A stretch of 61,117 bases of DNA from an uncultured Methanosarcinales archaeon. Its GTDB lineage: Archaea > Nanobdellota > Nanobdellia > Woesearchaeales > GW2011-AR4. The position numbers and the translations under genes were made by a program. Location: contig CAYNCK010000088.1 in assembly GCA_964396095.1 (NCBI GenBank), positions 1-61,117 of the forward strand. Direction: 5' to 3'. The notes under the pieces are model-generated. The model did no database searches, was not told the origin of the DNA, and saw only the letters and a list, made by a program, of their open reading frames with translations. Positions 1 to 61,117 of the stretch are shown here, piece after piece; the stretch's first letter is position 1, and each line of letters opens with the position of its first letter.

Positions 1-338
1 TCAGGTTTTTTCTCTGTATTTTTTATTGGAAGTTTTTGCTCTTCTTTCGGTTTTTTATGTTCTGCAGCGTGGAATTTTTCTTCCTTTTTATGTTCAGAAT
101 CTGTTTCAACTGCTTGCTTTAATTCTGGTTTTTCTTCTTTCTTTGGCTCTTTCTGCGCTTCAATGGATTCCTTGCCGACAAATTTTTCTCTTAATTTGGA
201 AAAAAAACCCTTATCCTGGTTCTTTTTCTTCTCTAAATTTTTCTCTATAATCTTCTCTTCTATCTTGCCTTCTTTCTCCACACCTTCAGAAATCTTTGAG
301 ATGGCGCTTTTCAGCTTTTCCTTTAAAAACTTGAACAT
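1..338 (-). CDS. ftsY: Signal recognition particle receptor FtsY, N-terminal acidic/lysine-rich part (runs off window edge; not in ORF track)
   Basis: ATG at 338 gives MFKFLKEKLKSAISKISEGVEKEGKIEEK..., open to base 1. The N-terminus is typical of archaeal FtsY and it lies directly downstream of prefoldin alpha, a conserved archaeal order. The GTPase domain is outside the window. Confidence 0.7.
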   Translation of the reverse strand, partial: MFKFLKEKLKSAISKISEGVEKEGKIEEKIIEKNLEKKKNQDKGFFSKLREKFVGKESIEAQKEPKKEEKPELKQAVETDSEHKKEEKFHAAEHKKPKEEQKLPIKNTEKKP

Positions 339-363
339 TTTATTGTATAAGTTTGAACAGAAC

Positions 364-783
364 TTATCCTTCCGAAACCATATTTTGCAGCTGCACTTCC
401 AGGTTGCCGGCCCGCTCAGCCATTTTCTCCAAATCTTCTATCATTCTTCTCTGCAATTTTTTCATTTCTTCTATCTGGTCGATTATCAGCTTTTTTGCAG
501 AAGATATATTTTTTGTGACGACAACATTGGAACCCACGTTTACGAGCAACTCCGATGTGTCATTTAAAGTTGCCTTTGCAAATATGCCTGAGCTCAAAGG
601 CACGAACAGTTCCTTGTCTTTTTTGAGTTTATCGAATTCGTCAAGGCTGTTGCTGGTTGCGGTCATTTCCATGATTTGGTTAGTCAATACTTCCAAGTGC
701 TTTTGTATCTGCTTTATTCGCTGGTCAAGCGCCTGGAATTCCATGTACATTTCCTGCACCTTTTCTTCCTTGTTTTCTGCCAT
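364..783 (-). CDS. pfdA: Prefoldin alpha subunit
   Basis: Coiled coil / beta-hairpin (LFVPLSSGIFAKA, LLVNVGSNVVV) / coiled coil, 139 aa. Confidence 0.92.
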   Translation of the reverse strand: MAENKEEKVQEMYMEFQALDQRIKQIQKHLEVLTNQIMEMTATSNSLDEFDKLKKDKELFVPLSSGIFAKATLNDTSELLVNVGSNVVVTKNISSAKKLIIDQIEEMKKLQRRMIEDLEKMAERAGNLEVQLQNMVSEG

Positions 784-784
784 G

Positions 785-1759
785 TTATTTCATCTTCTTT
801 TGAAGTTTTTTGTACATGTCCTCGTACACAACGCCCATTGGCAATCCTTCGTGGGTCCTTTTTATTGTTTCTGCAAGCAGCGGGCCCACCGATATGATTT
901 TTATTTTATTTGTGATTTTTTCCTTTGGAAGGTGGATGGTATTGGTTACTATAACCTCTTTTAATTTTGACTTGCTAATCCTGTCCATTGCAGGACCTGA
1001 AAAAATTCCGTGGGTTGCCAGTGCATAAACTTCCTTTGCCCCGAATTTAATAAGTATGTTCGCAGATTCGGTTATTGAGCCGGCAGTGTCGATAAGGTCA
1101 TCAACAATAATGGCAGATTTTCCCTTGACATCGCCTATAACATTCAAAACTTCGGCCACATTTTGCTCGGGCCTTCTTTTGTCTATGATTGCTATCGGCG
1201 CATTCAAAACTTTTGCAAAAGATCTTACCCTTGCTGCACCGCCGGCATTCGGGCTTACAATAACAATATTTTTCATTTTCTTATCTGTCAAATAATCAAT
1301 AAACTGCGGTATTAAATCAAGGTTGTCGCTCGGTATGTCAAAAAATCCCTGAACCTGTGCAACGTGAAGGTCAAACATTATGACTCTCTTGACTCCAGCT
1401 GTCTCAAGCATGTTTGCAACCAATTTTGCAGTAATCGGCTCTCTCGGCCTTGTCTTCTTATCCTGCCTGCAATAGCCATAATAAGGTATGACTGCAGTAA
1501 TGTTTTGAGGAGATGAACGCTTTAGGGCATCAACAAGGATTAACAGTTCCACAAGATTCAGGCTTGCATCCGGGGAAGTCGGTTGTATAATATAAATATC
1601 TGCGCCCCTTACGCTTTCAAGAACCCGGCAGTAAATTTCTCCGTCATGAAATCTTTTGATGTCAACTGGAGTCAGTGGCACATTAAGTATTTTTGCAACT
1701 TCTTCTGCAAGCTTTTTGTTTGCAGTCCCTGATATAAGCTTAAAATGTTCCTTTAGCAC
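785..1759 (-). CDS. prs: Ribose-phosphate pyrophosphokinase (class I-like)
   Basis: FHDGE, PYYGYCRQDK, DLHVAQVQGFF, IDKRR, IVDDLIDTAGS motifs. Confidence 0.95.
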   Translation of the reverse strand: MLKEHFKLISGTANKKLAEEVAKILNVPLTPVDIKRFHDGEIYCRVLESVRGADIYIIQPTSPDASLNLVELLILVDALKRSSPQNITAVIPYYGYCRQDKKTRPREPITAKLVANMLETAGVKRVIMFDLHVAQVQGFFDIPSDNLDLIPQFIDYLTDKKMKNIVIVSPNAGGAARVRSFAKVLNAPIAIIDKRRPEQNVAEVLNVIGDVKGKSAIIVDDLIDTAGSITESANILIKFGAKEVYALATHGIFSGPAMDRISKSKLKEVIVTNTIHLPKEKITNKIKIISVGPLLAETIKRTHEGLPMGVVYEDMYKKLQKKMK

Positions 1760-1880
1760 AAAACCACCTTGGTTAATTTATTTTAGAACTATTAAGTATA
1801 TAAAAAGATTTGGGTTTTTGGATTGTTTTGATTTAAGAATACGAAATATTTAAATAATATTTAGGAATTGTCCATAAATT

Positions 1881-2336
1881 ATGGCAATAAGTGATTATAT
1901 CAGGAGATTATCTGGAGAATATTATGAACACCAGCGTGCGTTGGACGAGCTAAAGCCAAAAATTGATAGAGTACAATCTATAGCAGATAATATCAAACAA
2001 ACTAAAGATGGTCCGGAAAGGACGTTAAACAGGTCATTTGAAGAAATGATTGCAATAGGTGACCCGGTGTTTCTCAAATTATCTTCAAAATATCCTTCAT
2101 TTATTGCTAGACCATTATCAGATAAAATGAAAAATAGAACCATGACTGAAAATGAATACAATTCGGTTTTGAAAGACAACGATTTTGTTGCACAATACGC
2201 ATTAAGACACTATCATTCAATAATGATGGACACTAATTCAAACGAGTTTGGTAAAATGATGGCAATAATGGATTATAATGGTGTCAAAGAATGGATGGAT
2301 AGGGGATTAGTAAAAAGACTTCTTGAAAAAATTTAG
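1881..2336 (+). CDS. Hypothetical protein (151 aa)
   Basis: ATG-initiated ORF filling the gap, stop overlaps scpA stop; no recognisable motif. Confidence 0.6.
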   Translation: MAISDYIRRLSGEYYEHQRALDELKPKIDRVQSIADNIKQTKDGPERTLNRSFEEMIAIGDPVFLKLSSKYPSFIARPLSDKMKNRTMTENEYNSVLKDNDFVAQYALRHYHSIMMDTNSNEFGKMMAIMDYNGVKEWMDRGLVKRLLEKI

Positions 2337-3106
2337 GATTGATTTGTTTCACTGCCCTCTTCAACTTTAGCCTGCTCATCTTTCTTCTTCAGCAAAATTT
2401 CTATCTCGCCAAAAGGGAATTCCTGGCTTAATTCAATTTTATTTTGCTGCGCAAGGTAAAGCAATGGAATGAAAGTATGAACTTTGTCTTCTTTTGATTC
2501 TGAAGGCAATAGCTTTTTGAAAGTCAGCTTGTTTTTTATTGTGTTGATAAAAAACAGTTTAATCCGTCCATAGACTTCCCTGATTATTTCCGTTATGTCT
2601 TTTTTTTTCTTCGGAGCTTCAAGGTTTAACGGAGGTATCGAATGCAATAACCTTCTTTTCTTGACTTCCAATGCCCTTTCCAAAGCTTCAACAAGGTCAA
2701 AAATTGAAACCTTTCTTTTTCTTGGCTGAGGAGTTCTCGGAATTAGGGCTGGAATTTCTGTCAATTTTTCAATCTGCCCTGATTCCTCAAACCCGAGCTC
2801 TTCCATTTCATCTTCAACGCCCATAAGAAGCCTGTCAAGCTCGCTTAAGTCATCTCCAACAAGCTTGGTTGATTTAATTTTCAAAAGAATTGCAGCAGCA
2901 AGAAGCACTTTGCCGGAAACCCTGAAATCATGCTCCTTGAGGCTTCTGAGCATGTCAATATATTTTTGAGTGAGCAAGCTTATATCAATATCCCATGGAT
3001 CCATCTGCTCATTTTTCACAAGCTCATAAATTATGCTCTGCCAGGTGACTTCGTCAGCCTTTGATAAAATTATGCTGAAAATCTTTTCATGGGGGTCCAT
3101 ATGCAA
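2333..3106 (-). CDS. scpA: Segregation and condensation protein A (kleisin)
   Basis: MDPWDIDISLL, SGKVLLAAAILLKIKS, TFIPLLYL..IEL.QEFPFGEI winged helix. Confidence 0.9.
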   Translation of the reverse strand: MHMDPHEKIFSIILSKADEVTWQSIIYELVKNEQMDPWDIDISLLTQKYIDMLRSLKEHDFRVSGKVLLAAAILLKIKSTKLVGDDLSELDRLLMGVEDEMEELGFEESGQIEKLTEIPALIPRTPQPRKRKVSIFDLVEALERALEVKKRRLLHSIPPLNLEAPKKKKDITEIIREVYGRIKLFFINTIKNKLTFKKLLPSESKEDKVHTFIPLLYLAQQNKIELSQEFPFGEIEILLKKKDEQAKVEEGSETNQS

Positions 3107-3195
3107 TTTTTGGGATTAATCATATATAAATTTATTCATTAATTAGTAGAAAACGAAAGATATAAATACATGTAATCCTAAGAAAGTGCTGTGTT

Positions 3196-3495
3196 TTGAT
3201 GAAAGGCCAAAAGCTGTCTAAGCACGATATGTATGTGTTGGAGCTAAGCAACAAAATAAAACATAACTATGATTCTGTATCTTTGAATGTTCCTGTTAAG
3301 CATTACAAGCGTTCTTTAGGTGAGATTGATATTGTTGCAAAAAAAGGCGATAAGTTTGATTTGTACGAAGTCAAATGCTCGTTCAGGATTCTTAAGGCGA
3401 AGAAACAGCTTGATAGGATGAAAAGGCATTTGAAGCTTGAGGATGCGGGAAGCTATTTCTACTGCGGAAATTCAAAGGCTTTGGTTGTTGTATAA
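3196..3495 (+). CDS. Small PD-(D/E)XK nuclease-fold protein (YraN/Hjc-like)
   Basis: GEIDIVAKKG...YEVKCS = D...ExK signature in 99 aa. Confidence 0.65.
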   Translation: MMKGQKLSKHDMYVLELSNKIKHNYDSVSLNVPVKHYKRSLGEIDIVAKKGDKFDLYEVKCSFRILKAKKQLDRMKRHLKLEDAGSYFYCGNSKALVVV

Positions 3496-3545
3496 CATTT
3501 AATAAAAACCTTTTTATACACTTTACTTATACAAAACCATGTTTT

Positions 3546-3678
3546 GGGCCCGTAGTCTAGCCGTTACCACGCAAAACTTCGTTTTGCTGAGTTTGCGTGG
3601 CCGCAAATGACGTCACCCTTACAATCCTTAAAATGATTTGAAAGGTGAAGGTCACCAGTTCAAATCTGGTCGGGCCCA
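3546..3678 (+). tRNA. tRNA-Val(TAC) with two introns: D-loop intron 3566-3606 (41 nt) and canonical 37/38 intron 3624-3642 (19 nt)
   Basis: Acceptor GGGCCCG/CGGGCCC+A, anticodon stem TCACC/GGTGA with TAC, T arm ACCAG-TTCAAAT-CTGGT. Removing the two insertions at relaxed bulge-helix-bulge sites restores a cloverleaf. Confidence 0.85.
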
Positions 3679-3760
3679 TTATACATTATCCGTGCAATCG
3701 AAGATTGCACTTGTTCCCGCACTCAACTGACGGAACAGTTGAGCAGGTCGGGCCCATTAT
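3668..3760 (+). repeat. Hairpin mini-element copy 1, flanked by a 15-bp direct repeat of the tRNA-Val 3' end (3668-3682, 3746-3760)
   Basis: GGTCGGGCCCATTAT twice, 78 bp apart. Between them lie hairpins GTGCAATC-GAA-GATTGCAC (3692-3710) and CTCAACTG-ACGGAA-CAGTTGAG (3722-3743). Confidence 0.85.
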
Positions 3761-3966
3761 TTTAAAACCATATTAAATACTCAAGATAAAAAAATTTGGC
3801 GACCAATGAAAAAGCACTCAGTACTATAATAGGTAACCTGCATCGTGATTGATTATTGAATAAATTGGCGAGGCTGAGAGTGTGTCCAAACAGCGAAGCC
3901 TAGCACAAAATATTGTCGCGAAGCGACGGATTAAAAAATTTCAAATAGAATATAAATTTCATTTTT

Positions 3967-4038
3967 GCGCGAGTGATCTAGTGGCTATGATTGGGCCTTG
4001 CCAAGGCTCCCACCCGGGTTCGAATCCCGGCTCGCGCA
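3967..4038 (+). tRNA. tRNA-Gly(GCC), intronless
   Basis: GCGCGAG/CTCGCGC+A acceptor, GGGCC-TTGCCAA-GGCTC anticodon arm, CCGGG-TTCGAAT-CCCGG T arm. Confidence 0.95.
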
Positions 4039-4099
4039 TATCCTTCTTGGTTAGATGCGCCATGCAACATTTATAAGGGATTTAAAAAGGTGAGGCAGC

Positions 4100-4465
4100 A
4101 TGGCAGAAGATGATATCTATGGAAATAAGGCAATTTATGAAAATTTTAAGAAAAATATCCATGAAATTTGCCTATCAAATGAAGTTGTAAACACTAGATT
4201 CAGGCATCGGATTTACTATTGTAAAAACCATGAAAACCTGAAATATTTTACAAAATTAATCAATTATTTTGAAAATCTGGATTTGTCCTACATTAGGAGG
4301 ATAAGAATTCTTAGAGCCTTAACTTTCATCAGTAATTTTGTAACAAAAGACCTATCAGAATGCGAAAGAGAAGACATTGATCTTTTGCTGCCGGAAATCC
4401 ACAAGACAACCATAACCGACATAAAGCATACAAGCTACATGGAAAAAGTGTTGGCCAGAAGCTAA
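4100..4465 (+). pseudogene. Probable truncated tyrosine integrase (N-terminal SAM-like part only)
   Basis: MAEDDIYGN..Y start and LSYIRRIRIL.AL...KDL..CEREDID.LL resemble N-termini of archaeal tRNA-targeting integrases. It begins 61 bp after tRNA-Gly and has no R-H-R-Y catalytic domain. Confidence 0.45.
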
Positions 4466-4527
4466 GGCAACGCAAAAAAGAGGTGATTTTTTTATACTTA
4501 AAATAGAAAGATTTAAATATGTAAGTA

Positions 4528-4556
4528 TTTACACAATTGTGTAAAATGTTACACAA
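4528..4556 (+). promoter_or_regulatory. Candidate autoregulatory operator of the MNT-HEPN module
   Basis: Perfect 18-bp palindrome TTTACACAATTGTGTAAA (4528-4545) between TATA-like ATTTAAATA (4511-4519) and ATG 4546; third half-site TTACACAA at 4549-4556. Confidence 0.6.
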
Positions 4557-5169
4557 TAAATATTACGAGATATTAAAGCAATTTTTAGGGGATTACAATA
4601 AGGAGGTATACGGGCGCAAGCTGATTGGAAAAGTCAAAATGAGCCAGAAAGGCATAGCTCTTGCGCTTGAAGAACTTGAAAAGCTCAATATAATCAAATC
4701 AAGAAAAGAAGGCAGCTTGAAGTATTATTACCTCAACGGAAAGAACACAGAGATAAAAGACATAATCATAATAACTGAAATCATGAGAAAACAAGAGTTC
4801 ATGTCAAGAGAAAGGATGATTGCAAGGCTTTTCAAGCCTGATTCAAGAATAGTTGGAATTTTTGGCAGCTACGCTCAGGGATACCAACGCAAAAGCTCCG
4901 ATATTGATGTTTTTATCATAGGAGAAAATAAGGGAGAGGGTTACGGAATGGGTAAGGGAAGCGGACATGGATATGGAGACGGAAGCGGGGATGGAAGTGG
5001 AATCATGGGCTTTGATATAAGCATAAAGTATTTTTCAAGAGCAGAATGGAAAAATCTATTAAAAAAAAGGAATAACCTTGTTATAAATATACTGTCTAGC
5101 CATATATTGGTTTTCGGGTTTGAAAAGTTTGTGGAAATGGCATGGGGGAACTACTATGGTAACAATTAA
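4546..5169 (+). CDS. Winged-helix + minimal nucleotidyltransferase (MNT) antitoxin
   Basis: N-terminal wHTH (SQKGIALALEELEK..II), GIFGSYAQG...SDIDVFII motif. Start moved to ATG 4546 from promoter spacing. Confidence 0.85.
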   Translation: MLHNKYYEILKQFLGDYNKEVYGRKLIGKVKMSQKGIALALEELEKLNIIKSRKEGSLKYYYLNGKNTEIKDIIIITEIMRKQEFMSRERMIARLFKPDSRIVGIFGSYAQGYQRKSSDIDVFIIGENKGEGYGMGKGSGHGYGDGSGDGSGIMGFDISIKYFSRAEWKNLLKKRNNLVINILSSHILVFGFEKFVEMAWGNYYGNN

Positions 5170-5618
5170 ATGGTGCATGGAACATAGGGATGGAATCAGA
5201 ATAATAGAGCCTGACGAAAAGCGGGCTGATTCTTACATCAAGATGGCTGAAGAGTCAATCTATTCTCTTAGGGGTGTTGAGAAAAGCAGCATCTGGACAG
5301 CAACAATGACTTATTACATTTTTTATTATTCCCTTTATTCGCTAATGATGAGAATTGGCATCAAGTGCGAAATACACTCATGCTCTCTGGAGTTCATGAA
5401 GCAGCATCTATCCAGTTTCTAGTAAGCAGGACATGGAAATGATGCAAAAAGCATTTGAAGCAAGAACCAATGTCCAGTATTACGCTGACAGGCCTGTGGA
5501 TGGGAAAACCATTGAACAGGCAAAGCAATACTGCAAGACGTTCTTTACAAAAACGCAGGATATTCTCGGAAACATAAAAGATGAAGAGATTAAAGAAGTA
5601 AGGAAGAAATTAAAGTAA
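5156..5618 (+). pseudogene. HEPN-domain toxin partner, frameshifted at ~5420
   Basis: ATG 5156 overlaps the MNT stop. WTATMTYYIFYYSLYSLMMRIGIKCEIHSCS is followed by TAG TAA, then the +1 frame continues KQDMEMMQKAFEARTNVQYY; adding 2 nt restores one HEPN ORF. Confidence 0.8.
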
Positions 5619-5793
5619 AATCAATTCATTCTTTCCTTGACTGGCTTTTGTCCTCAGAAAACCTAAATAAGGATAAATCTATTGAAATCCTTACAATCCA
5701 TTCCATCTCTCTGCTGCCTATCAATCAGATAAATGCTCAAAAACAAAAATTGCGATACCAACGCCCGCAATCAGCCATCCGGCCTTATTAGTA

Positions 5794-6351
5794 TTAAATT
5801 TTTTTACATTCAATAACTCTTTTTTCTGTAATTATTATGTCAACCGGAACATCGTGCTCTTCTTTAGGAATTTTGTCAACAATCTGCAAGTCAAAGCATA
5901 ATCCAATCTTTATAGCTTTCGGAACTCTTGCAAGGAACTTGTCATAATAGCCAAAACCATATCCTATCCTGTTCCCTTCTTTGTCAAATGCAATTCCAGG
6001 CACTAATATTAAGTCAATGTTCTTGTATGCAATCTTCATTACGTCAATCGGCTCTAAAATTCCATACTTTTCGCTTGGAATCAAATTGTCAAAATCAATT
6101 ATCATGCTCGGCTCAATTTCATGATGCAAAACTTTTGGAACAATCACAGTTTTGCTTCCAAGTGTTTTTTTAATCATTTCATGGGTATGTACTTCGCTGT
6201 TGATTGAAACAAAGAACATAATTGCCCTGGATTTTTTAAAAATTTCAAGATTAAATAATTTTGACTCTATTATGCTGCTTATTTCTAAAATCTCTTCTTT
6301 TGTGAGAGAATTGCGCTGTTTAAGAACGGACTGCTTAAGGGTGTGTTTCAT
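5794..6351 (-). CDS. 5-formyltetrahydrofolate cyclo-ligase
   Basis: IDLILVPGIAFDKEGNRIGYGFGYYDKFL, EEHDVPVDIIITE; real start taken as MKHTLKQ at 6351. Confidence 0.92.
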   Translation of the reverse strand: MKHTLKQSVLKQRNSLTKEEILEISSIIESKLFNLEIFKKSRAIMFFVSINSEVHTHEMIKKTLGSKTVIVPKVLHHEIEPSMIIDFDNLIPSEKYGILEPIDVMKIAYKNIDLILVPGIAFDKEGNRIGYGFGYYDKFLARVPKAIKIGLCFDLQIVDKIPKEEHDVPVDIIITEKRVIECKKI

Positions 6352-7051
6352 GTGTGCCTGCAACCAATTCAAAGCTTTTGTAGCCGGGTTTATATTCATA
6401 AACAGTGACAGGATGCGGGCACAATCCATCGGGTCCAAGTACAGAGGCGATTCTTGGATATTTAACTGCAAGCTCTTTAAGCCTACTGACAAATATTTTG
6501 AAATTATTTTCAATTTGTTCATTTGCGACTGCAATATATGATGGCGAACTCCTTACCATTGAATTATAAAAAGCAGCCGCTAATAAGCTCCTGTCAGGAT
6601 CCGGAAGCCTTTTTCCAAACCCGTCTGTGAAATCCCTTGCTTTGTGCTCCAGTTCTGAATATGAAATTTTGCCTTTTGGCTTATGGTGAAACGAAAGCAT
6701 GCCTTCGTAGGTGCCATCGAATTTTTTCTTAGCCTTTTTTATTAAATCTGTCAATTCAGATTTGGCAGTCTCTAAATCCCCATGGGAGTAGGATCCATTT
6801 GCTGATGTGGCAAACTCGCCAAATATATCCAGCAATCCATCAAAATTTTTAGAAGCGGCCCGGACAGTATATACGGTTGGCTGTGCAATAAACTCATTGT
6901 ATAAAACAATCTGTTGGCGTAAATTGTCTAAGGTTGACTGGTCAGGATTCTGAAGAAAGTATTCAACTAATATTGTTGACGAATCAAAAAATAATTTTCC
7001 GTGAACACTCTCAGCTTCAAGCCGAATTTTTTTTAAACTTCGTAGCACCAT
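6335..7051 (-). CDS. Hypothetical protein, possibly divergent PIN fold
   Basis: LFFDSST near N-terminus and LPDPDRSLLAAA resemble PIN acidic motifs; start uncertain (7051 or 7096). Confidence 0.5.
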   Translation of the reverse strand: MVLRSLKKIRLEAESVHGKLFFDSSTILVEYFLQNPDQSTLDNLRQQIVLYNEFIAQPTVYTVRAASKNFDGLLDIFGEFATSANGSYSHGDLETAKSELTDLIKKAKKKFDGTYEGMLSFHHKPKGKISYSELEHKARDFTDGFGKRLPDPDRSLLAAAFYNSMVRSSPSYIAVANEQIENNFKIFVSRLKELAVKYPRIASVLGPDGLCPHPVTVYEYKPGYKSFELVAGTHETHP

Positions 7052-7082
7052 AAATAATGAGAATATTTGGCAATTTAAAAAC

Positions 7083-7778
7083 TTAATCCCTTCCAATCAA
7101 ATCTGCGGTTCCTGCCCCCAATGATGCAAGGACAGAGGTAACTGCAATCTGCTTGTAAAGCTCGGTTAAGTCTGTGAAATTAATCTGGTTGAAAAGGAAG
7201 AAAATTGCCAGTATAACAATTATTGAAGTCATGAATATAACTGTTGCCCTTATCGGCAAAACTCCTGCAATTTTCTTGTCATGAATTTCCCTATAGCCGG
7301 TTTCATACATAAGCAGTATTATAAGCAGATATGAAAAAATAAACAAAACACTTGCCCTGCCGATGCTTATGCCTTTGGCTATCTCTTTTCCATAAAGAAA
7401 TGCAAAATGCGCGACAACTCCTATAAATGCGCCTATTATTCCCTTGTTCAGGTCCCTTATATGGAATTTTTTTAATGGCTGAGGCGTAACCTCCTTTTTT
7501 ATTTCTTTTTCCAGCTTTTCAACGTGCCTTGTCTCTGCCTCAATTTTTTTCTCTTCTGAAACTATAGTATCCTGCTTCTTTTCTATCTTCTGCTCCTTAT
7601 CCTCAATAGCGGCTTCTTTCGCCTCAACCTTTTTCTCTTCTGCAAGAATTTCAAGCTCATGCAGGGCATCTATCATTGGCTTTGGGGTTTTTGAAGCCTT
7701 TTGCACATCATTTTTTTTTGGCTTGAATTTTTTTGCAGAAACAGACTTCAGTTTAGATTTGCCTCTTTTTTTAGCCAT
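7083..7778 (-). CDS. Membrane protein (DUF2391-like C-terminal TM bundle) with charged coiled-coil N-terminus
   Basis: Lys/Glu-rich first ~100 aa followed by about four hydrophobic helices. Confidence 0.55.
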   Translation of the reverse strand: MAKKRGKSKLKSVSAKKFKPKKNDVQKASKTPKPMIDALHELEILAEEKKVEAKEAAIEDKEQKIEKKQDTIVSEEKKIEAETRHVEKLEKEIKKEVTPQPLKKFHIRDLNKGIIGAFIGVVAHFAFLYGKEIAKGISIGRASVLFIFSYLLIILLMYETGYREIHDKKIAGVLPIRATVIFMTSIIVILAIFFLFNQINFTDLTELYKQIAVTSVLASLGAGTADLIGRD

Positions 7779-7883
7779 AATCTGGTTTTATCTTAAATGA
7801 TATTTAAATTTTTTTGTTTTTGCCAAAATGCGAAAATATTTAAAGCCTTCATGAAGCAGTAGCATAAACTCAGTAGCTAAACA

Positions 7884-10478
7884 ATGAACTCTTCAAATGC
7901 CGCAAATAAAAAAAAGAGCAATAACGGAGTAAAAGGATTGTCCCAGGACTGGGATTTTGATTATGTTTCTTCTTCAGAAAATGAATCTCTCGAATACTTT
8001 GGAACGAATATTGCTGGCTTAAGTGAAAAAGAAGCCCAGAACAGGCTAAAGAAATACGGCTTTAACGAGCTGGCCAGGAAGAAAAAAAGAAAGCTTATTC
8101 TGGAATTTCTTTCAAAGTTCCTGAACCCGCTTGTAATTATTTTGGTGGTAATAGCAGTTTTTTCATTTTATTTCGGCGAGCCTATTAGCGCGATTTTGGT
8201 CGGCTCAATGGCGGTAATAGGGGTTCTGGTGTCTTTTTTCCAGGAGCACAAGGCTAGCAAGGAAGTTGAGAAGCTCATTGAGATGGTAAGGAATACTTCC
8301 ACAGTTTACAGAAACGGAAGGTCAAGGGAAATCAAAGTAAGTGAGATTGTTCCCGGAGATATCACAGATTTGTATGCCGGCGACATGATTCCAGCCGACC
8401 TTAGAATTATTACATGCAAGGATTTGTTCATCAACCAATCTTCCCTGACAGGAGAGTCACTGCCTGTTGAAAAAATATCTTCCCCTGTTAAGGCTGAAAA
8501 CAAGTCATCTGCCTATGAGCTGAAGAATATTGCCTTCATGGGCTCAAGCGTCGTGAGCGGAACAGCTTTGGGAGTAGTAATAAAAACGGGAGTTTCTACC
8601 CAATTTGGAGAGATTTCGAAAAGGCTTGTTTCAATGTCGGTCCAGAGCAGCTTTGACAAGGGCGTCAAGAAATTTGTCTGGCTGATGATAAGGCTGATGG
8701 TTATCCTTATTCTGGTTATTTTTGCAATAAATTATTTCATAAAGGGAAATACTGTTGAAGCTATTATGTTTTCCCTTGCAGTTGCTGTCGGCCTCACACC
8801 TGAGATGCTTCCGACATTAGTTGCCCAAAATCTCTCTAACGGGGCAAAGGCAATGTCAAAAAAAGAGGTAATTGTGAAGCGCCTGAATTCAATACAGAAT
8901 TTCGGCGCAATGGATATCTTATGCACTGACAAAACAGGAACACTGACTGAAGACAAGATAATCCTGGAAAAGCACTGCAACGTCCACATTGATGAAGACG
9001 CGGAAGTTCTCAAATATGCGTTCATCAATAGCTATTACCAGACAGGGCTTAAAGGGCCGATTGACAAGGCAATACTAAAGCACGAGCAGATTTCACTAAC
9101 GCAGTATAAGAAAGTCGACGAAGTTCCATTTGACTTTTCAAGGAGAATAATGAGTGTCATAGTGGACGACAACGGCAAACATATGCTTATAGCGAAAGGC
9201 TCAACTGAAGAAATATATAGGCGGTGCACCAAATATGAGATGGACGGCAAAACAAAAGAATTGGATAAGCAAACTTTGCAGGAGCTAAGAAAAGAGTATG
9301 AAAAACTTAACAGGGCGGGATTTAGGGTTATTGCTGTTGCGTATAAGCAGATTGAAAAGAATAAGCAGAGATACAAAAAGGACGATGAAAAAGACCTGAT
9401 ACTAAAGGGATATGCTGCGTTTCTTGATCCTCCAAAGCAGACGGCAAAAAAGACAATTGCGCTGCTGAAAAAATACGGCATCAAGATAAAAGTCCTTACG
9501 GGCGACAATGAAATCCTGACAGAGAAGATCTGCAATGACGTTGGCATAGACTCAAAAGTAATTATCACCGGCGACAAGATAGAAAAGGCAACTGATGCTG
9601 AGCTAACTAAAATAGTTGAAAGCGCTTCCATATTTGCCAGATTAACTCCGATGCACAAGCAGAGGATAATTAACGCTCTTCAAAAGAACAAGCATGTTGT
9701 GGGGTTTTTGGGGGACGGAATCAACGATGCTCTTGCGTTGAAAGCAGCGGATGTAGGAATATCGGTCAACAACGCAGTTGACATAGCCAAGGAGTCTGCA
9801 GACATCATCCTTCTGAAAAAAAGCCTCGGCACGCTTGCTGACGGCGTCATTGAAGGGAGAAAAAGCTTCGGGAATATTCTAAAGTACATAAAGATGGGCG
9901 CAAGCTCGAATTTCGGAAACATGTTCAGCATGACGGGCGCAAGCCTGTTTCTTCCGTTCCTTCCTATGCTTCCAATCCAGATTCTTTTGAATAATTTTCT
10001 CTATGATATGTCCCAGATAGCAATACCATCTGACGAGGTTGACATTGAATACACTTTAAAGGAAAGGCCATGGAATGTTGATTACATAAAAAAATTTATT
10101 TTGATTATTGGGCCTATCAGCTCGATATTCGACTTTATTACATTTGGCGTGATGCTTTGGGTATTTAAAGCTCCCGAATCTCTGTTCCATACTGGCTGGT
10201 TCTTGGAGTCACTTTGCACGCAGACCCTTATTATTCATGTTATCCGAACAGGAAAAATTCCATTCCTGGAAAGCAAGCCGAGCCAGTTTTTGGCCTTTAC
10301 ATCAATCTATATAGTTACGCTTGGGCTTGTGATTCCATTCACGCCACTAGGAAAGCACTTTGGCTTTGTGATGCCCCCGGCATCTTACTTTTTGTTCCTG
10401 ATAGGAATAGTTGCATTGTACATGCTGACTGTTCAGATTGTAAAGAATATGTTCATAAAGAAATATGGATATGAATGA
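7884..10478 (+). CDS. mgtA: Magnesium-translocating P-type ATPase
   Basis: LTGES, VGLTPEMLP, DKTGTLT, GDGINDA, SSNFGNMFS. Confidence 0.93.
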   Translation: MNSSNAANKKKSNNGVKGLSQDWDFDYVSSSENESLEYFGTNIAGLSEKEAQNRLKKYGFNELARKKKRKLILEFLSKFLNPLVIILVVIAVFSFYFGEPISAILVGSMAVIGVLVSFFQEHKASKEVEKLIEMVRNTSTVYRNGRSREIKVSEIVPGDITDLYAGDMIPADLRIITCKDLFINQSSLTGESLPVEKISSPVKAENKSSAYELKNIAFMGSSVVSGTALGVVIKTGVSTQFGEISKRLVSMSVQSSFDKGVKKFVWLMIRLMVILILVIFAINYFIKGNTVEAIMFSLAVAVGLTPEMLPTLVAQNLSNGAKAMSKKEVIVKRLNSIQNFGAMDILCTDKTGTLTEDKIILEKHCNVHIDEDAEVLKYAFINSYYQTGLKGPIDKAILKHEQISLTQYKKVDEVPFDFSRRIMSVIVDDNGKHMLIAKGSTEEIYRRCTKYEMDGKTKELDKQTLQELRKEYEKLNRAGFRVIAVAYKQIEKNKQRYKKDDEKDLILKGYAAFLDPPKQTAKKTIALLKKYGIKIKVLTGDNEILTEKICNDVGIDSKVIITGDKIEKATDAELTKIVESASIFARLTPMHKQRIINALQKNKHVVGFLGDGINDALALKAADVGISVNNAVDIAKESADIILLKKSLGTLADGVIEGRKSFGNILKYIKMGASSNFGNMFSMTGASLFLPFLPMLPIQILLNNFLYDMSQIAIPSDEVDIEYTLKERPWNVDYIKKFILIIGPISSIFDFITFGVMLWVFKAPESLFHTGWFLESLCTQTLIIHVIRTGKIPFLESKPSQFLAFTSIYIVTLGLVIPFTPLGKHFGFVMPPASYFLFLIGIVALYMLTVQIVKNMFIKKYGYE

Positions 10479-10506
10479 TTAAATTAAACTGAATATAATA
10501 AATTAT

Positions 10507-11817
10507 TTATCCAAGAATTTCTTTCATATGCATTATTCTTTTTTTAATAAGCTTCTCAGTTCCAATGTCTTCCCTGTGGAAAACATTTCCTATGATGGAT
10601 TTTGTTGCCTCTTCCGCAATTTTTTCCGCATTTTTTAAATTCTCGGCAATGCCTAGGCATGCAACCCCTCTCGAGCCGGTCAAATATAATCCGTCTTCTT
10701 TTTCATCAACAGAAGCATAATATAATCTTGCATTTTTTGCAGCATTTCCAATTTGTATTTTTTCATTTTTCAGCGGATTGTCAGGGTATCCATTTGGAAC
10801 TGCATACTTGCAGACAGTGGCTTTTTTTTGAAATTTTATTTTGATTTTATTTAAATTTTGATTTATAATTGCCTTGCAAACTTCAGCAAAATCATTTTCC
10901 ATCAAAGGCAGTACGTTCATTGCTTCAGGATCTCCAAATCTTGCATTGTATTCAATAAGCCTGACACCATTCTTTGTTATGATGAATCCGCCGTACATTA
11001 CGCCTTTGTAAAATTCCCCTGTTTCTTTGTGCAAAGCTTCGGCAACTTTTTCTGTTATTTTAATTCCTTCCTCAACATCACTTTTATTCAGAAACGGAAG
11101 CAAATGGTTTTCACAGGAATACGAGCCCATTCCTCCTGTGTTTGGGCCTTTGTCATCAGCGTATGCTCTTTTGTGGTCCTGGACAGGAGGGGTTGCAACA
11201 ACTGTTTTCCCATCAGTAAGGCACTGCAGCGAGAATTCCTCGCCTTCAAGCTTCTCTTCAACAATAACTGAAGGATGCGTCTGCAGAACTTCATTGCAAT
11301 ACTCAACTGCTTCTTTTTTTGTGATGAAGTGGTCCCCTTGGACTTTAACTCCTTTTCCTGCAGTCAATCCGTCAGGCTTTATAACGCATTGATGCAATCC
11401 GTCGATGAATTTTTTTGCATCACTTATATTGTTTTTATTAAAAATTTCAAATTTTGGGTTGCCATCTATTTTGTACTTTCTCAAAAGATTTCTTGTAAAA
11501 GATTTGCTTGTTTCAAGCCTTGCAAGATTTTTTGTTGGGCCAATTGAATTAATGCCAATATCTTTTAATAAATCAACAACACCATTGTTCAATGGCTCTT
11601 CAGGCCCGATAAAGGCAAAATCAGGCTTGATTTTTTCAGCATAGCTTCTTATTTTTTCCAAATCACTGTAATTTCCAGTTTCAATTCCTTCTGATAATGA
11701 AATAATTCCGGGGTTTTTTGATTTAATATAGGAAAATATGTTTGCAGATTTGTTTTTCTTCAGCGTTTCGGCTATCACATGCTCTCTTGCGCCGTTTCCT
11801 ATTAGAAGTATTTTCAT
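10507..11817 (-). CDS. purD: Phosphoribosylamine-glycine ligase
   Basis: IGNGAREH, IKPDGLTAGKGV, QDHKR...GPNTGGMGSY, EYNARFGDPE. Confidence 0.96.
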   Translation of the reverse strand: MKILLIGNGAREHVIAETLKKNKSANIFSYIKSKNPGIISLSEGIETGNYSDLEKIRSYAEKIKPDFAFIGPEEPLNNGVVDLLKDIGINSIGPTKNLARLETSKSFTRNLLRKYKIDGNPKFEIFNKNNISDAKKFIDGLHQCVIKPDGLTAGKGVKVQGDHFITKKEAVEYCNEVLQTHPSVIVEEKLEGEEFSLQCLTDGKTVVATPPVQDHKRAYADDKGPNTGGMGSYSCENHLLPFLNKSDVEEGIKITEKVAEALHKETGEFYKGVMYGGFIITKNGVRLIEYNARFGDPEAMNVLPLMENDFAEVCKAIINQNLNKIKIKFQKKATVCKYAVPNGYPDNPLKNEKIQIGNAAKNARLYYASVDEKEDGLYLTGSRGVACLGIAENLKNAEKIAEEATKSIIGNVFHREDIGTEKLIKKRIMHMKEILG

Positions 11818-12085
11818 TGAATCACAATAAAGTAGCTTTTACAGTTGTTTATAATTTTTTTGATTTATGACTATGTTGCAATAAGGCAAAGTTAGATTTA
11901 TTTTGATGAAAGTCCATTACGAAATCCTTAATAATATTACTAAATTCAAATCATCAAAAATATTTATATATTTTATATAAAGGCGATAGATTTAAATATG
12001 AAGATTGGTTATAGGACATAAAGGAGTTAATTAGGGGACTATAAATTGTAATAGTTAAAAATTAATCTATTAAAGTAAAATTAAC

Positions 12086-13336
12086 ATGCCAAAACTCAGA
12101 ACTGTGAAGGAACATCCAAAAATCCTTATTGCAGGCCCGAATCGAGTAGGTAAAAGTAGTACAATGGACGCTCTTGAAATTATAACTAGTTATGGGATTG
12201 AAAGGGGAGGTAAAGATAAAGTTCGGGAAGGTGGCCCTCAACCTGAGGATGGCACTAGAAAAGATGGGAATATAGTCTCTAGAGATGAATTCTTGAGGAA
12301 GAAAGAAAATGGATTGTATGAATTGGATTATTATAATGGAATAGACACATTTCATGGGGTACTTCAGAAAGATGCTGCAAGAACTGATAAATTTATCGGT
12401 TATATTGCAGATACTTACGGGGGTGCTTATAGATTTATAATACACTTTCCACGGCTCATAAGTTTTTTTTTCCATACTGAACCTAGAGTTATGGGGGAAA
12501 GGTTAAAAAGAGCAGATATCCCTCCAGAGCAGATTAGGAAAAGGTTGGCTACGTATGAGGCACAGTTGGCACTTTTCTTGCAAAATGCTTCTCAGTTCTA
12601 TTTTCCGATCTTAACCAAGCAAAGGCAATATTATCCTCCAGATTATTCCACTGAAGAAATTAAAAAATTAGACCAGGAAGAAATTAACGCTAACGCTAGA
12701 AGAATTGTTGGCCTGATAAATGAATATACCAAACACTACAGGCCAGATATGTCAGTGACTGATTTCCACAACGCGTATGTTGGCAGAAAAATTAGAGGGT
12801 TGCTAGGCGTGGAAATAAGTGATTTAGAGGAAAGAGTTAAGAAACAGGGGAGACCTATAAACTTGAGTCTAAAGGACCAACTTTCAAGATACGGAGACAC
12901 ACCCGATGATATTAAAGAAATTGTAGAAAAAGGACTTCCAGTTGTAGAATATGCTAATAAAAATGGAAGGCATAATATATTGGTTCAAGTTCCAAGAGAG
13001 CCGTACAAGACAGATTTGAAATTAGAAGAGACAGTGCTTGATTTAATAGGCCTAAAAATTGGAACGCCAACATTAAGAGAGCCTAAAGAAGCTTCATTTC
13101 TTAGAGATTCCAAGTTCGGTCTGGTTCATGTAGAAAATGCACTTTTGCGAGATGGAGTATTATACTCCTTAGGCGACCCAATACGAGACGTGCCTGCACA
13201 TACTGGGCTTGCAGTATCGTTCGTATACAAAAATGGAAAAAGGATTGAAATTACGGGTCTTACTGCAGGAGACCTTTCTAAGGGTTATGCCCTTGGAGTT
13301 CCTTTTGAAGCAAGTGGAATTCCAAGCAATTTTTAA
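12086..13336 (+). CDS. Guanylate-kinase-like P-loop protein with ~220-aa unknown C-terminal extension
   Basis: IAGPNRVGKSS P-loop, DGNIVSRDEF and ERLKR...EQIRKRL lid resemble Gmk; GMP-binding residues diverged. Confidence 0.6.
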   Translation: MPKLRTVKEHPKILIAGPNRVGKSSTMDALEIITSYGIERGGKDKVREGGPQPEDGTRKDGNIVSRDEFLRKKENGLYELDYYNGIDTFHGVLQKDAARTDKFIGYIADTYGGAYRFIIHFPRLISFFFHTEPRVMGERLKRADIPPEQIRKRLATYEAQLALFLQNASQFYFPILTKQRQYYPPDYSTEEIKKLDQEEINANARRIVGLINEYTKHYRPDMSVTDFHNAYVGRKIRGLLGVEISDLEERVKKQGRPINLSLKDQLSRYGDTPDDIKEIVEKGLPVVEYANKNGRHNILVQVPREPYKTDLKLEETVLDLIGLKIGTPTLREPKEASFLRDSKFGLVHVENALLRDGVLYSLGDPIRDVPAHTGLAVSFVYKNGKRIEITGLTAGDLSKGYALGVPFEASGIPSNF

Positions 13337-13340
13337 TATA

Positions 13341-14291
13341 TTATTCCTTCATTCCCATTCTTGCAACTTGCATATCAGTTACCAGCTCAAAAATATGTTC
13401 AATCTTGCTTACTAAAATTAATTCTTCTACTGGAATTTTATTTTTGTAACTATATAGCAGGTTCATCATATCATTTCTGTTCTTGTACATCTTAACTGCT
13501 TTTTTTGGGTCAAACTTATAGAAAAATTCTGAAAAAGTCTGTATTGTATCATCTACTAGTTGAATAAGCTGGATAGTTTTAGTATTCAATGAATGCTTAA
13601 ATTTAGTTGCATCCCTTGCAGTATTCTTTAGGACATCAATAACTTTATCTAAATCGCCTATAATATGGTAAAGTACTATAGTATCCTGGTTGTTAGAATA
13701 ACCGTATTTGTTAAGCAATCTCGAACAATAACTTATAAATTTTGTAATTGAATCATGCTTTTCCTCAATATTGCTCAATAGGTTAATATTATTTTCTTTA
13801 CTGCCCCTTATTAAATCAGAGCTTGCGTCTTTTATTAATAAAAATACTCTTCTCAATACACTGTCAAATTCTTTTACAGAACTGGTAGATATATCTTTTA
13901 TCAGGCAGTAGTTGTCCCTTTGTTGTATAACCTCATAGCCTAAAAGCCTGTTGACTTCCTGATTTATAACTTTAATAACACTTACTTCTTGGTTTTCCCT
14001 AAAGTATGTTGTAGTATGGTTAGAAAATAAAATTTTTATTTCATCATAACCTATCCTATACAGGCTTTGAAGGTAATACAAAATAGTTGTTCTATCAAGC
14101 CCGCTGATATCTATTTCGATAATTTTTAGTTCAATGTCATTGTTTACACCTACTGAAAGCTTATTCCCCTGTTCTTCAACTTCTAACTCATCCCCCTTTT
14201 TAATCCCGTACTTCAGACTCCATTTTCTTGGCAATGAGATTAGCTGCGTAGAATTCGCTATCTGTATCACTCTTCTTTTGATATTTACCAC
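13341..14291 (-). CDS. AbrB-domain + PhoU-domain phosphate uptake regulator
   Basis: RRVIQIANSTQLISLPRKWS..GIKKGDEL AbrB N-terminus; helical PhoU repeats (GYEVI, DLDKVID). Confidence 0.85.
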   Translation of the reverse strand: MVNIKRRVIQIANSTQLISLPRKWSLKYGIKKGDELEVEEQGNKLSVGVNNDIELKIIEIDISGLDRTTILYYLQSLYRIGYDEIKILFSNHTTTYFRENQEVSVIKVINQEVNRLLGYEVIQQRDNYCLIKDISTSSVKEFDSVLRRVFLLIKDASSDLIRGSKENNINLLSNIEEKHDSITKFISYCSRLLNKYGYSNNQDTIVLYHIIGDLDKVIDVLKNTARDATKFKHSLNTKTIQLIQLVDDTIQTFSEFFYKFDPKKAVKMYKNRNDMMNLLYSYKNKIPVEELILVSKIEHIFELVTDMQVARMGMKE

Positions 14292-14489
14292 CCCATCATA
14301 AATTTATAAATGTGACAGATTATTTAAGTTAAAATATAAATCCCCTTTAGTCTTTATAGCACGTTAATGATATTACAATAACTATATAAATTTTTCTTTT
14401 TATATAAATTTTATAAACTTTAAGGGTAAACTATATAAAAATTAAGGTATTGCCTAAAGAAATAAGGAATTTATGCTCAAGTGATAAAA

Positions 14490-14618
14490 ATGACCCAAGT
14501 AATAAAAATGAAGCGGAAAATAATACATGAAGAAATAATGGGGGAAGATGCAGATGTCTACGCCTTTTTTGAGAATCTAAATCAAATTGATTTCAGGGAC
14601 GATTTAAGTTATAAATAA
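14490..14618 (+). CDS. Small acidic ORF (42 aa) upstream of purF, below ORF-track cutoff
   Basis: MTQVIKMKRKIIHEEIMGEDADVYAFFENLNQIDFRDDLSYK; GTGAT just upstream. Confidence 0.35.
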   Translation: MTQVIKMKRKIIHEEIMGEDADVYAFFENLNQIDFRDDLSYK

Positions 14619-14795
14619 GGTTATGACTCTGGGAAATTACATTTCAGTGTGATAGTTCTACTAAGTGTCAATGCGTCATCTATTTCTTTTCAATATTACA
14701 AAATCTTAATTTTTTATATAAATTATAAACTTTTGGATAAAATGCGAAAACTTTATATAAGAAGGGAGTTCTATAATCCTATAAATGGGGGTCTT

Positions 14796-16340
14796 ATGGA
14801 AGGGGAAGCAAATCACAATTGTGCCATAGCTGCCGTTTACATCAAGGATAACGGCGATTCGTCCAACAGAGCTCTGTTCTATCTTTACAAGCTTCTCCTC
14901 AATCAACAAAATAGGGGCCAATTAAGCGCTGGCGTAACAACCTACAACCCTTCTAGAATGCAAATTCTTGACACTTATAAGGATTTAGGGCCTGTCAATG
15001 AGGTTTTCAAGACAAGCGACAGGCAGAATTCCATGGAAATTTTCAAGAGGTACGCGGGAAATAAAGGAATCGGGCACGTAAGGTATGCAACTTCAGGAAG
15101 CGAAGACCGAAGCCTGGCGCAGCCTTTTGAAAGGCATCATGGAAGAAAATGGAAATGGTTTTCTTTTTGCTGGAACGGAAACCTGGCTAATTATAGTGAA
15201 CTGAGGCAGAATCTGATGGAAAAGTCCGATTACCATTTTATTTATAATTCCGATACTGAAATTCTTATGCATTATCTTTCAAGGGAACTTAAAGGCTCAA
15301 CTAAGCCAAATCTTGTAAAAGTATTTACTAGGCTAGCTCAGAAGCTTGATGGGTGCTTTAATATTGCATTTATGAACGCTTTTGGCGAAATGATAATTCT
15401 TCGAGATCCTTATGGTTTTAGGCCGGTTGTTTACGGATGGAAAGATGACATGTTCCTTGCAGCCTCCGAATCAAATGCGCTGATCAATTGCGGAGTAACA
15501 GAATACAATCACCTTGAGCCGGGCCATCTGATTTATATCAAAAATGGGAATGTTGAAATCAAGAAATATGCTGAAAGCCCTAAAAAATCGCATTGCATGT
15601 TCGAATGGGTTTATTTTGCAAATGTAAGCAGCGTTTTAGATGGGCAGTCCGTTTACATAACGAGGACAAACCTTGGAAAAGAGCTCGCAAGGCAGGAAAT
15701 TGAAAAAGTCAATGACAGGGACTATGTTGTTGTGCCTGTGCCCGACACAGCAAAAGCAGCAGGCGATGCAATGGCATACTCATTGAAGGTTCCTTCTGCA
15801 GAAGGATTAATCAGGAACAGGTTTGTGGGAAGAACATTTATTGAAGGCTCTTCTAGGGATGATAGGGTTCAAAACAAGTATACGGCATTGAAGGAAATTT
15901 TAAATGGCAAGAAAGTAATTTTGGTTGATGACAGCATTGTAAGAGGCTCAACAACAAAGCAGCTCATAAATTACATAAAGAAAGCCGGAGGAGCTAAAGA
16001 AGTGCACATCCGGGTTTCATGCCCTCCAATTAGAGGCCCTTGCTTTTACGGCATTGACATGTCCACAGTTGCAGAGCTTTTGATTCCAAGGTACGAGAAA
16101 GAGCCGAAAAGCGGGGAAGTTTCTAAAGAAATAATTGACAAAATTGCAAAAGACATTGGCGCTGATTCTATAAAATATCAAAGCATACAGGGACTGGTAA
16201 AAAGCATAGGCAAGCCCGCAAAGGACTTGTGCATGGCATGCCTGACAGGAGAATATCCAACACCATATGGCAAGAAGCTTTACAAAAAAGCCTGGGAAAA
16301 CTTCAGAAAGGGAATTAAGGAAAGAACTTATGCCTGTTGA
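14796..16340 (+). CDS. purF: Amidophosphoribosyltransferase (Fe-S type)
   Basis: Propeptide then Cys (HNCAI), IGHVRYAT, CMFEWVYF, LVDDSIVRGST, CFYGID, CMAC; start taken as ATG 14796. Confidence 0.95.
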   Translation: MEGEANHNCAIAAVYIKDNGDSSNRALFYLYKLLLNQQNRGQLSAGVTTYNPSRMQILDTYKDLGPVNEVFKTSDRQNSMEIFKRYAGNKGIGHVRYATSGSEDRSLAQPFERHHGRKWKWFSFCWNGNLANYSELRQNLMEKSDYHFIYNSDTEILMHYLSRELKGSTKPNLVKVFTRLAQKLDGCFNIAFMNAFGEMIILRDPYGFRPVVYGWKDDMFLAASESNALINCGVTEYNHLEPGHLIYIKNGNVEIKKYAESPKKSHCMFEWVYFANVSSVLDGQSVYITRTNLGKELARQEIEKVNDRDYVVVPVPDTAKAAGDAMAYSLKVPSAEGLIRNRFVGRTFIEGSSRDDRVQNKYTALKEILNGKKVILVDDSIVRGSTTKQLINYIKKAGGAKEVHIRVSCPPIRGPCFYGIDMSTVAELLIPRYEKEPKSGEVSKEIIDKIAKDIGADSIKYQSIQGLVKSIGKPAKDLCMACLTGEYPTPYGKKLYKKAWENFRKGIKERTYAC

Positions 16341-16406
16341 TGTGTAAATTCCATAGTAGTTACTAACAAAAGATTTAAAAAGAAAATATAGATACTTTAC
16401 AATAAA

Positions 16407-16958
16407 ATGCCACAAGTAACTCGTGTATGGGGTGGATTAATGCAACGATTAAGGAGAAGACACCCTGGGGCTGATGTAATTCCTATTAGTGGCCATATTC
16501 AACATCCTATCACGGCTGAAAAAATTGATTTGGAAAAAATTGCCGAGGAAGCTGCAAGGAATATGGAAAGCGGTAAACCTTCAAATGCATTACATGTTTA
16601 CTCTGTTGTGCATGACCTAAGGTTACACAATGATTATGGTCCTCTTATTTTTCATACAGGTTCTTTGGGAGACTATTTTGGCAAAGTTGGTGATAGTCCA
16701 GAATCCAGAAACGCATTAAGAAGGGTTCTCGAAAACCCATTGGACAAGGATTCAAGACATACGAGAATGTATGCGATTGCTAAACACTTATCTGTATCAG
16801 GAGCCGCACCACTTTCAGGAAACGGGTGGCTTAGAACCGAGGTAGACCATTATTTGCATGGCAACCAAATGATTAGGCTTTTTACAATACCTAATGAACT
16901 TTATTCGCGTGAGGAATTAGACAGGGCACCAACGATGTATATAAAATTAAAAAAATAA
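16407..16958 (+). CDS. Hypothetical protein (183 aa)
   Basis: ATG ORF downstream of purF; no motif recognised. Confidence 0.6.
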   Translation: MPQVTRVWGGLMQRLRRRHPGADVIPISGHIQHPITAEKIDLEKIAEEAARNMESGKPSNALHVYSVVHDLRLHNDYGPLIFHTGSLGDYFGKVGDSPESRNALRRVLENPLDKDSRHTRMYAIAKHLSVSGAAPLSGNGWLRTEVDHYLHGNQMIRLFTIPNELYSREELDRAPTMYIKLKK

Positions 16959-16979
16959 TAGCTTCTCTAAAGAATTCAA

Positions 16980-17165
16980 TCACTTATAACCCATCTCTTT
17001 CTTGAACTTGTCATTGCAGCTTTTGCAGTAATTCCTTGAAGAGTGCCTGTTATCAAGATCTACTGTAAACTTTTCCCTGCATGCCCTGCAGGTTCCTATC
17101 ATCTTATAGAATCTTTTTGGCTTTACTGCCTTTGGTAGATATGTTCGCTTTTTCATATGTAACAT
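16980..17165 (-). CDS. Small basic zinc-ribbon protein
   Basis: CRAC...CKSC, 61 aa, Lys/Arg rich. Confidence 0.55.
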   Translation of the reverse strand: MLHMKKRTYLPKAVKPKRFYKMIGTCRACREKFTVDLDNRHSSRNYCKSCNDKFKKEMGYK

Positions 17166-17355
17166 AAATAACTCACGGGTTTAAAAGACTATGGTTTATT
17201 AATATTCAATATTTGCTTATGTACGGAGTACATAATTTATGATTTTATATCTTCTGAGTCAGAATTCTTAGCTAAAAGGTGTTCAAGACTTTGTCCTAAT
17301 TCGTGGAAAAAATGTAACCTGCTGCTCGGGTCTTTTATTTTTTCAAATTTTTCCT

Positions 17356-17757
17356 TTAAGCTGGGGGGTACAAATGTGAAAATAGATTGATCCATGGATC
17401 ATCTTTAGAAAAACTATATTCCGCTGGTTTCTGAGATTCTAATCCATCCAGTTTATTTTCAATGGAAATTTTTTTTCTTTTTTTGCGTAAACTTAAATTT
17501 TCAAAAAATCTGAGTCTTTCATCATATTTACATAATACTAAAATTATTGATGTTATTTGGTCATCAATTGGACCATTACCTGATAATATACGGTGCACAG
17601 ATTGATGGGACCTAGTAAATCCCTGATTTAGGAATTCAATATAGAGATCCTTACCAATTCCTGAGTAACCATAGTCTGCAAGAGTGTTCCTCATAATCTC
17701 TATTTCTGGCTTTTTTAGGCGGTAAGGTTGTGATTTTGACATTCTAAAAATTTTCAC
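17356..17757 (-). CDS. Hypothetical protein (133 aa)
   Basis: ATG ORF; no motif recognised. Confidence 0.5.
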   Translation of the reverse strand: MKIFRMSKSQPYRLKKPEIEIMRNTLADYGYSGIGKDLYIEFLNQGFTRSHQSVHRILSGNGPIDDQITSIILVLCKYDERLRFFENLSLRKKRKKISIENKLDGLESQKPAEYSFSKDDPWINLFSHLYPPA

Positions 17758-17853
17758 CAGTCTGAAGTAATTACTAATGCCTTTTAAATTTTATCCCCCC
17801 CTTATGGTGGAGAAATAATAAGATTTATAAGCACAAGCACTTTATATTCAATA

Positions 17854-18125
17854 ATGATTGAAGAATCACTGGAATCTGCAGGAATGACCAAGTCAGAGGT
17901 AAAGGTCTATTTGTCAATGGTAGACTTAGGCTCAAGCTCTGTCGGGCAGATTATTTCCAAGTCTAATGTAACATCAAGCAAAATTTATGAATTATTAGAC
18001 AAATTAATCCACAAAGGACTTGTATCTTCAATTATTAAGAAAGGCGTGAAGCATTTTGAAGCTGCGCCTCCATCAAGAATTCTGGACTACCTGAATGAAA
18101 AAGAGAACAGCTTAAAAAATCAAAT
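17854..18125 (+). pseudogene. TrmB-family regulator, 5' part (wHTH), interrupted by IS66
   Basis: GMTKSEVKVYLSMVDLG..SVGQI..KSNVTSSKIYELLDKLIHKGLVS; joins in frame to 19713-20184 when the IS and one TSD are removed. Confidence 0.9.
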
Positions 18126-18141
18126 GTATTTGTTTAGCTCT

Positions 18142-19470
18142 TTAGCACAGATTTGCGGATAACATCCTGGTTAATTCTTTCTTAATATTCAATTTCTGCA
18201 ATTGCCATGTGGCAATAAGAGAAGCAAGAGTTTCATATGTTTTAGTTCCTTCGACGGAGCGGAATGCTCCGATAATTTTGCGAACCAAAACCGTTTCACG
18301 AATTGATTGTTCAGCATAATTATTGGTGGGCTGAACCCCTGCAATTTTAATGCAGGTGAACCAACTTTCAATATGAAAGTCTATGTATTTTGTGACTCTT
18401 TCAGATTCTTCATAGCGTGAATAATATTGAATAATTTTCTGTAGCTTCTTTGTCATTTGTGTATACTTGCGGAGCCTCTGTTTCTCACTTTTCTCTATCC
18501 TGTTAAATTTGATGATTTCATCAAACAGTACAGAGAGTTTTTTATGGAAATGCCTTCCGGAAACACTCTCAAGATATTTCGATTTACGAAGCAAATGCGC
18601 CCAACAGCGTTGCAATGTAGCTTTACTCAGGAAATCATACGCACGCCAGCAGTCGCAGACAACTATGCCTGCATAATTTTTCCCAAGTATCTCTTCAAGC
18701 ACATTATTTCCTCTATTGTTCCGTATGACTAGCAACATATCAGTATCTGATCTAAACACCCACACCCACCAATTTTTTCCAAGAACGCTGAAACTGGTTT
18801 CGTCGATGTAAAGCAATGATGCAGTTCTAATCTTCTGCTTAAGTAAAACATATTCTTTTTCTCCTGCTTGAGCTGCTCTTTCTATAATTGCCTGCACGCT
18901 GGCAGGCGCAAGCTTTAGTGCAAAGCTTGCTTCCAGAAAACTGGTTGTTTTTCTCAAGACACCTCTTACAATAAATTTCAGAAAAATAATCAGCACCATC
19001 AAATTTATACCGAATCTGCCTTGAAGGGGTGTTTGGTTATCTCTTGCTAAAAATTTCAGATGACATTTATTGCATTTGCAAATGTCACGGGTAATATTCA
19101 CTGCTTCTGGTTGAATATCGGGTGGTATTTCTTCCTGCTGTTGAAGCTTCTTGCCAATCACTTCAAAACTTTTGCTTTGACACCCGGGGCATTCTGTTCC
19201 AAATATATAACGCACATTTTGGGTTTCTTTTTTTGGCTTGTTTATTCCTTTATGGTCAAATGGCGCACCTCTCTTATGTGGTTTAACATCTACAGTTTTT
19301 GAATAAGCGGGTTTTAAATGAGGGTTGGCAGAAGGCGGAGTATTGGGGTTCTTGTACTTTCGAAGCTCTTTCTCAAGAGCTTCTTTTTCTTTTTTGACTC
19401 TGTTTAATTCTTTTTCCATCTCTAGAAACTTTTTTATGATTTCATCTTTTGAGAGAGTTGAGAGTATCAT
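18142..19470 (-). CDS. IS66 DDE transposase
   Basis: Coiled coil, NTPPS, Zn finger CPGC..CKCNKC, IDET, VCDCWRAY, QRCWAHLLR, PTNNYAEQSIR. Confidence 0.95.
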   Translation of the reverse strand: MILSTLSKDEIIKKFLEMEKELNRVKKEKEALEKELRKYKNPNTPPSANPHLKPAYSKTVDVKPHKRGAPFDHKGINKPKKETQNVRYIFGTECPGCQSKSFEVIGKKLQQQEEIPPDIQPEAVNITRDICKCNKCHLKFLARDNQTPLQGRFGINLMVLIIFLKFIVRGVLRKTTSFLEASFALKLAPASVQAIIERAAQAGEKEYVLLKQKIRTASLLYIDETSFSVLGKNWWVWVFRSDTDMLLVIRNNRGNNVLEEILGKNYAGIVVCDCWRAYDFLSKATLQRCWAHLLRKSKYLESVSGRHFHKKLSVLFDEIIKFNRIEKSEKQRLRKYTQMTKKLQKIIQYYSRYEESERVTKYIDFHIESWFTCIKIAGVQPTNNYAEQSIRETVLVRKIIGAFRSVEGTKTYETLASLIATWQLQKLNIKKELTRMLSANLC

Positions 19471-19604
19471 TTTTCAAGGAGAATTATTTTTATTTTTTTC
19501 CCGACCCACTCAATGGGAACATAGACACGACCGCTGTTTCCACTCTGGTTCACTTGTTTCTCAAGCATTTCAAAACCAATGAGTTGAATCTTAGTTTCTT
19601 TCAC
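19467..19604 (-). CDS. DUF2080-like transposon-associated small protein (45 aa, GTG start; not in ORF track)
   Basis: MKETKIQLIGFEMLEKQVNQSGNSGRVYVPIEWVGKKIKIILLEK; its TGA overlaps the transposase ATG (ATGA); TATAAATA ~26 bp upstream. Confidence 0.75.
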   Translation of the reverse strand: MKETKIQLIGFEMLEKQVNQSGNSGRVYVPIEWVGKKIKIILLEK

Positions 19605-19621
19605 TAGCTACAAAGTAGCTA
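19605..19621. promoter_or_regulatory. Candidate operator in the IS66 promoter
   Basis: Inverted repeat TAGCTAC-AAA-GTAGCTA between TATA (19627-19634, minus strand) and GTG start. Confidence 0.55.
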
Positions 19622-19712
19622 ACAAGTATTTATACTTTTAGGTGCTGTAGAATATACTTAATAGTCAGAAACCTAAAAATGAGAGAAATTAGCTAAACAA
19701 ATACAATCAAAT

Positions 19713-20184
19713 CAATAACATTAAAAAAATTCTTCCTGAATTGGAATTAAAGCAAAAACTTTCAAAAGAAGTTTCTGAAATATCAGTCTACAAGTCAATG
19801 AATGGAATAGAAACAATATTTTCAGTTATTTTAAATTCCATTGACAAAAACGAGGAGTATTATGTTTTCGGCGCAAGAACCGGGGCAACTGAGGCTCAAA
19901 GAATATTTCTGTTAAAATATCATGAAAAAAGAATTGCTAAGGGTTCTAAATTAAAAATATTGTTCAGCAAGGATACAAAAAATATAACTCATCCTTATGA
20001 AAAAATGAAATTAACTAAAGTTAAATATATGAGTCCCGGCTTGATTAGCCCAACTCAAACAATGATTGTTAAGGATAAAACAATTATTATTTTATGGAAA
20101 GAAAATCCAATTGGAATAATGATTGATAACCAAGAAATAGCGGAAAGCTACAAGAAATATTTCTGGTTTCTGTGGAATTATTAA
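19713..20184 (+). pseudogene. TrmB-family regulator, 3' part (effector domain)
   Basis: Continues ...KNQ/INNIKKILPELELK in frame; reconstructed protein is 247 aa. Confidence 0.85.
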
Positions 20185-20297
20185 TTTTCATTGCCATAAT
20201 TGTATATGGGGTTTCTTTTTGTAAAGGAGAGGGGCATACTTGTTGATTGTTACTTGTATATAGTAAAATTTTTAAATAATCCTTACTTACTTAAGAT

Positions 20298-21374
20298 ATG
20301 AAGGTTATCCATTTTGACTGTGGTTTTGTTAGGGGTAGGGGTATATCAAATTCTATAGCAACAACATTAAAAGAAATACGCTCTAAACATGATTACCTAA
20401 CCCTTGAGGTGATATGTAACGAGTCATTTGGTCTTAGAGAAGATGGATTTCCTTCCGATGTGAATATAACTGCAAAAAACAGAAGAAAATTTTTAGGATA
20501 CTCCTATTTTTCATTGTATCCAGATTTACTAAGTTTAGAAACAACTGATGAAACTGTAATTCACATACATAACCCAATTTTAGTTTGGCCCCTACTTATG
20601 AAAAAAGGTAAAAGAGTTATAACATGGCACGGAAATAACAATCAAAATTGGAATGACTCAGGATTTGGTTCTTTCCCAAGGAGAGCTTTGAGAAAGGGTT
20701 TTTTAGACTTATCAACATATATGTTAAGAAAACTGGACAAAGTGGTTACTATATCTGATTTTCTCAGAAACGAACTTGTGGGTTATTATAGAATGCCGCC
20801 AAAATTAACAGATCGTATTTATTGGGGAACAGATGTTAATGCCTTCAAGCCTGCTGATTCTGATATGAGTTACATGCTATTTGTAGGTAGGCATGTTTCA
20901 TATAAGAACATAAGAAATTTAATTGATTTAGCGCAGGAATTAAGTTTACCACTAATCTGTGCTGGTGACGGGGTTGAAAGAAAAAAATTAGAAGACTACG
21001 CTAAACATAAAGGTGCCCGGGTTAAATTCATGGGGAATATTCCATTGAAGGAGCTCATAAAACTATACCAAGAATGCAGTTTCTATGTAACTGCTTCTAA
21101 ATGGGAAGGTTTTGGATTGCCGCTGATTGAAGCAGCTGCCAGTGGCAAACCAGCGATAGCACCTGATAATAGCGCCCATTCAGAGATTGTTGTTGATAAA
21201 AAAACAGGCTTAATTTATAGAAATAAAACAGAGCTTTTTGAATCAGCAAAATCATTAATTACCGATCCGGTAAGAAGAATGGATTTAGGATTAGCAGCTA
21301 GAGCGCATGCAGTCGAAAGATTTGATATACGCCAAACTGCTGAATTGTATGCGCAGGTTTATCTCGGAATTTAA
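20298..21374 (+). CDS. Glycosyltransferase family 4 (GT-B)
   Basis: LFVGRHVSYKN, AGDG.E, WEGFGLPLIEAAASGKP. Confidence 0.9.
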   Translation: MKVIHFDCGFVRGRGISNSIATTLKEIRSKHDYLTLEVICNESFGLREDGFPSDVNITAKNRRKFLGYSYFSLYPDLLSLETTDETVIHIHNPILVWPLLMKKGKRVITWHGNNNQNWNDSGFGSFPRRALRKGFLDLSTYMLRKLDKVVTISDFLRNELVGYYRMPPKLTDRIYWGTDVNAFKPADSDMSYMLFVGRHVSYKNIRNLIDLAQELSLPLICAGDGVERKKLEDYAKHKGARVKFMGNIPLKELIKLYQECSFYVTASKWEGFGLPLIEAAASGKPAIAPDNSAHSEIVVDKKTGLIYRNKTELFESAKSLITDPVRRMDLGLAARAHAVERFDIRQTAELYAQVYLGI

Positions 21375-21405
21375 TTAGTGGTTATATCTGTATGTTTCTG
21401 ATTTT

Positions 21406-22953
21406 TTACTCGTATTCAATCGTTGCCGGCGGCTTTTGTGAAATATCATACAAAACCCTATTTACCCCTCTTACTTCATTAATAATCCTGCTTGATATAT
21501 TTTCCAATAATTCGTTTGGAAGCTTTGCCCAGTCAGCAGTCATTGCATCAAGGCTGGTCACAGCCCTTAATGATATAATATATTCATAAGTTCTTGCGTC
21601 GCCCATGACTCCGACAGATTTCACAGGCAGCAAGGCTGCGAATGCCTGCCATGTCTTTTCATAATATCCTGAATTTTTTAATTCATCAATGAAAATATAA
21701 TCTGCCTCTCTTAAAATTCTCAATCTTTCTTCTGTAATCTCGCCTAAAATTCTTATTGCCAATCCCGGCCCCGGAAACGGATGCCTGTTTAGGATATTAT
21801 CTGGAATCTTAAGCTCTTTTCCAAGCTTTCTAACTTCATCCTTGTAAAATTCCTTAAGCGGCTCAATTACTTTAAGTTTCATCTTGTCTGGCAAAGTTAC
21901 GTTATGGTGGCTTTTTATTTTTGAAGCAAATTTTGTCGGCTGCGCGCTTTCAATCCTATCAGGATAAATCGTGCCCTGCCCAAGAAATTTTATAGCCTTG
22001 TGCTTTTTTTCAAGCTCAATAACCTTGTTCTCAAAAACTTCAATGAATGTGTGCCCGATTATTTTTCTTTTTTGCTCAGGGTCGGTAATTCCTTTCAGCC
22101 TTTCAAGGAATATAGCGGATGCATCAATAAAATGAAAATGCCTGAATTTCAGCTGTTTCTCAAAAAAATCCCTTACCTCTTCCCCCTCATTTTTCCTTAT
22201 TAGACCATGGTCGACAAAAACGCAAAATAGCCCGTTTCCTATTGCCTTGTGGATTAAAGTTGCTGCAACAGCACTGTCAACTCCTCCTGAAACTCCCATT
22301 ATCACGGAATTTTTTCCAATATCTTTTTTTATTTCATTGATAAGTTTTTTAGCCAAGTCTTTTATGTGCCAGTCCCTCTTCGCTTTGCAAATTTCAAAAA
22401 CAAAATTTTTTAGGATTTCATTTCCTTTTGGAGTATGGGCAACTTCAGCATGAAACTGTACCCCATACAGTTTTTTTTCATTGTTTTCAAATGCAGCTAT
22501 TTTGCAGGAATCTGTTGAAGCTAAAATTTCAAAATCCTTTGGAAGCTCTGAAACCAAGTCACCATGGGACATCCAGACCTGCTCTGTTTTTAACAGTCCC
22601 TTCAGCAGCTTCCCGTTTTTCTTCACATGCAAATCTTTGCTTCCGAATTCCTTTAGCTTGCCACCTTGCACAGTTCCACCGACAAATTTTCCCATAAGCT
22701 GGAGCCCGTAGCAAATTCCCAAGACAGGAATCCCCAGCCGGAGTATTTTCCCGTCCATTGTCGGCGCATTGTGCTCGTAAACGCTAGCAGGCCCTCCCGA
22801 GAGAATTATGCCATCTGGCTTTAATTCCCCGATTTTCTTTAAAGAAACATCGCATGGCAGGATCTCAGAATAAACTCCCAAGTCTCTGACTCTTCTTGCA
22901 ATCAAGTGGCAGTATTGCCCTCCGAAGTTTAAGACTAAAATCATTTTCTTCAA
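21406..22953 (-). CDS. guaA: GMP synthase (glutamine-hydrolysing), fused two-domain form
   Basis: LGICYGLQ, QFHAEV, SGGVDS, IKSHHNV, RHPFPGPGLAIR, KPPATIEYE. Confidence 0.97.
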   Translation of the reverse strand: MKKMILVLNFGGQYCHLIARRVRDLGVYSEILPCDVSLKKIGELKPDGIILSGGPASVYEHNAPTMDGKILRLGIPVLGICYGLQLMGKFVGGTVQGGKLKEFGSKDLHVKKNGKLLKGLLKTEQVWMSHGDLVSELPKDFEILASTDSCKIAAFENNEKKLYGVQFHAEVAHTPKGNEILKNFVFEICKAKRDWHIKDLAKKLINEIKKDIGKNSVIMGVSGGVDSAVAATLIHKAIGNGLFCVFVDHGLIRKNEGEEVRDFFEKQLKFRHFHFIDASAIFLERLKGITDPEQKRKIIGHTFIEVFENKVIELEKKHKAIKFLGQGTIYPDRIESAQPTKFASKIKSHHNVTLPDKMKLKVIEPLKEFYKDEVRKLGKELKIPDNILNRHPFPGPGLAIRILGEITEERLRILREADYIFIDELKNSGYYEKTWQAFAALLPVKSVGVMGDARTYEYIISLRAVTSLDAMTADWAKLPNELLENISSRIINEVRGVNRVLYDISQKPPATIEYE

Positions 22954-23048
22954 CCTTTTTCTTCACAAGAAAAAGCTTGACCAAAAAGAACTCGTCAAGC
23001 TTGAAGGGGCGTAAAGCCCCTATTCTTGTTTTATTAAATTTTATTCAT

Positions 23049-24176
23049 TCATGTACAAATAAAATCCAACTTTCCTTCTTCTAATGCTTTTCTTATTTCC
23101 AAAGCAATCCTTTCACCATATGAAATTGAAAATCCGTACAAGTATCCTGAATATGGGGTAAATAAAGTTCCCGGGCTTCCCGGGATTCTCATTGAAACAT
23201 CAAAAATCACAATCTCTTCTTTTCCTTCTTCTGCAACAACAGATCCTTGCAGCGCAAAAGGCCCTATTATTCCGGCAGGATGGTTCTTTTTGGTTGCGGC
23301 TACAAAATTTTCCCCAATGTCAAATATTTTTTCAAGCAAAGATTCCTTGACGGTAACATTGAAATGGCCTGTTTCAATATATTTTACTTTTACATGCTTC
23401 AAAACTTCCATCTGCTCTGTTGCAGGCAGCCTTAAAATCCCGTCAAGATTTGTCTGCCTTCTTGCATCAGTCCCCATAAGTTCAAGCGAATCATTTAAAG
23501 GGCTGTAGAAAAAATTAAAGTTTACATGTGCGCCGATTGCATATTCCTCAATGACCGCCTTTGCCAAATCTTTTTTTGTAATTATTTTTTTATTTAATAA
23601 TTCATTTGATTTTTGAACATAGTCTTTGTAATTTGAAGCAAGGAAAAACGCCCTTTCATAGCCTCTTTTCGCCTCTGCAACTTTAACAATAACCAGCCTG
23701 TCGATTTTTTTAGGGTCTTTGAATATCTTTGGAATTCTGATTCCGGCTTTTTCCAGAAGGTAATACTGGTTTTTTGGAACATCTCTTTCTTCAAGCTTTA
23801 CCATGTCTCTTGTTCCATAAATCGGCACTAAAAATTTGTTTTCAATGTCCTTAAAATTGCAGTAAACCCAGAAATACCTGTTGTGGATGAAAATTGTGTT
23901 TCTTTTCCTCAATTCTTCCTGGACTTCCTTTTTTGTAATATCGGAAAATTTATTTACAATTATAACATCATCAACAAAACCTATTCCTTCCCTTCTCCGG
24001 TAGTATTTGCTGTATGTTTTTTCCCTTCCTTTCTGGCAAACAACCAAAGTCTTGAATCCGTGAGAATGAGCGCCTCTGCACACGTCGAGCGCAGAATGGC
24101 CACCGAGCACGCCTATGGTTATGTTTTTCTTGTCATAATTTTCCAGTATTTTTGAGATTTGGTTGCAGGTTATCAT
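23049..24176 (-). CDS. purP: PurP-like formate-dependent ATP-grasp ligase, paralogue 1
   Basis: GGHSALD, ERAFF, NFNFFYS, GPFALQ, RIPGSPG. Confidence 0.85.
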   Translation of the reverse strand: MITCNQISKILENYDKKNITIGVLGGHSALDVCRGAHSHGFKTLVVCQKGREKTYSKYYRRREGIGFVDDVIIVNKFSDITKKEVQEELRKRNTIFIHNRYFWVYCNFKDIENKFLVPIYGTRDMVKLEERDVPKNQYYLLEKAGIRIPKIFKDPKKIDRLVIVKVAEAKRGYERAFFLASNYKDYVQKSNELLNKKIITKKDLAKAVIEEYAIGAHVNFNFFYSPLNDSLELMGTDARRQTNLDGILRLPATEQMEVLKHVKVKYIETGHFNVTVKESLLEKIFDIGENFVAATKKNHPAGIIGPFALQGSVVAEEGKEEIVIFDVSMRIPGSPGTLFTPYSGYLYGFSISYGERIALEIRKALEEGKLDFICT

Positions 24177-24265
24177 TTTTATTTATTTTATGATATTATA
24201 AATTGTCAATTGATATCTTAAATTATCATTGATATACAATTCTTGAATTTGTTTTTGAAATATAA

Positions 24266-24589
24266 TCATAAATATTCATATTTTGTATATAATTTATCAT
24301 CTACATAAACTTCATTCCACAATTTTCCAAAATAGGGATATAATAAAGGAATTTTCCAAGTCATGTTTATCGTATGTTTTTCTTTTTTACCAACTTTAAA
24401 ATTAAATTTTGTTTTTACAAAAGGTAAAAAACAACTTTTAAGGTAAGGCAAATCTATTGGTTCATTATTTACTTTAATTGTAACAACTCTTCCACCTTGT
24501 AACAATACAGGAAGCCTAAGCTTCCAGTCTATTTTTGACACTTCTCTTTTGCCAACTTTAAACGAAAAATTTGTTGAATTAAAAGTCAT
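24266..24589 (-). CDS. Hypothetical protein (107 aa)
   Basis: AT-rich ORF inserted between the two purP paralogues. Confidence 0.55.
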   Translation of the reverse strand: MTFNSTNFSFKVGKREVSKIDWKLRLPVLLQGGRVVTIKVNNEPIDLPYLKSCFLPFVKTKFNFKVGKKEKHTINMTWKIPLLYPYFGKLWNEVYVDDKLYTKYEYL

Positions 24590-24611
24590 TTTTTGTGTTT
24601 TGGATTCTTAT

Positions 24612-25625
24612 TCATCCCAAAATCTTCTTCATCTGGTTTGTTTTAATGGCATTCTTTATCTCGATTGCAATCCTTCTTCCTGTTGACATCGGCTTGTTGT
24701 ACTTCAGCCAGGTATATGGCGAGCCATCAATATATGGATTCGTTCCTGCAACAATCCTCGCTGAAATCTCAAATACAAAAATTTCCTCTTCCGGAGTCAG
24801 AATTGTTTCAAGGCAAAAAGGGCCGAACAATCCGGGCGGAGCAAGTTTTTTTGAGGTTTCAACAACAGATTTTCCCATCTGGATTAATCTCGGCAAAAAT
24901 GATTCACGGACGACAACTGGGATGTTTCCTACAATAACATAGCTTGGGTCAATCTTTGGCAAAACAATCTGGTCTCTTGCTGAAATTCTTCCCAAAGAAT
25001 CAACATTGCTTTCGTACCTTATGTCCATTCCCATAATTTCTATTTCATTTGTCAATGAGGAATAAAAGTAATGTATAAATAAAGGAACCCCTATAATATA
25101 CTCCTGTATAACATATTTCCTTAGCTTATATGGCCTGATTTTTTTATTGAAATCTTTTTCATCTTTGGCGAGGAAATATCCTTTTCCCCCCTCTGCGCCC
25201 ATGAACTTGACAATTACGAGCCTGTCTATATCTTTTGGCTTGTCAAGGAGCAATGGAACCTTGAAGCCGGAATTTTTCAGCCACTGCCTTTCCAAGTACC
25301 TGTCGCTTTCCCACTTTAGAATTTTCTTGTTGCCGTAGTAATCTACTTTTAATTTTTCAACTTCCTGAAAGCCCATGTAAGTCACAAAAGAGCCGTGCGG
25401 AATAATGATTGCATTTTTCTTAATCAGTTCATCCTGAATTTTAGGAAAATTCTTGTATGAATCTATGCTTATAATTTCATCTGCTGAATTAAACATCCTG
25501 TATGGCTCTTCAGAGCCTTTCTTGCAGACTGCGATTGTCTTAAAGCCTTCGTCATGCGCTCCCTTGAATATTTGCAGTGCAGAATGAGAACCTATTGTTG
25601 CAATCTTGTATTTTGGCTGCGCCAT
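24612..25625 (-). CDS. purP: PurP-like formate-dependent ATP-grasp ligase, paralogue 2
   Basis: IATIGSHSALQI, IPHGSF, GGKGYF, GPFCLE, FEISARIVAGTN, MSTGRRIA. Confidence 0.88.
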   Translation of the reverse strand: MAQPKYKIATIGSHSALQIFKGAHDEGFKTIAVCKKGSEEPYRMFNSADEIISIDSYKNFPKIQDELIKKNAIIIPHGSFVTYMGFQEVEKLKVDYYGNKKILKWESDRYLERQWLKNSGFKVPLLLDKPKDIDRLVIVKFMGAEGGKGYFLAKDEKDFNKKIRPYKLRKYVIQEYIIGVPLFIHYFYSSLTNEIEIMGMDIRYESNVDSLGRISARDQIVLPKIDPSYVIVGNIPVVVRESFLPRLIQMGKSVVETSKKLAPPGLFGPFCLETILTPEEEIFVFEISARIVAGTNPYIDGSPYTWLKYNKPMSTGRRIAIEIKNAIKTNQMKKILG

Positions 25626-25740
25626 ATCATGGGGTAGATGAAGTATTATATAAATTTTACCACTTTAAGAGATAACATTGATATTGTTTACAATATGGAA
25701 AAGAAAGATACTATTAATAATACACGAACAAATCATCTGA

Positions 25741-26043
25741 CTATTTCAATTCACTTATCCTCTTATCGAGTATATTAATCTGTTCTTTCAGCCCGAGAAT
25801 CTCCAAGGCGCTGTTCAAATCATCAATTTCAGACTCTGATGGGCTTTTCCCTTTTGCAAGCTGCTTTTTGAAATCCAAAACTTTCTTTTCAATATCTTTT
25901 CTTGTCATTTTTTCCATTTTAGGCAGAAATTTTGAATTAATTTTGCTCCTTGCAGAATTCAGTTCCTGCTCAAAATGATTTTTCATTTTCATTAATTCCT
26001 GAATTTGCCTACCCTTATTTTTCCCAAAGAATGAACTGACCAT
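25741..26043 (-). CDS. Hypothetical helical protein (100 aa)
   Basis: ATG ORF, coiled-coil-like composition. Confidence 0.55.
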   Translation of the reverse strand: MVSSFFGKNKGRQIQELMKMKNHFEQELNSARSKINSKFLPKMEKMTRKDIEKKVLDFKKQLAKGKSPSESEIDDLNSALEILGLKEQINILDKRISELK

Positions 26044-26121
26044 GTGGATTTCAATCTTTAATTACTATTTAAACATTTCTAATCTTTGTTTTGTTATCAA
26101 AACATTTATAAAAAATCCTAA

Positions 26122-28271
<2,150 letters not shown>

Positions 28272-28322
28272 TAATGTGTAACAATTGAGATTTATTTAAA
28301 AATTTTTGGTGGAAATATTAAT

Positions 28323-29411
28323 TTATTTTTTCCCATTAATTCTATCATAACACCCTTGTAAAATTGGAATGCTGAACCTGAAAATCTCAGCTGTGTTGTT
28401 GCCCCTCCTTCTTAAATTCGGATTGAAATCTACCCTGATCCCAGTATCTAGATTATAATTATGGTCAAGGTAAGGGGTTTTTCTATATCTTTGGCTACCT
28501 TTGAAGAAAGTTCTTGCATCATTGGAATCGCTGTTCAGGAATTCTTGTGAAGCCTTTATGACCTCTGCCATCGCTGAAACTGACATGCCAAATAGTTTGT
28601 CAACAGAGTAAGGGAAAATTGGATTGCCTGATTTATCATGTAAAGCTAAAGTTCTTATCCTTTTTTCTTCGTCCGGATTTAAATCCTTTACAGGTTCTAG
28701 AGCGAACAAGCCTTTTGGAAGCTTGCTTGAGAATAAGCCATAAGCTGCCCTAAATGCGCTTATTGTATCCCTATAGGCATCAAGGATAGGATTCCTTGGG
28801 TCTTCAGGACGGGAAAAGTACTTTTCAAAATCCGGAATTACATTCCTATAAACACCATTCATTGATTTTAAAAACATCTCATAGACCTCTTTGTCCAAAG
28901 TCCTATCGCTGTCATCAGCGTGGCAGACAATTTTTTCCTGAATTCCGTATCTGAAGGGGTTACTGCCCCTTTTAGTTTTCATCAAATAGGCATCAATCAT
29001 TGCTTCCAGGCGCTTGTGCTTGTCATATGACAATCTTGGATGTTTCTCCCAATGGTCCCCGGTTGACATGTAAATCAATGGGTGCATGACGGCATCAGTC
29101 ACAACATGGGAATAATACCCATATGCAAATGCTTTTAATTTTTGCTTAACTTCCGGATCATCCTGCTCTTTGATGTGATTAAGCATTGAGCAGAAAAAAT
29201 TCAGCGGCTGCTCCCAATGAAGAATATTGGACACATCCCACCCATATTTACTAGGATATTTACTTGCAAATTCTGGAAACCTTCCAAGAAGATAAAATAA
29301 ATCCGGCCCGAATGCCCCAAGCGAAGCGAAATTTTGGAAATTGCCCAAATCTATTCCGGCTAATTTGACGGCATCTTCAAGAGCAAGCAGATGGGTGTTT
29401 GGGTGCGGCAT
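28323..29411 (-). CDS. Zinc-dependent phospholipase C / S1-P1 fold protein
   Basis: MPHPNTH, GAFGPDLFY, ILHWE, GYYSHVVTDAVMHP, HKRLEAMID metal-ligand pattern; no signal peptide. Confidence 0.8.
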   Translation of the reverse strand: MPHPNTHLLALEDAVKLAGIDLGNFQNFASLGAFGPDLFYLLGRFPEFASKYPSKYGWDVSNILHWEQPLNFFCSMLNHIKEQDDPEVKQKLKAFAYGYYSHVVTDAVMHPLIYMSTGDHWEKHPRLSYDKHKRLEAMIDAYLMKTKRGSNPFRYGIQEKIVCHADDSDRTLDKEVYEMFLKSMNGVYRNVIPDFEKYFSRPEDPRNPILDAYRDTISAFRAAYGLFSSKLPKGLFALEPVKDLNPDEEKRIRTLALHDKSGNPIFPYSVDKLFGMSVSAMAEVIKASQEFLNSDSNDARTFFKGSQRYRKTPYLDHNYNLDTGIRVDFNPNLRRRGNNTAEIFRFSIPILQGCYDRINGKK

Positions 29412-29412
29412 T

Positions 29413-30204
29413 TTATTTTAAACCTAGCTCAATTTGATTCAGCCTATTAAGCATAATCCAATAAGGCAATTCATTTCTGAAAATAGTTGACTTGATTATG
29501 TCTTCAACACTATGTTTTACATTTTGGTTCAATCGGTTTTCGTTTTGCAGCATGCTGAATCCGTAACCTTCAATATTATTGGAATCAGAATTATCATGCG
29601 GATAAACTTCAAAATGATAGCTCCTTTCATTTATCCCGTTGCCGCCTGCACTGCCTGCATAAGAGTGGAATGAAACATATGGTATACTTTTTTCACCATT
29701 TTCAATTAAAGTTATTGCATAATATCCATCTAATTTAAAGAATTCAAATTTTAATTTGCTATTTGGCACAATAAAAGTCCCTTGGAGCCCTCCATTTTCT
29801 TTTATTCTCTCAACAGAATCAACAACAGCATCTAGTGATATTAATGTGTAAAATGACATTAACTCGCGCAAATTAGGATTTTCTGTCTGGAATGAAGGGA
29901 GGGCGAGCTCAAGCCCGTATTTATATACATCAAAATCAGCAGGCACATCGGCTTCAGAAATTCCTAAAATTGAACCATGGCTTAGCCTTATTCTATTGCC
30001 GAGCATGTCTTGATAGGGATGATAATAACTTTTCTGCATGGGGAGATTCTGTGTTTTGATTGTTTCCATTTCCCTTATCTTTGGATGTTGGGATGAATTC
30101 CTAGCAACAGTTTTATCATTACATGCAAACTTTCCAATTCCGCCTAATGCACCTATCGCCATGAGCGACCAAAGCAATATTTCGTCCAAGTTTTTCTTTT
30201 GCAT
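29413..30204 (-). CDS. Hypothetical N-terminally membrane-anchored protein (263 aa)
   Basis: ILLWSLMAIGALGGIG TM segment; stop is 1 bp from the PLC-like gene start. Confidence 0.65.
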   Translation of the reverse strand: MQKKNLDEILLWSLMAIGALGGIGKFACNDKTVARNSSQHPKIREMETIKTQNLPMQKSYYHPYQDMLGNRIRLSHGSILGISEADVPADFDVYKYGLELALPSFQTENPNLRELMSFYTLISLDAVVDSVERIKENGGLQGTFIVPNSKLKFEFFKLDGYYAITLIENGEKSIPYVSFHSYAGSAGGNGINERSYHFEVYPHDNSDSNNIEGYGFSMLQNENRLNQNVKHSVEDIIKSTIFRNELPYWIMLNRLNQIELGLK

Positions 30205-30225
30205 TTTATAATATAATTTTTTATT

Positions 30226-30645
30226 TTATCCTCTTCCAATCTCTTTTTTATAGCTTACTTTCTCGCCGGTTTCTATTCTTTGATAGCCGGCACTTGGCAA
30301 AGCTGAAATAAATGCCTCATTTGCATCATGATTAAGGCAGCAATAGCCTGAAAAATTCTGATTGTTATTCAGCCAAAATGCAATAATCCCGTCGGCTGAT
30401 ACGCCCTGCCTTAAAAAATAAACTAAATCTGTTTTTACAGGAGTAAACCTCCCTGAATAAGCCGCAATTTCAACTTGAGGAGAATATCTGTTGTTTGACG
30501 GCGCAGTTTTAACGAAGCTGAGCCTATGCCCTCGATCGGTTTTTTTCAGGCTTTCACCTAATAATCGCGCAAGTTCTTTGCTTTCTGCCCTGAGCAATAA
30601 CCTAGAGCTAACTTTTAATTCCAATCCTGACAATAGGCTTAACAT
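30226..30645 (-). CDS. Hypothetical protein (139 aa)
   Basis: ATG ORF co-directional with the downstream cluster. Confidence 0.55.
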   Translation of the reverse strand: MLSLLSGLELKVSSRLLLRAESKELARLLGESLKKTDRGHRLSFVKTAPSNNRYSPQVEIAAYSGRFTPVKTDLVYFLRQGVSADGIIAFWLNNNQNFSGYCCLNHDANEAFISALPSAGYQRIETGEKVSYKKEIGRG

Positions 30646-30749
30646 TTTTTACAAAATATTTTTATATATAAATGCACAAGAACCTCTTTTATGCATGAAA
30701 CAAGAACTTAGTATTTAAACCTTTTCCACAGGAATTTTTAGCCTTAATA

Positions 30750-31112
30750 TTATTTCTGTATAAACAAAACGCCTTCCTTATTTTTGAATGCCTTGTCACT
30801 AGTAACAAACTTAAGATTGTTTTCCAAAGCAAAAATATACTCAACGCAGTCAAAAATGGACAAGTCCTCTTTTTTGTTGTCTATCCTGTATTTTAGCGCC
30901 TTGATTAGAATTTGCCTGCTTACTTGTTTGCAAAAAGACTCTAATTTGCTATGCCAATAAATTGCTTTATCTTCTTTATTATCTCTGTAAAGTACAGAAT
31001 AATATTCTGCCATGGTTAAATCCGCTATGACAAACTGCTTGTTTAAGAATTCAATAAATTTAGGGTTGCCATTTCCTATCTCAGCCAATGCATAAGTGTC
31101 TAGGCAGAACAT
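30750..31112 (-). CDS. PIN-domain (VapC-like) toxin
   Basis: CLDTYALAE, TMAE, LSIFDC, FVTSD acidic tetrad. Confidence 0.85.
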   Translation of the reverse strand: MFCLDTYALAEIGNGNPKFIEFLNKQFVIADLTMAEYYSVLYRDNKEDKAIYWHSKLESFCKQVSRQILIKALKYRIDNKKEDLSIFDCVEYIFALENNLKFVTSDKAFKNKEGVLFIQK

Positions 31113-31113
31113 C

Positions 31114-31332
31114 TTAGATGTATTTGCTTTCCCTTCCCCTTATTTCTTTTAAGATCTGTTCAGTTGGCCTGCTTAATTTTGCAGAGCCAAACAGCTCTTT
31201 CAGAGGATTGTCCTTTGGCTTTATGTCTATTATGACATCCTGGTCTTCCCTTAATTTAAGCTCTTTAACAACATCTTTTGGGATTACAATCCCCAAAGAG
31301 CTCCCCCATTTTCGGGTTTTGGATATTATCAT
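31114..31332 (-). CDS. AbrB/MazE-type antitoxin
   Basis: KTRKWGSSLGIVIPKDVVKELKLREDQDV. Confidence 0.88.
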   Translation of the reverse strand: MIISKTRKWGSSLGIVIPKDVVKELKLREDQDVIIDIKPKDNPLKELFGSAKLSRPTEQILKEIRGRESKYI

Positions 31333-31337
31333 TTTGG

Positions 31338-31354
31338 TTATATTATTAATATAA
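31338..31354. promoter_or_regulatory. Candidate AbrB-PIN operator
   Basis: Perfect inverted repeat TTATATTA-T-TAATATAA between a TATA-like box (31361-31368) and ATG 31332; AT-rich, so chance is not excluded. Confidence 0.45.
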
Positions 31355-31454
31355 TAGTTAGATATAAAGTATAACTGATATATAAAGGTTGTGGCTTTGC
31401 TTGGTGAAAAAGGGCAGACGATAATAACCAGAAATGAGTTTTTGTTTTAGGATT

Positions 31455-32393
31455 TTAACGAAATTGTAATGATTTCATAAACAATAAGTCCATATAAGTA
31501 GGATTTTTTACAGGATTGCCTTGTTTTATATAATCCCTGGCCCAAGTCAATTTATTGTAAATTGCACTATAACCACGTAAATTAGTGTTACTAGACCATT
31601 CCATTGGAATCTCATATTTCCCAGACTTCGCGTATAAATAAGTACCATCTTCTATCACTAACAATCTAAAACCATCAATTTTTATTATTGGACTAATGCC
31701 TGGCAGTGATAAAAATCTTCCACCATCTGCAAGTAAATAATCCATTATGACCTCTATCTTGTCTGGATTATAAGTTAACACAGTAGTATAATCTTTAATT
31801 CCACTGCCTCCATTTCTGGTTTCTTCCATAAGACTGATAGAGCGATGGTGTTTTTTATCATCAATATGAAAATTGAAAAAAAATTCATCATTTATTCCTT
31901 TAAAACGACCGATATAATAATCATTTACCGATGGTAAGGTATCGTCTGGGTCAATTTTAACATTTCTAGCAATTTTTTCAAGCATGGATTCAAAGTCCCC
32001 AATAGAATATTTAGTCTTTCCAAATGATTCAAAGGTAAGCTTGACTTCTTCCAAGATTGAATAATCAGCTTGTTGCGGATTGATTTTATCATGAGGTTCT
32101 TCTTTTTTATCAGATTTTAATTGCACTTTGTTTTCTTGGGCTCTAGAGCTTATAGGTGAAGCGTTCAACATTCTTTCTATAGGGGTAAGGGAGTTAATCG
32201 AGGCTGGATTGTTTGAGCTTGCATTGTAATTATCTTTCGAATCAAAAGGTGGACTTCCTTCCAAATTTTGAGAATGGGATGCTGCACCATAGTGAAGAAT
32301 GCTGCTCAAGTCAATATTCTTACTAGCATACCTAATAGCACTACCACACAGAATTGCTAGTAATCCTAAACTGGCTTTTGTTTTTCTTTGCAC
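31455..32393 (-). CDS. Hypothetical N-terminally membrane-anchored protein (312 aa)
   Basis: MQRKTKASLGLLAILCGSAIRY, then Ser/Asn-rich linker. Confidence 0.65.
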   Translation of the reverse strand: MQRKTKASLGLLAILCGSAIRYASKNIDLSSILHYGAASHSQNLEGSPPFDSKDNYNASSNNPASINSLTPIERMLNASPISSRAQENKVQLKSDKKEEPHDKINPQQADYSILEEVKLTFESFGKTKYSIGDFESMLEKIARNVKIDPDDTLPSVNDYYIGRFKGINDEFFFNFHIDDKKHHRSISLMEETRNGGSGIKDYTTVLTYNPDKIEVIMDYLLADGGRFLSLPGISPIIKIDGFRLLVIEDGTYLYAKSGKYEIPMEWSSNTNLRGYSAIYNKLTWARDYIKQGNPVKNPTYMDLLFMKSLQFR

Positions 32394-32420
32394 TATAGTA
32401 ATAGAATCTCAAAACAATAT

Positions 32421-33494
32421 TTAAATCTTCTCAACAATTAATTTCCCTTTCTCAATCTTCAGTACAACTTCATCCTTTTCCCCGAACTGCGCAATGCCTG
32501 TCACAATCTTTGGCAGTAAAATCCTGCCGCCCCTGAAATCAAGATTTGTTATTATCTGCTGGGCAATCTCGCCGCTCATTCCAAGATCCTCAAAAATCTT
32601 TGTGGTAGCCTCGTCTCTGTCCCTTGCGGAAAATATCTCAGATTTTTCAAACAAATATTTTGCAATTTTGTCTGCTATGTTGATGCTTGTTGCCTTGGTA
32701 ATTCCCTGTAATCCGGGGCTTAAATTTGCTTCAATCACTACGGGCCCTTTTGGGCCTTCAAGAATATCAACAGCGCAAATTTCTGCACCAATTGATTCGG
32801 CGGTATCAACTGCAATTCTTTTTGTGTTCTGGTCAAGCACACACGCTTCTCCCGTTCCCCCCGCATGTATGTTAGCCCGCATCTCCCCCCTGACTGCTTT
32901 TCTTTTCATGGACGCAACAACCCTATCGCCAATGACAAAAGCCCGTATGTCGACTCCTCCTGTTTCAATGTACTCCTGAATCAAAAATGGCTGCTTTAAT
33001 GCAAACAATGCGTCGAGCATTGAAGAAGCTGCTGCGTAGCTTTCTGCAAACATAACTCCCTTTCCCTGCGTTCCATGCGGAAATTTTAGGACAATAGGAT
33101 AATTGACTACATTCAAAACTTTCTTTGCAGCCCTTGCAGATGATGCAAGGTATGTTGTAGGCATCGGAATGTTGAAATGCTGCAATGCAAGTTGCGTAAG
33201 CAATTTATCATGCCCCAGTGTAAAAGTTTCCGGCTTTATCGGCATGTAGGAATTCCGGTATAATGTCCGTGTCACGCTCCTCAGCAAAGGAGCATACCTA
33301 AAAGAGCCTCTTGCATAAATGCAGCTATAGCGCGGCATTGCGTTGCCTTCATAAAGTACATTTAATTTTCCAGCACCAAGGTTGACTTCAACATCTCTCA
33401 AGTCAATGTTGTCAACACTGTCGAAATAGCTCTCCATAGCTTCAATTATCATCATTGAGCTTTTGCTTCCGAGGGACATTACAGCTGCTTTCAT
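32421..33494 (-). CDS. RimK-family ATP-grasp ligase with C-terminal AbrB-like domain
   Basis: DKLLT.L.L....IPMP.T, LKFPHGTQGKGV, IQEYI...GVDIRAFV, RANIHAGG, IEANLSPG; tail DFRGGRILLPK...GEKDEVVLKIEKGKLIVEK. Confidence 0.85.
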   Translation of the reverse strand: MKAAVMSLGSKSSMMIIEAMESYFDSVDNIDLRDVEVNLGAGKLNVLYEGNAMPRYSCIYARGSFRYAPLLRSVTRTLYRNSYMPIKPETFTLGHDKLLTQLALQHFNIPMPTTYLASSARAAKKVLNVVNYPIVLKFPHGTQGKGVMFAESYAAASSMLDALFALKQPFLIQEYIETGGVDIRAFVIGDRVVASMKRKAVRGEMRANIHAGGTGEACVLDQNTKRIAVDTAESIGAEICAVDILEGPKGPVVIEANLSPGLQGITKATSINIADKIAKYLFEKSEIFSARDRDEATTKIFEDLGMSGEIAQQIITNLDFRGGRILLPKIVTGIAQFGEKDEVVLKIEKGKLIVEKI

Positions 33495-33554
33495 TCAGCT
33501 GTTCTGCCAGTTGAGTGCGGAGTCAAGTACGATTTTTGAAGCTCAATCGTACGG
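33495..33554 (-). repeat. Hairpin mini-element copy 3, abutting the rimK-like start codon
   Basis: Minus strand CC-GTACGATT-(10 nt)-AATCGTAC-TTGACTCCGCACTCAAC-TGGCAGAACAGCTGA-ATG aligns to copies 1 and 2. Confidence 0.75.
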
Positions 33555-33614
33555 AAAGTAAACGCACTACCGACTTTTTTTTGTTTTTTCATTTTAGTTA
33601 ATTAGAATTAACCA

Positions 33615-33971
33615 TCATTTTGTTGGATCAATCAAATACCCGTCCTTCAAGATGTTCTGCCCGATTAAAACCCTGAATTTCATATGGGCCCGGTCTGCCA
33701 AGGTGAACTCTGAAGTTATTTTCTTGCCGGCAAGCTCAATAGTCGCTTCTATTATTGGCCTTAATTTCGAGCCGTGGGCAGATTTGATTAGTTTGGATTT
33801 TATAACGGGCCCAAGCCTTAATTCAGCAGCAAGGTTTGTGTCGATAGAGCTTTTTGTTGCGCCTGTATCTATCTTTGCAATCACATTCTTATTGCCGGCT
33901 TGGTGATAAACCCTGACTTTTTCAGCCAAGCCTATAACTACCTTTCCGTCTATGACTTTATAACCCCCCAT
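33615..33971 (-). CDS. RimK-associated retropepsin-like aspartic protease
   Basis: AKIDTGATKSSID, RPII, EFTLADR..MKFRVLIGQN. Confidence 0.85.
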   Translation of the reverse strand: MGGYKVIDGKVVIGLAEKVRVYHQAGNKNVIAKIDTGATKSSIDTNLAAELRLGPVIKSKLIKSAHGSKLRPIIEATIELAGKKITSEFTLADRAHMKFRVLIGQNILKDGYLIDPTK

Positions 33972-34031
33972 AGCAGAATTAAAAACAAAATTGTTTATTA
34001 AGTTTGTGGTTCTTAGTTAAAATTTGTATAC

Positions 34032-34271
34032 CTATTTAACAACATTGTACGTGGTGTATAAGACTATTGAACCTCCAAGAACTATGTGAAATGACGGATC
34101 ATTCCATATCTGCCTAAAGCTCTCAATTCCAATCTTCAAATGGTCACTAAAACTGCTAATGTAACTATTGCTTTTTATTGAATGCCTGACACATTCCAGA
34201 TAAATAATCAAATTTGCTGTAGAATAAACAACGAAGGGTCCAATATTGGCTCTCACAATATCATCAATCAT
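34032..34271 (-). CDS. Hypothetical protein (79 aa)
   Basis: ATG ORF filling the gap; two hydrophobic stretches. Confidence 0.4.
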   Translation of the reverse strand: MIDDIVRANIGPFVVYSTANLIIYLECVRHSIKSNSYISSFSDHLKIGIESFRQIWNDPSFHIVLGGSIVLYTTYNVVK

Positions 34272-34316
34272 TTAACAGGCTAAGCAAAGAATATTTATAA
34301 ACCCTTTGTTGACTGT

Positions 34317-34706
34317 TCATTTCTCCAGAATAATCTCAGCTTTCTTGACCCCTTCTGTGCCTTTAATTTTCTCAAATAATTTCTTAACCCTTTCAACTCT
34401 TCCTTTCACGACAATCAGCTCCAAACAATTGTGGTGGTCAAGGTAAGTGTGCATCGAAGAAACAATCTGGCAGTGATAGTCATGCTGCAAATTGGAAACA
34501 TTCTTGCCGTAATGCCCGACTCTCTGGTCATATACTATTTTTATGGTGCCAACAATCTCATTTTCATGATGATGTGAAAGCCTGTCCCTTATTATGTCAT
34601 TTATAGCTTCAGACCTGTTGTTATACCCTTTTTCTTTTATGAACTTGTCAAATAGTTTCAGCAGCTTCGGCTCGAATGAAATTCCAGTTCTTATTACTTT
34701 GTCCAT
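34317..34706 (-). CDS. nikR: Nickel-responsive regulator
   Basis: RHH N-terminus (RTGISF...GYNNRSEAI.D.IRD); ACT-like domain with QHDY...SMHTYLDHHNCLE. Confidence 0.9.
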   Translation of the reverse strand: MDKVIRTGISFEPKLLKLFDKFIKEKGYNNRSEAINDIIRDRLSHHHENEIVGTIKIVYDQRVGHYGKNVSNLQHDYHCQIVSSMHTYLDHHNCLELIVVKGRVERVKKLFEKIKGTEGVKKAEIILEK

Positions 34707-34796
34707 TTTATGATTTTTTTATTTTTGAATAATGTTTATAATGATTCGAATTGGAAACAACGAAAAATATTTAAACATATAGTCTTTATTAAACTT

Positions 34797-35348
34797 ATGC
34801 GAAAATTACCTGCTTTAACATTAGGACTTTCTCTTTTGGTAGGGGGCGAAGGTATCGCTCAGGGATTGGAAGCAAAAGTCAATAAACCTAAATTAACGAC
34901 AAAACGTGCAATTGCGGAAGATTTCATCTCCCACCCACTTTCATTCGCACATGACGCAAAATATAATGTAACTTATAATAGCATAGTGGATATTTTAGAA
35001 CAATCTAAAAATATAGACTTATCCAAGAATTATCCAAGCGAATCACATGAATATAAATTACAAAGGGAACTTGAGTCAAATGCCTGGTCCATGATGTGGT
35101 TGACAGAGCATTACATCGAAAAGTTTGGCAAAATTAGCCAAAAAGATGTCGTGGCGCTGTCTTTAAATATATTACAAAGAGTAAAAGAAAAATTTGGACT
35201 GCACCCTTTTCGCGATGATGTTTATAGGACTCAATTGAAAATACTTGGCTTGCCTTTGAAGGAAGGTACTATGCAAGGGCCATATGAAATCCCTCAGCGA
35301 TTTCAGGCGCTCATGCCTTATGCTATCCCCCCACCCGTTCTAAAGTGA
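34797..35348 (+). CDS. Hypothetical secreted protein
   Basis: MRKLPALTLGLSLLVGGEGIA signal-like N-terminus at ATG 34797. Confidence 0.6.
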   Translation: MRKLPALTLGLSLLVGGEGIAQGLEAKVNKPKLTTKRAIAEDFISHPLSFAHDAKYNVTYNSIVDILEQSKNIDLSKNYPSESHEYKLQRELESNAWSMMWLTEHYIEKFGKISQKDVVALSLNILQRVKEKFGLHPFRDDVYRTQLKILGLPLKEGTMQGPYEIPQRFQALMPYAIPPPVLK

Positions 35349-35415
35349 GTTTATTTATAGTAACACGCTTGTAAAAAACGTAATATTTAAATATTTTGCT
35401 TATAAACTTTTTTAA

Positions 35416-36081
35416 ATGCTTCAAATATTTGCGTTTATGCTTCTTGCGCTTGCATTAGGTTTCAAACATAGCTACGACTCTGACCACCTGATTGCAGTTT
35501 CAAACATTCTAAGGAAGGTTGATTCAGTAAAATCCTCGATAAAAATCGGCTTCAGCTGGGCAGTAGGGCACATGCTTACAGCAACAATCATAACAATAGC
35601 TCTTTTCATTTTTAAACAATCTTTTTTGAACAATGTTCTTCCAAGTTTTGAAAAGATTGTTGGGATAATGCTAATGGTGCTAGGAATCATAAGCTTGAGG
35701 GATTTTTTCAGTTTACACTCCCATAAACATTCGCACGGAGATATAATCCATTCACATCCCCACATTCACATTAATAAAACTCATGAGAAGGCACACATGC
35801 ATATTCATATGTTTGGAATAGGAATTGTGCACGGGCTTGCAAGCAATGACGAGCTTTTGCTTCTTTTCGCTGCATCACTTGCCGTCACATCTATTTGGGG
35901 CATGATTGCAGCTCTTGGTTTTTTTAGCTTTGGAGTCGTTCTTGGCATGGCAGTCTTTGCAATTATTTTTTCATATCCTCTGATTAGCATGCACAGCGAA
36001 AAAATATACAAATTTATATCATTTGGCACAGGCTCTATGGGAATAATATACGGAACAATGATGCTATTCGCAATCGCATAA
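35416..36081 (+). CDS. Nickel/cobalt permease (NiCoT/UreH-like)
   Basis: LGFKHSYDSDH, WAVGH, His-rich loop HSHKHSHGDIIHSHPHIH, GIVHGLAS. Confidence 0.8.
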   Translation: MLQIFAFMLLALALGFKHSYDSDHLIAVSNILRKVDSVKSSIKIGFSWAVGHMLTATIITIALFIFKQSFLNNVLPSFEKIVGIMLMVLGIISLRDFFSLHSHKHSHGDIIHSHPHIHINKTHEKAHMHIHMFGIGIVHGLASNDELLLLFAASLAVTSIWGMIAALGFFSFGVVLGMAVFAIIFSYPLISMHSEKIYKFISFGTGSMGIIYGTMMLFAIA

Positions 36082-36083
36082 AA

Positions 36084-36899
36084 ATGGAAAAGGAATTAGT
36101 TCAAAAATACGAAAATATGAAAAATGAAATAAAAAAGTTAGATTCAGCGATAATTGCATTTTCCGGTGGAGTTGACAGCGCATTGGTTTTAAAAATTGCT
36201 TATGACGTTTTAAAGGAAAAATTGATTGCAGTCACTGCGGACAGCCCTTCATTGCCGAGAATGGAGCTAGAAGATACAAAAAGAATTGCAAAATCTATTG
36301 GAGCTAAACATCTTATTATAAGCACAGAGGAAACAGAAAATGAAAATTACATTAAAAACCCAAATAACAGATGCTACTACTGCAAAACTGAGCTGTATTC
36401 AAAGTTAAAAAAAATATCAAGCGAACTTACAATAAAAAATATCCTTAACGGCACAAATTTTGATGATATAGGCGAATACAGGCCCGGGTTGAAGGCAGCT
36501 GGTGAATTCAAGATAATAAGCCCGTTAAAAGATGCGAAGTTCACAAAGAATGATGTGAGGGAGCTGGCAAAATACCTTGGCTTGCAGATTTGGGACAAGC
36601 CATCAAGCCCCTGCCTTTCATCAAGAATACCTTACGGAAACGAGGTCACAATTAAAAAGCTGGCCATGATTGAGAACGCAGAAAATTTCCTAAAGGATTT
36701 TGGAATAATAGAATTAAGGGTAAGGCACTTTGGGCAAAAAGCTAGGATTGAAGTAAGGGAAGATGATAGGCATGTTGTCAATAAAAATTTCGATTTAATA
36801 CAAAAAATGTTTAACAAAATTGGCTTTGAAGAAATAGAAATTTCAATTTTCAAGAGCGGAAACCTGAACGTGGTGCTGAATGTACAACCAGAAAATTAA
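36084..36899 (+). CDS. larE: Nickel-pincer cofactor sulfur transferase
   Basis: AFSGGVDS PP-loop, RCYYCK, GTNFDD...YRPG, WDKPSSPCLSSRIPYG. Confidence 0.92.
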   Translation: MEKELVQKYENMKNEIKKLDSAIIAFSGGVDSALVLKIAYDVLKEKLIAVTADSPSLPRMELEDTKRIAKSIGAKHLIISTEETENENYIKNPNNRCYYCKTELYSKLKKISSELTIKNILNGTNFDDIGEYRPGLKAAGEFKIISPLKDAKFTKNDVRELAKYLGLQIWDKPSSPCLSSRIPYGNEVTIKKLAMIENAENFLKDFGIIELRVRHFGQKARIEVREDDRHVVNKNFDLIQKMFNKIGFEEIEISIFKSGNLNVVLNVQPEN

Positions 36900-37626
36900 G
36901 GCAGTTATGGAAAAAGTAAAGAAAGGGAAACTCAAGGTAGATGACGCACTAAAAAAATTGAAATTCATGCCATTTGAAGACCTGGGATTTGCGAAAATTG
37001 ACCACCACCGCGCTTTGAGGAAAGGATTTCCAGAAGTTGTTTTCTGCCAGAACAAGACGAAGGAACAGGCTGTCAGCATAATGAAAAGAATGGCAAGTGT
37101 CAATTCCACTATACTTGGAACAAGGGCAAGCGAAGAAATGTTCAATGAAGTTAAAAAGCAAATTAAGAACGCACAATACAATAGAATATCTAAAACAATT
37201 ATAATAAAAAATCAAAAAAATAAAATAACCAAAAAGGGAAAAATACTTGTCTTAAGCGCAGGAACTTCTGATATGCCGGTTGCCGAGGAAGCCGCTGTTG
37301 TTGCTGATGCAATGGGGAATAAAGTTGAAAAGATTTACGATGTTGGCGTTGCAGGATTGCATAGATTATTGGGCAACAAGGAAAAAATATCTGATGCGAA
37401 TGTTCTTGTTATAGTTGCAGGAATGGATGGGGCATTGCCAAGCGTTGTCTCAGGATTGTTTGACAAGCCCATCATTGCAGTGCCCACATCTGTCGGCTAC
37501 GGAGCTTCATTTAAGGGAATTGCACCATTATTGACAATGCTTAACTCATGCTCGCCAGGGGTTGTCGTCGTCAATATCGACAACGGATTTGGCGCAGGGT
37601 ACTTTGCAAGCCTGATAAACAAATAA
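36880..37626 (+). CDS. larB: Nickel-pincer cofactor carboxylase/hydrolase
   Basis: AKIDHHR..RKGFPEVV, AGTSD.PVAEEA, DVGVAGLHRL, AGMDGALPSV, VPTSVGYGA, VVNIDNGFGA. Confidence 0.94.
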   Translation: MYNQKIKAVMEKVKKGKLKVDDALKKLKFMPFEDLGFAKIDHHRALRKGFPEVVFCQNKTKEQAVSIMKRMASVNSTILGTRASEEMFNEVKKQIKNAQYNRISKTIIIKNQKNKITKKGKILVLSAGTSDMPVAEEAAVVADAMGNKVEKIYDVGVAGLHRLLGNKEKISDANVLVIVAGMDGALPSVVSGLFDKPIIAVPTSVGYGASFKGIAPLLTMLNSCSPGVVVVNIDNGFGAGYFASLINK

Positions 37627-37627
37627 A

Positions 37628-38788
37628 ATGAAAACTCTATACTTCGATTGCTTTTCAGGAATAAGCGGAGATATGGTAGTTGGGGCTTTGATAGATTTGG
37701 GATTGGATGTTAATTATTTAAAAAATGAATTGAAAAAACTTAATCTAAAATATTATAATATTTCTTCAAGAAAAATTGTCAAGAGTGGAATTTCAGCAAC
37801 AAAATTCTATGTTATTGAAAATAACAAGCACCACCATGACGAAAGAAATCTGAACGAAATAAATAAAATCATTGGCAACTCAAAATTTGACAATGAAATA
37901 AAAAACACAATTAAAAATATTTTCCTAAAAATCGCTTCGGCAGAGGCAAAAATCCACAACAAGCCCATTGGCAAAATACATTTTCATGAGGTTGGCGCCA
38001 TTGACACAATTGTTGATATTGCGGCAGCTGTTATTGGAATTAAAAAATTAAATATTGATAAAATATGCTGCTCAAAACTCAATGTAGGGACTGGGTTTGT
38101 TGAATTCTCCCACGGAAAATTTCCTGTTCCTGCGCCTGCAACTGCTGAAATACTAAAAAATATTCCCATTTACAGCAATAATATCGAAGCAGAGCTGGTA
38201 ACTCCAACAGGCGCTGCAATAATCTCAACACTCGCAAAAAATTTTGGAGAAATGCCTATGATGAAAGTGGAAAAAATCGGTTATGGCGCTGGAACAAAAG
38301 ATTTGGAGCAGCCGAATGTTTTGAGGGTTTTTATGGGAGAATCTAAAAATGACAAAAACGAACCGATAAACATAATTGAAACAAATATTGACAACATGAA
38401 TCCTGAGATTTATCCTTACGTTATAGACAAATTAATGGAAAACGGGGCATTGGATGCTTATTTGACAAACATAATAATGAAAAAAGGAAGGCCAGCTGTA
38501 AAATTAAGCGTTTTGTGTGAAATTAAAGACACCGACAGGCTGTCAACTATAATTTTTGACGAAACGACCACTCTCGGTATCAGGATTTTTCCCGCAGACA
38601 GGAAAACTCTTGAAAGGGATATAAAAATTGTAAAAACAAAATATGGAAATGTAAGAGTGAAGATTTCAAGACTAAACGGTAAAATTAAAAATATAACTCA
38701 CGAATTCGAGGACTGTATTAAAATTGCGAAACAGAAGAATATCCCTCTAAAGAATGCCTATGGAGGGTTGAAAAACAAAGAATTATGA
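37628..38788 (+). CDS. larC: Nickel insertase
   Basis: FDCFSGISGDM, AEAKIH...IHFHEVGAIDT, HG.FPVPAPAT, ELVTPTGAAI, ETNID, MKKGRP, ETTTLGIR. Confidence 0.94.
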   Translation: MKTLYFDCFSGISGDMVVGALIDLGLDVNYLKNELKKLNLKYYNISSRKIVKSGISATKFYVIENNKHHHDERNLNEINKIIGNSKFDNEIKNTIKNIFLKIASAEAKIHNKPIGKIHFHEVGAIDTIVDIAAAVIGIKKLNIDKICCSKLNVGTGFVEFSHGKFPVPAPATAEILKNIPIYSNNIEAELVTPTGAAIISTLAKNFGEMPMMKVEKIGYGAGTKDLEQPNVLRVFMGESKNDKNEPINIIETNIDNMNPEIYPYVIDKLMENGALDAYLTNIIMKKGRPAVKLSVLCEIKDTDRLSTIIFDETTTLGIRIFPADRKTLERDIKIVKTKYGNVRVKISRLNGKIKNITHEFEDCIKIAKQKNIPLKNAYGGLKNKEL

Positions 38789-39508
38789 CTTTCTGGCTGC
38801 TTGTTCAAGCCTTGATTGAGGACTTGGGGGATTCTGGGTGACTCCTTGCATGCCGCTTAGTGTTCTCAGAAGCAGGTGCATATAACCTGTTGTTAATAAG
38901 CCATTCTCCAAATGCTGTTTTGCTTCTTCCCTTAGAGGTTCATCTGTTGGGTGGCGCATCAGTTCATAAGCGCCGGTAATATTCACTAAGCCAAGTGAAC
39001 GATAAGGTGAAGCGTGACCATTTGAGCTGTTAATAACTACAAATTCTCTCCTAACTGTATCTTTTAAATCACTTAATCCTGGATGACCAACAGCTCGTAA
39101 TTCACTGGCTACTTCTTCCTTATCGAGTGATTCAAGTTTTATACCTCCAGAAATATCCCTTTTCATATAACCCACCAACGCATCAAGTTGCATCAATTCC
39201 CAGAAATTTGCAAGAGCAATTTCACTTTGTGCAAGGTCTTTTTCCAGCAAACTGGCAAAGGAAGTAGAAAGATGCAAGTTGGCCAAGGAATGCACTCTTG
39301 TTCCATTGCCGGAATGGTTCCTCACTATTTGTTCATAATTCTGTCTTAATCTTTGTATGCCGCCATTGGTTTGAAACGCGTAAATGAATCTTGAAACCGC
39401 ACCATCCATAAGGAGGCTATTTGGTGAATTTGGCACTGGAATGCCTAAACTTTCAATTGCCTGTTTTTGGTAAGGAAGAGTTGATTGTGCCTGTTCCATT
39501 CGAATCAC
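38783..39508 (-). CDS. Hypothetical protein (241 aa)
   Basis: ATG ORF convergent with larC; no motif recognised. Confidence 0.6.
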   Translation of the reverse strand: MIRMEQAQSTLPYQKQAIESLGIPVPNSPNSLLMDGAVSRFIYAFQTNGGIQRLRQNYEQIVRNHSGNGTRVHSLANLHLSTSFASLLEKDLAQSEIALANFWELMQLDALVGYMKRDISGGIKLESLDKEEVASELRAVGHPGLSDLKDTVRREFVVINSSNGHASPYRSLGLVNITGAYELMRHPTDEPLREEAKQHLENGLLTTGYMHLLLRTLSGMQGVTQNPPSPQSRLEQAARKS

Positions 39509-39593
39509 CTATTCATACATATTAATAATTCCTATATTAAATATCTGGCAAAAATAGTATATTTTATATATTTTTGACAAATACATAACTTTT

Positions 39594-40238
39594 ATGACAA
39601 ATTTAACCCATGAAGTGTGGAATTATCTTGATTCTGAGCCTAGCATTAGGAGGGAGCTTAACAGGGGCATTGTCAACACCATGGCTTTGGCAAAGCATAT
39701 TGTAAAAGCAAAAAACCTAAATAGCTCTGTTGATGCAGTCATCAGCTCAATAAGAAGATATGTAGCTGAACAAAGGCATGATCTCAAATTTCATAATGTT
39801 GAAAACATAATAAAATCATCAAGAATATCAACAAAAAACAAGATTGCTTTAATAGCAATGAAGCGAGATCCTATCATAATAGAGCTGTTGCCAAAGGTGT
39901 TTCCGCTGATAGAGCTGAACCGGGGAGATGTCATGAGGCTGTCCGAAGGAAAAGAGTCAATCAAGCTGCTTGTTGATGAAAAAAACGTCCAGAAGATAGT
40001 AAGCATTTTCCCTGAAAACAAGCTGATAGGGGTAACAAAAAACCTAAGCGAGCTTAGCATTCTTTTCGGACCAGGGGCGCCTGAGACTGTCGGAGTCCTT
40101 GCAACAATAATCAATGAGATTGCCGCAAACAACATCAACATTGTAGAGTCAATCGGCTGCATTCCGGAATACATGATTTTTGTTGACAACAAAGATATAT
40201 TGAAAGCGCATGAGATAATGATTAAGCTGTGCGGGTAA
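39594..40238 (+). CDS. Helical N-domain + ACT-domain protein (amino-acid-sensing regulator-like), paralogue 1
   Basis: GIVNTMALAKHI..SVDAVISSIRRY; C-terminal ACT (ETVGVLATIINEIAANNINIVE). Confidence 0.7.
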   Translation: MTNLTHEVWNYLDSEPSIRRELNRGIVNTMALAKHIVKAKNLNSSVDAVISSIRRYVAEQRHDLKFHNVENIIKSSRISTKNKIALIAMKRDPIIIELLPKVFPLIELNRGDVMRLSEGKESIKLLVDEKNVQKIVSIFPENKLIGVTKNLSELSILFGPGAPETVGVLATIINEIAANNINIVESIGCIPEYMIFVDNKDILKAHEIMIKLCG

Positions 40239-40344
40239 ATTTTGTTAAAATCAATTATTATTCTAGCACACTTAATTTTATCACATAATTTTTTACTATT
40301 TTGTAGTAATATTTATAAACAGACTTTGGGTACTACTAAGTACA

Positions 40345-41973
40345 ATGATTGATATGCCTGTTGATCTTTTTAGATACGAAAGATTAAGCACTAGACGAAT
40401 GCAGATTTTAAAAAAAGAAGTATTTAGCAGGCTTGATCCACAATACAAGACTCATGATCCTTGGATGTTTGATTCTTACGGAAAAGTTTCACAAATGCTT
40501 TCAGGTATTCTCTCTTTAGAATCTAGTGGTGATTGTATTTATGATACTATGGCTGGGATTGAATTATTAATCCATAGGTTATTTGGCCAATCTATGCAAA
40601 CAAAAAGAGATCCTTTTATTGATGAATCTTTAGTTGCACAATACCTTTTGAATAGAAATGCGGAGGGTATTGTTGTGCTCAAAATAGGCGAAGATAAACT
40701 TCCGGCTATTCGTGGGTTAGATGCTGCTGTAAGGGAATTTGATGAGGTTGTTAATGCCCTAAATCTTGATATAATTTTGGGATGTGGGCGAATCTATCCA
40801 GTTATATCAAATCCGCATGACAATTTTTATTTATTAGGTTTAGAGATGAGAGGCATTGTTTTGCAGAGAATAAACTCTCAACCAGAATTCAGAGAAAAAA
40901 TGAAGTTGCTTCACCGATTTCAAAATGCATTGCCATTTCGCACAGTTTATGGGGACCCATATTTGGATGTACTATCAGAATTAGTTCCAAACGGAGAGGA
41001 ATTTCGACCAGATGCAATACATGATTTTATGAAAATATTTAGAAATGAGAGCCAGTCGGTGGCTAAAGAATTAGGATTCATGCAACACTCTTTACAAAAT
41101 GCCTTTAATTTTGACGGACTGCAAATTTCATATGGAAATCCGCGAGATAACCTTAGTGATTCTGTCCCTTCCTGTGTCAATGGGCTTATAGGAATAATTA
41201 GGGAAGCATCTATAGTCTACGAAGCAGATCCGAATATTGAAATAATCGGAATAGTCCCCTACTTATGCCCTTCAGATTTAATTCCAACAGCACAAAAAAG
41301 ATTGGACCAAATTGTAAAAGCGATTACTATAAAAGTTCGCGACAGAGAAGCAAACAATGAGACAAAGCTAATCGTTGACGGTGTGATTGCGGATGATAAG
41401 TTAGAACGTATGCTCGGGGTTGATTGGCGACCTTATATGGCTATAGGAATTTTAAAATATGCTCAAGACAAGGGAATAGCAAGAGTAATTATTAATGCAG
41501 AAAATAGCGACAGTCATGAAAGTGTCAATTCATTTAAGTATTTTATTGCAACCGAAGTTTTGAATTTACAAGAAGGAACGGATTTTTCCTACAAAATTGA
41601 GAGGAGGACTGGCAATCCTATTTTTAAATTAGGTAGTATTCATATAAGAAATCAAATTGATAATTTTCCCTATACCCACCTTTTAGATAAAGATCCAATG
41701 CCAGAAGCTGAAGTAAAAAGATTAGCAAGGAGTGGATTATATCAAGGCGAAGCTTATCTTGACGCTTGGCATGAATGGATAGTATATGTAATCCGTCACA
41801 GGGATAAACTGGGTCTAGAATTTAAGACAAGATTCCCTTATGTAGAACAAAGAAATCCTACCATGAATCCGGTATGGAATCTGGGGCGCGGTCCCGTAGT
41901 TGGAATGGAATTGGATGTACCATCAGTATTGCCAAGATTACAAAGAAGATATTTACCTAATGTGGCGGAATAA
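40345..41973 (+). CDS. Hypothetical protein (542 aa), C-terminal half weakly LOG/SLOG-like
   Basis: QISYG...GLIGIIREA...IEIIGIVP resembles LOG LVYGG..GLMG.VA..VIGV.P; weak. Confidence 0.55.
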   Translation: MIDMPVDLFRYERLSTRRMQILKKEVFSRLDPQYKTHDPWMFDSYGKVSQMLSGILSLESSGDCIYDTMAGIELLIHRLFGQSMQTKRDPFIDESLVAQYLLNRNAEGIVVLKIGEDKLPAIRGLDAAVREFDEVVNALNLDIILGCGRIYPVISNPHDNFYLLGLEMRGIVLQRINSQPEFREKMKLLHRFQNALPFRTVYGDPYLDVLSELVPNGEEFRPDAIHDFMKIFRNESQSVAKELGFMQHSLQNAFNFDGLQISYGNPRDNLSDSVPSCVNGLIGIIREASIVYEADPNIEIIGIVPYLCPSDLIPTAQKRLDQIVKAITIKVRDREANNETKLIVDGVIADDKLERMLGVDWRPYMAIGILKYAQDKGIARVIINAENSDSHESVNSFKYFIATEVLNLQEGTDFSYKIERRTGNPIFKLGSIHIRNQIDNFPYTHLLDKDPMPEAEVKRLARSGLYQGEAYLDAWHEWIVYVIRHRDKLGLEFKTRFPYVEQRNPTMNPVWNLGRGPVVGMELDVPSVLPRLQRRYLPNVAE

Positions 41974-42217
41974 ATCTTTTACATAATATTTATAATTAAA
42001 GATTAATTCTAAATAATTATGCATGTACTGGTTTTTAGATCTTCCTAGCTTTTATTTTTTCAAACCCTTCAAACAATTTCTTAACATTTCCTTTTCCAAG
42101 CGCCAATATATAAGTTGCAAGCTTCTGACTCCTTTCCTTGTTCAAAATAAAACTTATAATGACTATTTAGTAGTTACTTTAGAAAGATTTATAAATAAAA
42201 TCCCATTAATCAAAATT

Positions 42218-42568
42218 ATGCCTACAGATGCAAATTTAAATTATCCTGCATTGTCTCTTGTGATAAGTCCTTATGAATATAAATCCACTGATAAAATACA
42301 GGGAGATTTAGAAAAAGTTATGCGATTATTAAGAAGTTCAGAACAGTTATTATATGAGGAAATCTCAAAAGACAAAGTTGAATCTGATTTAGCTGTTATG
42401 GTGAATAATCTTTGGGCATTACAAAGGAATTCAAGATACAATGGCGGCTTTCTTTTAACCGATGAGGGTTTGGAATATAGAAAAACATATATGGGAAGGC
42501 ATGGAATTGACATAATTTTCATGGGTGCTGATGGAAGTGTTGTTAAAATTGGCCTCCCAGATGAATAA
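42218..42568 (+). CDS. Hypothetical protein (116 aa)
   Basis: ATG 42218 after TATA-like TTTATAAATA; upstream ORF extension is AT-rich noise. Confidence 0.5.
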   Translation: MPTDANLNYPALSLVISPYEYKSTDKIQGDLEKVMRLLRSSEQLLYEEISKDKVESDLAVMVNNLWALQRNSRYNGGFLLTDEGLEYRKTYMGRHGIDIIFMGADGSVVKIGLPDE

Positions 42569-42577
42569 TTTAGCCAA

Positions 42578-44269
42578 TCAAACCCCTTCAAACAGTTTCG
42601 CAACTTTTTCTTTTCCAAGCGCTAGTATAAAAGGCGCAAGCTTTGGCCCTCTTTCTTTATTTAGTAAAACTTTGTAAGCTGCCTTGAACAAATCATTTGG
42701 CTCAATTTTTAATTCATCCTTGGCAATCCTGTAAAATTCGTTGAACAAAGTTTTCTCATCCCATTTTTCTTTCCTTAATTTTTCAGCAAGCAGATGGAGC
42801 GCTTTCTTCTGATGCTGGTTCAGCTCAATATTTTCAGGAATCTTGTGCTGGAATATGAATTTATACTGCTCATCGGCAAATTCTTTGACCCATCTCTTTG
42901 CGAATGCAAGCCTTTCCCCAACATAAACAATTTCTTCTTTTACAGCGTCTTCAGCAAGCTGGCCGGTTTCCCTCAGGGAATTCATAATCAGTTTTTCATC
43001 ATCAAAAATCTGCACTAAGATTGAAGCCTGTGAAAGGCTGACCTGAGGTGGAATTCTTTTAGGGATTTTTCCGACATGGCTTAATTCATAAATTCTTCTT
43101 TGCCTTGAATTTTCTTTTTCTCCAAGGTCATCTTTTCCAAAATAAACCCTTTCAGCCTGGTCGTATCTTTCATAAAGCAAAATCAAATCATTTGTGTAAG
43201 GGTCAAAATCAATTGCGGCATTTGGCCTTGTCCTTATGAGCATGAACCTCAGCATCTTTGCAGGCGCATAATTTACAGAATCTGCAAATCCAAGCCCCTG
43301 TCCTTTGGAAGTTGACATTTTCTTGCCGCCAACATTAAAAAATTCATATCCCGGGCCTGTTTCATAGCCGTTTGAAGGATAAGGCGGTGGGTAGTCAAAA
43401 ACATCAACTGCTATTCTGCATGCTGCAGTGCGTGATCCTCCTCTTGTGAAATGGTCTTTCCCAGCTGTTTCAACTATAACGCTATTTGTCGGCCATTTTG
43501 CAGCCCATTCGACTTTCCATGGAAATTTTCCATTGCCATCATAGGGGAAAATCCATCCTTTATGGCCGCACCCTTTTGCCCATTTCACAACATCGTTTCT
43601 GCATTCAAAAAATATTTTTTCATTTTTGCCGTCCCATTCAGTCGCAAGGGTTGTGGAAATTTTTTTGCAATGCGGGCAAAGGATATTGAAAGGAAGCTTG
43701 CTTGCCGCAGCGACATCATCACCGTACAAATCCCTGTAAATTTTTTGAATTCTGTCTGCGTAATCCAATGCAATTTTTATTGTCCTGTTGAAAGAGCCTT
43801 TTTCATATTCATGGCCTGTGCTTTCAAGGTGCGCTTCAATCCCAAAATCAGGAAATAATTCCGTGCATTGCGAAAAATAATAATCCCCAAAGCTTTTGTA
43901 GCCTTTTACAGGGCTTGGAATATACCTAAAGGGAACTCCGATGTATTTTTCGTTTTCTTTTTCAGTTAATTCTTTAGAAGGCTTGTCCAATGGATCCATG
44001 TCATCGCTGCTCAGGATGAATTTTGCTTTTACTCCTTTGTCGCGAAGGGCTTTCACAATTGCATCATGTATTACCCATCCCCTGCCTGAGCCTATATGTA
44101 TTGTTCCTGAAGGGGTTTTCTCGTCCATGACAATATAGCCGTGCTTTTTGACAAGGCTTTTCAGCAGCTCATTTCCCTCAACCCTTTTGATTGCCTCATC
44201 AGCAACCTGGTCTGCCCAAAATGAATCTTCGAAACTTTTACCGATAGGGCTTTTTTTATCCATAAACAC
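42578..44269 (-). CDS. lysK: Lysyl-tRNA synthetase class I
   Basis: WAD, TPSG.IHIGS, SDDMDPL, KFPWKVEWAAKW, GKDH, KMSTSKG, RGPKLAPFI. Confidence 0.95.
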   Translation of the reverse strand: MFMDKKSPIGKSFEDSFWADQVADEAIKRVEGNELLKSLVKKHGYIVMDEKTPSGTIHIGSGRGWVIHDAIVKALRDKGVKAKFILSSDDMDPLDKPSKELTEKENEKYIGVPFRYIPSPVKGYKSFGDYYFSQCTELFPDFGIEAHLESTGHEYEKGSFNRTIKIALDYADRIQKIYRDLYGDDVAAASKLPFNILCPHCKKISTTLATEWDGKNEKIFFECRNDVVKWAKGCGHKGWIFPYDGNGKFPWKVEWAAKWPTNSVIVETAGKDHFTRGGSRTAACRIAVDVFDYPPPYPSNGYETGPGYEFFNVGGKKMSTSKGQGLGFADSVNYAPAKMLRFMLIRTRPNAAIDFDPYTNDLILLYERYDQAERVYFGKDDLGEKENSRQRRIYELSHVGKIPKRIPPQVSLSQASILVQIFDDEKLIMNSLRETGQLAEDAVKEEIVYVGERLAFAKRWVKEFADEQYKFIFQHKIPENIELNQHQKKALHLLAEKLRKEKWDEKTLFNEFYRIAKDELKIEPNDLFKAAYKVLLNKERGPKLAPFILALGKEKVAKLFEGV

Positions 44270-44314
44270 AAAAAGAGCAAAACATTATATAAAGATTGTG
44301 GAAAAGAAAAAGAA

Positions 44315-45814
44315 TTATCTCAATTCTGCTTTTGTAAACGGAAATAATATGACTTCCTTGATTGATTTTTGGTCTGTCAGAATCATTGTAAGCCTGTCAA
44401 TTCCGATTCCAAGTCCTCCTGTGGGGGGCATGCCGTATTCTAAAGCCCTTAGGAAATTTTCATCCAGCCTCAGATGCGGATTATTTTGGCCTTCTCTTCT
44501 GATTTGCTCTTCAAAAAGCTTTCTCTGTAGAATTGGATCGTTCAGTTCTGTGTAAGCATTTCCAATTTCCATTCCGGCAATGTAAGGCTCAAATCTTTCT
44601 GCGAGTCCGGGTTTTTCCCTGTGCGGCTTGCATAACGGGGTTGACTCAATTGGGTGGTCTGTGATAAATACTGGACCATCCAAATGCGGTTCGACATAAG
44701 TTCCAAATAATCCAAGAACAATTTCGCCTTTAGACATATCCCTATAATCACCAATTTTTTCTTCTGATCTGGCAGCAAGATGAGTTTTTAATTCCAGCTG
44801 GTTCATCTTCTCAACATCTGTTCCGGTATATTGTTTTACAGCATCATACATTGTTAATCTTTGCCAGGGCGTCCTCAATTCAATTTCTTTCCCTTGGTAA
44901 TTTATTTTGGTTTTTCCAGTAATAATTATGGCAATTGCGGATATCATTTCTTCTGTCAGTTCCATAACTTTATGGTAGTCGCAATTTGACATGTAAGCTT
45001 CCATCATCGTGAATTCAGGATTGTGGGTGCTGTCAATCCCTTCATTCCTGAAATTCTTGCCAATAGTATAAACTCCCTGAAATCCGCCTACAATCAGTTT
45101 TTTAAGGTAAAGTTCAGGAGAAATTGAAAGGAAATGTTCCTGGTTTAGGGAATTAACATGTGTTATAAATGGAGCCGCTGATGCACCGCCGTAAATAGGC
45201 TGAAGAGTTGGAATTTCGACTTCCATATATCCTTTGCCATCCAAAAATTTTCTCATTTGAGAAATTATTTTTGACCTTTTCATGAAAATTTCAGCAACTT
45301 CGGGGTTTGCAATCAAGTCAAGGAATCTTTGTGAATATCTTATTTCTGGATCAACTAATCCGTGGTGCTTATCGGGCAGCGGCCTTAGTGATTTTGAAAG
45401 CATCGCGAAATCGCGGACATTCATTGAAAACTCGCCTGCTCTTGTATTGAAAGTTGTTCCTTCCGCACCCATAAAATCTCCAATATCAAAAAAATCCTTA
45501 AGAAGAGAATACACATCTTCTCCTAATTGCCTTTGGTTCAAATAAAGTTGTATGGTTTGCCCCCCTTCCCGTAAATCAAGAAATGTAGTTTTTCCATGCC
45601 CCCTCCATGCAACTATCCTTCCGGCAATCTTTGCTTCCAGTCCAATTTGGCTTTTACCAATCAATTCCGGAATTCTGTCTTTAGCATCGTAAAAATGCGG
45701 ATACGGGTCTATGCCCATTCGTCTCAATTCTTCAAGTTTTCGCAGTCTTACTGGGTCAATTCCTGCGTTTGAATCCGTATTTTGCACTCTGTTCTCGAGA
45801 ACTTCGTCTGACAT
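44315..45814 (-). CDS. lysS: Lysyl-tRNA synthetase class II
   Basis: OB fold (AGRI..RGHGK..FLDL), YSQRFLDL, GGASAAPF, SPELYLK, FRNEGID.THNPEFT, GNAYTELNDP, MPPTGGLGIGIDRL. Confidence 0.96.
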   Translation of the reverse strand: MSDEVLENRVQNTDSNAGIDPVRLRKLEELRRMGIDPYPHFYDAKDRIPELIGKSQIGLEAKIAGRIVAWRGHGKTTFLDLREGGQTIQLYLNQRQLGEDVYSLLKDFFDIGDFMGAEGTTFNTRAGEFSMNVRDFAMLSKSLRPLPDKHHGLVDPEIRYSQRFLDLIANPEVAEIFMKRSKIISQMRKFLDGKGYMEVEIPTLQPIYGGASAAPFITHVNSLNQEHFLSISPELYLKKLIVGGFQGVYTIGKNFRNEGIDSTHNPEFTMMEAYMSNCDYHKVMELTEEMISAIAIIITGKTKINYQGKEIELRTPWQRLTMYDAVKQYTGTDVEKMNQLELKTHLAARSEEKIGDYRDMSKGEIVLGLFGTYVEPHLDGPVFITDHPIESTPLCKPHREKPGLAERFEPYIAGMEIGNAYTELNDPILQRKLFEEQIRREGQNNPHLRLDENFLRALEYGMPPTGGLGIGIDRLTMILTDQKSIKEVILFPFTKAELR

Positions 45815-46076
45815 TATTTTCAGTAAGATTACACCTTTTAAAAGTCTTTCCTTGTTCGGGACTATGTTAATTTGCTACTTTCAATATAACTTTAATTGTT
45901 AGGAATTTCCATAAAAGTTTAGTGTATTGGTTTTAAAAACCCATCCATTGCAAACGATGGGGAATTCCTAACATTAAATATACCCATCCCCTTTGGGCGG
46001 TTGGGATTTTTATTTCAATTTATACAAAAAAATTTTAATAAACTTTAAAAGCGGCGATACGTTCCCAGTATATACC

Positions 46077-47078
46077 ATGGATGAGCCTAAAATAAAGTTG
46101 GCTTACTTTACGTCGTTCAGGGAAATAATTGGCGACGAGCAGGTAAGCAAAATTGTTATTGACCCTGAAACCACTGTAAATTATGGCTACAGGTTGGGAA
46201 ACCTAGAAGCAATGGCTCTGGACATCCAGAAAGGTGAAAGTGATTTTGCAAAAACATTTGAGCTTGTTATGATTTTTTCTGATGATAATGCGCAAGAATT
46301 TCAGGAGTCTAAAGATTCGGTTCATAAATGGCCACTAGATATTAAATCGCCTGCAAAGCAAATTATTGGGATTGAAGTACCGGTTGACACGCTTGAAGAT
46401 TTGCTTGTGAGAGTTCCTTCAGAGCCGTGGAGAATAATTAAAGATCCCAATCAAAAGGCGCTTCAGAAAGCATTGTATGAGCAGCAATTTCTCAATGTTA
46501 TAAATGAACGCCAGGTTGATTTGGTATTTTCAGATAGTTATCGCCCGCTATTCAGCCCCAGAACTGTAAATGCAAATTTTGGACACATAGTAAATATACA
46601 TCCTGCGATTCTCAATAAAGAAAGCCCGTATAGGCTTCCGGGCATTACTCCAACCAGGGATGCTTTTACCAGACTAAACTACGGATATGTTATAGTTGAT
46701 GATAAAAAAGACCGCGATATTTGGCCAAAAGGGGAGGTAATAGAAGTCGAATATCAAGGAAAAGTGAGAGTGGCAGTCAAAGTTCCTCGGCACAATAAAA
46801 CCGGAGTCACAGTTCATGTAATTAACGAAAAAGTTGACGACGGGCCTATCATAATTGATGAAGTCCGTGAAATAAATGCGGCAGACACATATGAGCAAAT
46901 CAGGGAAGGCAATTACCAGCTAAAAATGGAGTTACTGCCAAAAGCTCTTATGCATTATGTTCAGTCATTTCGACTTGGTGGTGCAGATGTCAGCGATATG
47001 ATATTAGTAAGGAGAGAATCATTGCTCAGAAATGGACCGACACAAACACGTTACGGGCTTGCTCAAGGACCTAATTGA
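46077..47078 (+). CDS. Divergent 10-formyl-THF-dependent formyltransferase (PurN-like)
   Basis: IVNIHPAIL..LPG, TGVTVH.INEKVDDGPII retain Asn/His/Asp catalytic residues; start taken as ATG 46077. Confidence 0.7.
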   Translation: MDEPKIKLAYFTSFREIIGDEQVSKIVIDPETTVNYGYRLGNLEAMALDIQKGESDFAKTFELVMIFSDDNAQEFQESKDSVHKWPLDIKSPAKQIIGIEVPVDTLEDLLVRVPSEPWRIIKDPNQKALQKALYEQQFLNVINERQVDLVFSDSYRPLFSPRTVNANFGHIVNIHPAILNKESPYRLPGITPTRDAFTRLNYGYVIVDDKKDRDIWPKGEVIEVEYQGKVRVAVKVPRHNKTGVTVHVINEKVDDGPIIIDEVREINAADTYEQIREGNYQLKMELLPKALMHYVQSFRLGGADVSDMILVRRESLLRNGPTQTRYGLAQGPN

Positions 47079-48174
47079 AATTCCTTCTGTCTTTCCGAAT
47101 GAGGAAAACATCAGTAAATACTGCGCTGATTTCCTGAAAAATTCCGAATTTAAAGTTGAGCTTGTTGAAATAGGAAAAAACAGGCACAATGTTGTTGCCA
47201 CAAAAGGCAGTCAAAGAAAATCAATTCTTCTTTTTGGCCATCTTGATACCGTTCCTCCATATAATTATTCTAAAAATCCTTATCAAATGGAAACAAACGG
47301 CGATAAAATAACTGGTTTGGGCTCTTGGGACATGAAGTCTGGGCTTGCAATAATTCTTTCCTGCGCGTCAAAAATTCGTCCAAAAAATGTTGGTGTAAAA
47401 ATTGTTTTTAGCGCCGATGAGGAAAATAATTCCCTTGGAAGCCATGTAACCTACACAAGTGATTTTTTGAAAAATGTTTTATTGGCAGTTACCCCGGAAA
47501 TTATTGACAATGCGGATGAATCAAAAAATAAAAATGTAATTCTTCTCGGCAGAAGAGGGAGAATAGTATTTCGGTTAGAAGTAAAAGGGATTGCAGGGCA
47601 CGGTGCATCTTTAAAGGGAGTAAGTGCAATCTCAGTTGCTTCGGAAATTGTGCAATATCTTGAGCAATTAAAATTCAAAAATCACGATTTCCTTGGCAAT
47701 ACGACACTTTTTGTAAGGAAAATTGAAGGAACATCAACATCGCTTTCATTGCCTGAAAAATGCGAAATATTATTGGACATCCATTATGTTCCGCCTTATA
47801 ATGAAAATTCACTTCTTGCGGAAATTGAAAGTGCATTAATACAACAATTTTCAATTTATACTGCCAAAGGCGTAAAAATATCACTGGAAATTCAAAAAAG
47901 AAACACCCCTTACCTAAAGCCGTACATAACTGACAAAAATAATCTTTACGTGAAAAAATTCATAAGCCTTTTGTCAAATAAAATCAAAAGCCTTAGAATT
48001 TCAGCGGGCCAAACCGTAGCAGATGAAAATATTGTTGGCAGTTTTGGCGTTCCTGTTGTAACTATGGGGCCAATTGGAGGCGAAGCCCATAGCTTAAATG
48101 AATGGGTTTCAAAAAAAAGCATCATAGAAATTGAAAAAATATATGTTGATGCTGTTCAGGAAATGGTAAAATGA
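47032..48174 (+). CDS. M20 metallo-amidohydrolase (DapE/ArgE-like)
   Basis: GHLDTVP, GLGSWDMKSG, ADEE, GRRG, VKGIAGHG, GEAHSLNEWV. Confidence 0.85.
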   Translation: MDRHKHVTGLLKDLIEIPSVFPNEENISKYCADFLKNSEFKVELVEIGKNRHNVVATKGSQRKSILLFGHLDTVPPYNYSKNPYQMETNGDKITGLGSWDMKSGLAIILSCASKIRPKNVGVKIVFSADEENNSLGSHVTYTSDFLKNVLLAVTPEIIDNADESKNKNVILLGRRGRIVFRLEVKGIAGHGASLKGVSAISVASEIVQYLEQLKFKNHDFLGNTTLFVRKIEGTSTSLSLPEKCEILLDIHYVPPYNENSLLAEIESALIQQFSIYTAKGVKISLEIQKRNTPYLKPYITDKNNLYVKKFISLLSNKIKSLRISAGQTVADENIVGSFGVPVVTMGPIGGEAHSLNEWVSKKSIIEIEKIYVDAVQEMVK

Positions 48175-48251
48175 AGTCAATAAAATAGATAGATATTTAA
48201 ATGTTATTTGGATTCCATGAGTAATATAAATCAAATAAATCTAAGTGCAAA

Positions 48252-49616
48252 ATGCCAGAATCATATTTAAAACCAGGATTGGTTGTCCTCGGAATTGGAA
48301 CTGTTGGTGGATCAGTATTGTACCAGCTTATCCACGACAATAAACTTTCTAGTTTTGAAAGCGTTGATGTCGGAGACTCAAGACATATACTCCATGGGTT
48401 AACTACCGAGAGGGATTTAAATTCTATTCTTGAAGCAAAGGCATGTCATCAGCATCTTGATACAATTGATTCTTTAAGAGGGCGCCTGGACAGCATAAAA
48501 AATCTTCCTAAATATTTTAAACGAAATGGCATTGTAATCAATGCGTTGCCGACTTATTTTCCGAATCCCGGTGATTTGCAAGAGCAGGAGCATGACAGCA
48601 TTGTATATGTTAAGCAGGCTCTATTGGGCGGAGCACATGTCATTAATGCAACCAAATCACAATTTGGAGACCAAGAAAAGCACGATGGCATTATGGATGC
48701 CGCATTTTTAGGAGGGGCTCGCCATTACCCGACTGGAGCATTTATGGGCCCTGCTAAAGTTGCGGAATTGCTGCAAGAGATTATCGGCAGTGGTTCAAAA
48801 ATTAAAAGTGCGGTTGGTGTTGTAAACGGAACTACAAATTTCATGCTAACTGAAATGATATATAATGGCCTGGATTATAATTCTGCTTTGGATATGGCCC
48901 GTTCATTGGGACTTGCCGACGGTGATGGTAAAGCCGATACACATGGCCATGACCCCCTCAGCAAGATTAGGGTTCCTGCAATTCTTTCTAGAAACTATGT
49001 TTCAAGTCCTCAAGAATTATATGGATTAAATGACGAAAGTAAAAGCGGATTAACTCATCCACATTTCGAATTGTTACAAGGAGAAAAAATATTAGGTATT
49101 GAAGGAGTCACAAATAGCCTTTTAGAAGCATTAGGGAAAATGTCCAAGACACTAAAACTAGTTGGCTCGTATAATGGTCAAACAGGCCATGTTGAGGTTG
49201 GGCCAAGAGTATTGTCTCTTGATCATCCTCTCGCTAATTTGAAAGGTACTGAAAATATGGCAATTTTTAATTTGGAGGGAAGAATAGATATGTTGGGTAT
49301 ATTGATGTCAGTTTTTCCAGAACCCACAATTGAAAAATTGAACGGAGATGGCATAGAAAGATACAGGATTGAAAATGGTTTTCATATGCCAGGAAATAAT
49401 TCACACTCAAAAAGAGATAGATATACAATTCATCTTAGCTACGACCCAAAAGAAAACGTGTTTACTGTAAGGGCACCGGGAGCTGGAAATGGCCACACAG
49501 CACACGCATTATTGGAAACTGCCGAGGGAATCGGAAGGAATGAATATGCAATAATTCGTCAAGCACGACAAGCTGCAAAAGAATCACGAAAAAATCCTCA
49601 AGACGCTATGCCGTAA
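48252..49616 (+). CDS. Divergent homoserine dehydrogenase-like protein
   Basis: LGIGTVGG Rossmann motif, GVVNGTTNFMLTEM, A..LGLAD...ADTHGHDPLSK, GAG. Confidence 0.7.
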   Translation: MPESYLKPGLVVLGIGTVGGSVLYQLIHDNKLSSFESVDVGDSRHILHGLTTERDLNSILEAKACHQHLDTIDSLRGRLDSIKNLPKYFKRNGIVINALPTYFPNPGDLQEQEHDSIVYVKQALLGGAHVINATKSQFGDQEKHDGIMDAAFLGGARHYPTGAFMGPAKVAELLQEIIGSGSKIKSAVGVVNGTTNFMLTEMIYNGLDYNSALDMARSLGLADGDGKADTHGHDPLSKIRVPAILSRNYVSSPQELYGLNDESKSGLTHPHFELLQGEKILGIEGVTNSLLEALGKMSKTLKLVGSYNGQTGHVEVGPRVLSLDHPLANLKGTENMAIFNLEGRIDMLGILMSVFPEPTIEKLNGDGIERYRIENGFHMPGNNSHSKRDRYTIHLSYDPKENVFTVRAPGAGNGHTAHALLETAEGIGRNEYAIIRQARQAAKESRKNPQDAMP

Positions 49617-49618
49617 TT

Positions 49619-50695
49619 CTACAAATACCCTTTCGCTTTCAGTAATTCTGCAGTTAGAATCGCTCCGCCTGCAGCGCCTCTTATTGTGTTGTGCGACAGT
49701 GCAATGAATTTCCATCCTAATACATTATCTTTTCTTAATCTTCCAACTGAAATGCCCATTCCCTTTTCAAAATTCCCGTCAAGCTTTGTCTGAGGCCTGT
49801 CTTCTTCATTAAAGTATTTCATGAACTGCTTTGGAGCGGAAGGCAATTTTAAACCTGCAATAGGATTTTTGTAATTATTGATTGCATTAATAAAATCTTT
49901 TTCACTTATATTTTTTGAAAGCTTAATTTCAACGCTTGCCATATGCCCGTCTGCAACAGGCACTCTTATGCATGTCGCTGAAATTGCTGGCTTTGTTGCA
50001 AGTTTTATTCCATTATTATCCACTCTTCCAAGTATTTTCATTGGCTCATTTTCTGATTTTTCCTCTTCATTGCTTATGAAAGGCACCACATTGCCAATGA
50101 TTTCAGGATAATTTTCAAAAGTTTTTCCTGCGCCTGAAATGGCCTGCAAAGTAGTTACAATAACATCCAGAGGCTTATATTTTTCAAGCGCTTTTATAAC
50201 GGGCACATAAGACTGAATTGAGCAGTTCGGCTTTACTGCTATGAATCCTTTTTTCCAGCCCCTGTTTTTCTTCTGCAAATCTATAAGGCGGATATGTTCA
50301 GGATTAATTTCAGGCATCATCATTGGGACATCTTTTGTCCACCTGTGCGCTGAATTGGTTGAGACAACAGGAATCCCTTTTGATGCATAAGCCTCCTCGA
50401 TTTTTATTATTTTTTCCTTATCCAAATCAAGTGCAGAGAATACAAAATCAGCTTCTTTGCATATTTCATTAATGTCTTCTTCCACTCTTTTTACAATGAG
50501 ATTTTTGGAAAAATCGGGAATTTTTGGTTCTATCTTCCATCTTCCTTTGACTGCACCCCCATATCTTTTGCCAGAAGAATTTGGCGATGCCGCTAAGCAT
50601 GTCACTTCAAACCACGGATGATTGTCAAGCAGTGAAACAAATCTCTGCCCCACCATTCCAGTTGCGCCCAGTATGCCTACTTTTATCTTCTTCAT
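49619..50695 (-). CDS. asd: Aspartate-semialdehyde dehydrogenase
   Basis: ILGATGMVGQRF, KPNCSIQ, QAISGAG, ATCIRVPV..GH, SHNTIRGAAGG. Confidence 0.96.
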   Translation of the reverse strand: MKKIKVGILGATGMVGQRFVSLLDNHPWFEVTCLAASPNSSGKRYGGAVKGRWKIEPKIPDFSKNLIVKRVEEDINEICKEADFVFSALDLDKEKIIKIEEAYASKGIPVVSTNSAHRWTKDVPMMMPEINPEHIRLIDLQKKNRGWKKGFIAVKPNCSIQSYVPVIKALEKYKPLDVIVTTLQAISGAGKTFENYPEIIGNVVPFISNEEEKSENEPMKILGRVDNNGIKLATKPAISATCIRVPVADGHMASVEIKLSKNISEKDFINAINNYKNPIAGLKLPSAPKQFMKYFNEEDRPQTKLDGNFEKGMGISVGRLRKDNVLGWKFIALSHNTIRGAAGGAILTAELLKAKGYL

Positions 50696-50700
50696 TTTGT

Positions 50701-52005
50701 TTACCCGAAAAACTCCTTATGAAGGCACCGAACAGCTTTTTCAGCGTCTTTTCCTTCAACAATGAATGTGATGTTTATTGCAGATGCCCCTTGTGAAATC
50801 ATTTCAACATTTATATTATTGCTTCCAAGCACAGTGAATACCTTTCCTGCAATCCCTTTAACAGCTTTCATCCCCTCTCCGACAGCGCATATTATTGCCT
50901 TGTTTTTTTCAATCTGAATTGCCCCTATATCTTCAAGTTCAGCTATAATTGTTTTGAGCCCGTCATCATTGTCCACTGTAAGTGAAACGCTGACCTCGGA
51001 TGTTGCAACCACATCAACGCTTTTTTTGTAGTCGTCGAATGTGTCAAATACCCTTGCCAGGAATCCATAGGCTCCAAGCATTCTTGTGGATTCTACATTT
51101 ATCAGTGTAATGTTTTTCTTGCAGGCAATTGCTTTTATTACACTTGTTCTTTTTTCAATAGCCTTGTAAATAGTTGTCCCCTCATTGCCGGGCTCAAACG
51201 AGTTCAACACTTTTACAGGTATTTTTTTCTCCATTGCAGGCAGTAATGTCTTTGGGTGCAGGACCTTCGCTCCAAAGTATGCAAGCTCTGACGCCTCTGC
51301 AAAAGACACCCTTTTCATTGTACTGGCATTTGGGACAATTTTTGGGTCAGTTGACATTATTCCGTTAACATCTGTCCAGATTTCAATCTCATCTGCATCA
51401 ATGGCAGCGCCGACAATTGCTGCAGTGTAATCAGAGCCTCCCCTTCCGAGAGTTGTAATATCTCCATTTTCTGACTTTGCAATGAATCCGGTTATTACAG
51501 GAACAATCTTTAGTTTTTTGATATTTTTTTTAAGATTATAATAAGCGGCGTCGAGCGGCTCTGCATTTCCGAATTCAGAGTCTGTAAAAAATCCAAGTTC
51601 CCACGAGTCAAAGCTCTTTGATTTTATCCCGATTTTATTGAGCTGCGCTGCAACAATCCTCGATGACAGTCTCTCTCCAAAAGACTGAAAATGATCCAGA
51701 ATTTTGCCGTCAGGATTATTATTTTTTGCATTGCTGAACAATGATTTTAATTCTTCAATATTTTCGTCCAAAAGCGTTTCTTCTAAATCGAGCTCTTCAA
51801 TTATTTGCTTGTGTGTTTTTATTATATGCTTCAAAATCTTTTCATCTTTTTCTTTTGCCAGCTTTATCAGCGCATCTGTCATTTTTGAGACTGCAGAAAC
51901 CACAACAACTGGCTTTTTCTTAATCCTTGACTTAATAATTTGAGCAGCGTTCTTTATCCTTTCGGCATTTCCTAAAGAAGTGCCGCCAAATTTCATTACT
52001 ATCAT
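50701..52005 (-). CDS. lysC: Aspartate kinase
   Basis: MKFGGTS, SFGERLSS, TTLGRGGSDYTA, WTDVNG, GAKVLHP, two ACT domains. Confidence 0.96.
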   Translation of the reverse strand: MIVMKFGGTSLGNAERIKNAAQIIKSRIKKKPVVVVSAVSKMTDALIKLAKEKDEKILKHIIKTHKQIIEELDLEETLLDENIEELKSLFSNAKNNNPDGKILDHFQSFGERLSSRIVAAQLNKIGIKSKSFDSWELGFFTDSEFGNAEPLDAAYYNLKKNIKKLKIVPVITGFIAKSENGDITTLGRGGSDYTAAIVGAAIDADEIEIWTDVNGIMSTDPKIVPNASTMKRVSFAEASELAYFGAKVLHPKTLLPAMEKKIPVKVLNSFEPGNEGTTIYKAIEKRTSVIKAIACKKNITLINVESTRMLGAYGFLARVFDTFDDYKKSVDVVATSEVSVSLTVDNDDGLKTIIAELEDIGAIQIEKNKAIICAVGEGMKAVKGIAGKVFTVLGSNNINVEMISQGASAINITFIVEGKDAEKAVRCLHKEFFG

Positions 52006-53177
52006 TTCAAATGCCCCCTTATCCTGTCTGCCGCTTTTTTTGTTTCTTCAATTGTTGGAACTAATGCAAACCTGACGTATTTTTCACCAGGGTTAAATCC
52101 TTTGGAGTTGTTTGAAATCCATGAGCCGGGGGTTACAACTATCGCAATATTCTTTTGCAATAATTTTTTTGCAAAGCTTACAGAATCGTATTTTTTTGGC
52201 ACTCTTTGCCAGATGTATATGGTCGCATCTGGAGTGCAGTCTTCCATTCCAACTGATGTAAATGCATCAACCAAAATGTCTCTCTTCTTTTTGTAGCCAC
52301 TCCTCATTTTTTCAACATGTTTTTCATCATTCAATGCGGAAATTGCGGCATCCTGTATGAATGTTGGAGTGCCTGAATCTATATTTGTCTTCAATTTCCT
52401 GAAAGCGGAGATTATATTACCATCGCCTGCAATCCATCCTATTCTGTAGCCGGTCATCGCGCTTCTTTTTGACAAAGACTGGAATGCAACAGTTCCTTCT
52501 TTTGAAAATTCAAGTATTGAATGGGGCTTTTCGCCGAAATAAATTTCAGTATAGCACTCATCGCTTGCAATAATTATGTTATTGTCATGCCCGAAGTCAA
52601 CAGCTTGCTTAAAAAATTTCCTTGCTGCAACAGCTCCAGTAGGATTATTTGGATAATTAATCCACAATATCTTTGATTTTTTCACGACATCTTTCGGGAT
52701 GCTTTCTAAATCCATCAAAAAATTATTTTCCTTCAAAAGAGGAACAAAATAAGGATTTCCTTCTGCAAACAAAGTGCCCCTTTCATAAGGCGGGTAGCCG
52801 GGATTTGGCATTATTGCATAATCACCTCGATTCAGGAATGCTTCTGGAAAATTAAATACAGCTTCCTTTGCGCCTATTGTTGAGGTTATTTCCTTCCCAA
52901 AATCAAGATTAACATTAAACCTTTTTTTGCACCATCTTGAAATTTCATTCCTGTATTCTTCTGTGCCGGCATTGCTCGGATACCCTGAGCTTTTTCTTGC
53001 ATCAACGGCTTTTTTTATCTCATTCCTTACAACTTCGGGGGTGGGCTCTTTTGGATCGCCAACTCCAAAATCAATCGGAGTTATCCCTAGATTTTTAAGT
53101 TTGGAAACTTCATCGTCCACTTCCGCAAAAGCATAGCCGCCAATGCTACCCAGCCTTTTTGATATTTGAATTTTCAT
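52002..53177 (-). CDS. PLP-dependent DAP-pathway aminotransferase (DapL/DapC type)
   Basis: FGVGDP, INYPNNPTG, SDECY, SLSKRSAMTGYRIG; inside dap operon; start taken as ATG 53177. Confidence 0.85.
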   Translation of the reverse strand: MKIQISKRLGSIGGYAFAEVDDEVSKLKNLGITPIDFGVGDPKEPTPEVVRNEIKKAVDARKSSGYPSNAGTEEYRNEISRWCKKRFNVNLDFGKEITSTIGAKEAVFNFPEAFLNRGDYAIMPNPGYPPYERGTLFAEGNPYFVPLLKENNFLMDLESIPKDVVKKSKILWINYPNNPTGAVAARKFFKQAVDFGHDNNIIIASDECYTEIYFGEKPHSILEFSKEGTVAFQSLSKRSAMTGYRIGWIAGDGNIISAFRKLKTNIDSGTPTFIQDAAISALNDEKHVEKMRSGYKKKRDILVDAFTSVGMEDCTPDATIYIWQRVPKKYDSVSFAKKLLQKNIAIVVTPGSWISNNSKGFNPGEKYVRFALVPTIEETKKAADRIRGHLK

Positions 53178-53181
53178 TTTC

Positions 53182-54444
53182 TTATTTGAATTGTTTTGCA
53201 CTTTTGAAATCAAGCGTTGCAAAATAATCGGCAACGGTTTCGGCTCTTCTGATTTGCAAAATGCTTCCATCTTTCCTCAGTAAAAGCTCCGAGCTTCTTA
53301 ACTTTCCGTTGTAGTTGAATCCCATTGCAAATCCATGTGCACCGGTATCATGAATTACCAATACATCTCCCGGCACAACTTCAGGAAGACTCCGGTTTAT
53401 GGCAAACTTGTCATTGTTCTCGCACAAAGAGCCCGTTACATCATAAACGTGGTTTTTTGGCACGTTTTCTTTTCCAAGCACGGTTATGTGATGGTAAGCT
53501 CCGTACATTGCCGGCCTCATTAAATTGGCCATGCAGGCATCAGTTCCTACATAATCCTTGTAAATACGTTTAATATGATTTACTCTTGTTACTAGATAGC
53601 CATAAGGGCCCGTGATTACTCTTCCGCATTCAGTAAAAATTTTTACAGGATGCAAATTATTTTTTTTAATTATACTTTCGTAATGTTTTTTTATGCCATT
53701 GGCAATAATTGAATATGACATAGGACTCTCTTCTGGTTTCTGGGCTATTCCAAGCCCGCCTCCAAGATTTATGAATTCAACTTTGATTCCTGTTTTCTTG
53801 TAAACTTCAACTGCCAGCTCAAACATCATCTTTGCTGTCTCAATAAAATAATCCGCGCGAAGCTCGTTGGATACTATCATAGTATGCATTCCGAATCTTT
53901 TTGCGCCTTTTCTTTTTACAATTTCATACGATTTTAGCATCTGCTCTCTAGTCAATCCGTACTTTGCCTCTTCAGGCTTCCCAATAATCACATTGCCTTT
54001 TCTTGAAGGCCCGGGATTATATCTAAAGCAGATTAAGTCAGGAATTCCTGCAACTTTTTCAAGGAATTCTATATGGCTTATATCATCTAAATTAATGATT
54101 GCTCCAATCTTTCTTGCCTTTTTGAAATCCCCAGCAGGAGTGTCATTCGAGCTGAACATTATTTCTTCCCCTTTGAATCCAACCTTTTCAGCCATCTCAA
54201 GCTCTGCGTAGGAGCTGCAATCGACTCCAAACCCTTCCTGTTTCAAGATTTTCAAAATAAATGGATTTGGGCAGGCTTTGACGGCATAAAACTGCCTGAA
54301 ACCATTTAGTAATCCAAATTCCTTCAGGAATTGCCGTGCATTCTCCCTCATAGCCTCCTCGTCGTAAATATGAAACGGAGTTGGGTACCTTTTTATTATT
54401 TCAAGCATTTTTCGCTTGTTGAATGGTAATGTTTTTTGCGCCAT
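53182..54444 (-). CDS. lysA: Diaminopimelate decarboxylase
   Basis: FYAVKACPNP, GMH, INLGGG, ECGR, GSLCENND, DTGAHG..MGFNYN. Confidence 0.95.
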   Translation of the reverse strand: MAQKTLPFNKRKMLEIIKRYPTPFHIYDEEAMRENARQFLKEFGLLNGFRQFYAVKACPNPFILKILKQEGFGVDCSSYAELEMAEKVGFKGEEIMFSSNDTPAGDFKKARKIGAIINLDDISHIEFLEKVAGIPDLICFRYNPGPSRKGNVIIGKPEEAKYGLTREQMLKSYEIVKRKGAKRFGMHTMIVSNELRADYFIETAKMMFELAVEVYKKTGIKVEFINLGGGLGIAQKPEESPMSYSIIANGIKKHYESIIKKNNLHPVKIFTECGRVITGPYGYLVTRVNHIKRIYKDYVGTDACMANLMRPAMYGAYHHITVLGKENVPKNHVYDVTGSLCENNDKFAINRSLPEVVPGDVLVIHDTGAHGFAMGFNYNGKLRSSELLLRKDGSILQIRRAETVADYFATLDFKSAKQFK

Positions 54445-54677
54445 TTTGTTTATTATTTTATTTTCTTGTTTTTTAGTTATTGTTCAACTGCAAATTGATT
54501 TTGTTTGTTATTAATTTGGTTGTATAAGCATTTCCATTTTTTTGTATTTGATTTTTTGCTTATAATTTTGTTAAAGTTTTCATAAGTTATTGTCTTTCTA
54601 ACTTTTTGCCTGGGCATTTGAGCAACTCAATAAATATTTTAAAAAAAATTAATTATAAAAATATTCAAATCAAGAGC

Positions 54678-55565
54678 TTAAATTATCTTTAAGTCCGCCA
54701 AAATTTTCCTTAATTTTTTCCTGTTATTTGTTGCCATCTCGCACATAGGCAGCCTGTAAGACTCTTTTATCATTCCTTTCATCGCGAGAGCAGCCTTTAT
54801 AGGGATTGGGTTTGTCTCAATAAACAATCCCTTAAACAAAGGCAGCAGCTTATTATGCAGCTCTTCAGCTTTTGAAAAATTTTTTGCCGAACAATAGCTT
54901 GTAAGCTGCTTTATTTGAGCCGGGATTATGTTTCCTGCCACTGAAATCACGCCTTTTCCGCCAAGCTTCATTAAAGGAAATGTCATATTATCATCTCCTG
55001 AAAAAACATCAAATGATTTGGGCAATTTATTCAAAACATCTTTCATTTGTACTATATCTCCTGAAGCTTCCTTTACTCCGACAATATTAGAATGTCGTTT
55101 TGCCAGCCTGACCAATGTTGAGGTTTCTACATTAACTCCCGTCCTGCCTTTGATGTTGTAAACAATAACCGGCAGGTCAGCTGATTCAGCAACCGCGCTA
55201 AAATGCCTGAATAAGCCTTCCTGTGTTGGCTTATTATAATAAGGATTGACATGCAGTGTCGCATCTGCTCCTAACTCGGCAGCCATCTTTGTCAATTCAA
55301 CTGCATGTTTTGTGGAATTACTTCCGGCTCCAGCTATGACTTTGGTTCTTCCGTTAGCAGCGTCAATGACTGTCTTTACAACAATTTCATGCTCGTCACG
55401 CTCTAAAGTGGGGCTTTCACCTGTAGTGCCGCATGGAACAATTCCATCAATTTTATTTTTAATTTGAAATTCTACAAGTTTCTTCAATGATGCTATGTCA
55501 AGTTCGCCGGCCTCATCAAATGGCGTGACTATCGCTGTTATTGCTCCTTGAAACATTTTATTCAC
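54678..55565 (-). CDS. dapA: 4-hydroxy-tetrahydrodipicolinate synthase
   Basis: AIVTPF, CGTTGES, PYYNKP, YNIKGRTG, GVKEASG, SGDD, TNPIPIK. Confidence 0.97.
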   Translation of the reverse strand: MNKMFQGAITAIVTPFDEAGELDIASLKKLVEFQIKNKIDGIVPCGTTGESPTLERDEHEIVVKTVIDAANGRTKVIAGAGSNSTKHAVELTKMAAELGADATLHVNPYYNKPTQEGLFRHFSAVAESADLPVIVYNIKGRTGVNVETSTLVRLAKRHSNIVGVKEASGDIVQMKDVLNKLPKSFDVFSGDDNMTFPLMKLGGKGVISVAGNIIPAQIKQLTSYCSAKNFSKAEELHNKLLPLFKGLFIETNPIPIKAALAMKGMIKESYRLPMCEMATNNRKKLRKILADLKII

Positions 55566-56307
55566 CCATTATACTTTTCATCATGTCGTTTATTTCATAA
55601 AAACCTTTTTTTCTGTTTATCCACTGCGCAGCCATTATTGCGCCTAACGCAAAACCTTCCCTGCTTCTTGCAGTGTGCTTCAGCTCAATTGTGTCTGCAG
55701 CGCTGTCAAAACCAACAGCATGCGTTCCAGGAAATGAGCCTGCCCTTACAGATGCGATGTGCAGTTCATTTGGCTTGATTTTTCCGTCAATTCTGTCAAA
55801 TACAAGCTTGTTTTTTCTCTTGATATTTTTCATTAATATTTCCCCTATCGTCTTTGCTGTACCGCTTGGGCTGTCTAATTTTTTGCTGTGGTGCAGCTCA
55901 TAGCCGTAAATATCATAGTCATCTATTTTGTTTATTATTCTTGATGCATCCTCTAAGATTCTGAAAAAAACATTCACGCCTATTGAAAAATTTGATGCGT
56001 AAATAAATCCGATTCCGCTTTTTTTGACAATAGTTTTAACTTCACCAAGATTATCATACCATGCTGTTGTTCCCACCACAATATTTTTTTTGAATATTGA
56101 AATTTTTCTTATATTTTCAATTACAGCATCAGGGGCGCTGAAATCAATGCATACATCCGCATTTTTCATTGATTCAACATTAATCTCCCTGTGAGTAGCT
56201 CCACTTTCATTTGGATCGATTATTGACTTTACGTTTATGCCCTTGTCTATTGCAATCCTTTCAATCTCGCGCCCCATCTTCCCGTAGCCTATTATTGCAA
56301 TGTTCAT
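55558..56307 (-). CDS. dapB: 4-hydroxy-tetrahydrodipicolinate reductase
   Basis: GYGKMG, IDFS, VGTT, SNFSIGV, ELHHSKKLDSPSGTA, FALGA. Confidence 0.96.
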   Translation of the reverse strand: MNIAIIGYGKMGREIERIAIDKGINVKSIIDPNESGATHREINVESMKNADVCIDFSAPDAVIENIRKISIFKKNIVVGTTAWYDNLGEVKTIVKKSGIGFIYASNFSIGVNVFFRILEDASRIINKIDDYDIYGYELHHSKKLDSPSGTAKTIGEILMKNIKRKNKLVFDRIDGKIKPNELHIASVRAGSFPGTHAVGFDSAADTIELKHTARSREGFALGAIMAAQWINRKKGFYEINDMMKSIMGE

Positions 56308-56382
56308 TTTTTTAGTGTTAATGCTGAATTGGAAAAAACAGCGGTTTATAAATCCACCCCTTAATTTATTTAATTAATAAGC

Positions 56383-56496
56383 TTATTTCTCGAGAAAATC
56401 CGACATTACATCAGTATAATCATTGGATGCCTCTATCCTTTCTCTAGACTCCTTCTTATTCAGTTCCCTGATTTCCATAATGTTGTCTTCTTTCAT
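56383..56496 (-). CDS. Small acidic ORF (37 aa) upstream of dapB, below ORF-track cutoff
   Basis: MKEDNIMEIRELNKKESRERIEASNDYTDVMSDFLEK. Confidence 0.35.
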   Translation of the reverse strand: MKEDNIMEIRELNKKESRERIEASNDYTDVMSDFLEK

Positions 56497-56539
56497 ATTT
56501 GTTTAGGATAGTAACATTTATATACTATATAAACATTGT

Positions 56540-56553
56540 GTTATTATAATAAC
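56540..56553. promoter_or_regulatory. Candidate operator upstream of ACT paralogue 2
   Basis: Palindrome GTTATTATAATAAC between TATA-like TATATAAA (56526-56533) and ATG 56562. Confidence 0.4.
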
Positions 56554-56561
56554 AAAATAGA

Positions 56562-57218
56562 ATGGTAACCATAAGCCATCTTGTAAAAAAAATAGTCAAA
56601 GGCCAGCCCTTTGTGGAGGAAGCATTAGGCAGCGGAATCATAAGCACAGCAAACCTAGCAGAGCAGATGCTGCCAAAAATAGAGCAGGAGCTTGGCAAGA
56701 AAGTCAAGCATGCGGCAATTGTCATGGCTTTGAGGAGATTTTCCGATGAGGTTTCAGGGCACAGAGTCAGGCCAAAAAAATTTGATTATTCCGGGGAAAT
56801 TTTGATGAAGACAAATATATGTGATTTCACGATTGTAAAATCCCAAAGCCTTCTTGCGAAATTGAAGACAATCTACAATCTGGTGAATTTTGAGAGGGGG
56901 GACACATTGAACGTAATTTTGGGCAACAATGAAGTCAGCATTATCATAAATGAAAAATATTCGCAAAAGCTTGTGCAATTCCTATTAGGAGAAAAAATAT
57001 CCAACAAAGAGCACGGGCTTGTTGCACTGACTATAATCTTTGCATCAGATGATTTCCTGCACACGCCCGGCATAATATTCAATGCAGTCAGGAAGCTAGC
57101 ATGGGACAATGTAAACATATACGAGATTGTCTCGACAATGACTGAATTAACCTTTATACTGAATAAAAAAGATTCAATGAAAGCTTATGAGGCATTGCAG
57201 GAGATGGTTGACAAATAA
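56562..57218 (+). CDS. Helical N-domain + ACT-domain protein, paralogue 2, divergent from the dap operon
   Basis: GIISTANLAEQM..AAIVMALRRF; ACT (HTPGIIFNAVRKLAWDNVNIYEIVST); similar to 39594-40238. Confidence 0.72.
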   Translation: MVTISHLVKKIVKGQPFVEEALGSGIISTANLAEQMLPKIEQELGKKVKHAAIVMALRRFSDEVSGHRVRPKKFDYSGEILMKTNICDFTIVKSQSLLAKLKTIYNLVNFERGDTLNVILGNNEVSIIINEKYSQKLVQFLLGEKISNKEHGLVALTIIFASDDFLHTPGIIFNAVRKLAWDNVNIYEIVSTMTELTFILNKKDSMKAYEALQEMVDK

Positions 57219-57234
57219 TATATCCATATTTTTA

Positions 57235-58362
57235 TTATTTTTTTGTATTATGATCTAACATTTCTCTTTTTGGAAGAAGCGACATTAAGTCTCTTCTTAC
57301 ATTTCTTGCAGTGATTTCAAGGCCTGCGCCGGGTGATTGAATAATATAGGGCGCATCGGCGGAATAAGTTTCAGAAGTAATTATAATTTTGTTCATAGTT
57401 CCTCTTAGTCTGCCAAGTTCGCTGTCCGACTGCACTTCCTTCAGGCTTACCTCGATTTTTGGCTTCTGGCTTCCAATGTCTATTGAAGCAACATACCTTA
57501 ATGTTTTTCCGCTTCTTTTTGCGGAAATCATCTTATTCGCAAATAATTTGTCCAGCTGCTTTGAAGCCTGCATAAAACTTTCTGCAGTTTCATTGTTAAA
57601 ATAGTCTAGAGGTATAAAAGGATTCACAACTGCATCTTTCATGCTCACATTAAAGCCAGCAGACCTTGCAAGCACAATAAGTTTTCTTGAAACATCCAAT
57701 CCATTCAAGTCATCTCTTGGATCCGGCTCAGTATATCCCTTTTGAAGCGCTTCCTGCAAAATTTCAGAAAACATTCTCCCATTTTCCAGCTCAGAAGTTA
57801 TATACCCTAGTGTCCCTGAAAAGCAACCTTCTATGTGGCGCAGATTGTCATTTAAATCCCCCAAATCCTGCAGAAAGGGTATTGCATCAGAGCCGGCCAT
57901 TACAGAGCATCTGTAGCCATATCTTCTTGGATTTTTGGTCAGGGTTTGAAATACATCATAAGGGGAGAAAGCTATCGGATTTTTGTTTGCAGTAACTATG
58001 CCATAAGGGGTGTCGTTGATGACTTTAAGATGCAACTGCATCATAGGCTCGTTGGCAGCAGTAACATCCACAAAGACAAGCGAGCTCGCTTCTTTTTCAG
58101 TTCCGATTTTGGCAATATCAATGAGTTTTTTCGGATTTGGGTAAAGTTCTGCGCCATTATAATCTCTTACAATAAAATTATGCATTTGGCTATTTTCCAA
58201 ACCATTTGCTGAATAAACAAAGTATTGGCTGGAGGCAAGCCCGACAATTCTTGTGGGGTTTGCATGAAGCTGGGAATTCATGTCCCTCTTTTCAACAATC
58301 TGCCTAACCAGAGAACGGCCCACTTTTCCAGTTGCCCCTATTATGAATATATCCTGAATCAT
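57235..58362 (-). CDS. hom: Homoserine dehydrogenase (ThrA/MetL-type domain, stand-alone)
   Basis: IIGATGKVG, FVDVTA, VTANK, IEGCFSGTLGYI, GYTEPDPRDDLNGLDV.RKL, PGAG; start taken as ATG 58362. Confidence 0.85.
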   Translation of the reverse strand: MIQDIFIIGATGKVGRSLVRQIVEKRDMNSQLHANPTRIVGLASSQYFVYSANGLENSQMHNFIVRDYNGAELYPNPKKLIDIAKIGTEKEASSLVFVDVTAANEPMMQLHLKVINDTPYGIVTANKNPIAFSPYDVFQTLTKNPRRYGYRCSVMAGSDAIPFLQDLGDLNDNLRHIEGCFSGTLGYITSELENGRMFSEILQEALQKGYTEPDPRDDLNGLDVSRKLIVLARSAGFNVSMKDAVVNPFIPLDYFNNETAESFMQASKQLDKLFANKMISAKRSGKTLRYVASIDIGSQKPKIEVSLKEVQSDSELGRLRGTMNKIIITSETYSADAPYIIQSPGAGLEITARNVRRDLMSLLPKREMLDHNTKK

Positions 58363-58370
58363 TGAAAGTG

Positions 58371-58534
58371 AATAAAATGTGCCCAATGTGATTTCCACCA
58401 ACTGTTCCGTCATGTCGGAAATCAGAGATTTCCGAGCACCATCGAAAATGCCAAGCATTTATCGAGGGTTGAGTGCGGAAACAAGTGCAATCTACCGATT
58501 GCACGGATAAATATAATGGGCCCAACGGGATTTC
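58371..58534 (-). repeat. Hairpin mini-element copy 2 (with 55-nt nested insert), flanked by a degenerate 25-bp repeat of the tRNA-Lys 3' end
   Basis: GAAATCCCGTTGGGCCCATTATATT (58534-58510) vs GAAATCACATTGGGCACATTTTATT (58395-58371), 21/25 identical; core matches copy 1. Confidence 0.8.
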
Positions 58535-58618
58535 AACCCGCGACCCCCTGATTTCTTCATAATTAAGAGTCAGGTGCTCTAATTGCCCCAAAAAGTGTGC
58601 AGGCTGAGCTATGGGCCC
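58517..58618 (-). tRNA. tRNA-Lys(CTT) with two introns: D-loop intron 58598-58583 (16 nt) and 37/38 intron 58563-58553 (11 nt)
   Basis: GGGCCCA/TGGGCCC+A acceptor, GCTC/GAGC D stem, CCTGA-CTCTTA..A-TCAGG anticodon arm, GCGGG-TTGAAAT-CCCGT T arm; TATA ~25-30 bp upstream. Confidence 0.85.
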
Positions 58619-58711
58619 GATAATCCCTGGTTTTATAGTAATTTTATATACCTTTCTTTTTTACCGAAAGGTTTAAAGATGGATAACCAATTTTAGAAAT
58701 TTGTAATCATC

Positions 58712-59038
58712 TTGGGGGGGATAATCATCAATAACCATAAGCCAAAATCAATTACTGAAATTGAGATATTAAAAATATTAAGTTTCAGTAATGGTAATTC
58801 CCCATCATCTGATAAAAACCGTATAACTGATTTGGTATATTCAGTTCTCTATGGCTACCATGATGGAAGTTCAAAATCACATATCAGCGAATCAGGTAAG
58901 TATCTAGGCACAAAAGACGGTTTTTTCAGAATTACTGGCAGAATATCCCAAGATCGTGATTATAATCGGGCTTGGATAATGGGTTGGAATTACAGAAGTA
59001 TGATTGAACCTTCTAAAATACATTTACATCATCTTTAA
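58712..59038 (+). CDS. Hypothetical protein (doubtful, TTG start)
   Basis: 108-aa ORF filling the gap, overlaps the pth2 3' end by 15 bp. Confidence 0.35.
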   Translation: MGGIIINNHKPKSITEIEILKILSFSNGNSPSSDKNRITDLVYSVLYGYHDGSSKSHISESGKYLGTKDGFFRITGRISQDRDYNRAWIMGWNYRSMIEPSKIHLHHL

Positions 59039-59368
59039 CTTTCCAGAAACATTATCAATTTTTTTTTCTTCATCAGGCCCGATTCCCAAGCAGGTAATTG
59101 TTCCTGGCTCTACAACAGTATGCCCTGCATCTGTTATTAATGCTGTTTTCAATCCAAAATGCTCAGCCATCTGCTTGTACTTGAATAATTCATTCTCATC
59201 ATTAACTTTTAATACAATTTTTTTGCCGCCGTCGTTTTTCCATAGTTCAACAATTTTTTTGTCAGACTTCAAAGCAGCATCCACGGAAGCATGCCCAACC
59301 TGTGCAGCAAGCTTTCCTTTTGGAAGCTTCAGGTCTTCCCTTACCAAGATGACGAGTTTGTATGGCAT
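59024..59368 (-). CDS. pth2: Peptidyl-tRNA hydrolase type 2
   Basis: KLVILVREDLKLPKGKLAAQVGHA, KKIVLKV, DAGHT.VEPGT.TCLGIGP. Confidence 0.95.
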   Translation of the reverse strand: MPYKLVILVREDLKLPKGKLAAQVGHASVDAALKSDKKIVELWKNDGGKKIVLKVNDENELFKYKQMAEHFGLKTALITDAGHTVVEPGTITCLGIGPDEEKKIDNVSGKLKMM

Positions 59369-59968
59369 TTTTTTATAAAACTTTTTAATGTTTAAAAAAT
59401 TATTTTAATGGAATTTAATTGATTGTTTTATTATTGGTGCATTATTATTTTTAAGCTTTTTATTCTCGCTCATCGTTAGAATCTCACTTTGAGTGATATT
59501 GAATTTTATTTAATGTTAATAGTAGTTGATTTTTCGTTAATGTGTTTTGATATTCTTGCGCTGGACAGTGACATGCGAGTGAGCTCGTTGCTAACTCCCT
59601 AACAACTCACAGGCGCAATCCAATAACTATTTTTAATCAAATCCAATTTAAATTCAATGAACTATAATCTAAATCCATTAAAACCCCTGTTTTAATACTT
59701 TTCTATAAAGTTAACCTTTGTAGTCACTCAATCCTACTAAACAATCTTTAAATAATCCAAAATCCTAACGATGTTTTATGGAGAGAATTAAGGAGAAAGG
59801 AACTTATTTTGAAGGCTCCGATAAGAAATATCCCGATGTTGAATTGCCAAAATGGATGCAGGATTTGGAAGAATAATTATATCGTAAATTGCGGTAATTG
59901 GTTTAATAAATAGCCGCAATTTACGAGATAGACAATTGCGTGTAAATATAATCAATCAACGCAATTGT

Positions 59969-61039
59969 CTATATCTTAAGCAATTCACCATCTAAATAAA
60001 TTGTAGGATTCTTGAATACCTGATCAAGGTGAATGATTGCATAAATATTTCCACCAAACCAGTAGTTTGAGCCTATGCCTATGTGTGCTGTACCTAATGT
60101 TTTGTCATCGACAATCATTGCGCCGACAATCTGAGCCTTGGGATTTAGCCCGATTCCCAGCTCGCAGATTCTTCTTACATTTCCCGGGTTCTTTGCAACA
60201 GAGGATGCCCATTTGAGCGTGTTTTCAAGCTGTTTGGCTTCCTCATTTCCTTTAATCTCAACAATATTTCCATCTTCAATTTTCAGCTCTATCGGATTTT
60301 TTACCAGAATAGTATGCTCATGCGTCCTTGAGCTTCCGTCTATAAAGACATTTCCATTTATTTTCCTGCCGTTTGGAGCAGAGTAAACCTCGCCTGCCGG
60401 CAGATTTCCTCCGGTGCCCGGAGAAGTGTAATTTCCGTCAGCAGAAATTGCCTTGATGCCGTTCTTGTCATAATACAAATCGGTCCCTGCTGGAGTTGTA
60501 ATATGGATTTCTTTGGCATTTTCAATCTTCTGCCTTATTGCCTCGTGCTGTGTTTGCAAAGGCTTGTAGTTAACGTCTATAGCATTAAGTATCAAATCAA
60601 TGTTGCTTGTCGGCAAGTCTCCAAGGCTCATTGCAGAGACAAAGCGGTGGCTCTTTTTTGCAACCCATCTCCTGAAGCTTTTCCCAAGCTCCTGTATGTT
60701 TCCAAGCTTGTCTGACATGTTCAGAATGATTATGTTGCCTGATTTAAGCTCAGATAATGAATGAACAACATCTTCGTCAGAAACATCCCCTCTTGACTTT
60801 ACATTCTGCAGAATAAGCTTAGTATCAAGATTAAGCTGCTCAGCTGCAAGATAATATGCTCCTGAAAGTACTGCTGCAACGTTCCTGTTGCCATAGCCCG
60901 TGTCCCCAACTATCAAAACTTTTTCGTCTTTTGCAGCAAGGCATGGGGTGAAAACTTTCTTCAGTGAAAGCGCAACCCTTGAGGAAATTTCATACAGATT
61001 GTTTTCTTTCAGCCACTTTATGGATTCAATTGTTTCCAT
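59969..61039 (-). CDS. M29-like (aminopeptidase T/leucyl) metallo-aminopeptidase
   Basis: TPAGTDL, GNLPAGEVY.AP, ICELGIGLNP, DDKTLGTAHIGIGSN..FGG, IHLD. Confidence 0.82.
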   Translation of the reverse strand: METIESIKWLKENNLYEISSRVALSLKKVFTPCLAAKDEKVLIVGDTGYGNRNVAAVLSGAYYLAAEQLNLDTKLILQNVKSRGDVSDEDVVHSLSELKSGNIIILNMSDKLGNIQELGKSFRRWVAKKSHRFVSAMSLGDLPTSNIDLILNAIDVNYKPLQTQHEAIRQKIENAKEIHITTPAGTDLYYDKNGIKAISADGNYTSPGTGGNLPAGEVYSAPNGRKINGNVFIDGSSRTHEHTILVKNPIELKIEDGNIVEIKGNEEAKQLENTLKWASSVAKNPGNVRRICELGIGLNPKAQIVGAMIVDDKTLGTAHIGIGSNYWFGGNIYAIIHLDQVFKNPTIYLDGELLKI

Positions 61040-61117
61040 AAGATTTCAGAATAAAACTTGGTTTTTAAAGGTTGCTATGGAACTCCTAGATGTATTCCCA
61101 AGTGACATATGTCACTA

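What the first reader, a model, noticed from the sequence alone, without database searches (positions are those of the whole stretch)
58517..58618. tRNA-Lys(CUU) appears to carry a swapped elbow pair (C19-G56 instead of the near-universal G19-C56)
Seen: the T loop reads TTGAAAT rather than TTCRAAT. Splicing the D-loop intron at the bulge-helix-bulge sites (helix GCCT/GGGC, bulges GCA and AAT) gives D loop AGCCTGCTTA, with C where G19 is expected. The two changes are complementary. The degenerate 3'-end duplicate at 58395 also has G at that position, which argues against a single sequencing error. Established: G19-C56 stacks at the tRNA elbow and is contacted by RNase P, the L1 stalk and modification enzymes. 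Inference: a rare compensatory swap, found ~13 kb from two different LysRS classes.
Basis: partly seen in the sequence, partly recalled or inferred. Interest (0 to 1): 0.65.

Follow-up and report, generated by a model that had tools for sequence, protein, structure and literature searches.

The report
Archaeal lysine tRNA with flipped elbow pair
This is a real, intron-interrupted lysine tRNA gene of a tiny DPANN archaeon in which one of the most conserved contacts of all tRNAs (G19 pairing with C56 at the "elbow") is inverted to C19-G56, and the same inversion is kept in every related genome I could sample, so a supposedly universal tRNA feature has a working natural alternative in Archaea.

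Summary
The minus strand 58618-58517 encodes tRNA-Lys(CUU) with a 16-nt D-loop intron, an 11-nt anticodon-loop intron and the T loop TTGAAAT (G56).

A near-identical strain in another metagenome lacks exactly those 16 bases, and its DNA reads D loop AGCCTGCTTA (C19).

Sixteen species-level Woesearchaeales genomes were found by a pattern that did not constrain the D loop. Further loci were found through the neighbouring Pth2 gene. All carry C19 together with G56, and one gene has no intron at all.

All copies splice in silico to 75 nt, giving seven distinct sequences. All 154 stem cells pair, and five stem pairs show compensatory changes. A TATA-like box sits at a fixed distance upstream.

In a control set of 121 other tRNA-Lys genes, all have C56 and all 115 parsed D loops contain GG.

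My reading is a functional AAG decoder with an isosteric, compensated inversion of the elbow pair, fixed in a clade ancestor. It is probably near-neutral, and it probably removes the archaeal Cm56 methylation site.

The hinted link to the two LysRS classes is not supported. Relatives show only class I in the cluster. The window's class II enzyme has no homolog above 63% identity.

No RNA data exist.

The parts
58517..58618 (-). tRNA-Lys(CUU) gene: three exons and two introns. CCA is not encoded and the discriminator is A73.
   Evidence: Sequence read. Rfam tRNA match of 20 bits at the relaxed threshold. Orthologs. In-silico splicing gives 75 nt identical to the intron-free L010 gene.
58599..58618 (-). 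Exon 1 (positions 1-19, GGGCCCATAGCTCAGCCTGC). C19 lies at 58599 and G18 at 58600.
   Evidence: The junction is fixed by the X2 intron-less allele and by 13 D-intron-less orthologs.
58583..58598 (-). D-loop intron of 16 nt (ACACTTTTTGGGGCAA) at position 19/20. It has a BHB-like motif: helix GCCU/GGGC with bulges GCA and AAU.
   Evidence: Exactly these 16 bases are left out of the X2 contig. Four other intron variants (18, two of 45, and 82 nt) sit at the same site, and all end in GGGCAA. The minimum-free-energy fold does not single out the BHB.
58563..58582 (-). Exon 2 (TTAGAGCACCTGACTCTTAA): the rest of the D loop, the D stem 3' strand, the anticodon stem 5' strand and the loop with anticodon CTT.
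   Evidence: Sequence. Identical in the orthologs that share this anticodon stem.
58552..58562 (-). Anticodon-loop intron of 11 nt (TTATGAAGAAA). Read as 37/38, ATTATGAAGAA gives the same product. The bulge-helix-loop form is relaxed.
   Evidence: The fold shows UCUU paired with AAGA above the anticodon stem. The intron differs by 4 bases in the X2 strain while the exons are identical. It is absent in L007 and L010.
58517..58551 (-). Exon 3: anticodon stem 3' strand, variable loop GGGTC, T arm GCGGG-TTGAAAT-CCCGT and acceptor 3' strand. G56 lies at 58534.
   Evidence: Sequence. No variant at 58534 in X1 or in the X2 allele (0 differences across the T arm); the X4 contig was laid there with 2 unlocated differences. 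The T stem covaries among orthologs.
58642..58650 (-). TATA-like box (TATATAAAA) about 24-32 nt upstream of tRNA position +1.
   Evidence: 16 of 18 orthologous upstream regions carry TTTAAA starting at -30 to -32 (17 of 18 within -30 to -35).
58399..58516 (-). Hairpin mini-element directly behind the tRNA, with a nested insert.
   Evidence: Earlier notes e1-5114767 and e1-5114768. Raised summed contig depth over this stretch. The same element lies behind tRNA-Lys in L003, L008, L010, L014 and L017.
58378..58398 (-). Degenerate duplicate of the tRNA 3' end (GTGGAAATCACATTGGGCACA). The base equivalent to G56 is at 58395.
42578..45814 (-). Context only: class I LysRS (42578-44269) and class II LysRS (44315-45814).
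   Evidence: Pfam PF01921 and PF00152. Class I is shared by relatives at 78-83% identity. Class II has no close homolog.

Best explanation
This is a functional archaeal elongator tRNA-Lys(CUU) gene of a Woesearchaeales (DPANN) archaeon.

Proposed maturation: the primary transcript starts at or very near position +1. The splicing endonuclease removes two short introns, one at D-loop position 19/20 and one at 37/38. The CCA end is then added.

The mature 75-nt tRNA is canonical in every respect except one. The outermost tertiary pair of the elbow is inverted, so C19 in the D loop pairs with G56 in the T loop instead of G19 with C56. A Watson-Crick pair has nearly the same geometry in either orientation. 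The L-shape and the flat stacking face used by the ribosome (L1 stalk, uL5) and by RNase P are therefore kept, and the tRNA decodes AAG normally.

I infer that the inversion arose once, as a compensated double substitution in the ancestor of a clade of Woesearchaeales. Since then it has been locked in, because either single reversion would break the pair. It is most likely near-neutral.

The one predictable consequence is that this tRNA cannot carry Cm56, the 2'-O-methylcytidine that is a hallmark of archaeal tRNAs.

The sequence anatomy, the splice register, the conservation and the covariation are shown. Expression, splicing, charging and near-neutrality are inferred.
For: - Register: the X2 contig from another study lacks exactly 58583-58598 and reads ...GCTCAGCCTGC|TTAGAGC....
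- Conservation: a genome-contig scan specified only the T arm and acceptor end. It returned 16 tRNA-Lys(CUU) genes of different species plus one chance hit. All 16 have D loop AGCCTGC..TTA, although the D loop was not part of the pattern.
- Sampling independent of the tRNA sequence: loci found through the neighbouring Pth2 protein gave the same result in L142-151 and in L154-156. The L154-156 gene had escaped the DNA pattern because of a T-arm intron.
- Function: all 19 gene copies that were spliced in silico reduce to 75 nt, in 7 distinct sequences. All 154 of 154 stem cells pair, 5 pairs change on both sides, and the 19-56 pair is C-G in all 7.
- The intron-free L010 gene scores 65.7 bits on Rfam tRNA.
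- A TTTAAA box sits at a fixed -30 to -32 in 16 of 18 orthologs, and a T-run follows A73.
- AAG makes up 31% of the lysine codons in the window.
- Controls: 121 other tRNA-Lys genes all have C56, and 115 of 115 parsed D loops contain GG. The window's tRNA-Gly has GG and C56.
- Tolerance: an engineered G19C/C56G tRNA variant shows no difference in aminoacylation (PMC3602588). The elbow is recognised mainly by stacking on the pair (PMC3664808 and PMC4810234).
- Cm56 made by Trm56 is a hallmark of archaeal tRNAs (PMC7912444).
Against: - There is no RNA evidence. No RNA run holds the locus, so expression, splicing and the modification state are unverified.
I therefore cannot say whether the swap is specific to this isoacceptor or whether a second, canonical tRNA-Lys(CUU) exists.
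- No outgroup tRNA-Lys(CUU) of Woesearchaeales was recovered. The swap as 'derived in one ancestor' rests on the general rule and on the 121 controls.
- Strict invariance of both loops across lineages whose stems have changed is also what selection for a specific function would produce, so neutrality is not demonstrated.
- C56G alone abolishes cleavage by a plant protein-only RNase P (PMC5039416). Some elbow readers are therefore base-specific.
Confidence: 0.75

Rival explanations
1. The swap is an adaptive identity mark. The C19-G56 elbow would distinguish tRNA-Lys(CUU) from other tRNAs, including tRNA-Lys(UUU), for some elbow-reading partner. Possible effects are excluding it from Trm56 methylation, changing its handling by RNase P, RNase Z, the CCA enzyme or the L1 stalk so that AAG decoding is tuned, escaping a tRNA-targeting nuclease, or dedicating it to one of the two LysRS enzymes.
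For: - Both loops are strictly invariant in 7 distinct mature sequences whose anticodon and T stems have diverged.
- Some enzymes read C56 base-specifically.
- The gene lies at the end of a lysine biosynthesis and LysRS cluster.
- Earlier notes of this scan report the same swap recurring in phage and CPR tRNAs (unverified).
Against: - The LysRS version is contradicted. Relatives with the swapped tRNA have only class I LysRS in the cluster, and the window's class II enzyme is a singleton with no homolog above 63% identity.
- Neither class of LysRS is known to read the elbow (my own knowledge, not tested here).
- Invariance of unpaired loop bases is normal for any tRNA.
- No partner that changes together with the swap was identified.
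Confidence: 0.13
2. The swap is a footprint of mobile DNA rather than of tRNA function. Elements that target the 3' half of this tRNA gene would have spread a variant allele by co-conversion or by att-site replacement, or would have selected for it. The candidates are the hairpin mini-element with its att-like duplicate and free-standing LAGLIDADG homing endonucleases. G56 would have arisen at the DNA level, and C19 would have followed as compensation or been co-converted.
For: - A LAGLIDADG_3 ORF overlaps the 3' end of tRNA-Lys(CUU) on the opposite strand in three lineages (L154-156, L009 and L004).
- The mini-element sits behind the gene in six lineages.
- In five of those lineages the duplicate reads GTTCGAC+ATCCC(G/C)TTGGGCCCA. 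This looks like a canonical T loop with C at the equivalent of position 56, joined to the resident 3' end.
- Introns occur at 19/20 and 53/54, next to the two swapped bases.
- The window and the X2 strain differ by a whole intron at about 99% flank identity.
Against: - Most lineages with the swap have neither element.
- The elements still insert next to G56 alleles, so G56 gives no immunity.
- No cleavage specificity is known for the endonuclease.
- No viral contig carries this tRNA.
Confidence: 0.08
3. The feature is a pseudogene, an assembly error or a wrong splice register. In that case the gene is not used, or the mature tRNA in fact has G19.
For: - Standard finders miss the window's gene.
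- The minimum-free-energy fold of the D region does not select the BHB.
- There are no RNA data.
Against: - Independent assemblies agree.
- Intron-less alleles fix the register.
- Stem pairing is perfect, with compensatory changes.
- The promoter is conserved.
- The intron-free ortholog scores 65.7 bits.
Confidence: 0.03

Closest known systems
Canonical archaeal elongator tRNA-Lys(CUU)
   Same: - 7/4/5/5 cloverleaf and anticodon loop CUCUUAA.
- U8, A14, G15, G18, U54, U55, A57, A58 and G53-C61.
- 5-nt variable loop, discriminator A, CCA not encoded.
- D loop of the AGCCUGGUxA type and T loop of the UUCAAAU type, apart from one base in each.
   Different: Position 19 is C and position 56 is G, so the outer elbow pair is inverted. 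The Cm56 modification typical of Archaea (PMC7912444) cannot be made as such.
Engineered G19C/C56G double mutants of bacterial tRNAs
   Same: The same reciprocal exchange. The literature reports that the double mutant keeps the loop-loop interaction and aminoacylation, whereas single mutants lose activity (PMC3602588).
   Different: Those are laboratory constructs in bacterial tRNAs. This is a natural allele fixed in a clade of Archaea.
Natural C19:G56 tRNAs noted earlier in this scan (phage tRNA-Arg(UCU), phage suppressor tRNA(CUA), tRNA-Leu, tRNAs of CPR bacteria)
   Same: The same compensated inversion in otherwise canonical tRNAs. The hosts are again ultra-small symbionts or mobile genomes.
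   Different: Those are bacterial or phage tRNAs, known to me only from unverified notes. This one is archaeal, has introns, and is a chromosomal gene that is syntenic across a clade. I found no paper describing a natural cytoplasmic case. The corpus is limited to open-access papers.
Disrupted tRNA genes of DPANN and Crenarchaeota with non-canonical BHB introns (PMC5829648)
   Same: Several short introns outside position 37/38, with relaxed bulge-helix-bulge or bulge-helix-loop motifs. These imply a splicing endonuclease of broad specificity.
   Different: One orthologous gene shows four alternative intron sites (19/20, 30/31, 37/38 and 53/54) and also an intron-free allele among close relatives.
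Mitochondrial tRNAs and tRNA-Pyl with non-canonical elbows
   Same: They depart from the G18G19/T54-Psi55-C56 rule.
   Different: In those tRNAs the elbow is reduced or rebuilt, with loops shortened and contacts lost. Here every other elbow element is intact and only the orientation of one pair changes.

Membership tests
tRNA (Rfam RF00005), archaeal elongator tRNA-Lys(CUU) | Cloverleaf with 7/4/5/5 stems supported by covariation | tested here: met
   All 154 of 154 cells pair. 5 pairs change on both sides. 0 of 500 shuffles reach the covariation score.
tRNA (Rfam RF00005), archaeal elongator tRNA-Lys(CUU) | Score above the family's gathering threshold (29 bits) | tested here: met
   The window's gene with introns scores only 20 bits. 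The intron-free L010 gene, identical to the window's spliced product, scores 65.7 bits, and ARAGORN calls it Lys-ctt.
tRNA (Rfam RF00005), archaeal elongator tRNA-Lys(CUU) | Anticodon CUU in a 7-nt loop with U33 and A37 | tested here: met
   The loop is CTCTTAA in all copies.
tRNA (Rfam RF00005), archaeal elongator tRNA-Lys(CUU) | Conserved elbow: G18, G19, U54, U55, C56, R57, A58, G53-C61 | tested here: not met
   All are present except that position 19 is C and position 56 is G. The pair is kept but inverted, which is the finding itself.
tRNA (Rfam RF00005), archaeal elongator tRNA-Lys(CUU) | Own transcription signals | tested here: met
   TTTAAA box starting at -30 to -32 in 16 of 18 orthologs. 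T-rich tract directly after A73.
tRNA (Rfam RF00005), archaeal elongator tRNA-Lys(CUU) | Expressed, spliced and charged with lysine | not testable with these tools
   No RNA run holds the locus.
Archaeal bulge-helix-bulge (BHB) tRNA introns | 4-bp central helix flanked by two 3-nt bulges, with cuts after the second bulge base | tested here: met
   GCCU/GGGC with bulges GCA and AAU. The 3' part GGGCAA|UUA is conserved in five intron variants of 16-82 nt. The cut sites equal the junction seen in intron-less alleles.
Archaeal bulge-helix-bulge (BHB) tRNA introns | Flanking outer helices (strict hBHBh') | tested here: inconclusive
   The outer helices are weak or absent. The minimum-free-energy fold prefers another pairing, with z-score 0.1. 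The anticodon intron folds as a relaxed bulge-helix-loop.
Archaeal bulge-helix-bulge (BHB) tRNA introns | Cleavage by the splicing endonuclease EndA | not testable with these tools
   No RNA data were available, and the genome could not be searched for EndA.
Dedicated LysRS/tRNA-Lys pair (two synthetase classes, as in the Methanosarcina lysK/lysS case) | The unusual tRNA co-occurs with the second synthetase | tested here: not met
   Class II LysRS is absent from every related locus. LysRS-I is followed directly by another gene in L142-147. The window's class II enzyme has no homolog above 63% identity.

The most novel reading that the evidence does not exclude
The inverted elbow pair is not drift. 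It is a selected mark, specific to this isoacceptor, that keeps tRNA-Lys(CUU) out of reach of some reader of the canonical G19-C56/T-loop. On the DNA side it could be a homing endonuclease or an integrating element that recognises the invariant T-loop box. If so, the recurrent C19:G56 alleles in DPANN archaea, CPR bacteria and phages would be the visible trace of an arms race fought over the most conserved surface of tRNA.
Probability: 0.12. Interest if true: 0.8.

Novelty: new variant of a known kind. Interest (0 to 1): 0.52.

Why it matters
[quoted passage not shown] It is the platform that the ribosomal L1 stalk, uL5, RNase P and many enzymes dock on. In Archaea, C56 also carries the domain-specific Cm56 methylation.

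A natural inversion that is conserved across a clade and sits in an essential decoder shows three things.
- The orientation of this pair is not obligatory in Archaea.
- It supplies a ready-made natural substrate for asking which elbow readers are base-specific, starting with Trm56.
- It warns that tRNA finders and annotation rules built on GG and TΨC can mis-score such genes when introns are also present.

The same locus is an unusually clean natural experiment on the gain and loss of archaeal tRNA introns, with four intron sites, an intron-free allele, and presence or absence between strains.

Tried and rejected
I could not make a whole-genome tRNA census, search for tRNA-Lys(UUU), or search for Trm56, EndA or RNase P.
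- The one metagenome-contig scan used a pattern that allowed both anticodons and both states of position 56. It served only as a control set.
- Outgroup search through Pth2: a representative search, then a homolog search with a 64%-identical Pth2, then contig look-ups. In those Woesearchaeota Pth2 sits in an exosome and ribosomal-protein context with no tRNA beside it. No outgroup tRNA-Lys(CUU) was obtained.
- P0100 loci: the tRNA next to Pth2 is not Lys. My hand parse makes it tRNA-Ile(UAU), and it has a canonical elbow.
- I tried to read the T loop of a tRNA-Lys(UUU)-like Logan contig in run X3 and of a full-length 75-nt paralog in X1 by laying contigs on trimmed references. The pieces were either too short to be laid or were swamped by bacterial tRNA-Lys. 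The result is unresolved.
- RNA runs: none found.
- Viral contigs: no copy of this tRNA.
- Literature: 'C19-G56' occurs in one tmRNA paper only. C19 plus G56 plus T-loop occurs in one mitochondrial paper only. I found no description of a natural archaeal case. The corpus covers open-access papers only.
- Rejected: that the swap explains why the finders miss the gene (the introns do); that it is a sequencing error; that another splice register applies.

Full report
**1. What is in the sequence**

On the minus strand, 58618-58517 reads: GGGCCCA-TA-GCTC-AGCCTGC[ACACTTTTTGGGGCAA]TTA-GAGC-A-CCTGA-CTCTTAA[TTATGAAGAAA]-TCAGG-GGGTC-GCGGG-TTGAAAT-CCCGT-TGGGCCC-A.

- All four stems pair and the anticodon is CTT.
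- The T loop is TTGAAAT, so position 56 is G (+ strand c at 58534).
- ARAGORN and Rfam at gathering score do not report the gene. Rfam at a relaxed threshold finds a 20-bit tRNA match with large insertions.
- Cutting after the second base of each bulge removes 58583-58598 and leaves the D loop AGCCTGCTTA. C therefore stands where G19 is expected (58599).

**2. The splice register is shown by nature**

Four public metagenome runs from three studies hold this locus.

- Run X1 holds it without any difference.
- Run X2, from another study, has a 437-nt contig identical to the window over 58300-58619 except for two things. Four adjacent bases differ inside the anticodon intron, and 16 bases are missing.
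- When I laid the contig on a reference that stops inside the intron, the alignment ended at 58582 and continued with GCAGGCTGAGCTATGGGCCCG.
- The DNA of that strain therefore reads GGGCCCATAGCTCAGCCTGC|TTAGAGC. This is exactly the predicted spliced D loop. G56 is unchanged in it.

**3. The swap is conserved in a clade**

I scanned one genome per GTDB species with GGGTTGRAATCCCNNNGGGCCCA. The pattern covers only the T arm with G56 and the acceptor end, and leaves the D loop free. It gave 17 hits.

- One hit is a chance match in a Gemmatimonadales contig.
- The other 16 are tRNA-Lys(CUU) genes of Woesearchaeota and Nanoarchaeota MAGs. Five of them are titled 'Methanosarcinales'. These five share the same gene order and 68-85% Pth2 identity, so they are mislabelled.
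- All 16 have D loop AGCCTGC..TTA. Thirteen have no D-loop intron, so C19 is encoded contiguously.
- L010 has no intron at all. ARAGORN calls it tRNA-Lys(ctt), and it scores 65.7 bits on the Rfam tRNA model.

The neighbouring Pth2 gene gave a sample that does not depend on the tRNA sequence.

- Loci fetched for three Pth2 variants again carry the swapped gene. These are L142-151 and L154-156.
- L148 has an 82-nt intron at the same 19/20 site.
- L154 has a 31-nt intron at 53/54, which had hidden it from the DNA pattern.

**4. It evolves as a working tRNA**

- Removing the inferred introns from the 19 gene copies analysed gives 75 nt in every case, in seven distinct sequences. The window's product is identical to the uninterrupted L010 gene.
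- On the alignment of the seven, 154 of 154 stem cells are standard pairs. Five pairs change on both sides, three in the anticodon stem and two in the T stem. Pair 50-64 shows five pair types. No shuffle reaches the covariation score.
- The 19-56 pair is C-G in all seven.
- Upstream, 16 of 18 orthologs carry TTTAAA starting at -30 to -32. The window has TATATAAAA at -32 to -24. This places the transcription start at or next to +1.
- A T-rich tract follows A73.
- AAG makes up 31% of the lysine codons in the window's long ORFs, so the decoder is needed.

**5. Controls**

It was filled by 121 mostly bacterial tRNA-Lys genes.
- All 121 have C56, and all 115 D loops that could be parsed contain GG.
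- Together with the 16 genome hits, position 19 was unconstrained in both searches and followed position 56 without exception.
- In the window itself, tRNA-Gly(GCC) has GG and TTCGAAT.
- The intron-containing tRNA-Val (3546-3678) has TTCAAAT. Its mature D loop is unresolved.

**6. How it most likely works**

- Established knowledge: residue 56 pairs with residue 19 by Watson-Crick geometry. The distal face of that pair is a flat platform on which the L1 stalk, RNase P and (in bacteria) T-boxes stack, and which uL5 touches (PMC4810234 and PMC3664808).
- Inverting a Watson-Crick pair keeps this geometry.
- An engineered G19C/C56G variant shows no difference in aminoacylation, whereas mutations that break the pair abolish it (PMC3602588).
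- Readers that are base-specific for C56 do exist. C56G alone abolishes cleavage by a plant protein-only RNase P (PMC5039416). In Archaea, Trm56 methylates C56 (PMC7912444).

I therefore read the gene as an ordinary AAG decoder whose elbow pair was inverted by a compensated double change in a clade ancestor. Single reversions are deleterious, so it is kept. The probable side effect is that it lacks Cm56. Near-neutrality is an inference.

**7. The LysRS connection**

- The window does encode class I LysRS (42578-44269) and class II LysRS (44315-45814) 12.7 kb from the tRNA.
- In relatives that have the swapped tRNA, the lysine cluster ends in class I LysRS only. This enzyme is 78-83% identical to the window's. 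In L142-147 it is followed directly by an unrelated gene on the other strand.
- tblastn finds no class II LysRS in any related locus.
- In a database of 5.8 billion proteins, the best homolog of the window's class II enzyme is 63% identical. Pth2 has more than a hundred homologs at 79-88% identity.
- The second synthetase is therefore a recent, singular acquisition of this lineage. The tRNA swap is older and independent of it.

**8. The 3'-end duplicate and mobile DNA**

- Behind the tRNA lies a hairpin mini-element (earlier notes). It is followed at 58378-58398 by GTGGAAATCACATTGGGCACA. This differs from tRNA positions 53-73 at four places and has G at the equivalent of position 56.
- In L003, L008, L010, L014 and L017 the same element is followed by GTTCGACATCCC(G/C)TTGGGCCCA. 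The last 15 bases follow the resident T stem. The preceding seven look like a canonical T loop with C.
- The duplicate is therefore not consistent evidence for G56. It may hold an older sequence or one borne by the element.
- In L154-156, L009 and L004 a 263-aa LAGLIDADG_3 ORF overlaps the tRNA's 3' end on the other strand.
- These observations keep a DNA-level origin of the swap alive as a minor rival, but most swapped lineages have neither element.

**9. Novelty**

- Full-text searches found no description of a natural C19-G56 pair in a cytoplasmic archaeal tRNA. This is limited to the open-access corpus.
- Earlier notes of this same scan report the same inversion in phage tRNAs and in CPR bacteria. 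They are unverified, and I did not test them.
- I therefore class this as a new variant of a known kind. It is the first archaeal example I can find that is fixed across a clade, with unusually direct evidence for the mature sequence.

**10. Limits**

- There are no RNA data.
The state of tRNA-Lys(UUU), the rest of the tRNA set, and Trm56, EndA and RNase P are therefore unknown.
- No outgroup tRNA-Lys(CUU) was recovered.

Noticed in passing
window 58583-58598; L002, L008, L017, L148 (19/20); L005, L006, L007, L016 (30/31); L154:2716-2746 (53/54); L010:1420-1494 (none): One orthologous tRNA-Lys(CUU) gene carries introns at four different sites among close relatives, and one allele has none. The window and the X2 strain differ by the whole 19/20 intron while the flanks are about 99% identical, which points to very recent intron gain or loss.
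   Followed up: partly
L154:2723-3514 (-), also L155, L156, L009:133-894, L004:4036-4776: A free-standing 263-aa LAGLIDADG_3 homing-endonuclease ORF overlaps the 3' end of tRNA-Lys(CUU) on the opposite strand in three lineages. Its C-terminal residues are encoded by the complement of the tRNA's acceptor and T arm.
   Followed up: partly
window 58378-58398; L003, L008, L010, L014, L017 downstream of the tRNA: The att-like duplicates behind the mini-element read GTTCGAC+ATCCC(G/C)TTGGGCCCA in five relatives. The last 15 nt track the resident T stem. The 7 nt before them resemble a canonical T loop with C at the equivalent of position 56. The window's copy reads GTGGAAAT instead. The copy behind tRNA-Val (3743-3757) duplicates only 15 nt.
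   Followed up: partly
window 44315-45814 (-): The class II LysRS has no homolog above 63% identity in the 5.8-billion-protein collection. The neighbouring class I LysRS, Pth2 and the M29 peptidase have many homologs at 78-90% identity. This looks like a recent, singular acquisition, and among the top hits are Patescibacteria proteins at about 50% identity.
   Followed up: partly
window 58642-58650 (-) and the upstream regions of L001-L017 and L148: The TTTAAA/TATA box lies at a fixed -30 to -32 from tRNA position +1 in 16 of 18 orthologs, preceded by a conserved AGTTACC-like stretch. The pre-tRNA would be leaderless or nearly so, as described for Nanoarchaeum equitans. Outgroup Woesearchaeota nevertheless encode an RNase P protein (Rpp14 in L159-L163).
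   Followed up: no
L138:1780-1927 (+): Next to Pth2 in a close relative lies a 148-nt tRNA with a canonical elbow (GG, TTCAAAT). My hand parse makes it tRNA-Ile(UAU) with introns at 29/30 and 37/38. Rfam scores it at 41.8 bits.
   Followed up: partly
L001, L006, L007, L009, L012 (record titles): Five MAGs titled 'uncultured Methanosarcinales archaeon' (four 'binchicken' isolates and one SRP178908_co1_9), and also L009, titled only 'uncultured archaeon', share the gene order, 68-85% Pth2 identity and the swapped tRNA with the Woesearchaeota MAGs. The 'Methanosarcinales' titles appear to be taxonomically mislabelled.
   Followed up: partly
window 3546-3678 (+): tRNA-Val(TAC) has a long D-region intron and an anticodon intron, and ARAGORN and Rfam miss it. 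Its T loop is canonical (TTCAAAT), but I could not fix the mature D loop.
   Followed up: no
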